A DNA stretch of 64,000 nt, taken from contig OZ244999.1 of NCBI GenBank assembly GCA_965223265.1, positions 3,776,001 through 3,840,000 of the forward strand. The letters run 5' to 3'. The notes beneath the pieces were generated by a model. The model did no database searches and had not been told where the DNA came from. It saw nothing but the letters and a program-made list of their open reading frames with translations. Source of the DNA: Planctomycetota bacterium. GTDB lineage: Bacteria; Planctomycetota; UBA8108; SXIK01. The position numbers and the translations under genes are program-made. Below, one piece after another: positions 1-64,000 of the stretch (position 1 is its first letter; each line of letters starts with the position of its first letter).

Positions 1-212
1 TGGAAGACCTTGCCGCGAAACGGACGCACAATGCCAAGGAGCGCGCTGACCAAAGTCGACTTTCCAGCACCGTTGGGCCCCACCACGGCCCAAAACTCGC
101 CACGAGAAACTTCCATGCTCACGGATTCGAGTACCGCTTTACGGCCATAGCCGAGAGATACTCCGTTGAGTCTAACAAGCCACTCCTGGTCTGGAACTTC
201 CGAAAGCTTCAA
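1..212 (-). CDS. znuC: Metal ABC transporter ATP-binding protein (ZnuC/MntA-like), 5' part; runs off window start
   Basis: Manual translation from TTG at 212 (overlapping the upstream TGA): MKLSEVPDQEWLVRLNGVSLGYGRKAVLESVSMEVSRGEFWAVVGPNGAGKSTL, with Walker A GPNGAGKST; directly follows the ZnuA-like gene. Confidence 0.85.
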   Translation of the reverse strand, partial: MKLSEVPDQEWLVRLNGVSLGYGRKAVLESVSMEVSRGEFWAVVGPNGAGKSTLVSALLGIVRPFRGKVF

Positions 213-1291
213 GGCTCCCCCCCGAGCCGACTCTTCTCCAGCGCATTGACCAGTTGGCGTACGTTGTAGTCGAACACACCTACGTACCCGTCAGCGCCTT
301 TTCGAGAGCCTGACTGGTGTGCCATCTCTACTACAGAGGTGCCCGCGTGGTGCGCCACGAATTCCGCGTGGCGCGGGTTGAAGTACGCGCAAGAGAGAAC
401 GGCCGCGACCTTCTGCTCACGCGCGCCCCTAATGACTTGGCCCAGGTGACGTGTCGTCGGAGTGAGTCCAGGCTTGGGTTCAAGGAAGGCGACGACTTCA
501 AGCCCGAACCGCCCCGTCAAGTAAGGCCATGTGTCGTGGTCAGCTACGCAGCGGGTCCCGTAGTACGGCCATAGAGCGCCGACCCAGCCCCCCAGAAGGT
601 CCTTCTGTTTTTCCTTCTCGAGAAAGTTGACGAACCGCGCTACGCCTCCACGCTCCAAAAGCTTCAAGAGTTTCGGTACGTCTTCTCGTTTGTACTTGTT
701 GACCAATTCCTTCCCGAATAGCGATTCCGCGACTCGGGTGCGAAACGCATCGAGGCGCTCAGCAAAGGCTTCTCTTTTTTCTGGGCGCAGATCCGAGAAG
801 CGCTTCGCCAGGAGCGTCGCGACTCGCAGTCCGTTCAGCGGGTCGAGCAGATAGTGCGGGTTACCGTGACCGTGAACGTCGCCCATTGCTCGACTGACCG
901 GTGTCTTCGGAACGGCGAGCGGTTGGACGGCTCGAGAGGCGTCGACATACCCTTCCCCCCCGGGACGCACCCTGGGATTTCGAGCTGTTCTTAGCAGTTG
1001 AGGAGCCCAGCCCACTTCCAGTTCGAGTCCGATCGCGACAAAGACGTCCGCGTTGTGGATCGAACGGACGAAACTGGGTCGTGCCACGATCGTGTGCGGG
1101 TCCTGCGGACCTTTCGTGAGGACCGTGACCTGTACATCGTTGCCTCCTACAATTCTCGCGAGGTCCCCAAGATCGGGGACCGTAGCGCACACTGCAAGTT
1201 TCGCCTCTTCAGCCTGCGAGGTACCGGAGAACAGCACCGTGAACAGAGCCAGCAGAGCGAGTCGGGTCTGATTTGTGTTACTCCGTCTCAT
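209..1291 (-). CDS. znuA: Metal ABC transporter substrate-binding protein (ZnuA/TroA family; Zn/Mn/Ni/Co)
   Basis: Signal peptide; QDPH, GLELE, DVHGHGNPHYLLDP, HDTWPY and EPKPG motifs typical of cluster A-I metal-binding proteins. Confidence 0.92.
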   Translation of the reverse strand: MRRSNTNQTRLALLALFTVLFSGTSQAEEAKLAVCATVPDLGDLARIVGGNDVQVTVLTKGPQDPHTIVARPSFVRSIHNADVFVAIGLELEVGWAPQLLRTARNPRVRPGGEGYVDASRAVQPLAVPKTPVSRAMGDVHGHGNPHYLLDPLNGLRVATLLAKRFSDLRPEKREAFAERLDAFRTRVAESLFGKELVNKYKREDVPKLLKLLERGGVARFVNFLEKEKQKDLLGGWVGALWPYYGTRCVADHDTWPYLTGRFGLEVVAFLEPKPGLTPTTRHLGQVIRGAREQKVAAVLSCAYFNPRHAEFVAHHAGTSVVEMAHQSGSRKGADGYVGVFDYNVRQLVNALEKSRLGGEP

Positions 1292-1309
1292 CCTTTAACC
1301 TCCCGTTCT

Positions 1310-2716
1310 TCACATCGAGTGAGCTGGGTGCTTTCCGATCAACACTTCGAAGCCAAGCCATACCGAGTGAGCGTCATCCGCAAGGTGATCGGCCTGATCG
1401 AAGTTGTATTGCAGTCGCACGCGAGAGAAGTGAGTTGGCGTCCAAACAATCACGGGCGAGAGACGTTGGCGCTCGTCGCGAAACGGGTCCATGCTGCGCC
1501 CGCCGACGCTCGGTCCATCGCCCGAAACGAATTCGTAGCGCAGACCCGCCGACCAGTCTCTCAAAAATCCCCAGAGAAGTTGTGTGTACAGCCCCCAATC
1601 TCCGAGATCTTCTCCAGGGAGATCAGTGGCCTGGCCGTCGATTTTGTAATCTCGACGCATGATCTCGGATTGCCATGAGACGAACGGCCAACCCCGGTCG
1701 TTGTCGATAGGTTGCCACTTGAGTAAGAAATCCCCTCCGTAGATGACCGTGCGGCCTCCGGAGCCACTGGCGTTGGGACCGACAAGCCCGGAGAGCCCGA
1801 CAGAGGTCGACACCTCATCCGAGACGTCCCACGCGTTCTCCCAACGGCCGAGCCACACAAGGTCTCCAAGGCTCCGAACATCCTGGTCCTGGAATTCAAT
1901 CCCACCGACGGCGCGATCTTCGAAGAATTCGTCGCTTGCCAGGAAGCTGGCCATGGTCTCTCCGTTGGCGTTCTGCAAACCGAAATGGAACTGAGAGAAC
2001 CAGGGCAGGGGAGTCAGCCAGCCAATCCGCGCACCTGGCCCCCGCATCCCGTCAGGGCCAAAGACTCGCGAATTGATCACGGGTTGGTCAAGCCAATCCC
2101 AGGCGTGGGGGTGCCGCGGATTAATTCTCCCAAACTCCGTGAACATCTGCCCGATTTCGAGTTCGAGCCCGTACTCTTCAAGTCCGAATGGAAGCTGCTG
2201 CGTCGTCAGAAATGCTTCCTCGAGTTCCAAGACCGATTCGCCCTCGATTGGGTCGATGAAGTAGATCAGGTGCGCTTCGGCAGTGAAGAAGGGGTCTACA
2301 GCTCCGAGGAGTGAGAGCTCGAGATTCTGTAGCGTGAACCCTCGTTTGCGCGGGTCGTGACCGCCACCTTGCAGAGACCCAAGCGAGGAGTCTCGTTCCG
2401 TCGAGCTGCCGACGGCGAACAGCAAATCAACAGAAAGGTCAGTGAGTCGAAAGGTCACCGGGCCTGACTGGTAGCGCGCAATGTCGTCAGACGCGGACGG
2501 GAGGCTCTGAAGAGCACGGTCGAGAGACGAATCGCTTTGGTCAAGCTCATCGTCGAAAGAGTTCTCTTCCAGTCGGTTCAATTCAAGGTCGATGTTCGAA
2601 GGGCTGGGTTGCTCCTGCGCGTCGGCTGTGGTCGATGGTGACGGTACAAAAACCGTCGCCACCGCCCACGCCACGACGACTACGGAACGCCCTTCGATGG
2701 CATTCATGCGCATCAT
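1310..2716 (-). CDS. Putative outer-membrane beta-barrel associated with zinc uptake
   Basis: Signal peptide, alternating beta-strand pattern, FGRINPRHPHAWDW motif, C-terminal GKHPAH; co-oriented with and 18 bp upstream of znuA. Confidence 0.75.
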   Translation of the reverse strand: MMRMNAIEGRSVVVVAWAVATVFVPSPSTTADAQEQPSPSNIDLELNRLEENSFDDELDQSDSSLDRALQSLPSASDDIARYQSGPVTFRLTDLSVDLLFAVGSSTERDSSLGSLQGGGHDPRKRGFTLQNLELSLLGAVDPFFTAEAHLIYFIDPIEGESVLELEEAFLTTQQLPFGLEEYGLELEIGQMFTEFGRINPRHPHAWDWLDQPVINSRVFGPDGMRGPGARIGWLTPLPWFSQFHFGLQNANGETMASFLASDEFFEDRAVGGIEFQDQDVRSLGDLVWLGRWENAWDVSDEVSTSVGLSGLVGPNASGSGGRTVIYGGDFLLKWQPIDNDRGWPFVSWQSEIMRRDYKIDGQATDLPGEDLGDWGLYTQLLWGFLRDWSAGLRYEFVSGDGPSVGGRSMDPFRDERQRLSPVIVWTPTHFSRVRLQYNFDQADHLADDAHSVWLGFEVLIGKHPAHSM

Positions 2717-2814
2717 GGCGGCTCCAATAGGTTCGCTGTCGGACGACGTTCAGCAACTGAACAGGCCCGGAATGAGGAAGTTAGCCACGCTCTAAGCGCA
2801 GCGAGAACAACTCG

Positions 2815-3186
2815 TCAGCAAACCGGTGGAGCGCGCGGCGTACCGATGCTCAGGTCGATACGCCGGACGAGGAGAACGGAAACCGCGCGGCAGCACGTGA
2901 GGTCCGAGAGCCCAAAGTGTGGGGCGATGAACGCGGCGATGATTCCATAAGACGACGAGCTCTCTAGTGCCTTGCAGACTGGGCATGCGGATTGGCCGTG
3001 GTCATGGTCATGGCCATGGACCGGGGCGCCAGCGACCACCGATTGGTTGCAGCTGCCGCAGCTACCGTCGTGTGGACCGTGCGCCAACGGCACGAGTGTG
3101 CTCGCAACAAACCCAACGAGCGCCAAGAGGCGCACGACGAGAGGAAATCGGCTCTGATGCTCTGTAGACTGCGACACGGTAGCCAA
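2815..3186 (-). CDS. DUF2946/CruR-like metal-sensing leader protein ending in RAPP (start uncertain: TTG 3186 or GTG 3177)
   Basis: Hydrophobic N-terminal segment ending LAH, CGSC, HGHDHDH, CPVC and C-terminal PRAPP-VC*; first gene of the metal-uptake operon. Confidence 0.75.
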   Translation of the reverse strand: MATVSQSTEHQSRFPLVVRLLALVGFVASTLVPLAHGPHDGSCGSCNQSVVAGAPVHGHDHDHGQSACPVCKALESSSSYGIIAAFIAPHFGLSDLTCCRAVSVLLVRRIDLSIGTPRAPPVC

Positions 3187-3539
3187 GAGGATAGCAGATT
3201 CTGAACGAAAGTCGAAGGTCCTCCCTGGATTTGACGGGCGCAGATAAAACTTGTTGAACTGAGTCGCTGCGCGTCGGGAGGGGCGACCGAAAGCGCTTTG
3301 TGGGCAGTTCGGTAGCCACGGCCAAACTCAAGCACAAGGCGGTCGAGTGAAAGCTTTACGCCGCCGGGCTGCGGACGGCGAGAAACTCTGCAGTCTCGGC
3401 ACCCAAACTGACGTCGACAGCGACAGAATGGCCGTCCACATCCAGCAACGGACGGGCGGAAGTCGCGTTGTGCGATGCTGTCCGATCGCACTCATCGTGA
3501 ATCGGAGGCCAGACCGTTCGCTCTATCGCCCCCTCGGCT

Positions 3540-3653
3540 TCAGTCGGAAGTCAGAGCTCTCCAAACGACAACGCCAAGGAACACCACGGCCAAGAGGATG
3601 GCGAGCACGCCCAGTACGATGAGCACGAGTTCAACGGGACCTGGGATGAACAT
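3540..3653 (-). CDS. 37-aa single-transmembrane microprotein with TatA-like N-terminus
   Basis: Manual translation MFIPGPVELVLIVLGVLAILLAVVFLGVVVWRALTSD*; GAAGGTG SD-like sequence before the ATG; below the ORF-track cutoff. Confidence 0.6.
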   Translation of the reverse strand: MFIPGPVELVLIVLGVLAILLAVVFLGVVVWRALTSD

Positions 3654-3752
3654 GTGGCACCTTCAGACTCTGCGGTTGCCAACAATCAACAGAGCGGATG
3701 CGGTGCTTCCGATGTCTTCCTGCAGAGAAGTCGTCTGAAGTGGGAGTCATTT

Positions 3753-4139
3753 TCATTCGCTTGCGGAATTCACGCTCGCCGCGCTCAGATGCTCGGCGAG
3801 CAGCATCCAAGCGCCGCTCTCTCGCACCAGGACGCCTGTACCTCTCCCGGACCCGCTCGCCGGGCGCTCATCAATCCGTCCGCTCCATGTGAAATCGAAC
3901 GTGTAGACCGCGATCGGCTCATCTCGTCGAATCCAGTGCAGGTTCAACATCCGGTATGTATCCCCCTGAATCGACGCGAAGTTGCGCTCGAACGCTTGCC
4001 GCACTGCCTCCTTGCCGCGGTGAACAGCTCCGGTGGAAAACGTCACGCACGCGTCCGCATGGACCAGAGGCTCAACCTGCTGCCAATCCTGCGCCTCTAA
4101 GGCGGCTGCATAGGCGCAAAGGAAGTCGTCGGGACTCAC
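3753..4139 (-). CDS. NTF2-like/SnoaL-like (DUF4440) protein
   Basis: AYAAALEAQDW...HRGKEAVRQAFE...GRGTGVLVRESGAWMLLAEHLS pattern; GTG 4139 taken as start. Confidence 0.8.
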   Translation of the reverse strand: MSPDDFLCAYAAALEAQDWQQVEPLVHADACVTFSTGAVHRGKEAVRQAFERNFASIQGDTYRMLNLHWIRRDEPIAVYTFDFTWSGRIDERPASGSGRGTGVLVRESGAWMLLAEHLSAASVNSASE

Positions 4140-4351
4140 GGTCCGCCGATCCCCAACGCTGACCTGTCGACTGAGATGACGACGTCGCTCTTCATTGCAC
4201 CATACTCCCACAGCGGTCAGGCCGAGTTCTTGAAAAAAGCTGAGAAAGTCTGAAACTTGAACTCAACGCGCTGGACTGTACTAAGAAGGCGCACTTGCTG
4301 CGCCTCCTGCACGTATCGCAACCGCCATCGCTCTCAAAAAGGGGGGATCCC

Positions 4352-5185
4352 GTGAACCGCACCGCACTCCTTTCCAGCTTGGCCCTTTGCGTCGCCGCCA
4401 TCGCCGTCCTGCATACCGTCTATGTCACTCATTTAGCACAGTCGCTGCAGGTTCCGGGCGAACTCATGTCGCTCGAGTCGGAACTTGAGCAGACACGTGA
4501 CGTGCTCACGACACTGGAGAGCAAGCTCGATCAGCTCGGCTCTCAATTCCTGAACGTTGGCGGCACCACAGCGGTCAGCGCCGTGGCAGCAGAGCTCCCT
4601 CCGGCGGCGGTACCGGTCGCTACGTCGACAATCAGCCCAAAGCTGGATGAAATCGCTGGACACATCGAGACGCTCGTGGCACGCGTCGACGAGCTCAGCG
4701 CCCAAGCGGCGGCGATTCCGATGCCACTGCCATCTCCCAGCGGTCGAGCCAGCGAGACACCGGAGGCTCGCGCCCAGATCGTCGCTGACGGTCAGACCGT
4801 AGCGGAGGATCGGTCGCTCACGCCGCAGGAACGGCTGGGGGCCCTGCGGGCGCTACGATTTCGCGACGGTCGGTCTCACGAAGTGACGCTGGCGATGATC
4901 GAGTTGATTGAAGACCCTAGTCTCACGCCACCACTGCGCGCTGACATCGTTCGCCAACTCGACGAGGTGACGTTCGAAGAGTTGAAGGCTCCTCTCCTTC
5001 ACATCATTGCATCGGACCCTGACGTCGAAACGCGGTCCGAGGCCGTCGAGACGCTGCAGCCTTTCTACGACGACCCAGCCGTCTACGATGCGGTCGTCCA
5101 CGTGCGCGATCATGACACAAGCCATGAAGTCCGTCGTGAAGCCATGCGCAGACTGCAGCAGTTCGATGAGTGGTCCACGCGCTGA
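4352..5185 (+). CDS. Membrane-anchored coiled-coil/HEAT-repeat protein
   Basis: N-terminal TM, heptad coiled coil, Pro/Ala linker, HEAT-like DPDVETRSEAVETL and HEVRREAMRRL; purine-rich SD before GTG 4352. Confidence 0.7.
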   Translation: MNRTALLSSLALCVAAIAVLHTVYVTHLAQSLQVPGELMSLESELEQTRDVLTTLESKLDQLGSQFLNVGGTTAVSAVAAELPPAAVPVATSTISPKLDEIAGHIETLVARVDELSAQAAAIPMPLPSPSGRASETPEARAQIVADGQTVAEDRSLTPQERLGALRALRFRDGRSHEVTLAMIELIEDPSLTPPLRADIVRQLDEVTFEELKAPLLHIIASDPDVETRSEAVETLQPFYDDPAVYDAVVHVRDHDTSHEVRREAMRRLQQFDEWSTR

Positions 5186-5272
5186 GGTCAGGGGCGCTGA
5201 AGTTAGGCAACGAGGGAGGCACCGGATACCACGAGCTGGGCCGCTTGTTTCCGCACTTCGCCCGGCGGTGCG

Positions 5273-6370
5273 TCACTGCTGGCGGTACTCCTTGAGAACT
5301 CGCGCCACCAGCGCTCGATGAAACGTCTTCAGATCGGCGTCGTAAAACTCCCGCACGAGCCGTTCGATCGTCCGCCTTGGTTTCAGACGGACTTGTCGAA
5401 TCACGTCGTTCTCATCTTCGGGACGAGCGCCGGACATGCGCATCAGCGCCCGCAGCAGCTTCTCGCGCGAAGCGCGTTCACCGCCGATTTCACCCTCGGC
5501 GAAAAAGTCAACGACGGCATAGCAGAGCCCGTACCATCGCGCAACTGAGTTGTCGCCGCGGCCGAAACCGCGACGCGCGTCCAAGAACTTCAGGAAGTCG
5601 GGGTAGGCCTGGATCCAGCTCAGTGCGTTGCGGCAGTTCGCCTCAAGCTTCTGGCGCTCGGTCGTCCGAAAGTAGCGGTAGTACTCCGTACTCAAACGGC
5701 TGGTGAAATGGGTGGCAAGCCCTTCCTCCAAGACTGGCGGCAACGTTCGGCCGAAGTAGATCGAATTGAGGTAGTGCACACACTCATGATAAAAGGCCGC
5801 CTGCATGAGAAGCTCGCGATCCTTGAGCACGCGGGCGTACGGCGGCAGGTACCACTCGACGCGTCCCATCAGCTTTCTTTTGAAGGGATCCTCGTCGGCG
5901 ATCATGTAGTGCCCTCCCGAGGTGACGCTGCCGCCAGCTTTGCGATAACGCGTTTGGCTGTCGTAGGCGATGAATTCGAGCGAGTGCTCAGTGAAGAGTT
6001 CCTCTATACCGTCGTAGTCTTGGCGTAACGCCAAGAGGGTGGACTCGACGCGTTCGAGGAGCACTTGATCGGGCATCTTCAGATTTCGCCGAAAGTGCGC
6101 CCGGTCGATCAACCGCAGCCTCACCTCCTCGCCGACGCCGAATTCCCGCAGGAGCTCAGTGGCGCGCACCGCCGACCGATCGCCAGGGTAATCGCGGACG
6201 ATGCGCTCGAGGAGAGAGATTCCCTTCTCGTAGCGCTTCGTGTTGAGAATCTTGGCCGCGCGACGCAGATCTCGCCGCGCCGTTTCGGATGATTTCTCGG
6301 GTGCAGCGGCAACAAATAGCAGCGCGACCGCACCTGCAAGTATCACCAATCGCGTGCGGCACCGAGTCAT
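5273..6370 (-). CDS. Secreted putative gluzincin metallopeptidase-like protein with N-terminal TPR-like helices
   Basis: Signal peptide; YHECVH (HExxH) followed by PPVLEEGLA third-ligand motif. Confidence 0.65.
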   Translation of the reverse strand: MTRCRTRLVILAGAVALLFVAAAPEKSSETARRDLRRAAKILNTKRYEKGISLLERIVRDYPGDRSAVRATELLREFGVGEEVRLRLIDRAHFRRNLKMPDQVLLERVESTLLALRQDYDGIEELFTEHSLEFIAYDSQTRYRKAGGSVTSGGHYMIADEDPFKRKLMGRVEWYLPPYARVLKDRELLMQAAFYHECVHYLNSIYFGRTLPPVLEEGLATHFTSRLSTEYYRYFRTTERQKLEANCRNALSWIQAYPDFLKFLDARRGFGRGDNSVARWYGLCYAVVDFFAEGEIGGERASREKLLRALMRMSGARPEDENDVIRQVRLKPRRTIERLVREFYDADLKTFHRALVARVLKEYRQQ

Positions 6371-6471
6371 TTCGTACCCCTTTCAGGCATCGAGAAGTGG
6401 TGAACGAGGAACGTAGTGGCACCCTGAAGCGGAACTACCCGAGCTGTCATGTGCCACCGTCTGTGACTACC

Positions 6472-6891
6472 TCAGAGAGAATTCGCGTCTGTGGAGAGTC
6501 GCTCATGTTTTCGGAGCGCCATACCGGTCAGGGGTTGCATGCCGAACCGTCGGTAAAATGCCTCAAGTTCTGGGTCGCAAACCAGGTCAGCCATGTACAG
6601 ATGTTCCAGCCGCTGAATCATCCGCCGCATAAGGTGTGACCCGATGCCCCGGCCTCTGAATTCTGGAACGACTTCGATGTAGGAAATGTAAGCTGCGAAC
6701 ACACCGTCTGTCACCGCCGGAACAAAGCGAACAACGCTCTCATTGGTGTCATCGACGGCGAGCACGACGAACGGACTACCATGAAGCAGTCGGAGTAATT
6801 TCTGAGGACTCGGCGGAGCCGTCCAACCCTGAAAGAAGCCCTTGAGCTGCGACTCCTCCAGATGTTCAGGTGAATCGGTATAGTTGATCAT
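6472..6891 (-). CDS. GNAT family N-acetyltransferase
   Basis: EVVPEFRGRGIGSHL acetyl-CoA-binding motif and FYRRFGM. Confidence 0.9.
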   Translation of the reverse strand: MINYTDSPEHLEESQLKGFFQGWTAPPSPQKLLRLLHGSPFVVLAVDDTNESVVRFVPAVTDGVFAAYISYIEVVPEFRGRGIGSHLMRRMIQRLEHLYMADLVCDPELEAFYRRFGMQPLTGMALRKHERLSTDANSL

Positions 6892-6933
6892 CGGTCGCCT
6901 GTGGCGTCGACGTGTCTTTCGGGATGGGCACTC

Positions 6934-7416
6934 TCAAGCCTCTTTCCGAGCATCCGCATTCAACAAGGCGCTGAGGTCGTCGGCAAACATCCGCAGGCAA
7001 GACTGATCGGTGACGAAGTAGTACTGCGCCTGCAACCGCCCGGCACACAAGTCGATCGAGATGACCTGATGGCGGGTCGCGATCACGTCATTTCGAGGCC
7101 CGAAGAAGAGGTCGAACGCTTGACGATGATCGTACGCCAATTTGTGTTGGCCACGCAAAGGTGTAGCCGTCATGGCTTCCAGCGGTAGCTCCACCCACTC
7201 TTTCAAGCGCTGCCGAAGAATGTTCAATGCGCTTTTTTTGAGAAAAAATCCTTCGACGGTGAGCGAGAGTCGTTGGTCATGCCCGCCCTCCCAAAACTCC
7301 CCCTCGATTCGAATCGACGCTTCTTGTACGGAAGTTCCTCTCACGCGTGAGGGGCTCCCAGAACGAATCTCAAATCCGTGCCCGCCGCTATTCGAATGGA
7401 GGACTGCGCGTGTCAT
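6934..7416 (-). CDS. Hypothetical protein
   Basis: Open frame between co-oriented genes; ATG 7416 with GGAAG SD avoids overlap with the upstream gene. Confidence 0.55.
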   Translation of the reverse strand: MTRAVLHSNSGGHGFEIRSGSPSRVRGTSVQEASIRIEGEFWEGGHDQRLSLTVEGFFLKKSALNILRQRLKEWVELPLEAMTATPLRGQHKLAYDHRQAFDLFFGPRNDVIATRHQVISIDLCAGRLQAQYYFVTDQSCLRMFADDLSALLNADARKEA

Positions 7417-7435
7417 CTTCCGTGCCTTCCACGAA

Positions 7436-9742
7436 CTATTTCGCGAGGAAGCCGTAGTGCCGCCCCATGTAGTAAGGCAGTAAATAGAACGACCCCTCAT
7501 ACTCGCTGCGGCCGCTTCCTTGCCCGTGGTCGAGGGCGAAGTGGTCGCTGTTGATGCGAATGTGTGATCGCTCGTCGACGGGGATGGCGTCGCCTGAGCG
7601 CGACCAGCCGTATCCAGGCCGTTGTCCGGGAGTGGGATCGAGCGCGATGTCGAGACGATGGCTGTTTTTCATCTCCCAGCCGATGAGCAGCCACGGCGTG
7701 TCGCGAAGCGTACGAACAGCGTTGGCAAGCAATCTTTCGCGGTCAGGCTCGCCCTGGCGAAAAATCAGGCTCGGAGCGGGGGACCGCAGCGCGGCGTAGA
7801 CGAAGTTGAAGAACGGATCGTTCTGCCGACTGACAAAAAGCCAATTGCGGTCAAGGCTCGACTCGTAGATCCGTCGCAGCTTGGGGTCTGACTCGTACTT
7901 CACCAAGCCGTAGTAGCTCAAGAACGCAAGGTTGTTGTCCCAGGCGACGACGTGCCGCGGCGGAAAGACCGCACGACCCGTGATGGCGACGATATGGTAA
8001 GCGTGCTCGTCGCGGAGGTAGGCCGCGGCGGCTGCGTATTTGTCATCACCGGTGATGTGGAGAGCGACGTTGAGAAACGAGAGGATCTCGACAGCTTGCA
8101 GCCCACGGTCTGCCCAGCCGCGCGCGGAATTGACGTACTCAGGCGACCAGTTCGCCCAGCGCGTCGGCAGACCATCATGATCGATGAGGCGATAGCCGCC
8201 CTCGATGATGTGATCGGTCATCGCGCGGACGAGTGCGCGCACCTCAGCCCGCTCCTCATCAGTTTCAGCGACGTGGTCATAATAGGCGGCGAAAAAGAAA
8301 TAGTGACCGCAGATCTCGTCGGAGCTGGTGTCACACTTCCACCAGTACTTTCCATCGGCGCTCTTTGGCCAGCGCGGCAGAATCTCCTTCCAGTACGGGT
8401 CTCGCTCCTTGTGGCGACGGTTGTACTCGACGTCGAATCGAATGTTCGGATCTTCGCGGCCATCGACCGGAAGAATCGAACGGGCGGGAAAACCGCTCAT
8501 CGGTGTGATGTCAACAAGCGACTTGAGCGCCCGAAAACAGCGTTTCGCGCGCTCTTTCGCCACCGATTCGCGCGTCGCGGCGTAGCGAAAAGTCTGCGAC
8601 GCACCGTACGTCGCCGTGTAGAGACCATCGTTGTCTGTATCGCGGATGTACGTTTTTTCGAGGTTGCCAGGCTCCTCGAGGACGCAGCGGACCACGAAAT
8701 CGAGTCTCCGATGCCTTTGATCGACGATCGCTTCGAAGTGCTGCGCCTTCCGCGCCAGAGTCATCTCGCGCCGCTCGATTCGGCTGACGCCCTTGGGCGT
8801 CGCAATCCATGCCGTTCCGTTTGGCGCGACGGCGATGTCACTCACTCGATCATCGGCAAGCCAACGATCGCGCGCTCGGTAGCGCCAGCGTTTGCCATCG
8901 TAGCGAAAGGCGCCTCGAGTCGTGCCGAACCACACAGTACCATTCGGGCCGGTCGCGGCACACGTGAACTGGTTGTAAGGGAGTCCCTCGTCGCCGGTGT
9001 AGAGATTCCACGCGCCGTTTCGTAGTTTCCCTGCGCCTTCCCTTGCGCCGAACCATAGACCATCGTCAGTGGCGACGACAGCCGCAACGTCGCGCGGCAC
9101 CCAGCTTCGGCGCGTGTCGGCGGGCAGCAGATGCTCGTACGTCCATCCCTCGGAGTCCGAACCCGTCGCAGCGAAGAGCCCCGAGGTGGTACCGACGTAG
9201 AGCCGACGAGATGTGGCGGCGACCGCGAGAACGGCTGAGGGCAGCTCAAGGGGCTTGACCATCGCTCGCCCGGCGCTCACGAAGTGGACACTTTGACCGA
9301 CCCCGACGGCGACGCCCACCCCAGTGGGCGTCAGCGACACTGCGACACTCTCAGCTCCTTCATCGCGAAACTCGCCCACGTCGACCCAGCCAGTGGCGTC
9401 TCGCCGCGCCAGGCGACGGCGGCCGAGCGCCCAAAGGCGGTCACGACTGAAGGTGAGCCGCACGACAGCAAACGTCGGGGAGTCGATCGCTGCCCACGAG
9501 GCGCCGTCGAAGCGAGCCAAGCCAGCGCGAGTGGCAGCTGTCGGGCGCCCACGTTCGTCCAGCGCCACGGCTGCGACGTCGGCGTCCGGAAGACCGTCTC
9601 GGACGGCAAAGCGGGTGACGACATCCTGATCAAATGTCTCACCTGCTCGGGCACCACCCAACGGCGCTGCGCCCTGAATCAGTAGCACGAACACGATCGT
9701 GACGTGTCGCGCCGACATGGTGATGACTGTCTGGGTCTTCAT
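7436..9742 (-). CDS. Secreted protein: regulator-propeller repeats plus putative (alpha/alpha) toroid hydrolase-like domain
   Basis: DGLPDADV, GDEGLPYN, VWFGT and AWIAT propeller repeats; helical C-terminal half with DNDGLYT and DTSSDE acidic motifs. Confidence 0.7.
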   Translation of the reverse strand: MKTQTVITMSARHVTIVFVLLIQGAAPLGGARAGETFDQDVVTRFAVRDGLPDADVAAVALDERGRPTAATRAGLARFDGASWAAIDSPTFAVVRLTFSRDRLWALGRRRLARRDATGWVDVGEFRDEGAESVAVSLTPTGVGVAVGVGQSVHFVSAGRAMVKPLELPSAVLAVAATSRRLYVGTTSGLFAATGSDSEGWTYEHLLPADTRRSWVPRDVAAVVATDDGLWFGAREGAGKLRNGAWNLYTGDEGLPYNQFTCAATGPNGTVWFGTTRGAFRYDGKRWRYRARDRWLADDRVSDIAVAPNGTAWIATPKGVSRIERREMTLARKAQHFEAIVDQRHRRLDFVVRCVLEEPGNLEKTYIRDTDNDGLYTATYGASQTFRYAATRESVAKERAKRCFRALKSLVDITPMSGFPARSILPVDGREDPNIRFDVEYNRRHKERDPYWKEILPRWPKSADGKYWWKCDTSSDEICGHYFFFAAYYDHVAETDEERAEVRALVRAMTDHIIEGGYRLIDHDGLPTRWANWSPEYVNSARGWADRGLQAVEILSFLNVALHITGDDKYAAAAAYLRDEHAYHIVAITGRAVFPPRHVVAWDNNLAFLSYYGLVKYESDPKLRRIYESSLDRNWLFVSRQNDPFFNFVYAALRSPAPSLIFRQGEPDRERLLANAVRTLRDTPWLLIGWEMKNSHRLDIALDPTPGQRPGYGWSRSGDAIPVDERSHIRINSDHFALDHGQGSGRSEYEGSFYLLPYYMGRHYGFLAK

Positions 9743-9914
9743 CTTGATTGCTTCGCATCCTAAACACCTTCCGCCTCGTCCCCCAACGCCTTTTCGGCCC
9801 CGCTTCTGTCGGCGCGCGACCCGATCGAGGTGGGCATTGACTTTTCGCCCCCCTTCTGAGATTCTCTTCTTCGTGGCAAATGTGTGAAAGGCGGCAGATC
9901 AGGGAGGTCCAACG

Positions 9915-12500
9915 ATGGGCGACCTACGGCGCGAAGTGTCCAGACATAGCGTGTCCAGACATAGCGCAGCTTCAACGGCAGCGATGCCAGTAACCACGGG
10001 AGGCGGAGAGGCTCGATCCGCGCTGCTCATGCAGCCGGCCAAGGCGTGGAGCGTTTTCGTTTTCGGGGCACTATTTCCTGCCATCGCAGTGGGAGCGGAA
10101 TCGGTATTCCGCGTGCTCAGGGAGTTCTTTGTCGACGTCATGCCCACCTGGACGCACCTGATCTGCGGCTCCGTCGCACTCGCGCTGTGTGCCTGCGCTC
10201 CGTGGCTTCGCGTTGGCATGCTCAAGCGGCCGGTGGTGGGTTTCGTCATACGCTGCGCTGCGGGCTTCTCGGTGGGGATGTCTGCGTTTTACTTTTTCTT
10301 TCTGCTCCCCATCCTCCCTATCGCGCTCTTCGGAACACTCTTCTTCGGGGTCGGCTTGCTAGGTTTCGCTCCACTCGCCCTCTTCTGTTTCTCCCTGGCA
10401 ACAAGCAACGCCATTGGGACGGTCGAAACGCCGCACCGTCGACTGCACTGGGCGGTGGGCGTCACCGCCGCGATCCTCGCCGTGTTCTTTCTTGAGGGGT
10501 CCTTCCTACGCTCTTGGAGCGTCCTCAATTCCGCGCAGGTGACGACTCCGAGTGTCCGCTTAGCTGAGCTTCGGCGCTCGGTCGGTCGGGAAGAACTCGC
10601 ATCGGCCTGCCGCGGACAACGCTATTCCCGCAGCCTTCTGGCGTCGTTTCGCGAAAACAACATGACTTCCATCGGAGGATTCGGGCGCCGGATCACATCG
10701 CCCCGACCGCTCTACTACCGAGTCACAGGCGAGCCGCTCGAAAACGTCGACCTCACCAACCACGCACCGTTCGCGTCCTGGAGCACCAATTCCCGCAGGC
10801 CAGACCCGGAGCTGGACATCCATCAGGCGACGAGCCGCGTGGGCCACCCGGTCTCTGGACTTTCGCTATCGGAGAGCTCGCTTGAGGGAACGATCGACAA
10901 CGATGCCGCCGTCGCGACGCTGGCGTGGACTTTGGTCTTTCGCAACGACCACGCACGTCTGCCCCGCGAAGCTCGAGCACGGGTGAAACTCCCGACCGGA
11001 GGAGTCGTGAGCGGCGTGACGGCGTGGATGCACGGCAAACCTCGTGAGGCGGCTTTCGGCTCGATGGCTCGCGTCGAGAGCGCTTACAAATCGGTCGTGC
11101 CAGAACGACAGTGGCGCTTGGAAGACCGAGACCCTCTTCTCGTCCTGCACGACGGTCCGGATCGCGTGCGGCTCCAATGCTATCCCGTTCCCGCAGGTGG
11201 CAGGACCATGCGCATCCGGATCGAGGTGACGGCGCCGTGCCACATCGACGCGTCGGGTACCGCGACGCTCGCACCGCCGCGATTCCTGGAAACGAACTTT
11301 CGCTCCCGTGGCTCCTTTCGCCACCAACTCGCCTTCAATGCATCGGGGCCCATTGAGCGCGTACGGCTCGCGGCCAACCAGGCAAAACTCCGCTCAGAAG
11401 TGGTGGGGGGCATACACCGCCTACGCGGTGAGTTGACGCGACGCGAGCTGAGTTCGGGAGGTGTGCTCGTGCGCGTCGATCGGACAGACGCACCAGAAGT
11501 TGTTTGGTGTCGTAATCCTCTGGCGAACAAACAGGAGTCGGCGTCAACCTTTGTCGTCCAAGAGCTACGAAGAGTTCGCAGCGAGCCGCCACGCCGCGTC
11601 GCTGTCGTCGTCGACACCTCAGGAGCAATGCGCCCCTACTTGCATTCGGTCGCAGACGCATTTCGGGACGTCTCCCCTGACATCCGCTGGCAGCTCGTGA
11701 TCGCCGGCGACAATGTCGACGTCTTTGAGCCAAAGAGCGAGGCGGAACGCAGTGCCCCCGGCGCGTTTCTCGAGTCTGTGATCGCCGCACAAGAGGCGGT
11801 GGGCGGACGGGACAACGCCGCGGCCGTCAGACGCGCGCGTCAGTTCGCGAAGACTCCGGCCGACATCACGCTGTGGATTCATAGTGGGCAGCCCGAAACC
11901 CTCGGACCGGATGCCAATCTCCTCAGTGGCGAGCCAGAAGCGGGCCGCGGCGTTCGAATGGACCACGAATCGTCCGAAGGGCGGGTCGTCGAGCTTCAGG
12001 TTTGCGGCGGTCGCAGCATCGTCCTCGAGCAGTTCGACTCGATTCTCTCGATCGAAAGCCTTGCCAGCACCGGATCGCCGCAGCGGGACCTCGAATCCTT
12101 CATGGCACACTGGTCTGCCGGTGCCGAAGTGGTGGAGGTGATGCGTCGACGCACAGAGACTCGACCTGATGGGATGGCGACCACACCGACACTGGCGCTA
12201 CTTGAGGCGAAAAATCGCGTCGAGAGGATGGCTCGGTCCCAGCAGACTCACCGTGATGCGGCGCGCCTCGCCGTAGAGAGCCGACTGGTCACGAGGGTCT
12301 CCGGCGCTGTGGTCTTGGAAACCGATGAAGAGTACGACGCACACGGACTCAAGCGACCGCCGGAGGCCGTTGAATTGAGCCGCGGTCCAGCCCTGCCGGA
12401 GCCGGAAGTTGTTGCGCTCCTTGTCGTCACGGCACTCATTGCCGCTGGACTCCTCGCGCGCGAACTTCGCAGCCGCTACCGGGTCGCGGCCTCAGGATGA
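9915..12500 (+). CDS. Membrane VIT + vWA domain protein with PEP-CTERM-type sorting signal
   Basis: About 5 N-terminal TMs; VIT-like REARARVKLPTGGVVSGVTAWMHGKPREAAF...RDPLLV; vWA VVVDTSGAM; C-terminal LPEPE + TM + basic tail. Confidence 0.85.
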   Translation: MGDLRREVSRHSVSRHSAASTAAMPVTTGGGEARSALLMQPAKAWSVFVFGALFPAIAVGAESVFRVLREFFVDVMPTWTHLICGSVALALCACAPWLRVGMLKRPVVGFVIRCAAGFSVGMSAFYFFFLLPILPIALFGTLFFGVGLLGFAPLALFCFSLATSNAIGTVETPHRRLHWAVGVTAAILAVFFLEGSFLRSWSVLNSAQVTTPSVRLAELRRSVGREELASACRGQRYSRSLLASFRENNMTSIGGFGRRITSPRPLYYRVTGEPLENVDLTNHAPFASWSTNSRRPDPELDIHQATSRVGHPVSGLSLSESSLEGTIDNDAAVATLAWTLVFRNDHARLPREARARVKLPTGGVVSGVTAWMHGKPREAAFGSMARVESAYKSVVPERQWRLEDRDPLLVLHDGPDRVRLQCYPVPAGGRTMRIRIEVTAPCHIDASGTATLAPPRFLETNFRSRGSFRHQLAFNASGPIERVRLAANQAKLRSEVVGGIHRLRGELTRRELSSGGVLVRVDRTDAPEVVWCRNPLANKQESASTFVVQELRRVRSEPPRRVAVVVDTSGAMRPYLHSVADAFRDVSPDIRWQLVIAGDNVDVFEPKSEAERSAPGAFLESVIAAQEAVGGRDNAAAVRRARQFAKTPADITLWIHSGQPETLGPDANLLSGEPEAGRGVRMDHESSEGRVVELQVCGGRSIVLEQFDSILSIESLASTGSPQRDLESFMAHWSAGAEVVEVMRRRTETRPDGMATTPTLALLEAKNRVERMARSQQTHRDAARLAVESRLVTRVSGAVVLETDEEYDAHGLKRPPEAVELSRGPALPEPEVVALLVVTALIAAGLLARELRSRYRVAASG
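9936..9965 (+). repeat. Perfect 15-bp tandem duplication (GTGTCCAGACATAGC x2), in frame
   Basis: Read directly; encodes VSRHS x2. Confidence 0.9.
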
Positions 12501-13936
12501 AGCCGGTGCTGCTGCTGGCGCTCGGTATTCTCGCCGTCGCGTCAGCACTACCTACCTACTCGAAGCACGTTCTCGCACGCCTCGACGAGGCGACGTGCGT
12601 CGTCGCTCTCGTGACGATCGGCACACTCGCTCTTCTCCGCGTCGCGCAGCATCGTCTCAACCACACCACATGCCAACGAGCGTCCACGTCAACGCGCGGA
12701 GCTTCGCTTGGCGTTGCGGCGGCTCTCGCGTTGGCGTACGGGCTTCTGGCGCCTGTGGTGCCGCCGATTCTCCGCCTGGCGCTCGCGATCCTTGTCCCTA
12801 TGGCGGTGCTCAGTGTCGTTCTTTGGGGGCGCACCCTACAGCTCGGCCTCTTCGGACTTGCCCTCATTTCGTTACCGCAAGTGGACGGTCTTCGAACGCT
12901 CCTGGGGTACCCTCTTCGCGTTGCGGTTGGACGGGCAAGCCTTCCCATTCTTCGACTCTACGGCTACCCGGTCGAGCTCGAAGGAACCGGACTGGTGACG
13001 GGGAACCAGACGATTTGGGTTGACGCACCGTGTAGCGGCATACAGATGCTGTCGATCGGTGGCCTGCTCGCGTCAGGGTTGGTGTTGGCCTACAACCTCG
13101 CCCCGTGGCGGGCTCTCGCCGTAGCGTCGGCTTCGTGCGCGCTACTTTTCGCAGCCAACGTGATGCGCACCGTGTCGCTCTTTCATCTTGAGGTCCAAGG
13201 ACTAGCCGGCGAACGGATCCACGCAGCGATCGGACTTTCTTCCTTTGCGCTAGCAGCCATCATGATCGTCGTGATCGTCTCCTGGGCCAAATCGCATAGT
13301 TCGACTTCCTTTTCCGTCCTCGCTCCCGTACGTCATGTCAAATCCTTCGTCTTCGCGGCGGTCGTCTCGGGTGGTCTCGGTTTTGTGTTACACCCTTCAG
13401 ACGCCCTCGAATCAGGCCTCAACGTGAACATGGAATTCCCCGGCTGGCCGACGCAGCTTCGAGGCGAAGCACTGACGCAAATACCTCTGAGCGATGGTGA
13501 GCGCGCATTCGCAGAGGATTTCCCCGGACACATGGCACGGTTTAAAGCGGGCGACGCCCAGGTGATTCTCCGCTGGGTGACTCGAGTTACGCGGCAAGTG
13601 CACTCAAGCGACGTCTGCTACCGGGCCGCCGGCTTTTCAATCTACGACCGGATGATCGAACGCGAAGGGGGCACCGAAGAAAGCATCGACGGAGTGACTC
13701 ACGGAGTGACTCACGGAGTGACCGAACGATGGTCGACCTTCAGGGCCGAGAAGAATGGCGAACACCACTTGGTCCGCGAGAGAATTCGCGACGAGCAAGG
13801 GCGCCAGTGGACGGACCTCTCATCGTGGCTGTGGCAAGCGGGAGTCGGAAAGCTCGATGGTCCGTGGTGGTCGGAGGTCTGGATCGAGCCAGGGACCGGA
13901 GGCAGCGCGGCGGTAGAGTTCAGCGCGACGCCGTAA
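12497..13936 (+). CDS. Exosortase/archaeosortase family protein with C-terminal extension, dedicated to the adjacent VIT protein
   Basis: Multi-TM; catalytic Cys (VDAPCSG), Arg (ANVMR) and His (IHAAIG); ATGA overlap with the PEP-CTERM gene. Confidence 0.88.
   Translation: MKPVLLLALGILAVASALPTYSKHVLARLDEATCVVALVTIGTLALLRVAQHRLNHTTCQRASTSTRGASLGVAAALALAYGLLAPVVPPILRLALAILVPMAVLSVVLWGRTLQLGLFGLALISLPQVDGLRTLLGYPLRVAVGRASLPILRLYGYPVELEGTGLVTGNQTIWVDAPCSGIQMLSIGGLLASGLVLAYNLAPWRALAVASASCALLFAANVMRTVSLFHLEVQGLAGERIHAAIGLSSFALAAIMIVVIVSWAKSHSSTSFSVLAPVRHVKSFVFAAVVSGGLGFVLHPSDALESGLNVNMEFPGWPTQLRGEALTQIPLSDGERAFAEDFPGHMARFKAGDAQVILRWVTRVTRQVHSSDVCYRAAGFSIYDRMIEREGGTEESIDGVTHGVTHGVTERWSTFRAEKNGEHHLVRERIRDEQGRQWTDLSSWLWQAGVGKLDGPWWSEVWIEPGTGGSAAVEFSATP
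13689..13722 (+). repeat. 12-bp tandem repeat ACGGAGTGACTC x~2.8, in frame
   Basis: Read directly; encodes GVTHGVTHGVT. Confidence 0.9.
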
Positions 13937-14108
13937 CCTATGACGAACATAGCCTAGCGCTAAGCCGGCGCCACCGTTTCGTCAGCCAATCAGATTGGTC
14001 TCTGGGAGAATCGTTGCGATCCTCCGGCGGCCTGGCGTCGCGGCTCGCGACACGTGAACGCGAGAGTCGCGACGGCCATCGCCTATCTGTGAAGCGGCGC
14101 CATTCGCC

Positions 14109-15692
14109 TCACTGCACCTGAAACGAGTAGAGATCCGCTTGCTCGAGGTGAAACCGCAGCCGTACGACCCGACCGCGCAGAGTCCGGAGCGGCCGCGTCC
14201 ACTTGGGCTCGAAACGAATGTCGTCGATGCGGGTGTAGGTCTTGGCGTCGTAGCCCGAGAAACCGAGGATCGGCTGCTCCTGGACGTCGAGAATCTCGAC
14301 TCGCAGGGAACCCGCTTTCGCATCGACGTTGACGACGAGCCGCTCGCCTGCGAGTCGAAACGGACGCGTCACAACCTCGCCGGGTCCGTGGCCGACGTGA
14401 AGGCCGACGAAACCGTCAAGCCGCAGCGTCGCCACGCCGATCGTCGCCGTGCGCTCAAACCAAACCGGCGGCTCAAGCTCGGCCGTCCCATGACGCTCGT
14501 TCGAGCCACTGTAGTAAAGCCAGTGCTTGTCCGCGAACGTGACCACCGTCGAGCTCGGGAACACCGAATCCTTATCGAAGCTTCCAGGCGGGCCGCGCGG
14601 CACGATCGGCCTCCCGGCGTAAACCCACTGGAGGTCCCACGAGGCGCAGTCCCGGCTTGTGGCGATGTAGAACTCCATGACGTCGCGATCGTGACGCCGG
14701 ACGTGATCGCTCTCTCGGCCTTCGCTAATGTCGCCTGGATACTCGTAGACTGACAAAAGTCCGAAGTAAACGCCTTCGTAGATCCAAACTGTCATAGAGT
14801 AAATCTGCCGCCGCAGATACTCCTTCGGACCTTCGCGGTGGAACCACCACTCGCTTACAGTCTCCCAGCGCCCCGGCGCTGCGTGGATGTCCGCGTTCGT
14901 CATGCTACGCGTGCCCCTGACCTCGAAATCCTTCGCCGCGGTGTACGCCACCGGACCACCTCCGGCGCCGAAGTCGGTACGCGTGAACAGCCGATAGGTT
15001 CGCGCCGCACCGTCCCACAGAATCTGGTTGTGGCAGTCCGCAGCGCGATAGGTGACCGGCTTGCCGTCGTTGAGCGGCGTCCAGTGAGTACCGTCGCGCG
15101 AGACCGCAATCCCGGCTGCCATTCCCGGCGCGTCGTAGCCGCCCAGATAGCGGTGCGCAGAGTCCGAGCCGGGACGATTGAGCTCCACAGCAAGGTTGTA
15201 ATCGCCCGCGAAGTTGATGCCGCTCAGCTTCCCCTTAGATTCGAACTTGAGCCCATCGCTCGACTCGGCGTAACCATAACCGTCGCCGCTGGGAAGACGG
15301 TACCACATCTGAAAGCGATCACCGTCGCGTCGCACACTGCCGTAGAAACGCCCTGCCTCAAAGATCGCCCGCGCGCCGTTCTCCTTCGTCACCCGCCCGA
15401 GACTACGTTCGACGCCTGGCATGCGCTCGATGACGTAATCATCGACGAAGAGCTGCTTGGCGGTACCGACCTCAACGAATTCCGTCGGCGCCCGAGTCGA
15501 TTGGCCGGCGAACAGGGTGGTGACAACAAACGCGCAACTGGCGCACGACCAGAAAAAACGCACAGAACCTCCCAATGCCAAAACGCAAGCTCGACCCTTC
15601 AGGTGGGGCACGCGCGCTCCAATGCTCGAACTCATGCTCTCTCCTGCAGCCGCGTCGTTAGAGGCGTCTCTATCCATCAAACGCTCATCCAA
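14109..15692 (-). CDS. Putative five-bladed beta-propeller glycoside hydrolase-like protein (start uncertain)
   Basis: KQLFVDDYVIE, YAESSDGLKF, SRDGTHW, WLYYSG and LRLDGF motifs, plus a C-terminal beta-sandwich ending LYSFQ. Confidence 0.75.
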   Translation of the reverse strand: MDERLMDRDASNDAAAGESMSSSIGARVPHLKGRACVLALGGSVRFFWSCASCAFVVTTLFAGQSTRAPTEFVEVGTAKQLFVDDYVIERMPGVERSLGRVTKENGARAIFEAGRFYGSVRRDGDRFQMWYRLPSGDGYGYAESSDGLKFESKGKLSGINFAGDYNLAVELNRPGSDSAHRYLGGYDAPGMAAGIAVSRDGTHWTPLNDGKPVTYRAADCHNQILWDGAARTYRLFTRTDFGAGGGPVAYTAAKDFEVRGTRSMTNADIHAAPGRWETVSEWWFHREGPKEYLRRQIYSMTVWIYEGVYFGLLSVYEYPGDISEGRESDHVRRHDRDVMEFYIATSRDCASWDLQWVYAGRPIVPRGPPGSFDKDSVFPSSTVVTFADKHWLYYSGSNERHGTAELEPPVWFERTATIGVATLRLDGFVGLHVGHGPGEVVTRPFRLAGERLVVNVDAKAGSLRVEILDVQEQPILGFSGYDAKTYTRIDDIRFEPKWTRPLRTLRGRVVRLRFHLEQADLYSFQVQ

Positions 15693-15698
15693 GCTTCC

Positions 15699-16142
15699 CT
15701 ACTGGCGTACACGGCTTGACTTGACGAACATGACGATCTCTGATCGTCCCGTCCCGCGCCTTCTGAAGAAGTAGAGATCCTTAGACCTCGGCGCAGCCCA
15801 GCCCCACGCGCCTCCGCTCACGAAGCGTTCGAATTGAGCCCAGATAGCCACATTGTGGGGCGGCGAGAACAGCGCCCGTCGCCGGCGATTGCAATCGCCG
15901 TCATCGTGCTGCATCCAGAAACCGACGATCGAGCCGCTGCTAAAAGCGACTCTCGCCTTCTCAACCCACGACGCCTTCAGCTGGTCTGACTCGGCGATCT
16001 CGCCATAGTTCTGCGGCAGCGAATGCAGCGTTTCCACTTCGTCGCGAAACTCCTCCGCTAGCCTCGCCGCTTCTTCGTGCGAGAGGGAGTAGCAACCAAA
16101 AGAAACTGTCGAGATCAACACCAGACTTCCAGTCTGCGTCAT
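15699..16142 (-). CDS. Hypothetical protein, possible lipoprotein
   Basis: GGAGG SD; hydrophobic N-terminus ending SFGC (weak lipobox). Confidence 0.5.
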   Translation of the reverse strand: MTQTGSLVLISTVSFGCYSLSHEEAARLAEEFRDEVETLHSLPQNYGEIAESDQLKASWVEKARVAFSSGSIVGFWMQHDDGDCNRRRRALFSPPHNVAIWAQFERFVSGGAWGWAAPRSKDLYFFRRRGTGRSEIVMFVKSSRVRQ

Positions 16143-16201
16143 TGTCGCCTCCGCGGTCTACGCGATGCGATCAGCCCGACACCCACCCGCAGGACGGAAC
16201 G

Positions 16202-17407
16202 TCAATCGGACGGCTCAGAACTCTGACTCTCCACCAGCCCCGCGGCAAACTGTAGCAAGTCTTCACGCTCTCTCGCGTTCGTCAGCAATCGCGAATAGTT
16301 GCCGGCTTGCTCGCAGAGCGCCGTCAGACTCGGCGCCAACGTCGGCCGCACGTTCGTCGGAGCAAGGTACTTCAGATAGGCGTCAATCGCATCGCTATGG
16401 CGCCCAACGCGATGCAGCAAGTAAACCAGCACCTCTCCGGGAAAATGGCGGCCCTCTTCGTCAGGCGTGTGTCTGTCAGCCGCTTGGGTGAAGTAGCGCA
16501 CCGCACCGTCCACACCCTCGCCGATGAGGGCGCGCAGAAAAATTCGATAGTCGTTGTAGAAGTCTTCGAACGGCGGCACGTCAGGATGCTGAAAGTCGCG
16601 ACCGAGCTTGCGACCGTACTCGGTCATTTGCAGGGCCTTCGAGAGTGCATCATGATCCGTCAAGGAGGCTGCAACCCGGACCACCGACATCAAATGACTG
16701 ACATCGACATGATAGCCAAACCCTTCGAAGAGCCAGTCTCTTCCCTCGATCAGACCGCGAAGATCCGCCTTCGAGAGATCCTCTTCTGGCTTAGGACGAT
16801 CGTCCCGTGACTCGATGTCCGCTCGGACGTTTTCGACCAAGTCGTTATAGAGCCGAGTGACGAGTAGCTCACCGCAGTGCTCTCTGACGTCCCCCTTGTA
16901 TGCGAACTGATGCTCGAAAAGGGTGATCGCCCTGCACACTCCGTAATGTTCTAGTACGAGCTTGTAGCCGTGCTTCGGATTGGCGCCTTGGTTGAGCGCA
17001 ATGTCGACGACCTCGTCGAGTTGGTTGAGTTCGTTCTCATCGTCGCTCTCGGGGTCCATCTGCCACTTCGAGATCGATTCCGCAACCAGCTTCGGCTCGT
17101 CGATCGCACGAAAGTAAGGCCATGCACCCGAGATATTATTGTCCTCAAGATAGAGCTTGCCGACCTTCCGACACACCTCGATGTAGTACTCCTCGACCTC
17201 GCCCTGGACGTGCTCTGGAAGATCGCTGATCGACTCGGTGCCTTGAAGCGGCAACTGCAGCTGATGGCGCTTCTTCATCAGAAGTGCTTCGAAAAGCTGC
17301 GGATACTCCTTCTTGGCCTCGAGGATTTCGATGAGTCGGTCAAACGCAGCATCGACTCCGTCTTCTTCGAGAGTCTTCTCGAGAGCGGAAAACGGATCTT
17401 CGGTCAT
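16202..17407 (-). CDS. All-helical (TPR-like) hypothetical protein
   Basis: 401-aa ORF with GAGGAG SD and amphipathic helical composition. Confidence 0.75.
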   Translation of the reverse strand: MTEDPFSALEKTLEEDGVDAAFDRLIEILEAKKEYPQLFEALLMKKRHQLQLPLQGTESISDLPEHVQGEVEEYYIEVCRKVGKLYLEDNNISGAWPYFRAIDEPKLVAESISKWQMDPESDDENELNQLDEVVDIALNQGANPKHGYKLVLEHYGVCRAITLFEHQFAYKGDVREHCGELLVTRLYNDLVENVRADIESRDDRPKPEEDLSKADLRGLIEGRDWLFEGFGYHVDVSHLMSVVRVAASLTDHDALSKALQMTEYGRKLGRDFQHPDVPPFEDFYNDYRIFLRALIGEGVDGAVRYFTQAADRHTPDEEGRHFPGEVLVYLLHRVGRHSDAIDAYLKYLAPTNVRPTLAPSLTALCEQAGNYSRLLTNAREREDLLQFAAGLVESQSSEPSD

Positions 17408-17603
17408 TGATTCGAAAACTCCTCAAAGCATAGATCGAAAGCGTACGCGTCGGAGCCGCAAACGCATGCGACGCGCTCATGACGGACGAAGGAGAGATCT
17501 GCTTAGGTTTTGAGGCGGCAGGCAAAGGGCGTCAACACGCCGCCGGGACGTGTGGGCCCACGACCTGAGAGGGTCGATGAGGGTGCTGCTCACTCTCGAC
17601 CGT

Positions 17604-17609
17604 ATTATA
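17604..17609 (-). promoter_or_regulatory. Candidate -10 box (TATAAT) about 200 bp upstream of the 401-aa gene
   Basis: Perfect TATAAT in GC-rich intergenic DNA; no good -35 seen. Confidence 0.4.
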
Positions 17610-17693
17610 GCGCCGAAGCTGCGTTGACCCAGAGGTTTACGTGAGCCTGGGGTCGGCGGCAGACGATCGCAGGTGCGGCCTTCGTCGGAGTGG

Positions 17694-18233
17694 TTAGTTG
17701 AGCACGCTCGACTCTTCGTGCTCGCACCCAGCATCCAGACAGCCGCTGTGGTACCACGAAGACTCATGCTCAGTGACCTCGCCACCCGCGAGCATACTCG
17801 ATACCAACATCTTACCGCACGCAGCGCAGCGTTCATTGAGATCGGGAACCTTGACGACCGTCTCCGCGACGACCACCACTTCGCACTTCTGCGTTGCTTC
17901 GCTGTAGTCGGCAACCTCTCGACGAGAACATTCCGCGAGCAGGCTCTGAATCTCGTGAGCCAGACTCTCCGGGATCTCGACGGTCGCCTCTTCTGCCACC
18001 GCGGCTTCGAACTCTTCGATCTCCGTCAGACCGTTTTCCGCTCGTTCCTTCGGGGTGTTCTCGGCGTCGAAGAACTCGTCCAGCTTGCGGATCAAATACC
18101 GCTGCGACACTTCCAGGCGGTCGATGCGCTCAAGGAGGTCTTCTTGCCCTTCGGAGACGCGCTTTCGAATGGACGTCAGCTCGATCAACTGGCGACGGAT
18201 TTCACGTTCGAAATCGTGCTTGCTCCAGACCAT
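17694..18233 (-). CDS. Coiled-coil protein with C-terminal CxxC...HxxC zinc-finger-like motif
   Basis: Acidic coiled-coil N-terminus; CAAC-x22-HSGC with WYH. Confidence 0.65.
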   Translation of the reverse strand: MVWSKHDFEREIRRQLIELTSIRKRVSEGQEDLLERIDRLEVSQRYLIRKLDEFFDAENTPKERAENGLTEIEEFEAAVAEEATVEIPESLAHEIQSLLAECSRREVADYSEATQKCEVVVVAETVVKVPDLNERCAACGKMLVSSMLAGGEVTEHESSWYHSGCLDAGCEHEESSVLN

Positions 18234-18255
18234 GTTTTCCTACCGCATTCTTTAG

Positions 18256-18318
18256 CAGCCGGATGAAAAGTTGCCCCGAGCCAACAAATGGTCTCTTCGT
18301 CTCCGACGGCTGTCAAAC
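18256..18318 (+). mobile_element. Decayed left half of the palindromic MITE-like element
   Basis: TTAG|CAGCCGGATGAAAAGTTGCCCCGAGCCAACAAATGGTCTCTTCG aligns by eye with the left arm of the 23441 copy and the reverse complement of the 58107 copy. Confidence 0.6.
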
Positions 18319-18641
18319 CACTCCGTACGTGCCCAACGATCAAACAATCAATCAGCTTCGGAGATTGTTGTATCAGGTTGGGCGCCTCACTTCACTTCTG
18401 AATCAGGCCGCCTCAGACGCGCGGCACGATTTCGCACGCCGCCGCATGAATCGCAACAAGGTAGAACCCCAAATCCGCACCTGTTGTGACTTGTCTAACG
18501 TGCCTGATTCCAGGTCGAAATTCTATCGAACGCCTGTGCGAATTCCTAACCAAAAAGCCTGTTTTGGCGGCGTCGAACGCGGTACCGGTAATCGTCCGGT
18601 CGTACCAGAAAGCCGCAGCGACATCGGCGTCGACCGACACC

Positions 18642-19679
18642 TCAGGGCGCAAAAAGCGGTTGGGTCCAGGCATACTCGCCGCGGCTCGAGACGACGCGAG
18701 CGCGAACGTACTTGTCACCGGCGCGAAGAGTGTAAGACGAGCTCAACTCCTTGACGCGAGCGAGGACGCGCCCCCCTTGACCAATGTAAAACGTAGTGAA
18801 CTTCGTGTCGCCCTCCTTCTCTACCTCGACGCGTAGCGTACTGTCTTCATGGGCGAGGTCGGCTAAGGTGACACCGGTCGAACAGTAGTAGTTGCCAGCT
18901 TCGAACGCGGTGCGAATTGCACTCCGCGTTAGCTCCGCAGCCCGCACCATGATCCATCCCTTGCCAGGATTTGACTCCCGTGGTCCCCAGGTCTGGAAGT
19001 TGTGAGCGTCATCGACCGCAACCCCAAAGATCCGCTGACCTCTACTGAGGAGGTCATCCCACATCTCCTCAAGACTCGGATACCCACCGCCACCAAAGTT
19101 GTGGACACCGGGATGGCCGTTGAAAATCTCAAAATGCTTGAGCCCCTTGATTCCAGCGAGGTCGTCCGCCGAGAGCGACCAGCGGAAGTTGGGATGATTC
19201 ACATGAGGGATGCCACCGGCAGCGTGGATCGCATCGACATTACGCTGCAGGGTCTCGCGCACGGACCCACCGCGCCGAGGACCAACGACACGGTTCGAAT
19301 CGACCGCGTTGATATGGACCTGCACCTCATCGAAGCGATCGGTCACCTCCTCCCCGGGGATCAGCAGAAATGGCCTTTTGCCGCGAACATAAACTTCGCG
19401 ATCGAATTCGCGCTGCAGCAGATCGATCTGAGTGTAGTAGTTGTGATCGCTGAGGACGAGAAAATCATATTCGTGGTCTCGATACCAATGGGCCACTTCG
19501 CCGGGCGCACTGTCGCCGTCAGAGTTGAGCGTGTGGGTGTGCGTGTTGCCCTTGAACCATTTCAGCTCTCCAGCGCCTGACGTTGCGATAGCGCTGTGGT
19601 GAAAGCGCACCGCGATCGCCGCAAGAACGAAAAGCAATGCCATCACAAATAGGCGGATCGGTGAACCACGTGAATCCAT
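18642..19679 (-). CDS. PHP-domain metallohydrolase (CehA/McbA-like)
   Basis: KGNTHTHT, SDG, LSDHN, GEE, NHP and DDAH metal-ligand motifs; signal peptide. Confidence 0.88.
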   Translation of the reverse strand: MDSRGSPIRLFVMALLFVLAAIAVRFHHSAIATSGAGELKWFKGNTHTHTLNSDGDSAPGEVAHWYRDHEYDFLVLSDHNYYTQIDLLQREFDREVYVRGKRPFLLIPGEEVTDRFDEVQVHINAVDSNRVVGPRRGGSVRETLQRNVDAIHAAGGIPHVNHPNFRWSLSADDLAGIKGLKHFEIFNGHPGVHNFGGGGYPSLEEMWDDLLSRGQRIFGVAVDDAHNFQTWGPRESNPGKGWIMVRAAELTRSAIRTAFEAGNYYCSTGVTLADLAHEDSTLRVEVEKEGDTKFTTFYIGQGGRVLARVKELSSSYTLRAGDKYVRARVVSSRGEYAWTQPLFAP

Positions 19680-19945
19680 AGCGGTGCTCCTTGTCGCACT
19701 CTCAGCTGGTTGATGGAACGCTCAGCATACTCCGTTGCGACGCTACGAACAACGGTTCGCGGCATCGTGCACGAAAACCCGGCGGGAAAAAAGACGTAGC
19801 GGGGGTGGTGGTGACGTGGTTCCATCGACTCGGCGAGGTGAATCAGCGGAGTTGAGTTGAGTCCTATTGGCAGCCGGGCGCTGAGCGCGTCCGCGCGGGC
19901 GTCGAGAGACCCATCGTCGGACGTCAAACCGTTCTCATCGCAATC

Positions 19946-22900
19946 ATGCAGTCGATCTCAGAACGATCGAGGGCGATGCCTCTGGCCGTTTTCTGGCAAC
20001 TCGTGCTGACGTTGCTTCATGCCTCAGTGCTGAGCGACGTTACCGACGATCTGGAGTGCGCCGGCGGCCTGCGCTCGCTGCGCGCCCCTGTGCGCCTGCC
20101 CCTCGAAGCACCTCAGGGCATTACCATCGACGAAGGTACAGACACGCTCTGGATTTCGTCTGCAATCTCTTACTCGCTTCTGCAAGTGGACCGTCAGCTA
20201 CGCGTTCTCGGTCGACTCGACGTTCCCTTTCCTCCGATTCTCGGCGGCGGCATCACCGGCGTCGCCTATTTCGAAGCTGCCGATTCGTTTTTCGTTGCCA
20301 ATCCGCGTCTCGGGGAAGTCTGGGAGATCGATCGCGGTGGCGAGGCAACGGGGAGAGTCCTGCCGCTAAGCCAGACGACCACAGAGCCGCTGCCGGAAGT
20401 CTTCCCGCGGGGCATCGCGTTCGACGGCTCAGGAGATTCCGGCGCCGGGTCGATCTGGGTCATCGAGGCAAGCTCGGCGGCGATCCTAGAGATTGGACTC
20501 GCAGGAAGCGGAGAGGTCCTTCGCTCGTTCTGCCACCCCGACGACAGTGACGGCTGCAGCCTGGGCAGTCAAACGACATTCTCACGCGACGTCGGCATCG
20601 TCTCTAGTGCGGGTGGCGACGCGATCACGTTTGAGGTCATCGGCGGTGTCCCCGGGGCTGAAGTGCTGCACCGCGTATCACTCAGCGGCGAAGTCATCCC
20701 ACCCAGCTTGCCGCTGCGCGTGATCGGCGGCAGCCCCGGCGGTTTCGTGCGCGATCGCATTGCAGAGGCGGGTGGGGGACTCGTCGACGTCTACTACGTC
20801 ACCGTCGAATCGAGCGCTGAGCTGCACGTTTTGGAACGCGTAACGCCGAAGCTTCTCCCGATCACCGAGTTCGCTTGCCGCTCGACTTCCACAGACGTCG
20901 AGTTGTCCTGGCGCAACTACGACGCGTACGAACGGATCGAGCTCTATCGCGACGAGGAGCTCGCCGCCACCCTCGCGGGAACGACTGCAACGCACATCGA
21001 CCCCTCGCCGAGGCACGGAGTTCTTGACTACCGCGTGCGCGCGGTGTCCGGCGAGTGCACAACCGACGCGCGGTGCACCGCGGTGATGGGCGCCGGACGC
21101 GTCATGCGGTCGGCACCATTCGACTACGAAAACCCTTTCGACATGACACAGGACGCAGACGGGAATCTCTGGGTCACTACGGCAGACGAAATCGTGCGCC
21201 TCGACCGCGAATTGAACCTGTCGGCACTCCTTCCCGGGCCATTCACGGACGACTCAGCGCTGGTCACCGGCATTGCGTTCGACGAGGACCGCGGTGTGTT
21301 GTACGTCTACGACACTGTGTCGCACAGTATCACCGCGATCGAGGCGACCTCAGGAGACGTCGTCGACGAACCGTTCCCTAGCGGTCTGCCTCCAGACCCC
21401 GAAGTCTCTCATTTCGTCACCAAGCTGCTCTTCGATGCAGACGGAGCCGGCGGCGAGGGCACTTTCTGGCTCTTGGACACTTCAGACGGCGCTCTCGAGG
21501 AGCGCTCGCGTGCGGGCGAACTCCTTCGGCGCTGTCCGGTCCCCGGCCGTAGCCAAGGACTCACTGCCGAGGATGAACCGCGACTACCGCCCCTCGCCGG
21601 TCTGTCGGGGGCTGAGCCGCGCGGCTTTACGAGGCTTGAGTTTGCCACGGCGGACCTTCGCGCGCCTCGCGTCGACCGCATCGTCGAGCTCGACATCGCT
21701 TCCTGCTCTACGACCGGCCAGGAAATCCCGCTTGCTGGAATTGCGGCGAAGGCTTCACTGCAGCGGCTAATCTATCACCGCAGCCGCGTTCCCGATATAC
21801 CACCCACGGCGTACGTCGTGAGCGGATTCGCCGCTGAAAGGAGCGTCCACGCGATCGACGTCAGTCGCCCACCCGTCCCCCATCCGTCAAATCTTTCGTG
21901 CGCTCAGCTCTCGTCGCAGCCGAGTGCGGACATCGAATTCGACTTCGCCGTGAGCGTCGATGAAATCGAAATTCGGCGTGACGGCGAGGTCATTGCAGTG
22001 CTTCCAGGAGAGCAGCGCCACCATGTCGATGTCGACGTTTCCCTCGGCGAGCACCACTATTCGGTGCGCGGCCGCATCGGCACGCAGTTTGGCGACGAAC
22101 GCACATGCTCACTCGTGATCGGACCCGGCTCGCTTGCGTCCTACAACTTCGACGCACCATCCGGTGCGCTCACGCACCAGGTCGTCTTCGATTCGCAGCG
22201 CGAGGAGTACATCGCCGCGGCGTCTTTGCGGCGATTTGCTGGCGAGCTCCGCGTCTTTGATCGCGCTTTCGCTCCGCTGCGCAGTCTGCCCTCACCGTTC
22301 GTCGACCCCTTCGTGATCGCTGCATTAGCGCTGCGCGAAACCTCTCCGAACGGTGAAGGTGAGACAGGCGTGGAACTCTACTGCTTGGGCTGGCAGCCGG
22401 GGGCGCTTCCGGGCGCTCAGAGAGTACTCCCAGTTCGCGTCGTCGACGGGGCGGGCGCCACGATGCGAGCCTTCGAGATCGCGCCTCCTGAACCACGTGG
22501 CAGCTTCGTCACCTTTCCTAGCGGTATGGCTTGGGACGCAGCGACAGATACGCTGTGGTATCTCGAGCGCAACGCGGCACAGGTCGTCAACGTCGATTTG
22601 AACGGCACGACGCTCGCAAGCTTTCCACACCCAGCGCCGATTCACCAAGATGGAGTGCAGAACTTCGGCATCGCCATCGCGTCTCATTTGAACACGCTCT
22701 ACTTGACGAGCGCTGATGTACTGGATCAGCACATCTCCAAAATCGTCGAAGTGAGCCGCAGTGGCCGTTTGACGGGAGTTGAGATCCCAGTCAATCCACT
22801 CGGCTTCTACGAGAACATCCGAGGATTCACGCTCCTCCCCGACGCGACACAATTCGTGGTCGCCGCTTCTGGCTCTGGCAACTTCGATTGGCTCACTCAT

Positions 22901-23416
22901 CGAGCGTTCGCTCCGGTGCCTCCCGTCCGTGATCTCCGCTCGATAAGGGTCAACGACAGCGTCGAGCTCGAGTGGTCAAACGCAGCCGTCTACGAGGCGG
23001 TTGCTGTTATCCGCGACGGAGTCCGCGTTGCCACACTCGCCGGGGAGTCAAGCGCGTGGACGGACCACTCACCGCTCACGACCGTCAGCACCTACCGAGT
23101 TGCGCCCCTGCTAGGACAGCTTGAAGGGCCTGGGGTCGTCTGCGAAACGCCAACGCCGCGCCCCTTTCTACGCGGTGATGCCGACCCAAACGGGTCGCTC
23201 GACATCGCAGACCCCGTCGCCATCCTCAACTATCTCTTCCTCAGCGCTACAGAGATCGCATGTCTCGACGCTGCCGATGGCAACGATGACGGCAGCGTCG
23301 ACATCTCCGACCCGATCGGCCTTCTCAACTTTCTGTTCGTCGACGGCACGCCGCCGGCCTTCCCGCATCCGCTTGCAGGGTTTGATCCGACCCCGGACGA
23401 GCTCGAGTGTCGCTGA
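19946..23416 (+). CDS. Large secreted beta-propeller/Ig(FN3)-like repeat protein with C-terminal dockerin-like domain
   Basis: Three propeller + 'VELSW..IELYRD..ATL.G' modules; C-terminal RGDADPNGSLDIAD...CLDAADGNDDGSVDISD duplicated Ca-binding loops. Confidence 0.85.
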   Translation: MQSISERSRAMPLAVFWQLVLTLLHASVLSDVTDDLECAGGLRSLRAPVRLPLEAPQGITIDEGTDTLWISSAISYSLLQVDRQLRVLGRLDVPFPPILGGGITGVAYFEAADSFFVANPRLGEVWEIDRGGEATGRVLPLSQTTTEPLPEVFPRGIAFDGSGDSGAGSIWVIEASSAAILEIGLAGSGEVLRSFCHPDDSDGCSLGSQTTFSRDVGIVSSAGGDAITFEVIGGVPGAEVLHRVSLSGEVIPPSLPLRVIGGSPGGFVRDRIAEAGGGLVDVYYVTVESSAELHVLERVTPKLLPITEFACRSTSTDVELSWRNYDAYERIELYRDEELAATLAGTTATHIDPSPRHGVLDYRVRAVSGECTTDARCTAVMGAGRVMRSAPFDYENPFDMTQDADGNLWVTTADEIVRLDRELNLSALLPGPFTDDSALVTGIAFDEDRGVLYVYDTVSHSITAIEATSGDVVDEPFPSGLPPDPEVSHFVTKLLFDADGAGGEGTFWLLDTSDGALEERSRAGELLRRCPVPGRSQGLTAEDEPRLPPLAGLSGAEPRGFTRLEFATADLRAPRVDRIVELDIASCSTTGQEIPLAGIAAKASLQRLIYHRSRVPDIPPTAYVVSGFAAERSVHAIDVSRPPVPHPSNLSCAQLSSQPSADIEFDFAVSVDEIEIRRDGEVIAVLPGEQRHHVDVDVSLGEHHYSVRGRIGTQFGDERTCSLVIGPGSLASYNFDAPSGALTHQVVFDSQREEYIAAASLRRFAGELRVFDRAFAPLRSLPSPFVDPFVIAALALRETSPNGEGETGVELYCLGWQPGALPGAQRVLPVRVVDGAGATMRAFEIAPPEPRGSFVTFPSGMAWDAATDTLWYLERNAAQVVNVDLNGTTLASFPHPAPIHQDGVQNFGIAIASHLNTLYLTSADVLDQHISKIVEVSRSGRLTGVEIPVNPLGFYENIRGFTLLPDATQFVVAASGSGNFDWLTHRAFAPVPPVRDLRSIRVNDSVELEWSNAAVYEAVAVIRDGVRVATLAGESSAWTDHSPLTTVSTYRVAPLLGQLEGPGVVCETPTPRPFLRGDADPNGSLDIADPVAILNYLFLSATEIACLDAADGNDDGSVDISDPIGLLNFLFVDGTPPAFPHPLAGFDPTPDELECR

Positions 23417-23440
23417 GTGATGGGTGAACCTCGAGTTTAG

Positions 23441-23599
23441 CAGCCTGTTGAAAAAGTGCTTCGAGTCGAAAACTGGTCGCTTCGCGTCCAGATCGGCCGC
23501 GGCGAACGTAGGTAATCTCCGCGATTATCGAGGCTCGCCGCGGTCGATCTGGGCGTGAAGAGGCCAGTTTCTCGGCCGAATGACTTTTTCAACGGGCTG
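23441..23599 (+). mobile_element. 159-bp palindromic MITE-like element, full copy
   Basis: Terminal inverted repeats CAGCCTGTTGAAAAAGT / ACTTTTTCAACGGGCTG flanked by TTAG on both sides; arms complementary over ~65 bp; homologous copies elsewhere in the window. Confidence 0.88.
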
Positions 23600-23615
23600 T
23601 TAGCCATTCTGCACA

Positions 23616-23770
23616 TCAAAGTAGCAGGCACGCTCTCCGAGGCTGTGAGTTCTTCGATCGCGCCAGAGAAACTCAGGGGCACCTCCGGAACGGCACACGG
23701 AGTGTGCCTGCTACTTTGAAGAGGCGGCGGCAGGTCTTGATAGTAGCAGGCACACTCCGTGTGCCGTTCC
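23616..23770. repeat. Cluster of three GTAG-type REP sequences (GTAGCAGGCACACTCCGTGTGCCGTTCC)
   Basis: Partial + copy at 23621, full - copy at 23687-23714, full + copy at 23743-23770; GTAG followed by GGCACAC-TCC-GTGTGCC hairpin. Confidence 0.85.
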
Positions 23771-23918
23771 GAAAGCTCAGCGTGGGGCGTGACCGGGAGT
23801 TACGCTGGCAGGTTCCAAAACTTCACAGCCGCTCCTGCATGCCGTAGTGTGAAACAAGAGCGACGGTGTACGGGAGCGTGCCGGCCGCGGGTTGATCGTG
23901 GCCACGCGGCCGGAGATT

Positions 23919-25448
23919 TCAAGGCGCCGCCGTCGCTTCGAGTAGCCGGGTAAGCTCGCTGCGGAGCTCCGCCAGCTTCGACATGGCAGACTCCTCGCGC
24001 ACAAGGTTCTTGAGCTCGAAGGGATCGGTGCCAAGATCGTAGAGCTCATCCATCCCTTCCAGCGTTGGGTACCGAATCAGCTTCCAACCCTCGGTGCGCA
24101 CCGCTTGCCAATCGGGAACGCGAGGCACGATCTCTTCGAGAAAGTGCTCGGCGAGAATCGACTGGCGCCATGGCTGCCGCCCACGGCCGAGAAGCGGGAC
24201 AAACGAGCGTCCATGGATCGGCTCCGGCCAGTTGACTCCGGCGAGCTCGAAAAGAGTGGGCGCGACGTCAACGCTAAGAAGAAGTTCTGTACGCTCGATG
24301 CCAGCCGGGATGCCCGCCGGCCAGCGCAGCACAAACGGCACACGCAGGCACTCGTCGTACGCCCATCGTTTCTGGTTGAACTCACCGTGCTCTCCGAGGA
24401 GATAGCCGTTGTCGCTCGTAAACATGACGAGCGTCGAGTCGAGGAGACCGCGGGTAGAAAGCACGCTCAGGATCGAGCCGACGCCGTCGTCGATGGAGGC
24501 GAGGCAGCGCATGCGGTCGCGAATGACCGCATCTCGGTCCCGCGGTCGACCGCGGCGCGGCTCACCGCGCTCGGGCGAAGAGTCGCGCAGATAACGCCAA
24601 ATCGGCTGCTGCGTCTTCACCTTGCGGCGCATGGCCGGTTTGCCGCTGAGATCGTCATCGGCACTCGGTGGGGGAGAGTAGACGACGTCAGCGTAGAGAT
24701 CATCATGTCGATTCGCAGGTAGATACGGTGCGTGCACCGCCTTGTGCGAGACCACAAGACAAAACGGCTGGCGGCGGTGCTGGCGTAGATAGTCCGTCAC
24801 CCAGTCGTTCAAGAGGTCGGTGGCATAGCCGGTCGTCTGCTGGCGATGCCCGTTGACGTTGACCACCGGGTCGATGAATTCGCCCTGCCCTTTGAAGCTG
24901 ATCCAATGGTCAAATCCGGGTCGACGGCTGTCGTCGAAGCCCATGTGCCATTTGCCGATAAACGCCGTCTCGTAGCGCGCCTCCTCGCGCAGTATGCGCG
25001 GAAACGTCATCAGACGATGGCTCAGTACGTCGAGTCCCTGCTTGTCGTTGTTGATGACTCGGTGCGAGTGAGGATAGAGGCCGGTGAGGAAGCTGGCGCG
25101 ACTCGGCGAGCAAAGCGGTGAGGTGACGAAGAAGTTCGTGAACCGGGCCCCTTCACGAGCCAAGCGATCGATGTGGGGTGTCTTCATCGAAGGATGCCCG
25201 GTGCAGCCGAGTGCGTCGGCACGCAGGTCATCCGCGATGATGAAGACGAAGTTCGGTTTTGTCGGTGTGGCCCTGGAATCGTCGACGCCAGCGCCTCGGG
25301 CGTTCCTGGCGAGAAGGCCAAGCAGAACGGCGAGGCCGAACGCAAAGACATGCCGGAAGCGGTCTACTTGCAAAACGGCGGACGGGGATAGAGTGAGTCT
25401 GTGCGCGCTGCGCGCTCTCTGCAGTGGCGAGATCGTCGTTGGTATCAT
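23919..25448 (-). CDS. Formylglycine-dependent sulfatase (S1)
   Basis: PNFVFIIADD, CSPSRASFLTG, GKWH, HKAVHAP and TSDNG motifs. Confidence 0.95.
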   Translation of the reverse strand: MIPTTISPLQRARSAHRLTLSPSAVLQVDRFRHVFAFGLAVLLGLLARNARGAGVDDSRATPTKPNFVFIIADDLRADALGCTGHPSMKTPHIDRLAREGARFTNFFVTSPLCSPSRASFLTGLYPHSHRVINNDKQGLDVLSHRLMTFPRILREEARYETAFIGKWHMGFDDSRRPGFDHWISFKGQGEFIDPVVNVNGHRQQTTGYATDLLNDWVTDYLRQHRRQPFCLVVSHKAVHAPYLPANRHDDLYADVVYSPPPSADDDLSGKPAMRRKVKTQQPIWRYLRDSSPERGEPRRGRPRDRDAVIRDRMRCLASIDDGVGSILSVLSTRGLLDSTLVMFTSDNGYLLGEHGEFNQKRWAYDECLRVPFVLRWPAGIPAGIERTELLLSVDVAPTLFELAGVNWPEPIHGRSFVPLLGRGRQPWRQSILAEHFLEEIVPRVPDWQAVRTEGWKLIRYPTLEGMDELYDLGTDPFELKNLVREESAMSKLAELRSELTRLLEATAAP

Positions 25449-25571
25449 TCCGCGAGTCTAACCGCGCCGTCGAAGTTGAGCGAGAGGCAGATCTCTCCGG
25501 CCCCTCGTTCTGCGCGAAAAAGATCCGGCCGCGAATCTCACGTTGTTCGTTCGATCCCGCATGCGGCACGA

Positions 25572-26273
25572 TCAAGGCGCTTCTGCCAACGCCGCCGCAA
25601 CGTCGTGCAAACTCTCAACGACCCAGTCCGCCGCCTCAAGGTGCGCAGCGGCAAACGTATTCGTCACGGCAGCACAGCGCATGCCCGCGCGCGCCGCGGC
25701 TTCGACGCCGCGCGGGCTATCCTCGATCACGAGGCACTCCGAGGCCGAAAGATCTGGCACGCCCTGCCGCTGCAGTTTCTCCAGCGCCCGCAGGAAGGGT
25801 TCCGGATGCGGCTTGGAGCGGACACCGTCACTGGACGAGACGATCACCGGAAAATGTCTCTGCAAGCCATCACACTCAAGAATCGTCACGATCTCGTCGT
25901 GAAAAGCGCCGCTAGCGATTGCCAACGCTACGTGGTCCGCCGCGGCGTCGATGAGCTCGGTCACTCCGCCAAAGAGGCGGACTTGTCCGAGTCGATCTCG
26001 ATAGATCCTGCCTTTTCGTGCCACGATCTCGTCGCACAACTGGGGCGAGAGGGGCCGCCCGGCGGCCTCGAACGCCAGGTGGACGCAGCCTTCATCGTTG
26101 ACGCCGACAAAGCTCTCAGCGTTCTGCTGCGGCGAAATCACAATCCCCTCAGGCTCGAGCGCAGCATGCAGCGCGTCGTAGTGGTGCGGTTCGGTGTCCG
26201 CCACAACCCCGTCAAAATCGAACACCAGCGCCCGCAAGCCACGACAGACCGCACGCGACTTCTCCCAGATCAT
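25572..26273 (-). CDS. HAD superfamily phosphatase (beta-PGM/CbbY-like)
   Basis: FDFDGV, SKPHPEP and IEDSPRG motifs. Confidence 0.92.
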   Translation of the reverse strand: MIWEKSRAVCRGLRALVFDFDGVVADTEPHHYDALHAALEPEGIVISPQQNAESFVGVNDEGCVHLAFEAAGRPLSPQLCDEIVARKGRIYRDRLGQVRLFGGVTELIDAAADHVALAIASGAFHDEIVTILECDGLQRHFPVIVSSSDGVRSKPHPEPFLRALEKLQRQGVPDLSASECLVIEDSPRGVEAAARAGMRCAAVTNTFAAAHLEAADWVVESLHDVAAALAEAP

Positions 26274-26296
26274 GAGGTTCTTTTCTCCACCTCGAC

Positions 26297-27379
26297 TCAG
26301 GAGCGTTCCCGCGGCGTGACGACGTCACGGATCAAACTTGCCCTGAGCCCCCAAACACCGTCGGGATCGACAGTCTCGGCGGCGCGCAGATCAGCGATCG
26401 AGCTCGCGGCGTCTTTCAGCCGCGCGTGACAGAAGGCGCGAAGAAACAAACCTTCGAGCCGAACGCGCGCCGTGATCTCCTTGGCGAGCAGTCGGTCGAG
26501 CACCTTGACCGCGCCCTCGGTTTGCTTCAGCGCGATGCGAGTTCGCGCCAGCGCCAGACTTGCCTGGTGAATCTCGGCGGCCTGGTCGCCCGACGTGGTG
26601 TCGACCACTTTTTCAAAGTGCCGAGCCGCTTCTTCCGCCTTGCCCGCGGCGCGGTACATGTCGCCGAGGTCGAGATGCACACCACTGGCGTCAGGGTGAC
26701 GCTTGAGGAAGGCCTCGAGCAATTGAACCGCTTCTTCGCCGTTTCCAGCGGCAAACAAAGCGCGTGCGTACACTCGCTGAGCGTCAGCATCGTCCGGCGA
26801 TTCGGCCGCCGCAGCGCTGAACTTTTTCATGTCGGCGGAAGACTGAATCGCTTTCGAAGCCTCCGAAAGAAAGGCCTCCGGCGGCCGGAATCCGACGATG
26901 CGCTTGATCTCGGCACCCGACGGCGAGAGAAAAAGAATGGTGGGATAACCCTCGACACCGTACCTGGTCCGCAGGTCCGCCCTCTTGTCGCCATCGACCT
27001 TGACGGAGATCAGGCGATCACGCACAAAGCGAATCACGGACTCGTCGCCGTACGTCTCGCGGTCGAGTTTTTTACAAAAGCCGCACCACGTGGTCCAGAA
27101 ATCGACCATGATCGGCCGCGACTCCTTCTTCGCCGCCGCCACCGCAGCTTCGAAGCTCGGCTGCCAGGTGATTCCAGAGTCGTCCGGCGTCGCAGCGTCT
27201 TCAGTCTTTGCCGGCGCCGGCTTCGCCTCTTCACTCTCAGCCACTGCGAGCGCCCCTGAGCCGAAGCTGAAAAGTATGATCCAAATCACGAGGCCGCGAT
27301 CAAAGAATCGCCGCGGGAGAGTGCTCCCCTCGAAGTCTGTCTTCTGCGCAACTGGGCTTCCCTGAGGCGTACAGTGCAT
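26297..27379 (-). CDS. Exported thioredoxin-fold protein with TPR repeats
   Basis: WCGFC active site, cis-Pro GYPT, C-terminal TPR helices. Confidence 0.88.
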   Translation of the reverse strand: MHCTPQGSPVAQKTDFEGSTLPRRFFDRGLVIWIILFSFGSGALAVAESEEAKPAPAKTEDAATPDDSGITWQPSFEAAVAAAKKESRPIMVDFWTTWCGFCKKLDRETYGDESVIRFVRDRLISVKVDGDKRADLRTRYGVEGYPTILFLSPSGAEIKRIVGFRPPEAFLSEASKAIQSSADMKKFSAAAAESPDDADAQRVYARALFAAGNGEEAVQLLEAFLKRHPDASGVHLDLGDMYRAAGKAEEAARHFEKVVDTTSGDQAAEIHQASLALARTRIALKQTEGAVKVLDRLLAKEITARVRLEGLFLRAFCHARLKDAASSIADLRAAETVDPDGVWGLRASLIRDVVTPRERS

Positions 27380-27409
27380 CGTGCTACTCGCTTTCTTCGA
27401 TTGCTTGCG

Positions 27410-28741
27410 TCATCGCAGAAGCCGCGCGTCCGCCCACGCTGCGTGGTCGCCAAAATCGACGCCATCCTCGCCGTAATCAACCACCAATCGGAGACGGCGA
27501 ACGCCTCCAATCGGCACGACGAACTTTTCCGCTGCGTCCGTCTTCTGTAGGGCTTTCTCGTAGATCGTCTTGCCGTCAGCGACAATTCGGTACGTCACGC
27601 CGGAATCGGCACCCGCCCCGTCCACCAAGCCGAGCGTCGCAGCGAACGATTCGTAGTCGCCATCCATGGCGAACTCCAGCGAACTGCGTGCATGCACTCC
27701 GAGGCCACGACGAAAATGCTTGCCATGGATGCGGATCGGACCGCCAGTGGTGGCTTGGTCCTTGCGCCACCCGAAAGCGGATTTCGAACCGATCAAGGGC
27801 TTCTCGTCGACGCTGACCGGTTCAAGGTCGGAAAGAAACCTGACTCTGTCGCTATAGAAACGGATCCTCGCCACCGCACTGAGGGGCACGGCTTGAAGAT
27901 CACTGGCATCGCTGCCATGAAAGCGGACGTGAAGCTTACTCGCCTCGCGCTCGCGGCCAAGTTTCGCGACGTAGACCGGTAACATTCCGCCGCGACGCAG
28001 CTCGAGGAGTGCCGGGATCCCGACCTCGGTCCGCTTGACGGCGATGGGAGCCAAAATCGCTGCGTATATACGCTCCCGCCGGATCGTCCGCGTTCGACCT
28101 TGGTATTCCATGCGCAGCTCGTCGGCTGTGAGTTGCCGCACGGTGCCATCGACGCGCAGAAGTTGGTTCCGACGTTGAACGTAGACTCGATCGTGCGCGA
28201 GTTGCCGCTCAAGATCGTGACCGCGTCCCGAAATCTGCCGTGCACGCCACGCCGCTACGTCGCTTCGAAAGAGCGAGTCCGGCGAGGGAATTGACTGGAA
28301 GCGAAAACCGAAGATTAAGTGCGCCGGCACCTGGAGCTGGCCGACGTCGTCGATACTGACGTTCGCGGTGACGCCATCGGATGCGATCACGTCTGCGCGC
28401 ACAACTTCGCCGCTGCGAAACCAGAGCAAGGGACGTCGCACCTTCCCGGGATCAAAATCGGCGAGCTTCGCGACCTCCTCGTCCGAGACGAACTGAATCG
28501 TCGCGACTTCGTACACCGCGAGCGTCTCGTCGTGGCCAGCGACGCGCAACGTCTCCCCGCCGAGCGACAGGAGAGAGCCTTCGATGCGGCGGTCGTCATT
28601 GAGCACGACGGTGTCAGCGCCGACGAAAGAACCAGACACTAAAATGCAGAAAAGTGCCACGCTTGCACCGAGGAGCCAACGCGACGCGACGCGACACATG
28701 GCTTTCATGTCACCGGCATCATCCCCACCGCCGGTTCTCAC
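27410..28741 (-). CDS. Secreted protein with C-terminal NPCBM/NEW2 domain
   Basis: RFLSDL...RRGLGVHARS...LRLVVDYG...GDHAAWADARL; GTG 28741 overlaps the upstream TGA and follows GAGGAGG. Confidence 0.85.
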   Translation of the reverse strand: MRTGGGDDAGDMKAMCRVASRWLLGASVALFCILVSGSFVGADTVVLNDDRRIEGSLLSLGGETLRVAGHDETLAVYEVATIQFVSDEEVAKLADFDPGKVRRPLLWFRSGEVVRADVIASDGVTANVSIDDVGQLQVPAHLIFGFRFQSIPSPDSLFRSDVAAWRARQISGRGHDLERQLAHDRVYVQRRNQLLRVDGTVRQLTADELRMEYQGRTRTIRRERIYAAILAPIAVKRTEVGIPALLELRRGGMLPVYVAKLGREREASKLHVRFHGSDASDLQAVPLSAVARIRFYSDRVRFLSDLEPVSVDEKPLIGSKSAFGWRKDQATTGGPIRIHGKHFRRGLGVHARSSLEFAMDGDYESFAATLGLVDGAGADSGVTYRIVADGKTIYEKALQKTDAAEKFVVPIGGVRRLRLVVDYGEDGVDFGDHAAWADARLLR

Positions 28742-29958
28742 CGGACATCCTCCTCGTCGCTCAGCCTCTTGAAGTACTCCTTGAGAAGGCGTTCGTAACG
28801 CGGCGACAACTTTCCGGAGTAGCTCTGCAGTGCGCGCGCACCGTCTTTCGCCTTGAGCTGTCCCCAAACAGTTCCGGGGTGGCCACGCGAAACACCGTGT
28901 AGAAGCACACGCCCCTCTGCCTGCACGAGCTGTGAGAAACGCGCCGGGCTTCGGCTTCGGTTGCCGCCGGGCTTGCCGCCACGACACTGTCCCTGACAGT
29001 TGCCGCCACCGCAGTTGCCACATGTGTTGCGCTCGCGCGCCTCCTGCAATTCGATCAGTTTGTCGAGCGCCGTCAGAATCTCGGTCTCTCGCACCTGCGT
29101 CGGGTCGCTACCGGTGACTTCGTCACTGAGCAGTCTCTCCACTTCGCCCATCCAGTTGGCGACGGTGTGGAGTGGCTTTTGAACAACTCCACTCAGCTCA
29201 TCCAGTCGCTGCTTCACACGTGCGCTCACGCGCTGCGGCACGTCTCGGTAGTCCGTCAGCAAGATCATATACTGCGCAGCCTCGAGAAGCGGTCTTTCAA
29301 GCGCCTCGAAGGCGAGCGCAATCAGTTCACAGGCGCGGTAGTCCTGCACTACGAACAGACGGTGCTTCTCGAGAACAACTTGCGCCAACTCGACCACCGT
29401 GGCGTAGTCATGCTCCTGATCGCCTGCCGAAACGAGATCGTACGTCGACTCCGCCAGAAGAAGCTGCCCATAGGCTGCGACATAGGGGTCTGACGCTCGT
29501 GCAAGCTCCTGCGCGGCGCGTACCGCCGCCTTGGCGTCGCCGCGGCCGAGCGACTCCTTTGCGCGGCCGTATTCGGGGAACAGTTCCGTCAACGCGGTCT
29601 CGATGAAATCGCCAGCGTCGAGACTCAGGGAAGGCTGTGCACAACAACTGCCGTCAGCCTTATGCTCGGCGCCCGCGTGATCTTCGTGGTTCGCGTGTCC
29701 GTCCCCTTCACCCGCGGCGACGTCGGCGTGCTCGTACTCATGGAGCTCGTCAAGCGCTCGTCCGATCTCGTACTCAAGGACAAGAGCTTGGTACTTCAAC
29801 GGATCGACCTGTGCGACCTTGACGAGATGCTGGATGAACGCGGCCGTCTTCTCTTGCGCCGTGAACGCCGATGGGTGCTGCGCCTGGAGCAAAGCGGTGG
29901 GGCCGAAGAACACGACAAACAACAAACCGCAAATCCGATCAGGTCGTGCTGCAAGCAT
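28738..29958 (-). CDS. Secreted helical protein with His-rich loop and Cys cluster (start uncertain)
   Basis: Signal peptide after ATG 29958; HEYEH...HANHEDH...CC; CGNCGGGNCQGQC; C-terminal WGQL...PRYERLLKEYFKRL. Confidence 0.7.
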   Translation of the reverse strand: MLAARPDRICGLLFVVFFGPTALLQAQHPSAFTAQEKTAAFIQHLVKVAQVDPLKYQALVLEYEIGRALDELHEYEHADVAAGEGDGHANHEDHAGAEHKADGSCCAQPSLSLDAGDFIETALTELFPEYGRAKESLGRGDAKAAVRAAQELARASDPYVAAYGQLLLAESTYDLVSAGDQEHDYATVVELAQVVLEKHRLFVVQDYRACELIALAFEALERPLLEAAQYMILLTDYRDVPQRVSARVKQRLDELSGVVQKPLHTVANWMGEVERLLSDEVTGSDPTQVRETEILTALDKLIELQEARERNTCGNCGGGNCQGQCRGGKPGGNRSRSPARFSQLVQAEGRVLLHGVSRGHPGTVWGQLKAKDGARALQSYSGKLSPRYERLLKEYFKRLSDEEDVR

Positions 29959-30151
29959 TGCGAACTCCCGTTGAAGGCTGAAGTGCCGTTTCACGGCCGG
30001 TCGTCCCAACCGATCGTGACGCAGGAACTCCTGCGCGGCGCCGGGAACTGTACTTGTCATCGTTTTTACCGTCATCAGGGCCGAAACGCTACGAATCTCA
30101 ATGGCATCGAAGCTCGCTGGGAACCGTTTACCGGCCTCTCGGGCGAAGGCG

Positions 30152-32242
30152 TCACCGCTCGCCGACCGCGCCCGCGAGCTTGCGAAGCACGTCCTTAACA
30201 TGCTTTTGTTTGCGGCGGACGGCATCGCACTCAAGCTTTTGTGCCGGTGTGAGGTTTTCAACGCCGAGTCTCTCAGCATCGAAAATCCGCGTCCGCTCGT
30301 TGACGCGAAGCTGCAGCGAGCGAACCATTTTGAGCTCCGCGGACGCAGGAAGCAGCGGCGCCGAGCCGCTCTGCGAGTTGCGTCCCTTGTTGGGATTCGG
30401 GGGCGGTGGATTCTTTTCCGCGACTTCGAGGGCTTTTAGGATCTCTTCGATCGTCGCTTCGATCTGTTTTTGTACCTGTTGGGTTTCGGCGCCGACTTCG
30501 AACGCCGACAGAAGCGACGCCGCGTGCTCAAGGTCGCCGCCGAGGGCGCGAATGATCTGCGGGAAGACAAGCGTCGTGCCGTCCTCCGCAAGGAGATCCG
30601 CCACGTCCTCGGTGATGCGACCAAGCTCGAGCTCGCGACCGGCGAGTCGGCTGGCTGTTTGTCTTTCCCGGCGCCCGATCTCAGGAGCCAACGAATCGTC
30701 CGTTCGGGCAACCACGCGCTGCGCCTCCAGTTTCAGGTGAAGCGAGTTCGTCTGTCGGGATATGCGCCGCTGTTCCTTGAGCATCTTCGTGAACTTGTCC
30801 TTGAGGTACGCCAGGAGCCTGTCACGCAGCGCTTGCTGCAGACGCTCGAGGCTCTCTTCGACCTTCTCTTTTGCAGCATCCAGCTTGGTCAAAGCTTTTT
30901 TCTGACTCGAGCCCGCGCCGCCAGCCTTGCCTTCGCCGAGCTGACCTGAGGCGTTTTGCATGTCGGTGCTGGCCGATTGGATCTCGGTGCGACCCGGGAC
31001 GCCGTCCTCCGACGGCAGGAGTGGCACCGGCTCCTTCATCTTGTCGGCAAGTTTGTCAGTATCCTCTTTCGTTACGTCCTGATCCTTCTGCAGCTTCTCA
31101 AAGTTTCGCTTCAGTCGAAGCCGCTCCAGTTTCTCCCTGGCTGACTGACGTGCGGCTTCGAGAGCTTCGCGCGCCGCGCGGGTTGTGCTCCGCGCCGCGG
31201 TGCCCTCGCCGGCCTCCAAGGCCGCCTGCGCCTTCGTCATCTCCTGCGAGGCGGTGCTGAGCGCCTCTTGGTTGAGCACCGAGCCAGGCTTCGGCGGCTT
31301 TTCAGATGGCGGTTTTTCGCCCGTTGATTCGCCGGGTTGCGGCTTCCCGCCTTGTGGATCACCGGGCTGTGGCCTGCCGGGTTGCGGTTCACCGGGCTGC
31401 CGCTCGCCGGGTTGTGGCCTCTCACCCTGTGGCTCAACAGGCCGTGGCCGGCCGGGTTGCGATGGTCGCGACTCTTTCTCAGACTGACGCTCACGTTCCA
31501 CATCGCGATCGCGCAAGGCGTCCGTATCGCGCTGTACGTCGGACTGCTTCTTCGCCAGGTCGCTGCTCTGCTCCCGGTCCTGCGGCTCCCGAACTGACGC
31601 CTCGAGTTCAGACTGGCGGCGAATCAAATCCTCCAGAATCTCTTGCTCGTTCACAAGTTCCTTCGACTCGACGCCAGCCTTCGCCGCGTCGTCACTTGCC
31701 AGCTTCTCGCGCGTTTCGTCACGAATGATGCCGTCAAGGTCTTTGAGATGCCCCTTCAGGCGCCGGATATGCCGCATCAGCTCGCGTGGATCGATATCCT
31801 CCTGGAGAAGAATCCGCAGGAGGTGCTCTAAGTGGAGACTGACCTCCTTCTGCTCCGCCAGAGCGCGATCGAGCTTGTTTTCGCGGAGATACTCTAGGAC
31901 GCGATCCATATTGTGGACGACCAACCGCCGTCGCGATTCGCGAAACGCGCGTTCAAGCTTAGCGGCGTTGTAGGGCTCAGTGGGGCGCAGCCGCGCAGCG
32001 ATGCGGTCCATCGCCTCCTCAAGGCGTTTCAGCTTTTCCTTCACCTCTTGTTCTTTGACGTTCGCCAGATTCGCCGCGCGCTCCTGCGAACGAAGGCTAA
32101 GAGACGGCCATGCGACCGCGAGGCAGAGGCACATGAGAGCAGCGGACCGAACAACGTCCGCCCGAGGTGACGTCCCGGAAAGCGCGCCGCATGGTTTCGT
32201 GCGCATGGGGATCTCCTTACTGATCTCGACGATTGGTCTCAT
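30152..32242 (-). CDS. Long coiled-coil protein (DUF4175-like) with Pro/Gly/Gln linker
   Basis: Heptad-rich; QPG pentapeptide repeats; LLPASAELKMVRSLQLRVNERT C-terminal motif; ATGA-coupled to the upstream gene. Confidence 0.8.
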   Translation of the reverse strand: MRPIVEISKEIPMRTKPCGALSGTSPRADVVRSAALMCLCLAVAWPSLSLRSQERAANLANVKEQEVKEKLKRLEEAMDRIAARLRPTEPYNAAKLERAFRESRRRLVVHNMDRVLEYLRENKLDRALAEQKEVSLHLEHLLRILLQEDIDPRELMRHIRRLKGHLKDLDGIIRDETREKLASDDAAKAGVESKELVNEQEILEDLIRRQSELEASVREPQDREQSSDLAKKQSDVQRDTDALRDRDVERERQSEKESRPSQPGRPRPVEPQGERPQPGERQPGEPQPGRPQPGDPQGGKPQPGESTGEKPPSEKPPKPGSVLNQEALSTASQEMTKAQAALEAGEGTAARSTTRAAREALEAARQSAREKLERLRLKRNFEKLQKDQDVTKEDTDKLADKMKEPVPLLPSEDGVPGRTEIQSASTDMQNASGQLGEGKAGGAGSSQKKALTKLDAAKEKVEESLERLQQALRDRLLAYLKDKFTKMLKEQRRISRQTNSLHLKLEAQRVVARTDDSLAPEIGRRERQTASRLAGRELELGRITEDVADLLAEDGTTLVFPQIIRALGGDLEHAASLLSAFEVGAETQQVQKQIEATIEEILKALEVAEKNPPPPNPNKGRNSQSGSAPLLPASAELKMVRSLQLRVNERTRIFDAERLGVENLTPAQKLECDAVRRKQKHVKDVLRKLAGAVGER
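31325..31465 (-). repeat. Degenerate 15-bp repeats encoding (P/R)QPGx pentapeptides
   Basis: PQPGERQPGEPQPGRPQPGDPQGGKPQPGE in translation. Confidence 0.75.
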
Positions 32243-34659
32243 TCGCCACCGGATGCTCCGGGCGGGACCAAACCCGCGTCACCCCGCGCCCCGCCGGTCG
32301 GGCCGTCGGGCCGGTCATCACTTCCTCTGGAACCGGCGCCTGATTCGCCTGAGCCTGCTGGCTCATCCTCGAAGATACTGTCGACCATAGCATCGTAGAG
32401 GCTGGTCGTCTCACGCGTCGCTTCACCATGCACCCTCAGAATAATCCGCAGCCTCTGGACAATCTCTGCAAATCCTTCCATTTGACGCATGTTCTCAAGC
32501 ACGCGCTCGAGCTCTTCGATGATCGATTCGACATCCTCCGATAGCCGCCAGCCTTTCTCAAGACGCACCGCGACGGTAGTTGCATTGCGCACAACTGCCA
32601 GTGATTTGACGCTATTCGGCAATTCGGTCGCAGCAAGATCGCCGAGCGGTTCGATCACGTTCTCTGCCAGCCGCTCAGTATCGTTTGCCTCGTCAACGCG
32701 GTTGTTCTGCATCTCCTCGACGATCTGCTTGAGGGCGCCGCTGACGCCCTCAAGCTGGCGCGCGAGCTGGCGCTGCGACGTCGCCAGCGCGACCATCTGC
32801 TGCAGCACCTCCGCTTCGAGATCGCCCTCCTTGGTCCATGCTTCGCCGAGCAAGCGGTAGATCTCATCACGCACAAGTCGCTCGCTTTCGACCGCACGCT
32901 CGAGAGCACGTCGCTGCTCGACCTCGCGCCGCAGCAGCTCAGCGCCGAGTCGATCGAGCGTCACGACGAGGAAAGACTGCAGCGCGCTACGTCCCACCTT
33001 CGAACCACCGAGTGCATCGTTGTCACGCGCCACGATGCGCACGTCGAGTCGAGTTCCGGGAGGCAACTCAAGCTCTTGAGTGTCCCACACCGGCTCGCTC
33101 TGGATCGCACGGTCGGGGTTCGGTGGGGGAGGAAACTCGAAGCTGGTCACGAGATCGGAGTCATCGGACCCGGCAACATCGGTGGCAGCGCCAGACGTGG
33201 AGGTGTCGTCATGAGGGTCGACCTCGACGGAGTCGTCATCAGACGCGACAACGCCTTCGCCTCCCGTGTCGGCGGCATCCGCTGCGTCCAGAGACCGCGC
33301 GATATACTCGACGCCAGTGCCCACCACGCCGTAGTCGTCGTCGGCACGAATCCGCCACGGAATACGTGCGCGGTTAGAGATCATCGTACTCACACCCGAG
33401 GCACGCGCACGCACGGTGGGGGCGCGGTCAGGCACTACGACAACCCGAAAACTGAAGAACCGGTCCTGCGGTACCCCCTCTTGATCTTCCAGCAAGATGC
33501 GCACCAGGCGGCTGTCCTTTGGGGCGAATGATCCCGAAAACGACGCGGGATCAACGCCCGGCGTCGCTAGCGCCAGTGCTTCGCCGTCGATGTCGAGCGC
33601 AGCGCTGCGAAGCGGTTTCGATGCTCGACCCTGCAGCCCGATCGTCGATCCAGCCGGAACCTCGATCTCGCCGATATCGGCGTCGTAGACCTGCGGCTCT
33701 CGCCTCGTGTACTCGGGTGCGTTCACTTCAAGCGCTAGCGACTGCACGACAGGGCGCTCCTGGACGACAATGTGATGGCGAGGCGAACGAAAATCGCCGC
33801 CGTCAACGATGAAGTCGAAGGGCTCCGTCACCTGCGCCTCCTCGTAGACGAACGTGTTGTCCGACTCCTTCGTGAGGACGAACCGTCGCTCATCCTGACG
33901 CTCGCCGTCACCATAGTAGAGCCACACTCTGACGCGTGCGGGCATTTCGCCGTCAGCGGTGACTCGCAGGACGAAAGGATCGTCGCGTGGCACGCCTCGC
34001 GTGTAGTCCGGCGCCGAAAACCCCTCGACGTAGAGGCGTGTCTTGTACGGCCACTCCGTGTCGGCCAGTAAGATTTGTCGCTCGAACCAGATCGTGATCG
34101 TGTCGTGCAGCGGCACCCAGAGCGCGATCGCGACGGCGATCACCGCGAGGCAGCCTGTGAGCGCCGCAACGACTCCCGGCACGTTGATGACCCTCGTGAC
34201 GTCCAACTTCGAGAGCTCGGCGACGGTCTCGTCCGCCACGCGCTCCTTCATTGCAGACGAAAGCCTTTGATCCTGCAGCGAGACGCGTGGATTCTCTGCG
34301 TCCTTCTCCTTCAAAAACTGCAGGCTGCTGCGGAAACGATCTTGAAAATCCGGGAACCTGCTCTCGACTAGATCGGCGAGCGTGCTGGCATTCAAACGCA
34401 CCGTCAGCGGACGCACAAGCCAGCGCCAAGCACACCAGGCAAACGCCGAGCCATAGACGGCCAGCGTGACTACACGCGCTCCTACGGAGAGTCGAAACGT
34501 CCGATCGAGGCAGAACGACACAAGGCAAAGAGCGACGAGTGCGGGAATCAGCAGCGACACGGCTCGCAGCAGCGAGTTCATCCGAATCGAGCGACGCAGG
34601 CTTTTCAGCGCTCGGTCGAGCGTCATGAGGGAGCTTTGTGAATCGTTGTGGCGTCGCAT
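32239..34659 (-). CDS. Membrane-anchored Ig-like + coiled-coil protein (DUF4175-like)
   Basis: Three N-terminal TMs, VESRFPDFQDRF, PDRAPTV and ADDDYGV motifs, helical C-terminus. Confidence 0.8.
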   Translation of the reverse strand: MRRHNDSQSSLMTLDRALKSLRRSIRMNSLLRAVSLLIPALVALCLVSFCLDRTFRLSVGARVVTLAVYGSAFAWCAWRWLVRPLTVRLNASTLADLVESRFPDFQDRFRSSLQFLKEKDAENPRVSLQDQRLSSAMKERVADETVAELSKLDVTRVINVPGVVAALTGCLAVIAVAIALWVPLHDTITIWFERQILLADTEWPYKTRLYVEGFSAPDYTRGVPRDDPFVLRVTADGEMPARVRVWLYYGDGERQDERRFVLTKESDNTFVYEEAQVTEPFDFIVDGGDFRSPRHHIVVQERPVVQSLALEVNAPEYTRREPQVYDADIGEIEVPAGSTIGLQGRASKPLRSAALDIDGEALALATPGVDPASFSGSFAPKDSRLVRILLEDQEGVPQDRFFSFRVVVVPDRAPTVRARASGVSTMISNRARIPWRIRADDDYGVVGTGVEYIARSLDAADAADTGGEGVVASDDDSVEVDPHDDTSTSGAATDVAGSDDSDLVTSFEFPPPPNPDRAIQSEPVWDTQELELPPGTRLDVRIVARDNDALGGSKVGRSALQSFLVVTLDRLGAELLRREVEQRRALERAVESERLVRDEIYRLLGEAWTKEGDLEAEVLQQMVALATSQRQLARQLEGVSGALKQIVEEMQNNRVDEANDTERLAENVIEPLGDLAATELPNSVKSLAVVRNATTVAVRLEKGWRLSEDVESIIEELERVLENMRQMEGFAEIVQRLRIILRVHGEATRETTSLYDAMVDSIFEDEPAGSGESGAGSRGSDDRPDGPTGGARGDAGLVPPGASGGE

Positions 34660-34677
34660 CGCTTCGTTAGAGTAGGT

Positions 34678-37239
34678 CTAAAGGAGTCTGTTCCACTTAC
34701 GGAGAATCCATTCGAGTGTCAGGATGCCGACGAGCAGGCTCAAGCAAAACCAGTTGTCCCAGAGAGGGATCGGTTCGTCTGTCGTCACCACCGTCTGCAC
34801 GCGATCAGGAACGTCCTCGGGTAGCGTCGACAACTCGGAAATCGGTCGATATGAGCCGCGAGTGCGGGTTGCCAGCTCGCGCAGCGCCGATTCGTTCAGC
34901 TGCGGCTCTTGAAACTCGATGCGCGGTGGGTCGACCGCCACTCGGTGCTCGCTGCCCTCACCGCGCAGCAGGAAGTTCCCCAGCTTGCGCGGGGTGTAGA
35001 GGCCACGAAACCAACCCGGCGCACTGCCATCGGCGGGCAGGGCGAGTTCGCGCTCGGCGCCTTCGGGATCAATGACGCTCAAGCGGACCTCTCCAGTCGC
35101 AACGGGCTTGTAGTTCTCGTCAAGCGCATGAACGCTGACACGGACGGTTTCGCCGAAGTCATAGGCGTCACGGTCGGTTTGGATCAAAAAGCGTTCCTTG
35201 CGCAGGAGTCGCCCCTCGGTGAGGTAGCGAACAGATTGAATCCAAAATCGGTCATAGACCTCCTCAGCAAGCGCGCGCCAACGCCAAGTCGAGTCAATTC
35301 CACACCACATGACTCGACCGCCGCCGTAGTACTGCGTCACGAGAAGCGGTCGTCGCCGGCCGTCGCGAACGAGTGCTGGATTGGAATGCTCCAGTAAGAC
35401 TGTCGCACCTGGTTTGACGCGCGCTACTGGAAACGACCAATAGAACCCAGCGATCTCAGCCCAGCGGTCGCGGTTGCGATCTGGCTGCGACGACAGGCGC
35501 GTCGAGGCGTGTACGCTCGCCTCAGGTGTCGGAAGCGGCGCCCACTCGCGTTCATAGTAAAGCCCTTGCTCCAGCTCGCCGCGAAGATCGGCAGTCTCAA
35601 CGCTTACGGGCAAGAGATTGCGCAGCGATGCCGCCACCGTCGACTCGAAGACAGTCAAAGAGAACTTGTCGCCCGCCACGTAGGCAAGCCCTCCGTGGTG
35701 CTGCGAGACGAAATCGTCCAAGAGGCCGAGAAACGCGGCAGGAAGTCCTGACACGTCGATGTCGAGCAGCACGACGACGTCATACTCAAAGAGGTCCTGT
35801 GCCGTCGCCGGTAAGCGCTTCAGGCTCACGTCGCCCTCTTGAGGAAAGTCCGGGTCGGCGCTCATGAGCCAGCCCGCCACCGTGATGCGCGAGTCGCGTC
35901 GCAAGAGATTCTTCAGGTAATGGTACTCGTACGAAGGACCGCCTGAGATCATCAGGACGTTCGACGCTTCTTCGACGACTTCGAAGGCGCGCGATCTCTC
36001 GTTGTCATCGGCAAACGCTTCATCGGGACGCACCTCAATGCGAGCGAAAAGGCGATGCACACCAAGCCCTTCGGGCTCAATCTTGAAGCTCGCGGAGAGC
36101 TCGGTCGTCGAGTCGTCGAATTCAACATCCCGCGCTTGCAGGAGTCGCTCGACGCTCTCAACACCGCCGCCCGGCTGGTGTTGGTCGTAGAGCTCCAAGC
36201 GCACGGTCTCGCCACCGTAGCCCTTATGCTCCAAACGAACGTCGACTGCGATCGGATCGCCGACGAAGACGCGCTCGCCTGTGAGAACGTTGCTGATGCG
36301 GACATTGCGAGTCGGTGTCGGATCACCGACACCGACGGCAAACACGGGAATGTTCTGTTGTCTCAAATAAGTAGCGACACCGCCCAGATCTTCGCCACCG
36401 GTGACGCGACCGTCGGTGAGAACGACGATTCCAGCAATCCGCGTCCCCGCCTCACTCTCCACCGCCGTCCGCAAGGCGCCTGCTAAGTCTGTCACGTCTC
36501 CGGTTGGGTTCAGACGGACTGATAAACGCGAATTCGAGTCACCCGCGACTTCTCGTCCAGTCGCGGCAACGGTGGCAGATGAAGACGCGGCCGAACCGTT
36601 CGTGCGGTCGTCGGTCTCGCTGGCGCCGCCGTCCGCGTCTGCTCGAACGGCCTCGACCGATGCCTTTGCGTCGAGTTGAGGACGTGCGAAACCGTACACT
36701 TTGAGGCGCTGCTCCCGCGCCAACCGTTCCAGCACGCGCCACTCCGGATGCTGGAGTGCGTGTTCGACAATTTCAGCACGCGACATCGTGGCGACCTTTT
36801 CCGACTCGACGGAAAGAGCCGCCGCAATTGCATCTCGCAGCGGAGAGCTGCTCAGGTACCTGTCCTTGATCGACTGACTGAGCGACTCGTCGACGAGAAC
36901 GATCGTCGTCGCGCGAATCTGCTGAACTCGATCGACCTCGAGCACGGGGTACGCCAAAGCGAGCGCAACCAGAAGAACGAGGAGCACTCTCGTCGCAGTC
37001 ATCACGAGCTTACGAGTGCGAGAGACGCTGCCTTCACGCCGGTAGGTCCAAACCACTCCGCCCACTGCCAGCAGAAGGACACAGAGCGCCAGGAGGCCCC
37101 AACCACCCTCTGGAAAATGAGCCAACCGCAGCTGCCCTTTGGCTCCCTCCAGCCGCGCCGCATCGACGGATAGGAGGCTGAGAAGCCAGTCCGGTAGCGG
37201 CAGCTGGGCGAAGAACGGAGTCGAAGATAGGGGCTGCAT
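34678..37239 (-). CDS. Membrane vWA + Ig + glutamine-amidotransferase-like domain protein
   Basis: MIDAS DESLS, LTDGR, GRVMWCGIDSTWRWR, C-terminal TM ending EWILRK. Confidence 0.85.
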   Translation of the reverse strand: MQPLSSTPFFAQLPLPDWLLSLLSVDAARLEGAKGQLRLAHFPEGGWGLLALCVLLLAVGGVVWTYRREGSVSRTRKLVMTATRVLLVLLVALALAYPVLEVDRVQQIRATTIVLVDESLSQSIKDRYLSSSPLRDAIAAALSVESEKVATMSRAEIVEHALQHPEWRVLERLAREQRLKVYGFARPQLDAKASVEAVRADADGGASETDDRTNGSAASSSATVAATGREVAGDSNSRLSVRLNPTGDVTDLAGALRTAVESEAGTRIAGIVVLTDGRVTGGEDLGGVATYLRQQNIPVFAVGVGDPTPTRNVRISNVLTGERVFVGDPIAVDVRLEHKGYGGETVRLELYDQHQPGGGVESVERLLQARDVEFDDSTTELSASFKIEPEGLGVHRLFARIEVRPDEAFADDNERSRAFEVVEEASNVLMISGGPSYEYHYLKNLLRRDSRITVAGWLMSADPDFPQEGDVSLKRLPATAQDLFEYDVVVLLDIDVSGLPAAFLGLLDDFVSQHHGGLAYVAGDKFSLTVFESTVAASLRNLLPVSVETADLRGELEQGLYYEREWAPLPTPEASVHASTRLSSQPDRNRDRWAEIAGFYWSFPVARVKPGATVLLEHSNPALVRDGRRRPLLVTQYYGGGRVMWCGIDSTWRWRALAEEVYDRFWIQSVRYLTEGRLLRKERFLIQTDRDAYDFGETVRVSVHALDENYKPVATGEVRLSVIDPEGAERELALPADGSAPGWFRGLYTPRKLGNFLLRGEGSEHRVAVDPPRIEFQEPQLNESALRELATRTRGSYRPISELSTLPEDVPDRVQTVVTTDEPIPLWDNWFCLSLLVGILTLEWILRKWNRLL

Positions 37240-39626
37240 CAGTTACGCCTCGATCCAGTGGCGGCGACTCCCGGCGCCGCGCTAGCATTCGCGTGATGGG
37301 CGAAGCGCCAGGCGCAGAAGCCCTCAACGAGTAGCAGGGCGCCGAACAAGAGGAGGAGCACGTCGGCAATCTCAAAACGGCCGCGCCCGACATCAGCGAA
37401 CGCAGTCGTGCGGGCGACGACGGTGAGCTCCGCGTCAGGATAAAGCTCCTCGAGCTTCGCCGGTTGCACGCGCCTCAGGTCCGACTCTTCCCGCGGTCGA
37501 CGGATGGCAAAGACTCGCCACGCTTCTTCGCCTTCTTTGGTCTTCATAGAGAGTCCGTAGTGGCCGAATCGATGCGTGTCGGGAGTGGAGAACTGAAAGT
37601 CAGCGCCGGTCGCCGCTCCGTTGCCCGCCCCCGGAGACGCGAGCAGCACCGGAGCCGCGACCAACGTGCGTTCGGGGACGCTCGGGAAACCTGGCGAGCG
37701 TAGAGTCGCTTCCTGCGCATAGCGCGCAATGTCGACTGGGACCGTCAACGGATGCCCCGCCAGATACGAAGGTCGGACTTGGCGTGCGCCGGCCACCGAG
37801 CTGACGATATCCTGCAGAAGAACAAGGAAACTTGGGTTGCGCTGCCAACTGTTCCACTCGGCGTCGGCACTGCTCGTGAAAAGAAGAACGCGGCCGTCAC
37901 CAACCGCGGCTTCCAGAATCGCCGGACTCTCGTCTGCATCGGAGTAGTGTGCGATCACCTGCGCGTGAGCTGTCGGTGTGACATGAAAGAACTGTTGAAA
38001 ATCGACATCGCTCATGGCATCCGTGACGTCACGCAGCGAGCGAAAGTAGCGATGGTCGAGGTCGGGAATCAACCGAAACGCCTCTCCAGCTTGGGCGCGT
38101 CGAATTTCGCCCAGCCGCCCCGGGAGTAACCCCTTCACGGGAGTCGCCGCCTCGGAATCATTCGAGCTCGTTTCACCACTAGCACCTCGCTCGACAGCAG
38201 AGCTCGCGGCGAAGACCTGGTTGTAAAGCGAGGCGTCGACCTGATCGCCGAGAAACACGATGGCGGTGCCGCCCGCCGTGACGTGGCGGCGGACGCGCTC
38301 GAGAAAACCTTCCGGGACGGTGAACACGTTGCAAAGGAAAACCATCGCGTAGCGGTCGAGCAGTTCACCCTCGAGTCCCTCCTCGACAACGACGGAAGGG
38401 CGCAAGCCGGAGAGACTGTCGCTGCTCGGCGACAACGCGGCCTCGAGGAAGTCCGTCTCGCCGTCGAACGGCTCCGACGATGGTTCTCCGCTCACCAGGA
38501 GAAGATCGATGGCATCGACAACATCGACTGCAACTGGATAAACGTCGTCGCCTTCGAGAAGGTCGTGGTGTCCGGCAGCGCGTATCTCCACAGCATGTGG
38601 TCCAGTCGAGCGAAAAGTGCATGGAATCGAGTAGCGCACCACCTCCCCGCTAGCTATCGGCGCCGCCGCTGGCCCCATGAGGTCAACCCAGGCCAGTTCA
38701 CTACCTTGGGCCGTCGTGATCGGAGCGTAGCGCAGCGACAGGCGAATGTCGTGAACTGCCGCAGGACCGAAATTCTCCAGTTCGACGGTGAACTCGGTCG
38801 GCACGCCTGCGATCGCCCGCCCCGAGCTGAGGAAAGCGCTTGTGATCGCGACGTTCGTCGTCTCCTCTTCTCCGACGTCGACGACCACGATGCGAGTCGG
38901 CGCGGACTCGCTGTCGCGAAGTCGGGCGAGCGCCGTTTCGATCGCCTTGTTCGGTCCGCCACTTCCGTCGGTCCAGTCGCTCCGCCTCAAATCGCTCAAG
39001 ATCGAAATCGCGAGTGGCCGTGGAGTCGCCTCGTCCGAGCTCGAGATGTGATCTGTTGCCAGATAGTCCAGGACACCCGCCAAGGGAAGACTCGTGTCGC
39101 TGGGCTTCAGGTTGTTCAACTTGCGAGTCAGAAGGTCGACTTGCTCGCGATCGAGCACGCCGCGCCGGACGAGGGGCGTCTGAAAACGCGAGCCGCGCAC
39201 AATCGTTACTCGATCGCCGCCGCGCCTCTCCACGAGGTGGTCAAGCGCGCTCGCAACGGCTTCGATTTCGTACTCGAAGACTGAACGGTTTGCGTGGCGC
39301 ACGCTCGCAGAGAACGAATCGTCGACAACGAACACCTTCTCTTCCGAGCGTAGAGCACTCCCAAGCCAACCAAGTCCACCTGAGACCATCGGACGGGCAA
39401 TCGCGAGTCCGAGCAGAGCCATGAGCGCGACCCGCAGCAGGAGCAGAATCAGTTGTTCGATCTTGACGCGACGACGGTTCTTTTTCAGCGCTAGCAGCAA
39501 AAACTCCATCGCCGCCCAATCGACACGTCTGAAACGACGCCGGTTGATTAGATGGATGATGATGGGAATCGCGATGAGGCCAATCGTTGCCGCAGCGATG
39601 GATCCGTGAACGAACAGCGAGCCCAT
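37239..39626 (-). CDS. BatA-domain/vWA protein
   Basis: IPIIIHLINRRRFRRVDWAAMEFL...LAIARP N-terminal double-TM; MIDAS DDSFS; SDL. Confidence 0.9.
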   Translation of the reverse strand: MGSLFVHGSIAAATIGLIAIPIIIHLINRRRFRRVDWAAMEFLLLALKKNRRRVKIEQLILLLLRVALMALLGLAIARPMVSGGLGWLGSALRSEEKVFVVDDSFSASVRHANRSVFEYEIEAVASALDHLVERRGGDRVTIVRGSRFQTPLVRRGVLDREQVDLLTRKLNNLKPSDTSLPLAGVLDYLATDHISSSDEATPRPLAISILSDLRRSDWTDGSGGPNKAIETALARLRDSESAPTRIVVVDVGEEETTNVAITSAFLSSGRAIAGVPTEFTVELENFGPAAVHDIRLSLRYAPITTAQGSELAWVDLMGPAAAPIASGEVVRYSIPCTFRSTGPHAVEIRAAGHHDLLEGDDVYPVAVDVVDAIDLLLVSGEPSSEPFDGETDFLEAALSPSSDSLSGLRPSVVVEEGLEGELLDRYAMVFLCNVFTVPEGFLERVRRHVTAGGTAIVFLGDQVDASLYNQVFAASSAVERGASGETSSNDSEAATPVKGLLPGRLGEIRRAQAGEAFRLIPDLDHRYFRSLRDVTDAMSDVDFQQFFHVTPTAHAQVIAHYSDADESPAILEAAVGDGRVLLFTSSADAEWNSWQRNPSFLVLLQDIVSSVAGARQVRPSYLAGHPLTVPVDIARYAQEATLRSPGFPSVPERTLVAAPVLLASPGAGNGAATGADFQFSTPDTHRFGHYGLSMKTKEGEEAWRVFAIRRPREESDLRRVQPAKLEELYPDAELTVVARTTAFADVGRGRFEIADVLLLLFGALLLVEGFCAWRFAHHANASAAPGVAATGSRRN

Positions 39627-40534
39627 TAAGTTTGACTCCGGCGGATTCTCACGCGTTCGGACGCCACCGCAATGATCCCGGCGTCGAGTGGCTCACCGGT
39701 GTGCGTGCGGAAGTAATTCAGCCCAAGCGTCGCGCAGCACTTCTCGACGTCGGCATAGAACTCGTCGAGCGCTTCGAGGTAGGCTTGACGCAGACTGCGC
39801 GGATCGGCGACAACGTCAGGATAACCCTCAAGCCCGTGAAAAAGAGTGTTGCCTTCGAAAGGAAACGTCGTCTCCGTTTCGTCGAGGACATGGAACACGA
39901 TGCAGTCGTGTTGCCGCAGCGCGAACGCCTGGAGTCCGCGCGTCAGCTCCTCGCGAGGTGCAAAGAGATCTGAGATCAGGATGACAAGTCCGCGCCGGGG
40001 AATCGACTCAGCGATCGACTCGAGCGTCGCGGCAAGGCCCGTCTTCCCCGCCGCCGGAGTCGACTCCATAACCTCCGCGAGACGGAGCAGAACCGACGGG
40101 TGAGTACTGAGTGGGATCTGAGCTCGCACGCCGTCATCGAAGAGATGCATTCCCACGGAGTCGTGTTGTCTCTGAAGCAGATATGCGATCGACGCCGCAA
40201 GAGTCCCGGCGTACTCGTACTTGTTCATCGCACTCGACGACCCGTAGCGCATCGACTCTGAGCAATCGAGCAGGAGGTGGCCCCGCAGGTTCGTCTCCTC
40301 CTCAAAACGCTTGATCACGAAGCGATCAGCGCGCCCAAACACCTTCCAGTCAAGATGGCGGAGATCATCTCCCGGCACGTACTGGCGATGGTCGACGAAC
40401 TCGACCGACTGGCCGTGGTACGGGCTCTTGTGCATGCCCGAAATCGTCCCCTCGACGACCATTTTAGCGCGCAGCTCGAGCCTGGCGATCCGGGCGAGGA
40501 CTTTAGGACTGTAGTACTTTTCGTAGCTGTCCAT
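39626..40534 (-). CDS. DUF58 domain protein (vWA-like MoxR partner)
   Basis: [32 protein letters not shown]; DCSES; ISDL. Confidence 0.93.
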
Positions 40535-41561
40535 CAGGTAGGATTGCGCCTTCCTCACTCGGCGTGGCTTCAAGGAGATGGTCGATGACGCGGTCGGAGT
40601 TGATGCCTCGCGCTTCAGCGTGAAAGTTCGTCAAGATGCGATGGCGAAGCACCGGATGCGCAACACTTTGAATATCCTCGACTGCGACGTGATAGCGACC
40701 GGCGAGTAGCGCTCGCGCCTTGGCACCGACGATGAGGAATTGACACGCGCGCGGCCCTGCACCCCAGGCCACGTAGTCCTTCACGAAGTCGGGAACAACC
40801 TCGTTGTCGTCGCCCTCGAGCCGCGTCTGGCGAACAAGCTTCATGGCGTAGTGCACGACCGGGTCAGCGACCGGTACCCGGCGAATGACGCGCTGGAGCT
40901 CGCGGATCTCGTCAGCGCCGAACACGACGCTCGCGTTGAGCTCGAACTCTTCCGTCGTGCGGCGTATCACCTCGAACTCTTCCTTCCAGTTCGGATACTT
41001 CACGAAGATCTTGAACATGAAGCGGTCCTGCTGCGCTTCCGGCAGCGGATACGTCCCTTCCTGCTCGATAGGATTCTGAGTCGCCAAGACGAAGAAAGGA
41101 TCGGGCAGCACATGCTGCTCGCCGCCGACGGTCACCTGTCGTTCCTGCATGGCCTCGAGGAGAGCGGCCTGCGTCTTCGGTGGCGTTCGATTGATTTCGT
41201 CGGCGAGCACGACATTGGCGAAGATCGGTCCGCGCAAAAACCTGAACGCACGCGAACCACTGGTGCGGTCCTCATGGATCACCTCTGTGCCGGTGATGTC
41301 CGCCGGCATGAGATCGGGCGTGAACTGAATGCGGTTGAATTCGAGTCGCAGACTATTGGCGAGCGTGCGCACAAGTAACGTCTTAGCAAGACCAGGAACG
41401 CCCTCGAGGATGCAGTGTCCTTGAGTGAAAATCGCGATCAGGAGTTGCTCGACGACCTCGTCCTGGCCGACGATCGTTTTTGCGATTTCCTGCTTTAACG
41501 TTGAAAACTTCTTCACCATCGCATCGACGGACTCGAGCTCCGGCTGGTCGTCACGTGGCAT
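40503..41561 (-). CDS. moxR: MoxR family AAA+ ATPase
   Basis: Walker [19 protein letters not shown], Walker [27 protein letters not shown]. Confidence 0.96.
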
Positions 41562-41692
41562 GTTCAACCTCTTGGTGGGACCTCATTGGATTCACTGTGA
41601 CTGTTTTCATTTTCATTTCGATTGTTTTGGTAAAGACTCCCTGTGCCGCCAGGGCAACGGAACGATCATAGCCCACCATACGGGGACCTCTG

Positions 41693-42805
41693 TCATCTCT
41701 GATAGATCGGGACGAGTTGATACGGCAAGGCGAGAATCACAAGTGCGATCGACGTGCCATAAACCGTGCCAACTCCGTCTCCCATCCAGCTACCGTCACC
41801 CGACTGCGACGAAGCAAGCCGCTGAGTGATGGCCCTGTAGTACCGCTGCCACTCCTTCCCGCCTCGTTGCCACTTCGCCTGAGCAAAGTAGAGATGGGAG
41901 TAGTAGTAGTGCCCCCACCCCCGACCGCCCGAATGCACACTGATCGTCCGGTCGCAAAACCGAAGCGCCTTCAGCGCCAAGGGACTGTCGTACTCTCCGG
42001 CGTTGTAGAGTGTGGCTACAGCCGCAGCAGTGATGGGTGGACGCGACCCTCCGCCTCCCGACATTTGATAGCGAATGCCACCATCCGGGTTGGCCGAACG
42101 TTCGATGTACCGCACTGCGTTGCGAATGACCTTTGGCTCAACCTGAATGCCAGCGTTACGGCAGGCGCGCAGTCCTTGAATCTGCGTCACCGTGACGGAG
42201 CCTTCGTCGCCGTCTGAGTCCGGAGAATAGAGCCAGCCGCCCGCTCGGCTTTGGCTGCGCTCCGTGATCCGCACGCCCCGCAAAAGGACATCCCGAACGC
42301 GCGCCTGCTTGGCGCGATCTTCCTCCATGCCGTAAACCTGAGCCAGGAACAGCAACGAAAATCCATGGCCGTGGAGTGACCGCCCTTGTTCAGCCCGAGT
42401 CGCGATCAATCCATTGGGCTGTGAGACTCGCAGCAAGAAGTCGACTGCCTTGCGTACCGTCCGCGAGTGTTCGCCACGCGTCGGTGTATTGCCACGCATG
42501 AGGAGTGCCGTGCCCGCCAGTGCAGTCATGGCCGTCGGATACGAGCCCCAGCCTCCCATATTGTTCCACGACCCGTCTCGATTCTGAGTGCGGACGAGGT
42601 ACTGACTGCCACGGTCGATCATGCGCTCGATCTGCGCCGTGACGAGGTCGGGGCGCCGGGGGGCCGCGCTCAGTCGTAGGTGGCACGTAGGTCCAAATGC
42701 ACCGGCGCTCCAAGCGATGGCCAGCGCGCAGATGCTCAACCGCAGTGACCCAGCCTTCACAGAGCGGCCACGCGCGGCGGCCGACGTCGGAAAGTCCGCT
42801 GTCAT
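41693..42805 (-). CDS. Secreted prenyltransferase/squalene-oxidase-repeat (alpha/alpha) barrel protein
   Basis: QW-like repeats TQNRDGSW, SQSRAGGWLY, NPDGGIRY and SQSGDGSW; signal peptide. Confidence 0.88.
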   Translation of the reverse strand: MTADFPTSAAARGRSVKAGSLRLSICALAIAWSAGAFGPTCHLRLSAAPRRPDLVTAQIERMIDRGSQYLVRTQNRDGSWNNMGGWGSYPTAMTALAGTALLMRGNTPTRGEHSRTVRKAVDFLLRVSQPNGLIATRAEQGRSLHGHGFSLLFLAQVYGMEEDRAKQARVRDVLLRGVRITERSQSRAGGWLYSPDSDGDEGSVTVTQIQGLRACRNAGIQVEPKVIRNAVRYIERSANPDGGIRYQMSGGGGSRPPITAAAVATLYNAGEYDSPLALKALRFCDRTISVHSGGRGWGHYYYSHLYFAQAKWQRGGKEWQRYYRAITQRLASSQSGDGSWMGDGVGTVYGTSIALVILALPYQLVPIYQR

Positions 42806-44424
42806 TTGGAACCCTCTTCGGACTCAGCGGCGCCTTCGTCCTGCTCACGCTCGAGGATCACCGTAACCTCGAATTCGTTTCTCACGTTGCCGTTCTGCAG
42901 CGACAACCCCAGAAACAGGACTCCGGTGCCTTGCGCAACACCGTCGAACTCGGAACCGACGAGAAACGGCTTTCCGTCCTTGCCGATCTTCGCAACCAAG
43001 GCGCCGACAGGAAAGTCGTCGAGCTGATTCCCAGAGACGTTGCTCGTGCCTTCTGGCCCGGTACTGACGTTGTAGTTCTGCAGCTGAATTGAGCCAGTCG
43101 CGGAGATCTTGAGCGGCACGCCCTGCGTCAACTGGATCTCCGTCTTGATCCACTTCTTGTTACCCGCAAACGCCTGCTGCCCACCGACCTTGATCACGGT
43201 GACGTCGTGCGGGGAGTCCTGCATAACGACGCTCAGAATTTTTTCGCGCTGTAGGGTCAACTCGCCATAGGCTGTCTTGACGAGAAAGCTGTCCTTCTGA
43301 ATCGTCCCAAACGCAGTGAAGCGCCTGGTCACAACCTCATCCTCCGTGCCCTTCAAGACGACCAAGTGAGGCTCCTTCTCGTCGTCTTCATCGTCGAGCT
43401 CTTCCTCGAGCTCATTGACAATTTTCTCGGCACGCTTTTTCACCTCGAGGTCTTCGGACTTGGTTGCCTCTTTGGCTGCGTCGAGTGCCGGAGCGCCGAT
43501 CGCAACGAGCGCCTCGCTCGCCTCCTCCCGCAGGTCGAATTCGTCGCTGCCGAGATTCGCGACCAGCCGCGCCACGCGCTCCTCAAGTTCAGGGTTCGGA
43601 GGCGGCGCGAAGCGTAGGCGGACGATTTCAGACGCCGGCACGTCGAGCTCACCGTATGCCGTCTTCACCGTCAGTCGCTCAAAATCGATCTTTCCTGCGA
43701 TGCGTGATCCATCGAACATGCGGAACATGGGCGGAGGTTTCGGACGCTGTCGCTTTCGCCGCGGTCGCTCCTCTTCTTCTTCCGCCTCATCGTCTTCGCC
43801 ATTCTCGGAGCTCTCGGCCACTTGTGACTCCACAACGACTTCGGCTGCCGCAGCCTGAGCCGTTGCGGCGACGCGAGCCCGCACCGCTGCCTCCTTCTTT
43901 GCGGCCTTCTTCTTTGCCTTGGCCTTGGCCTCTTCCTTGGCCTTGGCCTCTTCGTTTGCCTTGGCCTTGTCGTCCTCCTTAGCAGTGTTGGCGGATTTCG
44001 TCGCCTTTGTTTTCGCTTCCTTCTTCGTGTCAGAGTCGGAATCGGAGTCAGAGTCGGAGTCGGCATCAGAGTCAGAGTCAGAGTCCGAGTCGGAGTCGGA
44101 GTCGGAGTCAGAGTCAGAGTCGGAGTCAGAGTCGGAGTCAGAGTCGGAGTCAGAGTCGGAGTCAGAGTCGGAGTCAGAGTCGGAGTCAGAATCCTCTTCC
44201 TCCTCGAGTTCTTCGTCCTCGAGCTCCTCGTCGTCGTCCTCGAGCTCCTCGTCGTCATCCTCGAGCTCTTCGTCGTCGTCCTCGAGCTCCTCGTCGTCGA
44301 CCGCCGCTGCGGGAACAGGCTCCACCGCCCTCAGCGTCACCATCCACACTCCCGGACTCCAAAAGGCGAGCAGGAGCGCAGTGAGGAGACCCAACACCGT
44401 TTTGGACACGCGATTCATCGTCAT
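42802..44424 (-). CDS. Secreted protein with acidic and Ser-Asp repeats, Lys/Ala helix, HEAT repeat and beta domains
   Basis: Signal peptide; (DDDEELE)n, (SD)n, KAKEEAKAK; LGSDEFDLREEASEAL HEAT; ATGA-coupled at both ends. Confidence 0.85.
   Translation of the reverse strand: MTMNRVSKTVLGLLTALLLAFWSPGVWMVTLRAVEPVPAAAVDDEELEDDDEELEDDDEELEDDDEELEDEELEEEEDSDSDSDSDSDSDSDSDSDSDSDSDSDSDSDSDSDSDSDSDSDADSDSDSDSDSDTKKEAKTKATKSANTAKEDDKAKANEEAKAKEEAKAKAKKKAAKKEAAVRARVAATAQAAAAEVVVESQVAESSENGEDDEAEEEEERPRRKRQRPKPPPMFRMFDGSRIAGKIDFERLTVKTAYGELDVPASEIVRLRFAPPPNPELEERVARLVANLGSDEFDLREEASEALVAIGAPALDAAKEATKSEDLEVKKRAEKIVNELEEELDDEDDEKEPHLVVLKGTEDEVVTRRFTAFGTIQKDSFLVKTAYGELTLQREKILSVVMQDSPHDVTVIKVGGQQAFAGNKKWIKTEIQLTQGVPLKISATGSIQLQNYNVSTGPEGTSNVSGNQLDDFPVGALVAKIGKDGKPFLVGSEFDGVAQGTGVLFLGLSLQNGNVRNEFEVTVILEREQDEGAAESEEGSK
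44029..44190 (-). repeat. 6-bp microsatellite (TCYGAC)n, 27 units, encoding Ser-Asp
   Basis: GTCAGA/GTCGGA units on the + strand with one Ala-Asp interruption. Confidence 0.95.
44194..44298 (-). repeat. 21-bp repeats encoding DDDEELE (about 4, plus a degenerate unit)
   Basis: TCCTCGAGCTCCTCGTCGTCG-like units read directly. Confidence 0.9.
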
Positions 44425-47400
44425 TCCTCCTGACCGTTGATCTCAGGCTCAACCTGCGGCGAGTCGCCATCGGCGGCGTCTGCATCCACTTCGTTTGAGT
44501 CGTCTTCTATCGCCGCGCCTTGCGCCTCAAACCATCCGAATCCATCGGTGTTACCGAGACCGACGCCGCTGGTCAGAAGACTCAGCCGTGGCGGCAGTTC
44601 GCGCCCCTTGCCCCGAATCTCCCGTCGTACGATCTCCGCAACGTTCGGCGCGGCGTCGCCGGAGTCGCCGGCGGCCACGCGCACACACACGCTCGACCAC
44701 TTGTCGCCGCCTTCTTGGCGGTTGTAGGCCAATAGAAACGCCCCGTCGATTCCCTGCAGCGGCGGACCCGCGTAGATCACTCTGCCCGTGGCGATCTGCT
44801 TCTCCCACACCTTGCTCCAATCGGCGCCGACCCGCACCAGCCAAAGGTCATTTCCTCGGATAGCACCAGCCAAACCGTCGGGGCGATTCAGATCAGCGTC
44901 GCCGATGGCGATCAACGTTCGCCCGCGACGAGCACCGGCCGATTCGGTCGAGGGATCGAGAATCGCGTCGACAACGATGGTTCTCTCCGGCATCTCGACT
45001 TCTTGAACGACGCGACCGCTGCGCACGCTCCGGGCGCGGAGCGCCGACCGCTCGCTCGCCCAGAGAACGCCAGATTCGGTCGTGAGGATCTTCGCGGTGG
45101 TGCGCTGAGCACGCCAAAGCGGCCGTCCGGAAATCGTTTCGTAAACAGCCAGCCCACGGCGCCCAAACGCGGTCAACAGTCCGCCAGCAAACACATGCGC
45201 TTCAGGGTGGTAGCTACGAAAGCCGGGGACGAAAAACTCGCGTCTTCCTTGGAGCCAAGGTCGCCGGGGAACAAGCGTCACCCCACACGGCGAGCGCGAG
45301 CAAATTCGAATCCAATGCGGGCGCGCGCCAATCCCAGAGCACGTCGTGCCGCGGATCTGCGTCTCGAGCATGAGCTTGCCACTGTTGCGCTCGATTTGTC
45401 GCAATCCACCCGTGGGAAGAGCGACGATCGGGTTGCCGTGAAGTTCGGCGCACTCAGGAAATGAATTGCGGTCGGTCTGCAGCCGGATGCCGCCCCAATG
45501 ACGACGGCCCATATTCTTCTGAGCCAGTGGATGCTCGTAGGAGTGATGCCACTTGAGAAACAGGCGTTTGAAACGCGCGTCGCTCCTCTCGCGAGCCACT
45601 TCCTCCGCAGTGCCCGCCTGCCGCTGAACATCGTCACGCGCGCTACTGTCCCCCGGTCGAAACTCATAACAGTACAGACCCGCCGGAGTGAACAGTACGA
45701 GACGCTGATCGTCCAGGTGATACAAGGCCGGCTCTTCATGCTCGGAGCGTAGTTGCAGTTTCACCTTGGCGACGTCTGGATAGTCCAGCAGTTCAGATTC
45801 GAAAAGAACCTCACCGGCAAGATCTCGGATGCGAAGAAGGTTGTTGGAGATGACGATCAGAGCGGCACTCGGTTGCGACCCCGGTGCGGACGCAACGAGA
45901 AAGCCATCCTCAAAATCGCTCCAAAACGCTTCACGCAGCATCGCCGTCTCGAGGAGAACCTGCGGCAGCGCACTCGCCGGTCGCCCCTCCGGTTTCGTCT
46001 GGGCCACAAGCTCTGCGCGGCGCTCCTCAACGCTCGGCTCGTCCACGAGCTCAGGCACGTCACTAACAAGAAGGTCCAACAATTCGAGGCCACCCTCCGC
46101 GTCTCCTGCCGCAGTTGCTTTTTGCACCAGGTGCGCACCGGCCTCGGCCGCCATGCCGAGGTGAGTCAGGCGCAAGAAAGCATGCGAGAGCGTCGCGTCG
46201 TTGCGAACAGACACCGCGCGCGCGTGCAGCTTCTCCTCCGCCTCCACGTCGAATGCCAGACTCCACTGCTCGTCCTCACGGCAAAGGTCGCGCAGACGCT
46301 CGCTGGCGTACGCTGCGATGTCCACGTCGAGCCCCTCCGGCGACTTACCGATGACACCGTCGAGCCGCGACAAACTCGCCAAGCCGTCAACCACACGCCG
46401 ACGCGACGCTTCGTCCGAAGCATCGCCTTCCAGTAGGTTCGCCTCAAGAAGCTGTAGCGAGTACAAAGTCTCTGGCTCGTCGACAAGAGCGCGGTGCTTC
46501 GCCAAGAAATTCGACAGCAGTTTTGTTTCGCCTGCTTCGGCAGCCTCACGTACAACGCTCAGCACCTCTTTCTTCACCCGCTCGCGCACGCTCTCGGACT
46601 CGGTGCGAGCCAGCAGCTCGTAGTAGATGTCGAGTGCCGCCGAATAGTTTTGCTCAGCGCGATACAGAAGCGCTTTGCGCAGTGGCGCCTGTCGTCGGCT
46701 CTCGGCGAGATTCGTCCACGCTGCCGATTGAGGCTCGAGACTCACCACGGTTTCCGGCAGAGCGAGAATCCAACGGCCACGATGCGGAATCACGCGGCGA
46801 ATTCGACGTCGTTTGATGCGCTCGTCGAGGAGGGTGATCGAGCTGGTGACTTTCGCCGTGGAGGAGTCGACGACGACGAGCTTACCACCGTCAAGCGGTA
46901 GAATGACGCGGTCATCAGTGACGACGCCCCAGCGCTGGGGAACCTGCAGCTCTTCCTCGTAAGGCAGCCGCGAATCCTCGCCGCTCGTCAGATCGACCAC
47001 CTTGAGTTCGCTCGCGGCAGCCATCAGCAATCGCGTCCCCTGGGCGCCTAGCACGCGCACGCTTCGATCGTCGAATTCCTTCTCCCACAGGACCGCGCCA
47101 GTGCTCACATCGAACGCCGTAAGGTAGTCGCTATCCTGCGGTGCGACGACCACCAAAGGTCGATCGTTGACCTCCGCGATGATCGGGGCGGTTCGCCGCC
47201 AGCCACGGCCTCGCCGCCGGCCGCGCACGCTTGAGCGATAGTGGGACGCCCAGAGGATTTCTCCGGTGCTCGCCTCGAGAGCGGCCACGACGCCGTGGCT
47301 GGCCTCAACGATCATCACCCCGTCGCGGGACGCCATCGGCATGTCGACGAACGACGTGCCTCGCCGCGCGAGATCCATACTGTAGAGTCGACGAAACCAG

Positions 47401-48998
47401 AGGAGCTCCCCGGCCGTAGAAATACCGACCGCGGCAATCTGCTTGGCGACCACGACAACCGCGCCGAGACCCGCGCTCGTGACGACTGGCGCGCCGAGAA
47501 AAGTGAATTCGGGCAGGCCGCGGTGCGCGCCTTCTTCGCCGCTGACGTCCCACAGCCTTTTCCCGCTGTCGACGCGCAAAGCGACGAGACGATTGGGAGT
47601 AAGCTTCACCCTCCCATTGTTGTCGCGCTGCGATGAACTGAAATGGTCCACGGTGACGACAACTGGAACCGAGTCGCTGCCATCGCCGTCATCCTTGTGA
47701 CCCGAAACGCTCGGCGTGACAAGCGTCATCGAACCGTCGACTGCGCGGCGGCCACCGCTCGACGAGGCGACCTGGGCTTCCCAAACCCGCGCGCCACTTG
47801 CGGCATCCACCGCGACCACGGGTGGGGAGGAACCTTCTCGACTACGGATCACGACCAATCCCTTCCACGCCAGCACCGAAGGCGCGCGGGCGCCGCGATT
47901 CGGGTCCGCCAAGCCGCCGAAAATCCACTCAGCCCGACTGCCCAGTTCCGGCACTTCGCTTGCAGGGAGACGAAATGGTCGCCGGTCGAACGTCGCCAGC
48001 GCGGTGGGCCAAACATCAAGACTCGCCTCGCAGCTCACCGCCGCGGCCTGCAGGCGATCACGCTGCGCGAGAAAGAGAGGATGTTCGGCTAGCGCATGTC
48101 CACTCGTTGCCTTGCCGCCGACGATGACAACGTCATCGGCGTGACGACCTGCGATCTCGTCGAGCAAAAACGCCGTGCGGCGCTCGTTTCCAGCGAGCGC
48201 GTGAGCCATGGCGGCCTGCGCCAAGACCTCGGCGCGCTCGGGATCGCCGGTCTCGAAGGGCAAAAGAAGCCGCAGTTGAAAGGCTTCAGCTGCGTCCGCG
48301 GCGCGGCCACGGTCGAGCTCTCGAAGCCCCAATTGATGCCATGCGCGCGCCCCCTCGCGCGTCAGCGGGAACTGAGTCCCGATGAGTTTCAACCGCTGCC
48401 TCGCCTGACGTCCGCTGAGTCGCGGCACCGACTGGAGGAGCTCACTCGCGGCGGCTTCGTGCGTGCGACGATAAAGCGCCCGCGCTGCTTCGGGAAGCTG
48501 CGCCAGCTCGCGGACGAACGCTACCAGTAGCGGTTGGAAATAACGTCCGTCGAGGGAGGTCACGATCTCGGCAAGAACGACGTCCGCGAGAGACTCGTCG
48601 TCTACCGCGGCGGCGTCATCGTCGGGTGTAGCTTCTTCTCCCTCGCCGTCCGCTTCGGAGGGCTCACGCCGGACGCGGACACCGCCGCGCGCCAATTCGC
48701 CGCCAAGCTCGGCGTACAGATCGAGAGCTGCGCTCCAGTCCTCGCTGCCGACCAACTCTCGTGCGCGACGGAGGAGCCCTTCAGCCGTTTCATCGATGAA
48801 CAGGCGACCGTCGCCGTCCAACTCGGAAGTGGGCTCCACTGGCCTCGGTGCCGCGGCAACCACGACTTGAGCGTCCAGCGCCACCGGGCGGGAACATAAG
48901 AAACATAAGAGTGTCAGCGCAACGGCACGCACGCCGAACGGCGGCGACACGCGCGCTCGAAGACGGAAGCGACAACGACGCAATCTAAGAACTCCCAC
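44421..48998 (-). CDS. Large secreted PQQ-like (BamB-type) beta-propeller + TPR protein
   Basis: Repeated AVDAASGARVW, ALEASTGEILW and AFDVSTGAVLW motifs; helical inserts; signal peptide. Confidence 0.85.
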   Translation of the reverse strand: MGVLRLRRCRFRLRARVSPPFGVRAVALTLLCFLCSRPVALDAQVVVAAAPRPVEPTSELDGDGRLFIDETAEGLLRRARELVGSEDWSAALDLYAELGGELARGGVRVRREPSEADGEGEEATPDDDAAAVDDESLADVVLAEIVTSLDGRYFQPLLVAFVRELAQLPEAARALYRRTHEAAASELLQSVPRLSGRQARQRLKLIGTQFPLTREGARAWHQLGLRELDRGRAADAAEAFQLRLLLPFETGDPERAEVLAQAAMAHALAGNERRTAFLLDEIAGRHADDVVIVGGKATSGHALAEHPLFLAQRDRLQAAAVSCEASLDVWPTALATFDRRPFRLPASEVPELGSRAEWIFGGLADPNRGARAPSVLAWKGLVVIRSREGSSPPVVAVDAASGARVWEAQVASSSGGRRAVDGSMTLVTPSVSGHKDDGDGSDSVPVVVTVDHFSSSQRDNNGRVKLTPNRLVALRVDSGKRLWDVSGEEGAHRGLPEFTFLGAPVVTSAGLGAVVVVAKQIAAVGISTAGELLWFRRLYSMDLARRGTSFVDMPMASRDGVMIVEASHGVVAALEASTGEILWASHYRSSVRGRRRGRGWRRTAPIIAEVNDRPLVVVAPQDSDYLTAFDVSTGAVLWEKEFDDRSVRVLGAQGTRLLMAAASELKVVDLTSGEDSRLPYEEELQVPQRWGVVTDDRVILPLDGGKLVVVDSSTAKVTSSITLLDERIKRRRIRRVIPHRGRWILALPETVVSLEPQSAAWTNLAESRRQAPLRKALLYRAEQNYSAALDIYYELLARTESESVRERVKKEVLSVVREAAEAGETKLLSNFLAKHRALVDEPETLYSLQLLEANLLEGDASDEASRRRVVDGLASLSRLDGVIGKSPEGLDVDIAAYASERLRDLCREDEQWSLAFDVEAEEKLHARAVSVRNDATLSHAFLRLTHLGMAAEAGAHLVQKATAAGDAEGGLELLDLLVSDVPELVDEPSVEERRAELVAQTKPEGRPASALPQVLLETAMLREAFWSDFEDGFLVASAPGSQPSAALIVISNNLLRIRDLAGEVLFESELLDYPDVAKVKLQLRSEHEEPALYHLDDQRLVLFTPAGLYCYEFRPGDSSARDDVQRQAGTAEEVARERSDARFKRLFLKWHHSYEHPLAQKNMGRRHWGGIRLQTDRNSFPECAELHGNPIVALPTGGLRQIERNSGKLMLETQIRGTTCSGIGARPHWIRICSRSPCGVTLVPRRPWLQGRREFFVPGFRSYHPEAHVFAGGLLTAFGRRGLAVYETISGRPLWRAQRTTAKILTTESGVLWASERSALRARSVRSGRVVQEVEMPERTIVVDAILDPSTESAGARRGRTLIAIGDADLNRPDGLAGAIRGNDLWLVRVGADWSKVWEKQIATGRVIYAGPPLQGIDGAFLLAYNRQEGGDKWSSVCVRVAAGDSGDAAPNVAEIVRREIRGKGRELPPRLSLLTSGVGLGNTDGFGWFEAQGAAIEDDSNEVDADAADGDSPQVEPEINGQEE

Positions 48999-49270
48999 GC
49001 AAGACCTCGCCCACCAAGGGTCTTTTGTCTGACTCGGCGCGGCGGACGTTCGGGCGTCGAAGGCAACTGCTCTTGAAGTCGCCTGAGCCGACTCACAGCG
49101 TCGATCCGCTCCTTATCGTCTTATCGGTCCCGTTGACTCTGTATCTTAGGGGGAGTCGGTAGCGATCCGCAAAAAAAGTTGACATTTTCGGTGCATCCGT
49201 GGCGCAGGCATGCTGCGGCCGCCGCGCGGCATGCCTCAGTCAAGGGGTAACAGATGGTAGAAACGACTGG

Positions 49271-49355
49271 CAGCCCGTCGAAAACGTCGTTCGGTCGAGA
49301 AACGAGCCGCGTCACGCCCGGCTCGGCCGCGTCAAGACGCAAAGATCTCAGAGAT
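49271..49355 (-). mobile_element. Decayed half copy of the palindromic MITE-like element
   Basis: CAGCCCGTCGAAAACGTCGTTCGGTCGAGAAACGAGCCGCGTCACGCCCGGCTCGGCCGCGTCAA aligns colinearly with 58107 onward. Confidence 0.8.
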
Positions 49356-49474
49356 CTCTGAGAATACGCACTCGAGCTACGCGGCGCGGAATGTTGGGTA
49401 TCGCGCCAGTCCTGTCGCCCGCGGTTGCAGATCATTCACGCTGCTGGTGTCGCCGTCCGCTCGCGAAGCCGCCG

Positions 49475-50215
49475 TCACGGTCCCCAGGGCCGAAAATAAC
49501 TCCACAGCGCAGCCACCAGCGAGACAGCGACAAGGCCTGCACAAGCATGACCTGGCCAACGCCAGAGCTGCGCCTGCTGGCTGGAGGTGTAGTCGCCACT
49601 TCGCCACCCAAACAGCACCCCGACGATGAACCCGCCGAGATGCGCGAAGTGGTCAATCCGAGGCATCAGAACGCTGATCATGACGAGCCAGATCACCATC
49701 CGCTGAGCGGCGGCGCGGTCGGTTGGATCCTGCGTGCGAAGCCGGCGGATGAACAGAAAACCAACCAAGCCACAGAGGGCGCCGGAGGCGCCGACACTGA
49801 TGCTGAATGGACGCCACAAACCGGCCATACGCACCGACAACGAGAGCAGGCTGCCGCCCAATGCGGAGCAGACGTACAGGGTCACAAAGCGCCACACGGA
49901 ATACTTGGTCTCAAACTGCCGCCCGGCATCCAGGAGGAACATGCCATTGAAGAAGATGTGAAGAAGGTTCCCGTGCAGAAAAGCAGCGGAAAGGAGACGC
50001 CACAGCTCGCCGTCTCGGACGGCCGGAACATAGAGTGCCCCAAGCCGTCGGAGTAAGTCGCCCCGAACGTCGAGCAGCGGACCGAGGCTGCCGTCGATCT
50101 CCTGCCGCGCCAACTTGATGGCACCTATGACCGACAACGCGAAGAACGCCAGGTTGACGAGGAGAAGAAGGGACGTCGCCGGGTAGAGCTCGTGAAAACT
50201 GCGGTCGCGGCTCAT
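49475..50215 (-). CDS. Rhomboid family intramembrane serine protease
   Basis: WRLL, FLHGNLLHIFFN, GASG (catalytic Ser) and AHLGG (catalytic His). Confidence 0.93.
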   Translation of the reverse strand: MSRDRSFHELYPATSLLLLVNLAFFALSVIGAIKLARQEIDGSLGPLLDVRGDLLRRLGALYVPAVRDGELWRLLSAAFLHGNLLHIFFNGMFLLDAGRQFETKYSVWRFVTLYVCSALGGSLLSLSVRMAGLWRPFSISVGASGALCGLVGFLFIRRLRTQDPTDRAAAQRMVIWLVMISVLMPRIDHFAHLGGFIVGVLFGWRSGDYTSSQQAQLWRWPGHACAGLVAVSLVAALWSYFRPWGP

Positions 50216-50443
50216 GTGGGAATCAATTCGAGGGTGACTTCGCTTTGGTCGAAGCTCTTGCAGAGCCTCGCAGTCAAACGCCTTCGTTGTCGGTCGTGAA
50301 GTCGCGACGAACGATCGGGACACCGACCACCAACGCCAAACGAACGGCGTGATCATAAAAGACTTTCGTGATCAAGAGCAACCCAATGAGACAGGGAACA
50401 GAATTACGTTGACGCCCCTTCTCGCGGTCGCGATGGTGAGTCC

Positions 50444-51592
50444 ATGCTCGGTGCAGTGACTGCAACTGATCTTGACCCCGTGCTCCGCGGCGTCAGTAGG
50501 AGTATTTACCTCACGCTCCAAGTGGCGCCGCGTCGCATGCGCCCGGTTCTCGGCGTCGCCTATCTCTTCTGCCGTGCGGCAGACACGATTGCCGACACAC
50601 AGCTGTTACCCGCACCCGAGCGTCTGACGCGCCTCGAGGATTTTCGCCGTCAGTTCGTCGCACCGGATCCCGACTTCGACGCGATTGCCGCCATCTCCGA
50701 GCAAATCGCGGGACCGCAGCAGATCCCAGCGGAACGAGATCTTCTGCTGCGGCTCGGCGACTGCTTTTGTGAGTACCTCCGTTTCGATCGGCGCGACCGC
50801 GGCCTCATCCGCGACCTCGTCACGACGCTGACGCGCGGCATGGAGCTCGACCTCCGCTACTTCCCCGGAGAAGAGAGTGGCGAGCTCAGGGCGCTTGCCA
50901 CCGACGGGGATCTTGATCTCTACACCTTTTACGTTGCCGGTTGCGTCGGAGAGTTTTGGACGCATCTCCAGGTGCTCCACGTCGGAGCTCTGCGGCACTG
51001 GAACGTCTCCGATCGGGCGGAGCAAGGGATCAGATTCGGCAAAGGGCTGCAGCTCACGAATATCTTGCGCGACTTTGACCAAGACATAGGACGTGGCCGC
51101 TGCTACCTGCCGCAGACCGCGTTGGTTCAGGCGGGCGTCGAGTTGGAGGAGCTGCGCGCCGCGGCGCCGAGGCAAAAGCTGCTGCCCATCCTGCGTTTTT
51201 ACCTTGAGCGCACGCTGGCTCACTACGCCAGCGGCTGGCTCTATGTTCGCGCCATTCCGCGTCGTTGCGCGCGGCTGCGCTTGGCGTGCGCATGGCCGCT
51301 TCTCATCGGGCTGCGGACGCTCGAAGAACTCGCCGTCAGCCACGAACCGTTTGCGCCCGGACGAGTCCACAAGATTGATCGTGACGAAGTCAAACGTCTC
51401 ATTGTCGGATCGAGCTGCCGCGTCGCATCAGATCGCGCCCTGGATCGCGTCTATCGCCGCCTCGAAGCAAGAGCGCGTGGCGCGGTCGATCGACTCCCGG
51501 CGGCACCACGCTTCGCCATGGCACCAGTATGGGAAGACACGGGCCGGACACCAGATATCGCGCGAACACCGACTCACACAGCGACGTCTTGA
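50444..51592 (+). CDS. Squalene/phytoene synthase family protein
   Basis: VSRS, RAADTIAD, YVAGCVGEFWT and GLQLTNILRDFDQD..RGRCYLP motifs. Confidence 0.9.
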   Translation: MLGAVTATDLDPVLRGVSRSIYLTLQVAPRRMRPVLGVAYLFCRAADTIADTQLLPAPERLTRLEDFRRQFVAPDPDFDAIAAISEQIAGPQQIPAERDLLLRLGDCFCEYLRFDRRDRGLIRDLVTTLTRGMELDLRYFPGEESGELRALATDGDLDLYTFYVAGCVGEFWTHLQVLHVGALRHWNVSDRAEQGIRFGKGLQLTNILRDFDQDIGRGRCYLPQTALVQAGVELEELRAAAPRQKLLPILRFYLERTLAHYASGWLYVRAIPRRCARLRLACAWPLLIGLRTLEELAVSHEPFAPGRVHKIDRDEVKRLIVGSSCRVASDRALDRVYRRLEARARGAVDRLPAAPRFAMAPVWEDTGRTPDIARTPTHTATS

Positions 51593-51855
51593 CGCGTGGG
51601 TCGAAACGGCACGCCGAGGTCCCTGAAGCCAAGTTGAAATCAATCGGGAAGTACTTCCACGTTTCTCGGCGTCTCGATAAGATAGATCTTTCGAGTTGAC
51701 GCCTCACGCGACGATGCCTGCATCGGCTCGCCGCCCGAGAAGACTCCTGTGGTTTCGACACCGCTGACGCTGAATCCTTGCACAGCGGCGCAGGAGCGTC
51801 GAGAAAATCACACCGGTCGAAAAAACTCAACTGCCAGCCAATTGGAGCGATCAGT

Positions 51856-52323
51856 ATGGTCTCGCGAGTGGAGCGATTTTGGCTCAGCTTCTTGTTGCGG
51901 TTCGCCTTCGGCTTTCTCTTCCTCATCGCATCGATCAATATTTTCAACTACGGCTATGAGAAATTCGCGGCCGACATGATCACCCCGTTTCAAAGCACAT
52001 GGGTCTGGGGGCTGCAAGGCGATACGACCATTGTGGAACAAGGGTTGACGGGATTCCTCAAGGCGATGCCGTTCGTCATGGCTGCGTTGTCGGTGCCGAT
52101 TCTCACAGGCATCTTCTACAAACCCGCTCTCCGTTTCGGCGCGTTGTTTCTCATTTGCTTAGGTCTCGGCAAGTACCTGCAAAATGACATCGCAACCACC
52201 GCGCAAGACTTCTTGCTGGCGTTCTTGATCCTTATCGGCCTCTTCCTCGTCGGCCGCAAGGACGACGCCGCGGTCGAATACGGTGAGTCACCGACTGGCC
52301 TGAGCTCCTCTGTTGAGTCGTGA
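51856..52323 (+). CDS. DoxX-like four-TM membrane protein
   Basis: LLRFAFG...PFV...LTG TM pattern; GGAG SD; GTGA-coupled to apbE. Confidence 0.6.
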   Translation: MVSRVERFWLSFLLRFAFGFLFLIASINIFNYGYEKFAADMITPFQSTWVWGLQGDTTIVEQGLTGFLKAMPFVMAALSVPILTGIFYKPALRFGALFLICLGLGKYLQNDIATTAQDFLLAFLILIGLFLVGRKDDAAVEYGESPTGLSSSVES

Positions 52324-53393
52324 ATCAAGATCCGGCCGCGGAACTTGGCCCGCTGCTCGACACCTTCGGCAGCGATTCTGAGTTTCACCGCTTCGAGGCG
52401 GATGGCATGGGGACGCGGCTCGTTTTTCTACTGCGGGGCGCTCTCGACGATGACTTGCGCGCCGCTGTGGACGAGGGCCGGCTGCTCTTCACGCAGCTCG
52501 AGGATCGGCTATCAAAATTCCTGCCCGACAGCGAGCTCGCCCTGGTCAACCAGTTCGCGGCTCAGCGCGACGTGCCGGTCGGGCGCGACCTAATAGAGCT
52601 CACCTCCAAAGCAAAGGAGGCGTGGTCCATCACCGGCGGTGCATTCGACCCAACGGTCGGCCCTCTCCTCGAAGCGTGGGGGTTCGTCGACATGGAGGCA
52701 GGTAGGAGGCCGTCAGCATCAGTGGCGGCATCCTTGCGGGAGGTCTGTGGCATGCATCACGTCGGCGTGGATGTTGAGGCGCAGACGCTGCGTTTCGATC
52801 AACCGGGCGTTTCTTTAGATCTCGGCGGCATCGGCAAAGGTTACGCGGCCGATCTTTTAGCGAGGCACTTTCAGACGCGCGGAGTCGCGCAAGGTGTGAT
52901 CATCTGCGGTCGCTCCAGCGTCATTCTGTGGGGACCACCGTCGGCACCGGCGGGCAGTCCAGCGAATGAATGGCACTTCGCGGTAGTGCATCCGCTCGAG
53001 CCGCGGGAATTCATCGCCGAGCTGGCCTGCGGTTCAGGTGCGGTCTCATCGTCGGGGGCCTATGAGAGAGCGCTGAAGATCGGAGAGCACACGCTCGGTC
53101 ATGTGTTCGATCCTCGTTCGGGTGAGCCGGCAGTGAGCAGCGTCTTGAGCGCGACCGTTTGGAGCGAAGATGCCTTGCTCGGCGACGTCCTGTCGACGTC
53201 ACTCTTCGTCCTCGGTCCGGCCGCGCTGGAGCCCGGCGGCGTCGTGGAAAGTCTGGCGCGGGCTTGGTCGAACGACGGCAACGCCGCTGTGGGAGCGTTT
53301 CTGGTCCTCGCTGACACCAGCCGCTGGGGCGGCATTCGGTGCGAAGCGTACGACGTGGGGACCGCGCCGTTTCGCGTCGTGAAGGCGCCGTGA
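52320..53393 (+). CDS. apbE: FAD:protein FMN transferase (ApbE family)
   Basis: MGT, GAFDPTVGPL, LDLGGIGKGYAAD, SSSGAYER, HVFDPRSG and DVLST motifs. Confidence 0.93.
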   Translation: MNQDPAAELGPLLDTFGSDSEFHRFEADGMGTRLVFLLRGALDDDLRAAVDEGRLLFTQLEDRLSKFLPDSELALVNQFAAQRDVPVGRDLIELTSKAKEAWSITGGAFDPTVGPLLEAWGFVDMEAGRRPSASVAASLREVCGMHHVGVDVEAQTLRFDQPGVSLDLGGIGKGYAADLLARHFQTRGVAQGVIICGRSSVILWGPPSAPAGSPANEWHFAVVHPLEPREFIAELACGSGAVSSSGAYERALKIGEHTLGHVFDPRSGEPAVSSVLSATVWSEDALLGDVLSTSLFVLGPAALEPGGVVESLARAWSNDGNAAVGAFLVLADTSRWGGIRCEAYDVGTAPFRVVKAP

Positions 53394-53656
53394 CGGCGTC
53401 AGGGCGCATTGAAGAAGGCGGCGACTTGGCCCCACGCGACCTAGCGGTGTCGTTGCCTCGCACCCGGCGGCAGGTTATGATCGTGACTCGGGCGAGATGA
53501 ACGGTTGAGAACGTACTCGTTCCCAGAAATCATTCGGAGCTCGTGGGCACAGCGGACATCGCGGCCCGACGGCGCCCGGCAGCAGCGGTTGCCGAGACAC
53601 GACTGCCGAGAACACAAGCTGAGGACACAAGCAGCCCCCTGGCATCGGAAAGAACT

Positions 53657-55234
53657 ATGGCATACACAGAGTCGACGGGTCTCGATCGTCGTGATTTCAT
53701 TGGTGGCGCGTTCTTGACGACCGCCGGCGCGGTAACCGCCGGAATCTCCCGGTACCAGTGGGGAAAACGGGAGCCAGAGGCTGTTCAGGACGTTTCCCAG
53801 CGCGAGAACAATCCTGTTCGACTCGGATTCATCGGGGTCGGGAGACGAGGCGGCGCCCTCCTTCGCAGCGGCGTCTTGGTCCCCGGGAATGAAGTCGTCG
53901 CGGTGTGTGACATTCAACGTGCCGCACAAAACGCTGCCGAGAAAAACGTCCAGGGCGAATACTCCAAGAAGAACCGGACCGCTAAGATCCAGCGTTACGA
54001 CGACTACCGGCGACTTCTCGACGATAAGTCGGTCGAAGCGGTTTTTATTGCGACACCGCAGTACCTCCATGGGCCGATGGCGCTCGACGCCCTTGAGGCT
54101 GGAAAGCACGTCTACTGTGAGAAGGCGATGGCGCTGACGATCGGCGAGAACCGCGATATCGTGCGTATGGTCAACGCGCGTGAGGATCAAGTGTTTCAGG
54201 TGGGGCACCAGCGCCACTACTCGCCTCTCTACCGCAAGATCGTCGAAATGGTGCACAGCGATCAGATCGGCAATGTCGCCGGCTTCCGTGCGCAGTGGAA
54301 CCGCAACGACATGGTGCGCCGCCCGGCAGAAAAGCCAGAGCTGGAAAAAGTCATCAACTGGCGTCTCTACAAAGAGCTTTCCGGCGGACTCACCACCGAG
54401 TTTGCCAGCCACCAGATCGACGTCTGCAACTGGACGCTTGGCACGCATCCAGACTCGGTCTGCGGCTTTGGCGGGATCGATTGGTATCAAGACGGTCGCG
54501 ACACAGAGGACAACATCCACCTCATCTTCAATTACCGCGTACCGGTCGTCAAACGCGACCCATACGGCCGACCGATGACGGTCAATGGAAAGGCACAGAA
54601 GGACGATCCGAAGGCGTCACTGGCCTATGAGACGAAGGATGGCGAGGTCGTTCGCCGAGATGTGCGCTTTACCTACAACTCGATTATGCAAAACGCACAC
54701 CTCGGACCATCGGAGATGATCTTTGGCCAGTACGGCACCCTGGAGGTCTCGCTCCAAGGCGCCGAGTTCTTCAAGGAGAAGAAGGCACGAGTCGACCCCA
54801 ACCGCGTCGCTGAGGGAACCAATCCGCGCCGCTCGCTTCAAAAGCGAATTCTCACGACGGGCACATCGGTCGATCCAACAACGGCCGGACTGACGCGAAA
54901 GAAGGGCAAGCCGGTGGTGGGGGAGACCCGCGAGGATGAACGCTGGGTGGAGAACGCCGGCGATGTCGCCGGCGCCTACGACAAGCACGAGACCATGCTG
55001 GCAATCGACGGCTTCCTCCAGCGCATCAGGGAAGTGCGATCCGGCGACACCTCGAAACGCAACGACGTGCAAAACAACGCTAACGTCGTTTGGGGACTGT
55101 GGGGCGCGGTCCCAGCACTGATGGCCAACATCGCCATGCGTGACCAACGCATCGTGCGCTGGGATGAGTTCTTCCCAGAAGAGCGCGACGCGCCGCAGTT
55201 CATCGACAACACCGGCGTGTTGCGGACGACGTAG
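53657..55234 (+). CDS. Tat-exported Gfo/Idh/MocA family oxidoreductase
   Basis: DRRDFIG twin-arginine signal, GVGRRG, IATP, HVYCEKAM, QVGHQR and SHQID motifs. Confidence 0.92.
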   Translation: MAYTESTGLDRRDFIGGAFLTTAGAVTAGISRYQWGKREPEAVQDVSQRENNPVRLGFIGVGRRGGALLRSGVLVPGNEVVAVCDIQRAAQNAAEKNVQGEYSKKNRTAKIQRYDDYRRLLDDKSVEAVFIATPQYLHGPMALDALEAGKHVYCEKAMALTIGENRDIVRMVNAREDQVFQVGHQRHYSPLYRKIVEMVHSDQIGNVAGFRAQWNRNDMVRRPAEKPELEKVINWRLYKELSGGLTTEFASHQIDVCNWTLGTHPDSVCGFGGIDWYQDGRDTEDNIHLIFNYRVPVVKRDPYGRPMTVNGKAQKDDPKASLAYETKDGEVVRRDVRFTYNSIMQNAHLGPSEMIFGQYGTLEVSLQGAEFFKEKKARVDPNRVAEGTNPRRSLQKRILTTGTSVDPTTAGLTRKKGKPVVGETREDERWVENAGDVAGAYDKHETMLAIDGFLQRIREVRSGDTSKRNDVQNNANVVWGLWGAVPALMANIAMRDQRIVRWDEFFPEERDAPQFIDNTGVLRTT

Positions 55235-55469
55235 GCGCGCGTTGCACGACGGAAGACACGCCCCTGCGCGCGGACTCATTTCATGACCCGCACCGGTTGA
55301 AAGATCACTGGCTGATTTACCGCGCACGATCCAATGCCCGGGCCGCCATAGTGATTGCCCGATGAAAACCCGAGACAAAGCGTCCAGATGCGTGTGATCG
55401 CGGGAAAGTGTCCCTGTGGCGCGTCAGTGAAGACCACCCAAGAAAGTGCCAGCACACTGAAAGCGCGGA

Positions 55470-56072
55470 CTAGCGGGCAAGCAACTCGAAGAACCCCGCG
55501 TTGCGCGTGACGCGCTGTGGATCGACCTCAAGCTGCGCTGCGACGATCTGCCGGACGCACTGCCAGCATTCGCCCTCACGCCATTGTCGCTGCAGTCGTT
55601 CGTGGTTCAGGGCGGCCGTTTTCTCGGCGAGCTGACCGAAGGTGTCGCTGGCGCGAAAAGCTGGAAGGGCGAACGGCAAAACCCTCGCAAGTTGGCGCCA
55701 CGCCCGCCGGCGCCCAGTCGCAGGCAACAGACGGTCGATGGGAGTCGACGGCATGATCCGCGCTCCCAGAGCGCTCAAATTACGCTCGAACTCCTCGCGC
55801 AGACGGTAGAAACAGTGGCGCGTCATGCACACGGCGGCCATCCGGCGAGAGAGCTGCTTCCAAACGTGGTCGTACAGTTCGCCCACTGTGCGAAGGCGTT
55901 CAGCGTCATCGTCGCGAACAGTGACACCAAACGTCTCTTCGATTTCCATCGCAAGCTCGACAAGTGAAAGGTCGTCAATGCACGCCGGGGGCAGACGAAC
56001 GACGAGGCGCGCCACCACGAGCGTCATCGCGACGAGTGCCAAAGCCAGCAGCAGGAACTCTGGTGTCGTCAT
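55470..56072 (-). CDS. Membrane-anchored acyl-carrier-protein-like protein, apparently circularly permuted
   Basis: TM, then LVELAMEIEETFGVTVRDDDAERLRTVGEL (ACP helices II-IV); C-terminal VRQIVAAQLEVDPQRVTRNAGFFELL (ACP helix I). Confidence 0.75.
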   Translation of the reverse strand: MTTPEFLLLALALVAMTLVVARLVVRLPPACIDDLSLVELAMEIEETFGVTVRDDDAERLRTVGELYDHVWKQLSRRMAAVCMTRHCFYRLREEFERNLSALGARIMPSTPIDRLLPATGRRRAWRQLARVLPFALPAFRASDTFGQLAEKTAALNHERLQRQWREGECWQCVRQIVAAQLEVDPQRVTRNAGFFELLAR

Positions 56073-56280
56073 GGTGGGGGCGTCAGCTCGAGGGGTCGAA
56101 TTCGCACGGTCAGCGCGTGCCCAATCAGCTCATGCAACGAAAAACCGAGGGAGTGCCCGATCTCCGCTCCGCCCGCCGACGAAGACGATTCACACAAGTC
56201 CAACATCTCTCGCTGCATTTTCTATGCAACCTACACAGAGCGAGCGAGGAAGAATCCGGCCACTCCGGCGAGCACAACGT

Positions 56281-57408
56281 CTACTTGCCGTCAACCTCTT
56301 CGTCGTCGTCGGTCGGCGGCGGAGTCTCCAAAGCACGCTGCGCAGCCTCTTCCAAACGCGTCGCCGGATCAGCGGCGATGACCTGCTCAAACACGTGGCT
56401 GAGCTGCCACTCCTCGAGGTGCCCCGAACGCCAAAAGAGCGGCATGCCGCTCGAATCAACGATGATCGTACAGGGAAAGTAGAGCTGGAAAACGCCTGGG
56501 TTCTTCGCGCCCTCTTGCTCCGCCGTATGAATCGCCATGAGCTGACGCTCCACGGCTAAGTAAGCAGAACGATCGAGGAGGGCGAAACCGTCCGCGGGGA
56601 TGCCGATTCCCGCCGCATAATCCGTCGTCACACGTACGACGTCTGACTCGTCCGCAGCTCCCTCATAAAAGAGAACTGCAGGCTCGATGCGGCCCGAGAC
56701 CTGCGGCCGCGCCAAGACGGCCGCGATCGACTGCCACTGTTTGGGACAGCCATCGTGCAGCGTACGAGTCAACACCACGACACTGAGCGTCGATTGGGGG
56801 ACGACTTGAGCGCCACCACCCGGCGCAGAAAATGGACCGATCGCTCCAACGTCGGCTGCACGACACGCGGCCAGTCGCTGCGCCGCTTCAGCGCTAAAGC
56901 TCTTCTCGAGACGTGCGGCAAGCTTCGCCTCAAGCGCAGAGACCATCTCCTCGTATTTGACGCGATATTCGGCATCGGCTTTGATGCGCGCCAATTGATC
57001 CGCGTTGCGAATGCCCTGAAGATTCTCGTAGCCGTAGTCGATCGCCTTCTTCAGGCTGTCGAAGACTTCCTGAGCCTTCGCGCCGTCCTGGCCGAGCGAC
57101 AGCGTCTTGTACCACTGTCCATAGCGCTTGAGTCTCGCCTGGTTGTTCGCCTCGCCTGCCTTCAGCGTGGCATTCGCCAAACCGCGCACGCGCTCCCATT
57201 GATTCGTTTGCTGAAAGCGCCCTAAAAACCGCAGCGCCCGCCCGGGCGCCCAGGTCTCGTCTTCGAATTCTATAGCAACCGGCTGCTGCGCCGTCGCGGC
57301 TTGCGGCAAACCGAACCAGAGGGCGCTCAAAAACACCGGCAGGGACAGGAGTCTTCGTGGGTCAAACATCGCGGGCAACCTCGTCAGACCTTGCAGCGGA
57401 AAAGACAT
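56281..57408 (-). CDS. Secreted hypothetical protein, helical N-half and thioredoxin-like C-half
   Basis: Signal peptide; LKKAIDYGY TPR-end motif; single Cys HDGCP and YFPCTIIVD. Confidence 0.6.
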   Translation of the reverse strand: MSFPLQGLTRLPAMFDPRRLLSLPVFLSALWFGLPQAATAQQPVAIEFEDETWAPGRALRFLGRFQQTNQWERVRGLANATLKAGEANNQARLKRYGQWYKTLSLGQDGAKAQEVFDSLKKAIDYGYENLQGIRNADQLARIKADAEYRVKYEEMVSALEAKLAARLEKSFSAEAAQRLAACRAADVGAIGPFSAPGGGAQVVPQSTLSVVVLTRTLHDGCPKQWQSIAAVLARPQVSGRIEPAVLFYEGAADESDVVRVTTDYAAGIGIPADGFALLDRSAYLAVERQLMAIHTAEQEGAKNPGVFQLYFPCTIIVDSSGMPLFWRSGHLEEWQLSHVFEQVIAADPATRLEEAAQRALETPPPTDDDEEVDGK

Positions 57409-57529
57409 CGCGAGGGAAACGAGTATAGACGACCCTCCGGCTCGGACAACCCTTAGAAAACAGCTGCGAAAGGCAACCCATGGAACCGTGCACAGAAAAT
57501 CATCTGCTGACTAAAATATATGCAACCGC

Positions 57530-57559
57530 TGCATATCTTAAGTGCATCCATAGAGTGCA
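57530..57559. promoter_or_regulatory. Two overlapping NtrC-type boxes (TGCA-N9-TGCA)
   Basis: TGCATATCTTAAGTGCA (57530-57546) and TGCATCCATAGAGTGCA (57543-57559) in an AT-rich region upstream of glnK. Confidence 0.6.
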
Positions 57560-57644
57560 CAGCCGGCGCACACCAAATTCATACAGCCTTAAGATATTTA
57601 CAATAGACATCTTAGGAGATCGCGAGAACGCTCTTGCTCAACTG

Positions 57645-57660
57645 TGGCAGGCTGTTTGTT
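57645..57660 (+). promoter_or_regulatory. Candidate sigma54 promoter
   Basis: TGGCAG-GCTGT-TTGTT versus consensus TGGCAC-N5-TTGCW; about 90 bp downstream of the NtrC-type boxes. Confidence 0.55.
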
Positions 57661-57758
57661 AAGTCACGAATGGAGCGCCCGCAGGCGCGGGTGAGTTCGA
57701 ATCGGCGCATTGAAGAAGCGCTACCAACCCAAGCAGGAGAGACGCAAGGCACGCCCCC

Positions 57759-58106
57759 ATGAAGCTAATCACCGCCATTGTACGCCCCACCCGACTCGAG
57801 GCGATCAAAGAGAGCCTCGCCGAATCAGGATTTCACGGCCTCACTGTCTCCGACGTCATGGGTGCGGGACGGCAACGCGGCCACACCGAAATCTATCGCG
57901 GACACGAATACCACGTCGACCTGCAGCAGAAAGTGAAGCTCGAGATCGCCGTCCCGGACGATCGAGTCGACTTGGTGACCTCGCTCGTCGCGGAGCACGC
58001 CCGCTCACACCCCGACGGCAAAATCGGCGACGGCAAAGTATTCGTCGTGCCACTAGAAAACGTCGTCCGCGTCCGAACCGGCGAGAAAGGGGAAGTTGCC
58101 GTTTAA
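57759..58106 (+). CDS. glnK: P-II nitrogen regulatory protein
   Basis: MKLITAIVRP, GRQRGHTEIYRGHEY T-loop, GKIGDGKVFV, RVRTGE; adjacent to amtB. Confidence 0.96.
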   Translation: MKLITAIVRPTRLEAIKESLAESGFHGLTVSDVMGAGRQRGHTEIYRGHEYHVDLQQKVKLEIAVPDDRVDLVTSLVAEHARSHPDGKIGDGKVFVVPLENVVRVRTGEKGEVAV

Positions 58107-58264
58107 CAGCCCGTTGAAAAAGTCATTCGGTCGAGAAACCGGCCTCTTCACGCCCAGCTCGACCGCGTCAATACTCGAAAATCTCGGAGATTACCTGCGT
58201 TTGCCGCGGCCGATCTGGACGCGAAGAGACCAGTTTTCGGCTCGAAGCACTTTTTAAACAGGCT
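58107..58264 (-). mobile_element. Full copy of the palindromic MITE-like element, inverted relative to the 23441 copy
   Basis: Reverse complement aligns end to end with 23441-23599; begins immediately after the glnK TAA and is followed by TAA. Confidence 0.9.
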
Positions 58265-58340
58265 TAAACCTTCTGAGCTTGCGACGTCTCGACTGTAGCT
58301 CGCCCCACAACAACCAGCCCATTTTGAAAGGAATGACTCC

Positions 58341-59756
58341 ATGATGTCCTGCCGTTGGACCTTCCCGGCCATCGCCCTCTCACTCGCCCCCTCCACGCTC
58401 TTGGCACAGGAAGAGACCTCAGTCGCGGCGCTCGACGATGTGAACGCACTGTGGACTTGCCTCGCTGCGTTCCTGGTCTTCTTCATGCAAGCGGGATTCG
58501 CACTCGTCGAAGCCGGCCTGACCCGCGCCAAGAACGTCTGCAACATCATCATGAAGAACCTCATGGACTTCTCGGTGGGGTCGCTTCTCTTTTGGGCTGT
58601 CGGCTTCGGACTTATGTTCGGAGCGTCCGGCGGATTGTTCGGCACCAACGGTTTCTTCTTCGACCCAAGCGTCGACAACCTCGGCAGCGAGCAAAGCGTC
58701 GGCTTCAGCTGGGCGTTCCTGATCTTCCAGACAGTGTTCTGCGCTACAGCAGCGACGATCGTTAGCGGCGCCATGGCAGAACGCACGAAGTTCACGGCCT
58801 ATTTGGTCTACTCTGCCCTCATCACCGTCATCGTCTACCCGATCTTTGGCAGCTGGGCGTGGGGTGGACTCTACGCTGGCGGTGGCTGGCTCGAAAGCAT
58901 GAGCTGGCTCGGCGAAGGTGTCGGGTTCTACGACTTCGCCGGCTCGACGGTCGTCCACTCGGTCGGTGCGTGGGCGGCGCTGGCCGGTGCGCTCGTCCTC
59001 GGGCCACGCCTTGGCAAGTTTCGCAGCGGCAAATCTCAGCCAGTTCCGGGTCACAGCATTCCAATGGCCGCGCTCGGTGTCTTCATTCTCTGGCTGGGCT
59101 GGTTCGGGTTCAACCCTGGCAGCACCACAGCCGTCGGCGGAGGCAGCTTCGCATTCATCGCGGTGACGACAAACATCGCCGCAGCCGCCGGGGCCGTTGG
59201 CGCCATGCTCGCTTCGTGGATCCTGTTCAAAAAGCCGGACGTTTCCTTCACATTGAACGGCGCCCTCGCAGGACTCGTCTCCATCACGGCGGGATGCGAT
59301 GCTATGAGTGTGCCATTCGCCGCGACGACCGGCCTGCTTGCGGGCGTCATTGTCGTCTTGGCTGTCCTTTTCTTTGAGCGCATCAAGATCGACGATCCCA
59401 TTGGTGCAGTGTCCGTGCACGGCGTGTGCGGCGCCTGGGGCACGCTCGCGGTGGGGCTCTTCAAGGCCGAGGGAGGTCTTTTCACCGGTGGCGGTACGAC
59501 GCAGCTGGTGGCGCAATCGATTGGTGTCGCGGCAGCGTTCGCCTGGGCTTTCCCCGTCAGTCTGGGAATCTTCTACGCCATCAAGGTGACGATCGGTCTT
59601 CGCGTCTCAGCAGAAGAAGAAGCGCGTGGACTGGACGTCACCGAACACGGCATGGAGGCGTACCCGCGCGACACGCTCACTTCACCGCTCGGGGGCACAT
59701 CGGCGCCGAGACCGAGCGTGGTGGTCAATCCAAATCCCGCGACAAGCCAGGGATAA
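58341..59756 (+). CDS. amtB: Ammonium transporter
   Basis: FFMQAGFALVEAG, SGAMAER, DFAGSTVVH, WFGFN and DDPIGAVSVHG (twin His). Confidence 0.97.
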   Translation: MMSCRWTFPAIALSLAPSTLLAQEETSVAALDDVNALWTCLAAFLVFFMQAGFALVEAGLTRAKNVCNIIMKNLMDFSVGSLLFWAVGFGLMFGASGGLFGTNGFFFDPSVDNLGSEQSVGFSWAFLIFQTVFCATAATIVSGAMAERTKFTAYLVYSALITVIVYPIFGSWAWGGLYAGGGWLESMSWLGEGVGFYDFAGSTVVHSVGAWAALAGALVLGPRLGKFRSGKSQPVPGHSIPMAALGVFILWLGWFGFNPGSTTAVGGGSFAFIAVTTNIAAAAGAVGAMLASWILFKKPDVSFTLNGALAGLVSITAGCDAMSVPFAATTGLLAGVIVVLAVLFFERIKIDDPIGAVSVHGVCGAWGTLAVGLFKAEGGLFTGGGTTQLVAQSIGVAAAFAWAFPVSLGIFYAIKVTIGLRVSAEEEARGLDVTEHGMEAYPRDTLTSPLGGTSAPRPSVVVNPNPATSQG

Positions 59757-59825
59757 CAGCCTGTTGAACGAGGTGCTTCGCGTCGAAAACTGGTCTCTCG
59801 TCCGAATGACCTTTTCAACAGACTG
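59757..59825 (+). mobile_element. Internally deleted 69-bp copy of the MITE-like element
   Basis: CAGCCTGTTGAA..GTGCTTCG.GTCGAAAACTGGT joined to TCTCG.CCGAATGAC.TTTTCAAC.G.CTG; begins immediately after the amtB TAA. Confidence 0.85.
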
Positions 59826-60531
59826 ATAGACGACGTTTCGAGGTATTCGTTACCCTCTCATGAAGTCCTTCACAGGGCTGAGGTCAGCTTGCCCTCTCGG
59901 ACGCGAGCTGACCTCTTTCTTTCATTCATCGCCGCTGCGCAACGTTTCGAGGATCGCAAAAAACGAAACGACTGACCGGTCCGCCGCCGGCTTCACCCAT
60001 GCAGAGTTATCGGAAGCTGCTCGACGAAAACCACTTGCCCCTCACTACGCCTGCTCGCTATAGTGTCGCTCTCTTCCATCGCGGGTGGAATTGCGGTGGA
60101 AGAAGAAGAGAAGAAGCGCAAGCCGAAGAGAACATGCGACGCCGCGCGGTGCGCGATGGTCGCGACACGCGTATCGACCAGTAGTGGAACGAGACGAGAT
60201 GAGGGGACGGCAAAGCGCTCACAGCGTAAGTCTATTCGCTCGGTCTGGAAGAGACAGCGGCGGGGGGAACTCTCCCGACTTCGGGGAGACACTCGAGGCG
60301 TGAATCACCAACGCGGGACGCGAGCCAGGTGTTTCACATGCGATTTAGCTCATGGGAGGTGTGATCACAGTAGAAGCATTCGTTCCTGGCACCGTGACGG
60401 AGGCGCAGACCGGCCAAGGACTGCGTCGAGGCTTCGGCTCACAGAGTGCACAAGGGAAAGACTAAGCGTGGGACCGACTCTTTCGGTCAAACGGTGGGAC
60501 AAGATTCACACTTCGATAGGAGACCTCGTAC

Positions 60532-61797
60532 ATGAGATCTTTTTTCGGTAGTTCGATCATTGCGATCTTCGCTGTTTCGTTCGCCCCGTTCGGGGAAGTC
60601 GACGCTCAAGGGACCTCGACGTCCCCGTCGTATGATCAGCTTTCGCCGGTGCTTCTTGGCTACCAGGACGCCAGCGCCGACGCGGGCACGTCGCAGCAAC
60701 TCCCCAACGTCCTTGGTTTCTTGAGTGAAGTGAAGGCTAACGGCTACATCAACGTCGCCTACGCCTACAACTTCAACGACAGCGAACGTACTGGCACGAA
60801 CTTTATTGGCGTCGAGACGCCGGGGCGCATCTTCGACATCTATCACAACGAGTTCACGGTCCACAACGTCTCGCTCAACCTCGAGAAGCCGGTGGATAAC
60901 GAAAACCTCATCGGTTTTCAGTTCAACCCAACGGTGGGTAAGGACAGCGCCATCACGCAGGACGCCAACATTGCGCTCGGCGGCAACGACATCGACGTCC
61001 AGGCGGCGAACATTCAGATCTACGCCCCTGACGACGTGGCGATCGTCGGCGGCACTACGTTTAAGGTCGGAAAGTTCTTGACCACCGCCGGCGCCGAACT
61101 CATCGACGCGCCTTACAACACGATGTTCTCCCGGACGCTCCTCTTCGGTCTCGCCATCCCGTTCGTGCATACGGGCATCCTCGGACAAAAGACCGTCCTC
61201 ACCCGCGACGATGGCACGAGCTCGCTGCTCGACGTGTCGCTCGGCATCGCCAACGGTTGGGGAAACCACAACGTCGGCTCGACCGGCGGCGGTAATTTCC
61301 CGACGTACCTGACCAACGCGACGTTGTCGCCGAGCGACAACTTCAGCACCACGGTCAACTACTTCGTCGGCGAGGTGACGGCTTCCGGCAAGTATCGAAA
61401 CCTGATCGATGTCGTCGTTGGCATTGACCCAGACGGCAACGAAGCAGAAGGGCTCAATTTGAGCTTCAACTTCGATTGGGCTTCGGATGCAGCCGGTAAC
61501 GCAACGACCGGCGGGCACGGAATCTGGTGGGGTTTCGCAGGAATCGCGCGCTGGGATTTCAACGAACGCTGGTACGCGGCGCTACGCGGCGAGTACTACG
61601 ACGATCACGATGGCAACACCATCGGGATCCCGAACCTTCAGGTGTTCGACATCACCTGGACCATCGGCTACAGACCGTTCCAGAGCCTGTTGCTGCGCTC
61701 AGAACTCCGGTATGACAAAGCCGACCAGAGTGTCTTCCAGAACGCCAATCACTCGCACCAGACGACTCTGTCGTTCGACGCGTCGTTCATCTTCTGA
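60532..61797 (+). CDS. Putative outer-membrane beta-barrel porin (BBP2-like)
   Basis: AGGAG SD, signal peptide, KVGKFLTTAGAELID, PFVHTG, ALRGEYYDD and LRSELRYD motifs; C-terminal Phe. Confidence 0.8.
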   Translation: MRSFFGSSIIAIFAVSFAPFGEVDAQGTSTSPSYDQLSPVLLGYQDASADAGTSQQLPNVLGFLSEVKANGYINVAYAYNFNDSERTGTNFIGVETPGRIFDIYHNEFTVHNVSLNLEKPVDNENLIGFQFNPTVGKDSAITQDANIALGGNDIDVQAANIQIYAPDDVAIVGGTTFKVGKFLTTAGAELIDAPYNTMFSRTLLFGLAIPFVHTGILGQKTVLTRDDGTSSLLDVSLGIANGWGNHNVGSTGGGNFPTYLTNATLSPSDNFSTTVNYFVGEVTASGKYRNLIDVVVGIDPDGNEAEGLNLSFNFDWASDAAGNATTGGHGIWWGFAGIARWDFNERWYAALRGEYYDDHDGNTIGIPNLQVFDITWTIGYRPFQSLLLRSELRYDKADQSVFQNANHSHQTTLSFDASFIF

Positions 61798-61831
61798 TTT
61801 AGAAGGCATCGGCGCTGAACCCAGAGACGAC

Positions 61832-61874
61832 GCTTGGCTCAAGAGTACGCGTGAGGCTGACTCTTGAGCCAAGC
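61832..61874. terminator. 15-bp perfect inverted repeat between convergent genes (possible terminator)
   Basis: GCTTGGCTCAAGAGT-N13-ACTCTTGAGCCAAGC; no clear U-tract. Confidence 0.5.
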
Positions 61875-61922
61875 TCGCTTCTCTGGCCCTACGTAAAGAG
61901 AGCGCGCCCCAATTCAATCAGC

Positions 61923-62663
61923 TCACTTCGCCAACGCCGCGCGCACCGCGGCAGGAATCTCTTGAAACATGGCTTGGCACCGATCTTGTGCGGCGGCGAG
62001 TCCCGCGACCTTCGGGTCCGCTGTATTGCGAACGTAGCCAATCACCTCGTTCTCCGCCTCGACGAGCTTCTCGCAGCCAAGGGCGATTTCGGCGACGAGG
62101 TCGTTCGGAATTGTGGTGACACCGTTACAGTCGGCGTGCAGAACGTCGCCCGGTCGAACCTCGACACCTCCGATCTGGACTGGCACGTCCACATCGATCA
62201 CGCGGCAATAAGCGTGCGACGGGGAGACACAGGACGCGAAGCAGGGGAAGCCGATGGCTTCGACCTGATCTAGGTCACGCGCCCCTCCTGACGTGATCAG
62301 GCCGGCACAACCGAATGCCTGATACATCGAACACATCACTTCGCCAAACGTGGCGCCGAGAATCGGATCGTCTAGGTCCTGGAAGACGACGATGCGAGGC
62401 GTCGACACTTTCGCCTCGAATGATTCCACATGCTTGGAGAGCGACGAGTACACGTCCTTCTCGGACGCCGGCTCAGCGCTACGAAACGTAGCCGTCGTGG
62501 CGTAGCCGACGATCGGCGGCATCTTCGGAAACATCGCCTTGATGCGTGCATCCATGAAACCCTTGTTCCGCGGCCGGACGTCGAAGAGCTCAATCACATT
62601 GCACACTGTCGGAGTGTCGTACCGACGCAGAATCTCAAAATACTTCGGGTCGACGTTGTTCAT
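61923..62663 (-). CDS. RraA/HMG aldolase family protein
   Basis: DTPTVCN, IVGYATT, FGEVM, GGARD and VRPGDVLHADCNGV motifs. Confidence 0.9.
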   Translation of the reverse strand: MNNVDPKYFEILRRYDTPTVCNVIELFDVRPRNKGFMDARIKAMFPKMPPIVGYATTATFRSAEPASEKDVYSSLSKHVESFEAKVSTPRIVVFQDLDDPILGATFGEVMCSMYQAFGCAGLITSGGARDLDQVEAIGFPCFASCVSPSHAYCRVIDVDVPVQIGGVEVRPGDVLHADCNGVTTIPNDLVAEIALGCEKLVEAENEVIGYVRNTADPKVAGLAAAQDRCQAMFQEIPAAVRAALAK

Positions 62664-62746
62664 GACACCTCTGGTTTTACCTCGTGCGCGAGAGAGACGG
62701 CAAAGCGATCCTCGCGGCGTTGACGCCACCCTCGCCGAGCAATGGC

Positions 62747-63571
62747 TTACTTGAGCGGTAGGATTTTTTCTAGAAGCGTTTTCGAACGCCGCACTCCTTC
62801 CGCCTCATCCAGTCTTTTTCCTTCGTACTCGATACCGATATACCCCTCGTAGCCGGACGCTTCGATCATCTTCACCATGCGCGGGTAGTCGATCGTCGTC
62901 TCGAGGCCCTCATCGTCAAAGTCAAACGTCTTCGCGCTGACGCCAAGAGCAAACGGCAGCAGCCTCTCAATGCTGTCGTATTTATCCGCAGCGGCGCTGA
63001 AGTTGCCGAAATCGGGCAACGTTCCAAGGTTGCCCCGCTGGGCACGTTGAATGAGGTCGACAACAGCTGGGATATTCGACGACAAGCCGCCGTGGTTCTC
63101 GAGGAGTATACTCACACCAGCCGGTCGAGCAAAGTCGGCCAAGGCGGTGCAGCTGTCGAGACAGCGCCGCAGTGTCGATTGAACGACGCCATTTTCGAGC
63201 GGCGTGTTCCACGCCAGGGGATGATCCCCACCGGTGTTGACGCGCACTGCGGTACATCCGAGATCGGCCGCAACCTCGATCCAATGCTGGTGACGGTGTA
63301 CGGCCTTGCGGCGCACTCGCGGTCGTCGGTGACTAAGATCTCCCTCGTCATCCACCATGATCATGAAGAACTTGACACCAACGTCACACGCCTGACGTTT
63401 CATTTCGGCAAGGACTTGCCGCGACCCGCCGTCGAGCAAATGGTTCACAAGCTCGATGACACCGATGTCGAACATCTCGCGGGCGACACGTGGAAAGTCG
63501 CGCCCTCGGATTTCCCCAGAGCGAATGCTTCGGTGGAGAGACCATTGAGCCAAGCTCAGCTCGTATGACAT
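62747..63571 (-). CDS. Sugar phosphate isomerase/epimerase (xylose-isomerase-like TIM barrel)
   Basis: SLAQWSLHR, LENHGGLSS, LPDFGNF, SAK and GIEYEG motifs. Confidence 0.92.
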   Translation of the reverse strand: MSYELSLAQWSLHRSIRSGEIRGRDFPRVAREMFDIGVIELVNHLLDGGSRQVLAEMKRQACDVGVKFFMIMVDDEGDLSHRRPRVRRKAVHRHQHWIEVAADLGCTAVRVNTGGDHPLAWNTPLENGVVQSTLRRCLDSCTALADFARPAGVSILLENHGGLSSNIPAVVDLIQRAQRGNLGTLPDFGNFSAAADKYDSIERLLPFALGVSAKTFDFDDEGLETTIDYPRMVKMIEASGYEGYIGIEYEGKRLDEAEGVRRSKTLLEKILPLK

Positions 63572-63605
63572 ACCGTGTTCAACTCCGTCCTCAAGCCCAA
63601 ATCCA

Positions 63606-63998
63606 TCAGCACGTCCAGCCTCCGTCCTCCTGCTGGGAATAACCAACAGCGGTGAGTGCGGAGCGGATGCGATCGAACGATCCCTTGTGCGCTTCGATTG
63701 CATCCTTCTCGCCAAGCGAACGGCCACGCTTACCCGGCACTTCCAGGTTGAGCTGCACGGCCGGTACGGTCAGCGTGTCGCGGACCTTGGCGAAGACGGC
63801 TTCCAAATCAACTTGGCCGCGCCTCGGACCCGTGCGAGGGAAATGCCAAGTCTCGAGAAAACCTTCGTCGGTATCTTTCAGATGGATTTCGTACGTCGAC
63901 GCCGAAAACGCCGTCAACCACGTCGCATAGTCACGGTCGCGGTCGTCGGCACTCTCATCGAACCCGATACCGTGTCCAGTATCATAACAGACGCCAAC
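63606..63998 (-). CDS. TIM-barrel isomerase/epimerase-like protein, 3' part; runs off window end
   Basis: Frame open to the window edge: VGVCYDTGH...IHLKDTD...GQVDLE...NLEVP. Confidence 0.75.
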   Translation of the reverse strand, partial: VGVCYDTGHGIGFDESADDRDRDYATWLTAFSASTYEIHLKDTDEGFLETWHFPRTGPRRGQVDLEAVFAKVRDTLTVPAVQLNLEVPGKRGRSLGEKDAIEAHKGSFDRIRSALTAVGYSQQEDGGWTC

Positions 63999-64000
63999 TT

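Follow-up and report, generated by a model that had tools for sequence, protein, structure and literature searches.

A divergent DUF2946-class leader ORF probably places zinc uptake by a planctomycete porin-ZnuABC operon under translational control

Results

A leader ORF heads a porin-ZnuABC operon

Near one end of the window, the 64,000-nucleotide stretch of Planctomycetota DNA that we analyzed, we found a short leader ORF followed on the same strand by genes for a porin-like outer-membrane barrel, a ZnuA-type binding protein, and the start of a ZnuC-like ATPase (Table 1). Beyond the window edge, the ATPase is encoded in its entirety (ABC_tran, 3e-29) and is followed by an ABC-3 permease (PF00950, 1e-25), and the resulting order of leader, porin, ZnuA, ZnuC, and ZnuB, all on one strand, is the same in the genomes G369 and G056. 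A preliminary description of this DNA had listed an export-like segment, CGSC, HGHDHDH, CPVC, and a PRAPP-VC-stop ending in the first ORF, as well as a distance of 98 nt to the barrel gene with its ATG at 2716, and we find all of these elements in place.

Table 1. Features of the leader, its spacer, and the operon downstream, in window coordinates.
Feature	Coordinates	Strand	Remarks
Leader ORF	2815..3186	minus	123 codons; TTG start at 3186; tail ...GTPRAPPVC-TGA
N-terminal hydrophobic helix (signal-anchor or export segment), residues 14-35	3082..3147	minus	
His36, within PLAHGP, directly after the hydrophobic helix	3079-3081	minus	invariant in 19 leaders
CGSC, residues 43-46, N-proximal CxxC	3049..3060	minus	not conserved
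His tract HGHDHDH, residues 57-63, just N-terminal to the conserved CxxC	2998..3018	minus	
CPVC, residues 68-71, conserved CxxC	2974..2985	minus	presumed metal ligands; C68 and C71 invariant in 19 leaders
RAPP codons CGC GCT CCA CCG, residues 118-121	2824..2835	minus	presumed arrest site; R118, P120, and P121 invariant
5' strand (anti-SD) of long-range helix	2816..2836	minus	MFE and centroid fold
Spacer between leader and barrel gene	2717..2814	minus	98 nt; two internal hairpins; no U-tract terminator
3' strand of long-range helix	2718..2738	minus	includes barrel Shine-Dalgarno GGAG (2722-2725), 5 nt before ATG 2716
Porin-like outer-membrane barrel	1310..2716	minus	468 aa; large family without Pfam model
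ZnuA-type periplasmic metal-binding protein	209..1291	minus	360 aa; PF01297, E 4e-41
ABC ATPase start, ZnuC-like	1..212 (also given as 3-212)	minus	runs past window edge

The leader ORF, for which an in-frame GTG at 3177 offers an alternative start, is not a chance ORF. Its G+C content at codon positions 1/2/3 (0.653/0.528/0.707) follows the same profile as that of the barrel gene (0.646/0.44/0.669). Upon scanning the 9.18-Mb genome in its six frames (18,358,988 codons) with the pattern C..C-[41-47 aa]-R[AG]PP-[0-8 aa]-stop, we obtained a single match, which is the leader; a looser CxxC-RAPP pattern also matched once within the 64-kb window, and 14 of the 15 six-frame pattern matches in 30 Planctomycetota barrel loci were leaders. 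AlphaFold2 models the helix of residues 14-35 as the sole confident element of the leader (pLDDT ~89-94), with low confidence outside this anchor helix (pLDDT 61.8 and pTM 0.29 overall), and the hydropathy reaches a 15-residue maximum of 2.31. CPVC and RAPP are separated by 46 residues, and RAPP lies two residues, V and C, from the C-terminus, ahead of the TGA (2815-2817). By analogy with the toeprint of CruR and with ApdA/ApdP (PMC12992588), the ribosome would presumably arrest on the leader when its P site holds CCA and its A site CCG.

The presumed arrest motif and metal ligands are conserved across phyla

A survey for RAPP-ending upstream ORFs at homologous barrel loci, suggested in the preliminary description, turned up leaders at 14 of 30 Planctomycetota loci and at 35 of 80 loci spanning many phyla. 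No leader was found at 16 of the 30 and at ~35 of the 80 loci, respectively, and the leader is therefore dispensable for this type of operon. Loss of RAPP from homologous loci had been named as an outcome that would speak against an arrest peptide; we found the motif to be retained, with RAPP invariant in four close homologues and R-PP, in the form of RAPP or RGPP, invariant in 19 aligned leaders. At a mean column identity of 21%, the only invariant residues of these 19 leaders were His36, C68, C71, R118, P120, and P121. The geometry is likewise kept, as the CxxC-RAPP spacing measured 41-47 residues in 45 of 47 leader rows and the C-terminal tail at most three residues in 38 of the 47, and at least two His residues occurred among the 15 residues preceding the CxxC in 36 of the 47, with the GHD..H of the His tract invariant in a four-sequence alignment. 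The second CxxC, CGSC, which had been proposed as a possible contributor to metal selectivity, proved not to be conserved: its position reads RGGSS in the closest homologue (P0001) and is unconserved in the four-sequence alignment, and an additional upstream CxxC was present in just 9 of the 47 rows.

Relatives connect the leader to DUF2946

Only three matches to the leader protein were found among 1.84 billion representatives (P0001, 2e-47; P0002, 4e-16; P0003, 1.5e-15), and a word-indexed protein search returned a single homologue. Searching the genomes of 41 relatives with the single leader protein yielded only its own copy and a weak match that contains an internal stop, a profile of four leader sequences had no match in genome contigs, and a metagenome scan gave one locus, L132, which is the nearest relative with DNA (48% identity). 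The leader matched no meaningful family in Pfam and NCBIfam. A search with PF11162 (DUF2946), recommended in the preliminary description, was negative for the leader protein itself at E<=1, and across the whole genome this model gave nothing above its gathering threshold of 23.7 bits, the best score (15.6 bits) lying at another place than the leader.

Relatives of the leader did connect to the family. Those retrieved with the leader profile scored 26.3, 25.1, and 24.2 bits against PF11162, and ten further relatives scored below the cut-off, each with a DUF2946 match that ends at model position 117 of 117. Using hhalign, we aligned the four-member leader family with six planctomycete leaders at a probability of 95.6% (E 1.2e-8, 76 columns), where these six match DUF2946 at a Pfam E<1e-3, with three of them above the cut-off. 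The nearest ESM-Atlas clusters were also DUF2946 (score 0.97; 190 of 256 features). [quoted passage not shown] The leader has the membrane segment, the spacing of CxxC and C-terminal RAPP, the position as first gene in a metal operon, and the long spacer. The PF11162 scores of the relatives, hhalign, and ESM-Atlas thus back the earlier notion of a CruR-like CxxC and RAPP leader wired to a barrel-ZnuA-ZnuC importer, from which we infer the arrest.

The downstream genes point to zinc import

The barrel has 1785 homologues at E<=1e-20, and its AlphaFold2 model consists of beta strands (pLDDT 73.4, pTM 0.71), with OprP and OprO as best Foldseek matches (E 1e-10) and an overall resemblance to 16-18-strand porins (OprP, OprO, OmpC). 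The label of TonB-dependent receptor that it bears in some sources was rejected: such receptors combine a plug domain with a 22-strand barrel in ~700 aa or more, and the 468-aa barrel has no Plug or TonB_dep_Rec Pfam match. Among relatives of known structure, the best match to ZnuA is Synechocystis ZnuA (E 6e-15), whose DPH, DPH, and FH motifs align with DPH, NPH, and HD in the window protein, residues that we take to be Zn ligands. A ZnuA homologue also lies downstream in 73 of the 80 barrel loci. The three-His ZnuA, the ABC-3 permease, and the ATPase characterize the importer as ZnuABC-type (cluster A-I / ABC-3). No importer protein reached an NCBIfam equivalog cut-off; zinc import is the probable function of the operon, and, going by the operon only, the metal sensed by the leader is probably zinc as well. 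A leader that monitors Sec/YidC in the manner of the arrest peptides ApdA, ApdP, and SecM was considered and rejected, as the downstream genes encode a porin and ZnuABC and not secA, secDF, or yidC.

Other regulators were examined in turn. The preliminary description had seen no Zur/Fur gene nearby, which was borne out and extends to the whole genome, where no Fur/Zur-family gene was found; none of nine genomes of the bacterial order, all at least 90% complete, contained a protein of this family either. An anticorrelation between leader and Fur-family gene was rejected, as most leader-bearing genomes of the sample (e.g., G274, G395, G389, and G369) have Fur-family genes. An Rfam search of positions 2500-3900 gave no family at threshold, and a known riboswitch was therefore rejected; the only match, to chrB-b on the opposite strand, fell below threshold (E 0.041). 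Upstream of the leader, the search for an operator-like box found as sole inverted repeat a 10-nt pair at 3775-3800 that lies within the upstream gene, and we propose no box; nothing resembling a promoter emerged from a promoter scan. The genome encodes Rho.

The presumed arrest codons pair with the Shine-Dalgarno sequence of the porin gene

The spacer, composed of 30 C, 27 G, 15 A, and 26 T, contains no intrinsic terminator, and the two sites of a terminator scan (vs 1.2 expected) both fell outside it. The MFE and centroid folds both pair the codons from RAPP to the stop with GGAG in an 18-bp helix. Its anti-SD strand begins at 2836, the third position of Pro117, runs through the codons for R, A, and P, a single base of the next P codon, V, and C, and ends two bases into the stop codon. 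This tail-SD duplex has an energy of -26.0 kcal/mol vs -12.7 +/- 3.1 kcal/mol for synonymous recodings, and none of 2000 recodings reached -26.0 kcal/mol, with 1 of 1000 or none doing so in a repeat (p 0.001), which makes one in 3000 overall. Taken as a whole, the 161-nt region folded only modestly better than shuffled sequences (z -2.08; 7 of 200 shuffles did equally well). Upon extending the pairing test to 44 distinct loci, we obtained p<0.05 in 13 and p>=0.05 in 31, with a Fisher combined p of 1e-7 that, like any combined value here, is overstated because loci of kin are not independent. At L132, the duplex was not significant (p 0.21). Pro-Pro codons are anti-SD-like by nature.

Discussion

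Overall, we favor, with reasonable though far from full confidence, a reading in which the leader belongs, as a divergent representative, to the DUF2946 (CruR/CutF) class of metal-sensing ribosome-arresting peptides and heads a leader-porin-ZnuA-ZnuC-ZnuB operon, and in which arrest at RAPP unmasks the ribosome-binding site of the barrel gene while a metal, probably zinc, relieves the arrest by binding to the nascent peptide. Zinc uptake would thus probably be under the translational control of the leader. The identity of the metal we infer from the operon only; that it would relieve rather than strengthen the arrest fits an uptake system and the precedent of CruR. In this mechanism, the N-terminal helix would bring the nascent chain to the membrane, and peptide-bond formation would stall at R-A-P/P, two codons from the end of the leader. 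The stalled ribosome would cover the whole 5' strand of the 18-bp helix (the RAPP-V-C-stop codons), thereby exposing the SD and the ATG of the porin gene, such that the importer would be made. The metal, most likely Zn, would be bound by His36 together with the His tract and CPVC, at a distance of ~47-50 residues from the peptidyl-transferase center, whereupon the metal-bound chain may fold or be pulled and the arrest would be released; the ribosome would then terminate three codons on, the helix would re-form, and the operon would be shut. A broader version, which we regard as conceivable and rather doubtful, holds that this is a natural zinc-sensing nascent peptide in which Zn releases the RAPP arrest, that zinc uptake depends chiefly on this switch for its regulation in an order where no Fur/Zur-family protein was found, and that it is widespread across several phyla wherever the porin-ZnuABC operon occurs. 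The characterized relatives, CruR and CutF, sense copper, not zinc.

CruR (Bp2923) of Bordetella pertussis is the prototype of DUF2946/PF11162 (PMC9426467), and its RAPP-dependent arrest and its toeprint are described in PMC12992588. Like the window leader, CruR is encoded by a small gene at the front of a metal-uptake operon and has an export segment, a CxxC followed after 45 residues (46 in the window leader) by a RAPP that lies three residues (two in the window leader) from the stop, and a long spacer ahead of the gene for an outer-membrane uptake protein. As both leaders control importers, metal should switch these off. CruR differs in that it senses copper and controls a TonB-dependent transporter via Rho-dependent termination, whereas the window operon encodes a plug-less porin with a three-His ZnuA/ABC-3 importer and the arrest codons of its leader themselves mask the SD of the next gene in the predicted fold; the window leader moreover has a His tract before the CxxC, scores below the Pfam threshold, and belongs to a host in Planctomycetota. 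In CutF of Rhodobacter capsulatus, also of DUF2946 (PMC9973294; bioRxiv 10.1101/2025.02.05.636593), the ribosome-binding site of the following gene is buried in an mRNA stem-loop that stalling melts, and CutF acts only in cis, both as proposed for the window leader. By contrast, copper turns CutF on, and the gene under its control encodes a multicopper oxidase for detoxification where the window leader precedes an importer; the CutF stall is EF-P sensitive and not strictly RAPP, while the motif of the window leader is RAPP, which is reported to be refractory to EF-P (PMC12992588).

Arrest peptides of other function offer further parallels. ApdA, ApdP, ApcA, and SecM are small exported or membrane proteins with a C-terminal RAPP/RAGP, encoded upstream of the regulated gene (PMC7897499, PMC10951233, PMC10987492), and for SecM-secA a masked SD is opened by the stalled ribosome; these peptides monitor Sec/YidC activity and precede protein-localization genes, whereas the window leader has metal ligands and precedes metal-uptake genes. 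An engineered ADR1a-SecM fusion works by the same physical principle as proposed here, as Zn-dependent folding of a His2Cys2 domain generates the force that releases a RAGP-type arrest in vitro (PMC4571824). This fusion is artificial and folds inside the tunnel on a tether of 24-26 residues, while the ligands of the window leader are ~47-65 residues from the stall and would lie outside the tunnel or at the translocon.

The output of the arrest might alternatively be of the CruR type, with the stalled ribosome blocking Rho in the 98-nt spacer, release by metal leading to Rho-dependent termination before the porin gene, and the SD helix being secondary. Such an output was demonstrated for CruR, the closest characterized importer leader (PMC9426467), and the Rho gene, the spacer devoid of an intrinsic terminator and somewhat rich in C, and the 31 of 44 loci without significant tail-SD pairing are all consistent with it. 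We nevertheless consider it unlikely, given that the spacer is mostly base-paired in the predicted fold and nearly equal in G and C, unlike a typical rut site, and that the window helix outdoes essentially all synonymous recodings, which is hard to explain by Rho alone without SD masking. Rho-dependent and SD-masking outputs could coexist. Somewhat less probable still is a polarity like that of CutF, where metal would induce or strengthen the stall and turn the operon on: CutF stalls upon binding Cu and thereby opens a masked ribosome-binding site (PMC9973294), and the RNA architecture here is closer to that of CutF than to that of CruR, but the genes under control form an uptake system (porin, three-His ZnuA-type protein, and ABC-3 permease), for which induction by substrate would be maladaptive, and CruR, which also controls an importer, is relieved by metal (PMC9426467).

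The leader product could also be a small metal-binding protein that is stable in the membrane or periplasm, such as a chaperone or accessory of the importer, in which RAPP would have no regulatory role. Its anchor helix, Cys/His ligands, and 123 aa, longer than many leaders, would suit such a protein. We hold this to be improbable, as just six motif residues are invariant over 19 homologues, no confident fold is predicted past the anchor helix (pLDDT 61.8, pTM 0.29), and the fixed CxxC-RAPP spacing and the tail of one to three residues would have no rationale in a folded protein; in addition, RAPP and RGPP are reported to be strongly avoided in bacterial proteomes, the exception being sites near the C-terminus of small secreted or membrane proteins whose genes precede regulated ones (PMC12992588). 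That the leader arose by chance in G+C-rich DNA has a negligible likelihood: long spurious ORFs are common here, and one spurious Arg-rich RAPP ORF occurs in L036, yet the leader has conserved homologues (E 2e-47 to 1.5e-15), a composite pattern unique in the genome, a place upstream of barrel genes that is conserved across phyla, and coding-like G+C by codon position.

Bacterial zinc uptake is textbook territory of the Zur repressor. In the literature searched, we found no description of a zinc-responsive ribosome-arrest peptide, and neither 'zinc' nor 'ZnuA' nor 'ABC transporter' appears in the main text of the CruR paper, of the 2023 CutF paper, or of the 2025 RAPP survey. If true, the mechanism proposed here would extend the principle of CruR and CutF from copper to zinc, and from Pseudomonadota to Planctomycetota, Desulfobacterota, Myxococcota, Methylomirabilota, and others, while it would provide a natural counterpart of the engineered Zn-finger/SecM force sensor and a function for a large unnamed family of porins. 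With its 123 codons, six invariant residues, and 18-bp helix, the leader makes a clean test system. The supplementary list of the 2025 RAPP survey includes RAPP uORFs before genes annotated as zinc-regulated receptors (PMC12992588).

Leader ORF upstream of the barrel gene

The preliminary description had proposed a metal-sensing RAPP-arrest leader ahead of a Zn-type ABC uptake operon, and re-reading of the minus-strand ORF found its details, motifs and spacing alike, to be correct. The barrel gene starts on the same strand (ATG at 2716), 98 nt downstream of the leader. The ORF is real and not a chance reading frame. Its G+C content by codon position (0.653/0.528/0.707) follows the profile of the neighbouring genes (0.646/0.44/0.669 for the barrel gene), and the pattern C..C-[41-47]-R[AG]PP-[0-8]-stop matched only once, at the leader itself, in all six frames of the genome (9.18 Mb, 18.36 million codons), where R[AG]PP by itself matched 1889 times. 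Searched exhaustively with HMMER, 1.84 billion representative proteins yielded only three homologues (E 2e-47, 4e-16 and 1.5e-15). In the resulting four-sequence alignment, the blocks PLAH.P, VV, GHD..H, CP.C and, at the extreme C-terminus, DLS.G.PRAPP.C are invariant, and the spacing between CP.C and RAPP is identical in all four; CGSC is unconserved, with RGGSS in its place in the closest homologue.

Features of the leader and of the predicted RNA helix (feature, position, strand, details)
Leader ORF, 123 codons	2815-3186	-	start TTG 3186; alternative in-frame GTG 3177
Polar N-terminus, then hydrophobic stretch	residues 14-35	-	ORF translation
PLAHGP	includes His36	-	ORF translation
CGSC	residues 43-46	-	ORF translation
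HGHDHDH	residues 57-63	-	ORF translation
CPVC	residues 68-71	-	ORF translation
RAPP, 46 residues past CPVC	residues 118-121	-	then V, C, stop; ORF translation
Helix 5' strand	2816-2836	-	last base of Pro117 (2836), R118, A119, P120, one base of P121, V122, C123, two stop bases
Helix 3' strand	2718-2738	-	includes GGAG (2722-2725), 5 nt ahead of barrel ATG

Between the leader and the SnoaL-like gene upstream of it (3753-4211, minus strand) is a gap of 566 nt (3187-3752). Scans of this gap found neither a promoter-like site nor an operator-like repeat, and Rfam gave nothing at threshold there. The sequence GGGAGGA occurs at 3219-3225, ~33 nt ahead of the putative TTG start and therefore too distant to serve it.

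Relation to the DUF2946 leader peptides

A link to DUF2946 (PF11162), the family of the copper leaders CruR (Bordetella pertussis) and CutF (Rhodobacter capsulatus), had been raised from the sequence alone, and direct Pfam comparison did not return it: the leader had no match at E≤1, and its genome had none above cut-off. When 401 genomes of the phylum were searched with a profile built from the four homologues, leader-like ORFs turned up in other families. Against the DUF2946 cut-off of 23.7 bits, two of them pass (24.2 and 26.3 bits) and a third scores 21.7 bits; all three matches stop at the final model position. Leaders found by position added one more above threshold (25.1 bits), and ten leaders in total, three from the profile-found set, have DUF2946 among their sub-threshold matches. 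Profile-profile comparison of the window's leader family with six leaders (Pfam E<1e-3) gave 95.6% probability (E 1.2e-8), and the closest ESM-Atlas clusters are annotated DUF2946 (score 0.97). As defined by Roy et al. (PMC9426467), members of the family combine an export signal, a CxxC, a C-terminal RAPP three residues before the end, 45 residues (plus or minus one or two) between the two motifs, and a place as first gene of a metal operon with a long spacer after it; all of these features are found in the window's leader. Because profile homology and architecture fit, we file it as a divergent DUF2946 member, though it falls below the Pfam threshold.

Descriptions of DUF2946 leaders date from 2022-2025, and PMC9426467 notes "a few" in Planctomycetes. 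Some His-only members have been tied to Ni/Co genes. RAPP/RGPP uORFs have been surveyed ahead of TonB receptor, YcnI, PCuAC and PepSY genes (PMC12992588). Neither zinc nor ZnuA nor ABC transporters were found in the main texts of the CruR, CutF and RAPP-survey papers, an association that their supplements may list, and a further literature search returned nothing relevant. The supplementary list of the RAPP survey includes RAPP uORFs ahead of genes annotated as zinc-regulated receptors. The kind of leader is already known; the assignment of the window's leader to a zinc-operon branch of the CruR/CutF leaders is computationally well supported.

The downstream operon

The barrel product (1310-2716, 468 aa) matches no Pfam family. 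At E≤1e-20 it has 1785 or more homologues, almost all without a name and a few labelled "TonB-dependent receptor". Its AlphaFold2 model (24 sequences; pLDDT 73.4, pTM 0.71) is an all-beta barrel, with the porins OprP and OprO as its best structural matches (E 1e-10) and OmpT, chitoporin and OmpC next. On these matches it is a porin lacking a plug, not a TonB receptor. Many His and acidic residues are invariant or nearly so across the porin family alignment, including the motifs GGGHDPRKRGF, NP.HPHAW.WLDQP and a C-terminal G.HPAH; a sequence search found no relative of this family with a solved structure.

The next gene encodes a ZnuA-family binding protein (PF01297, 4e-41); among proteins of solved structure, Synechocystis ZnuA, which binds zinc, is its closest relative (6e-15). 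The DPH, NPH and HD motifs of the operon's protein, which we take to hold the three zinc-ligand histidines, align to DPH, DPH and FH in Synechocystis ZnuA. Past the window edge follow an ATPase (ABC_tran, 3e-29) and an ABC-3 permease (PF00950, 1e-25). No operon protein reached an NCBIfam equivalog threshold; zinc-type is a well-founded label, and zinc is the probable metal.

Recurrence of the leader at barrel loci

The barrel protein is present in 121 of the 401 sampled genomes of the phylum. The RAPP-ending uORF of the preliminary description recurs at its loci: a leader-type ORF (CxxC, 41-47 residues, R[AG]PP, 2-20 residues, stop) lies just upstream on the same strand at 14 of the 30 best loci, the window's own included, and was not found upstream at the other 16. 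Over all six frames of these loci (246,970 codons), the expression matched 15 times, 14 of them at the leaders. The remaining match (locus L035, near oriented position 3189) is on the minus strand, opposite to the barrel gene, and may be chance or another operon's leader.

Widening the search to species genomes from more taxa gave 468 barrel relatives. The best 80 of their loci, several of which have too little upstream DNA to judge, come from Planctomycetota, Deltaproteobacteria/Desulfobacterota, Geobacteraceae, Myxococcota, Methylomirabilota, Spirochaetales, Entotheonellaceae and others; 35 carry a leader and 73 have a ZnuA homologue downstream of the barrel. At roughly nine others the ORF ends in RAPP but has one Cys only, which would represent a variant sensor site at the same operon position. 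Such ORFs, with RAPP or RGPP ends and CP[IV]HFW-type motifs in place of CxxC, include those of Methylomirabilota (L063, L069, L070, L072, L074, L120), L061 (Acidobacteriota) and L090 (Omnitrophota).

The 47 leader rows compiled (45 distinct leaders) have a CxxC-motif spacing of 41-47 in 45, a tail of at most three residues past the stall motif in 38, at least two His within 15 residues ahead of CxxC in 36, a hydrophobic segment in 44 and an extra upstream CxxC in 9; the stall motif is RAPP in 33 and RGPP in 14. Conservation of RAPP or RGPP across homologous loci held up: when 19 leaders were aligned (21% mean column identity), His36, Cys68, Cys71, Arg118, Pro120 and Pro121 alone were invariant. 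A peptide that combines a sensor with an arrest motif would be expected to show such a pattern, a folded protein would not; AlphaFold2 agrees with this, modelling the leader with confidence at helix 14-35 only.

The leader of L050 (926-1345, plus strand; genome G242) has two tandem stall motifs, 41 and 46 residues past CxxC, and ends ...RAPPARGPPTIA-stop. At L008 (genome G089), a DUF2946-like leader (1483-1830, plus strand) ending PRAPPHA precedes, by 74 nt, a pilin-like DUF1559/N_methyl gene (1905-2579, plus strand), which is not a metal gene; the supplement of PMC12992588 has this pairing among its enriched classes.

A predicted RNA helix over the barrel Shine-Dalgarno

The minus strand from 2850 to 2690 is predicted to fold with an 18-bp interrupted helix, which the MFE and centroid structures share; the z-score for the whole region is modest (-2.08). 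We held the peptide constant, drew synonymous codons from local usage and computed the duplex between the leader tail and barrel positions -20 to +3. The native duplex has -26.0 kcal/mol vs -12.7 +/- 3.1 for the recodings, none of which reached it in 2000 draws and one or none in a repeat of 1000 (p 0.001). Among 44 distinct leader-barrel loci, whose barrel start codons were picked partly by their Shine-Dalgarno, 13 gave p<0.05 and 18 p<0.1, and 31 were non-significant; the combined values (Fisher p 1e-7, KS p 3e-6) include non-independent kin loci. At L132, the nearest relative with DNA (48% identity, shared ...GTPRAPPVC end), the duplex gave p 0.21 and the MFE pairs the R-A codons with the start-codon region. 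Masking of the Shine-Dalgarno is therefore strongly supported in the window and, in the leader family, is recurrent but not universal.

Proposed mechanism and regulators

RAPP arrests bacterial ribosomes, and the arrest of CruR is RAPP-dependent (PMC12992588). With the P site placed on CCA (2827-2829), as the CruR and ApdA/ApdP toeprints reported there indicate, the helix 5' strand would extend from about -7 to +13 relative to that codon. This lies within the ribosome footprint, and an arrested ribosome would therefore leave the barrel gene's Shine-Dalgarno unpaired. Such an output, unmasking the RBS, would be shared with CutF, whose stall melts a stem-loop covering the next gene's RBS (PMC9973294). 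The polarity, by analogy, would be that of CruR, whose arrest holds a copper importer in the on state until copper relieves it (as described in PMC9426467), so that the importer here would be on under metal scarcity. The metal sensed would probably be zinc. In vitro, Zn-dependent folding of a His2Cys2 domain releases SecM arrest, half-maximally near 1 µM Zn (PMC4571824). A CruR-like transcriptional component may also contribute, given that a Rho gene is present in the window's genome.

That no Zur or Fur gene lies nearby extends to the whole genome: the single contig (91.65% complete by markers) has no Fur-family match (PF01475) at E≤0.001, and neither has any of eight other sampled genomes of the order (G001, G002, G004-G006, G008, G010, G011; all at least 90% complete). 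In the phylum sample, 352 of the 401 genomes have the family, and the order is apparently a lineage without Fur, Zur or PerR. This absence is consistent with a need for another zinc sensor and is no proof of one; most other leader-bearing genomes do carry Fur-family genes. At the leaderless locus L031 (genome G328), a Fur-family gene (621-1016, plus strand) stands directly upstream of the barrel gene, in the leader's place, which suggests that leader and Fur control may substitute for each other at barrel loci.
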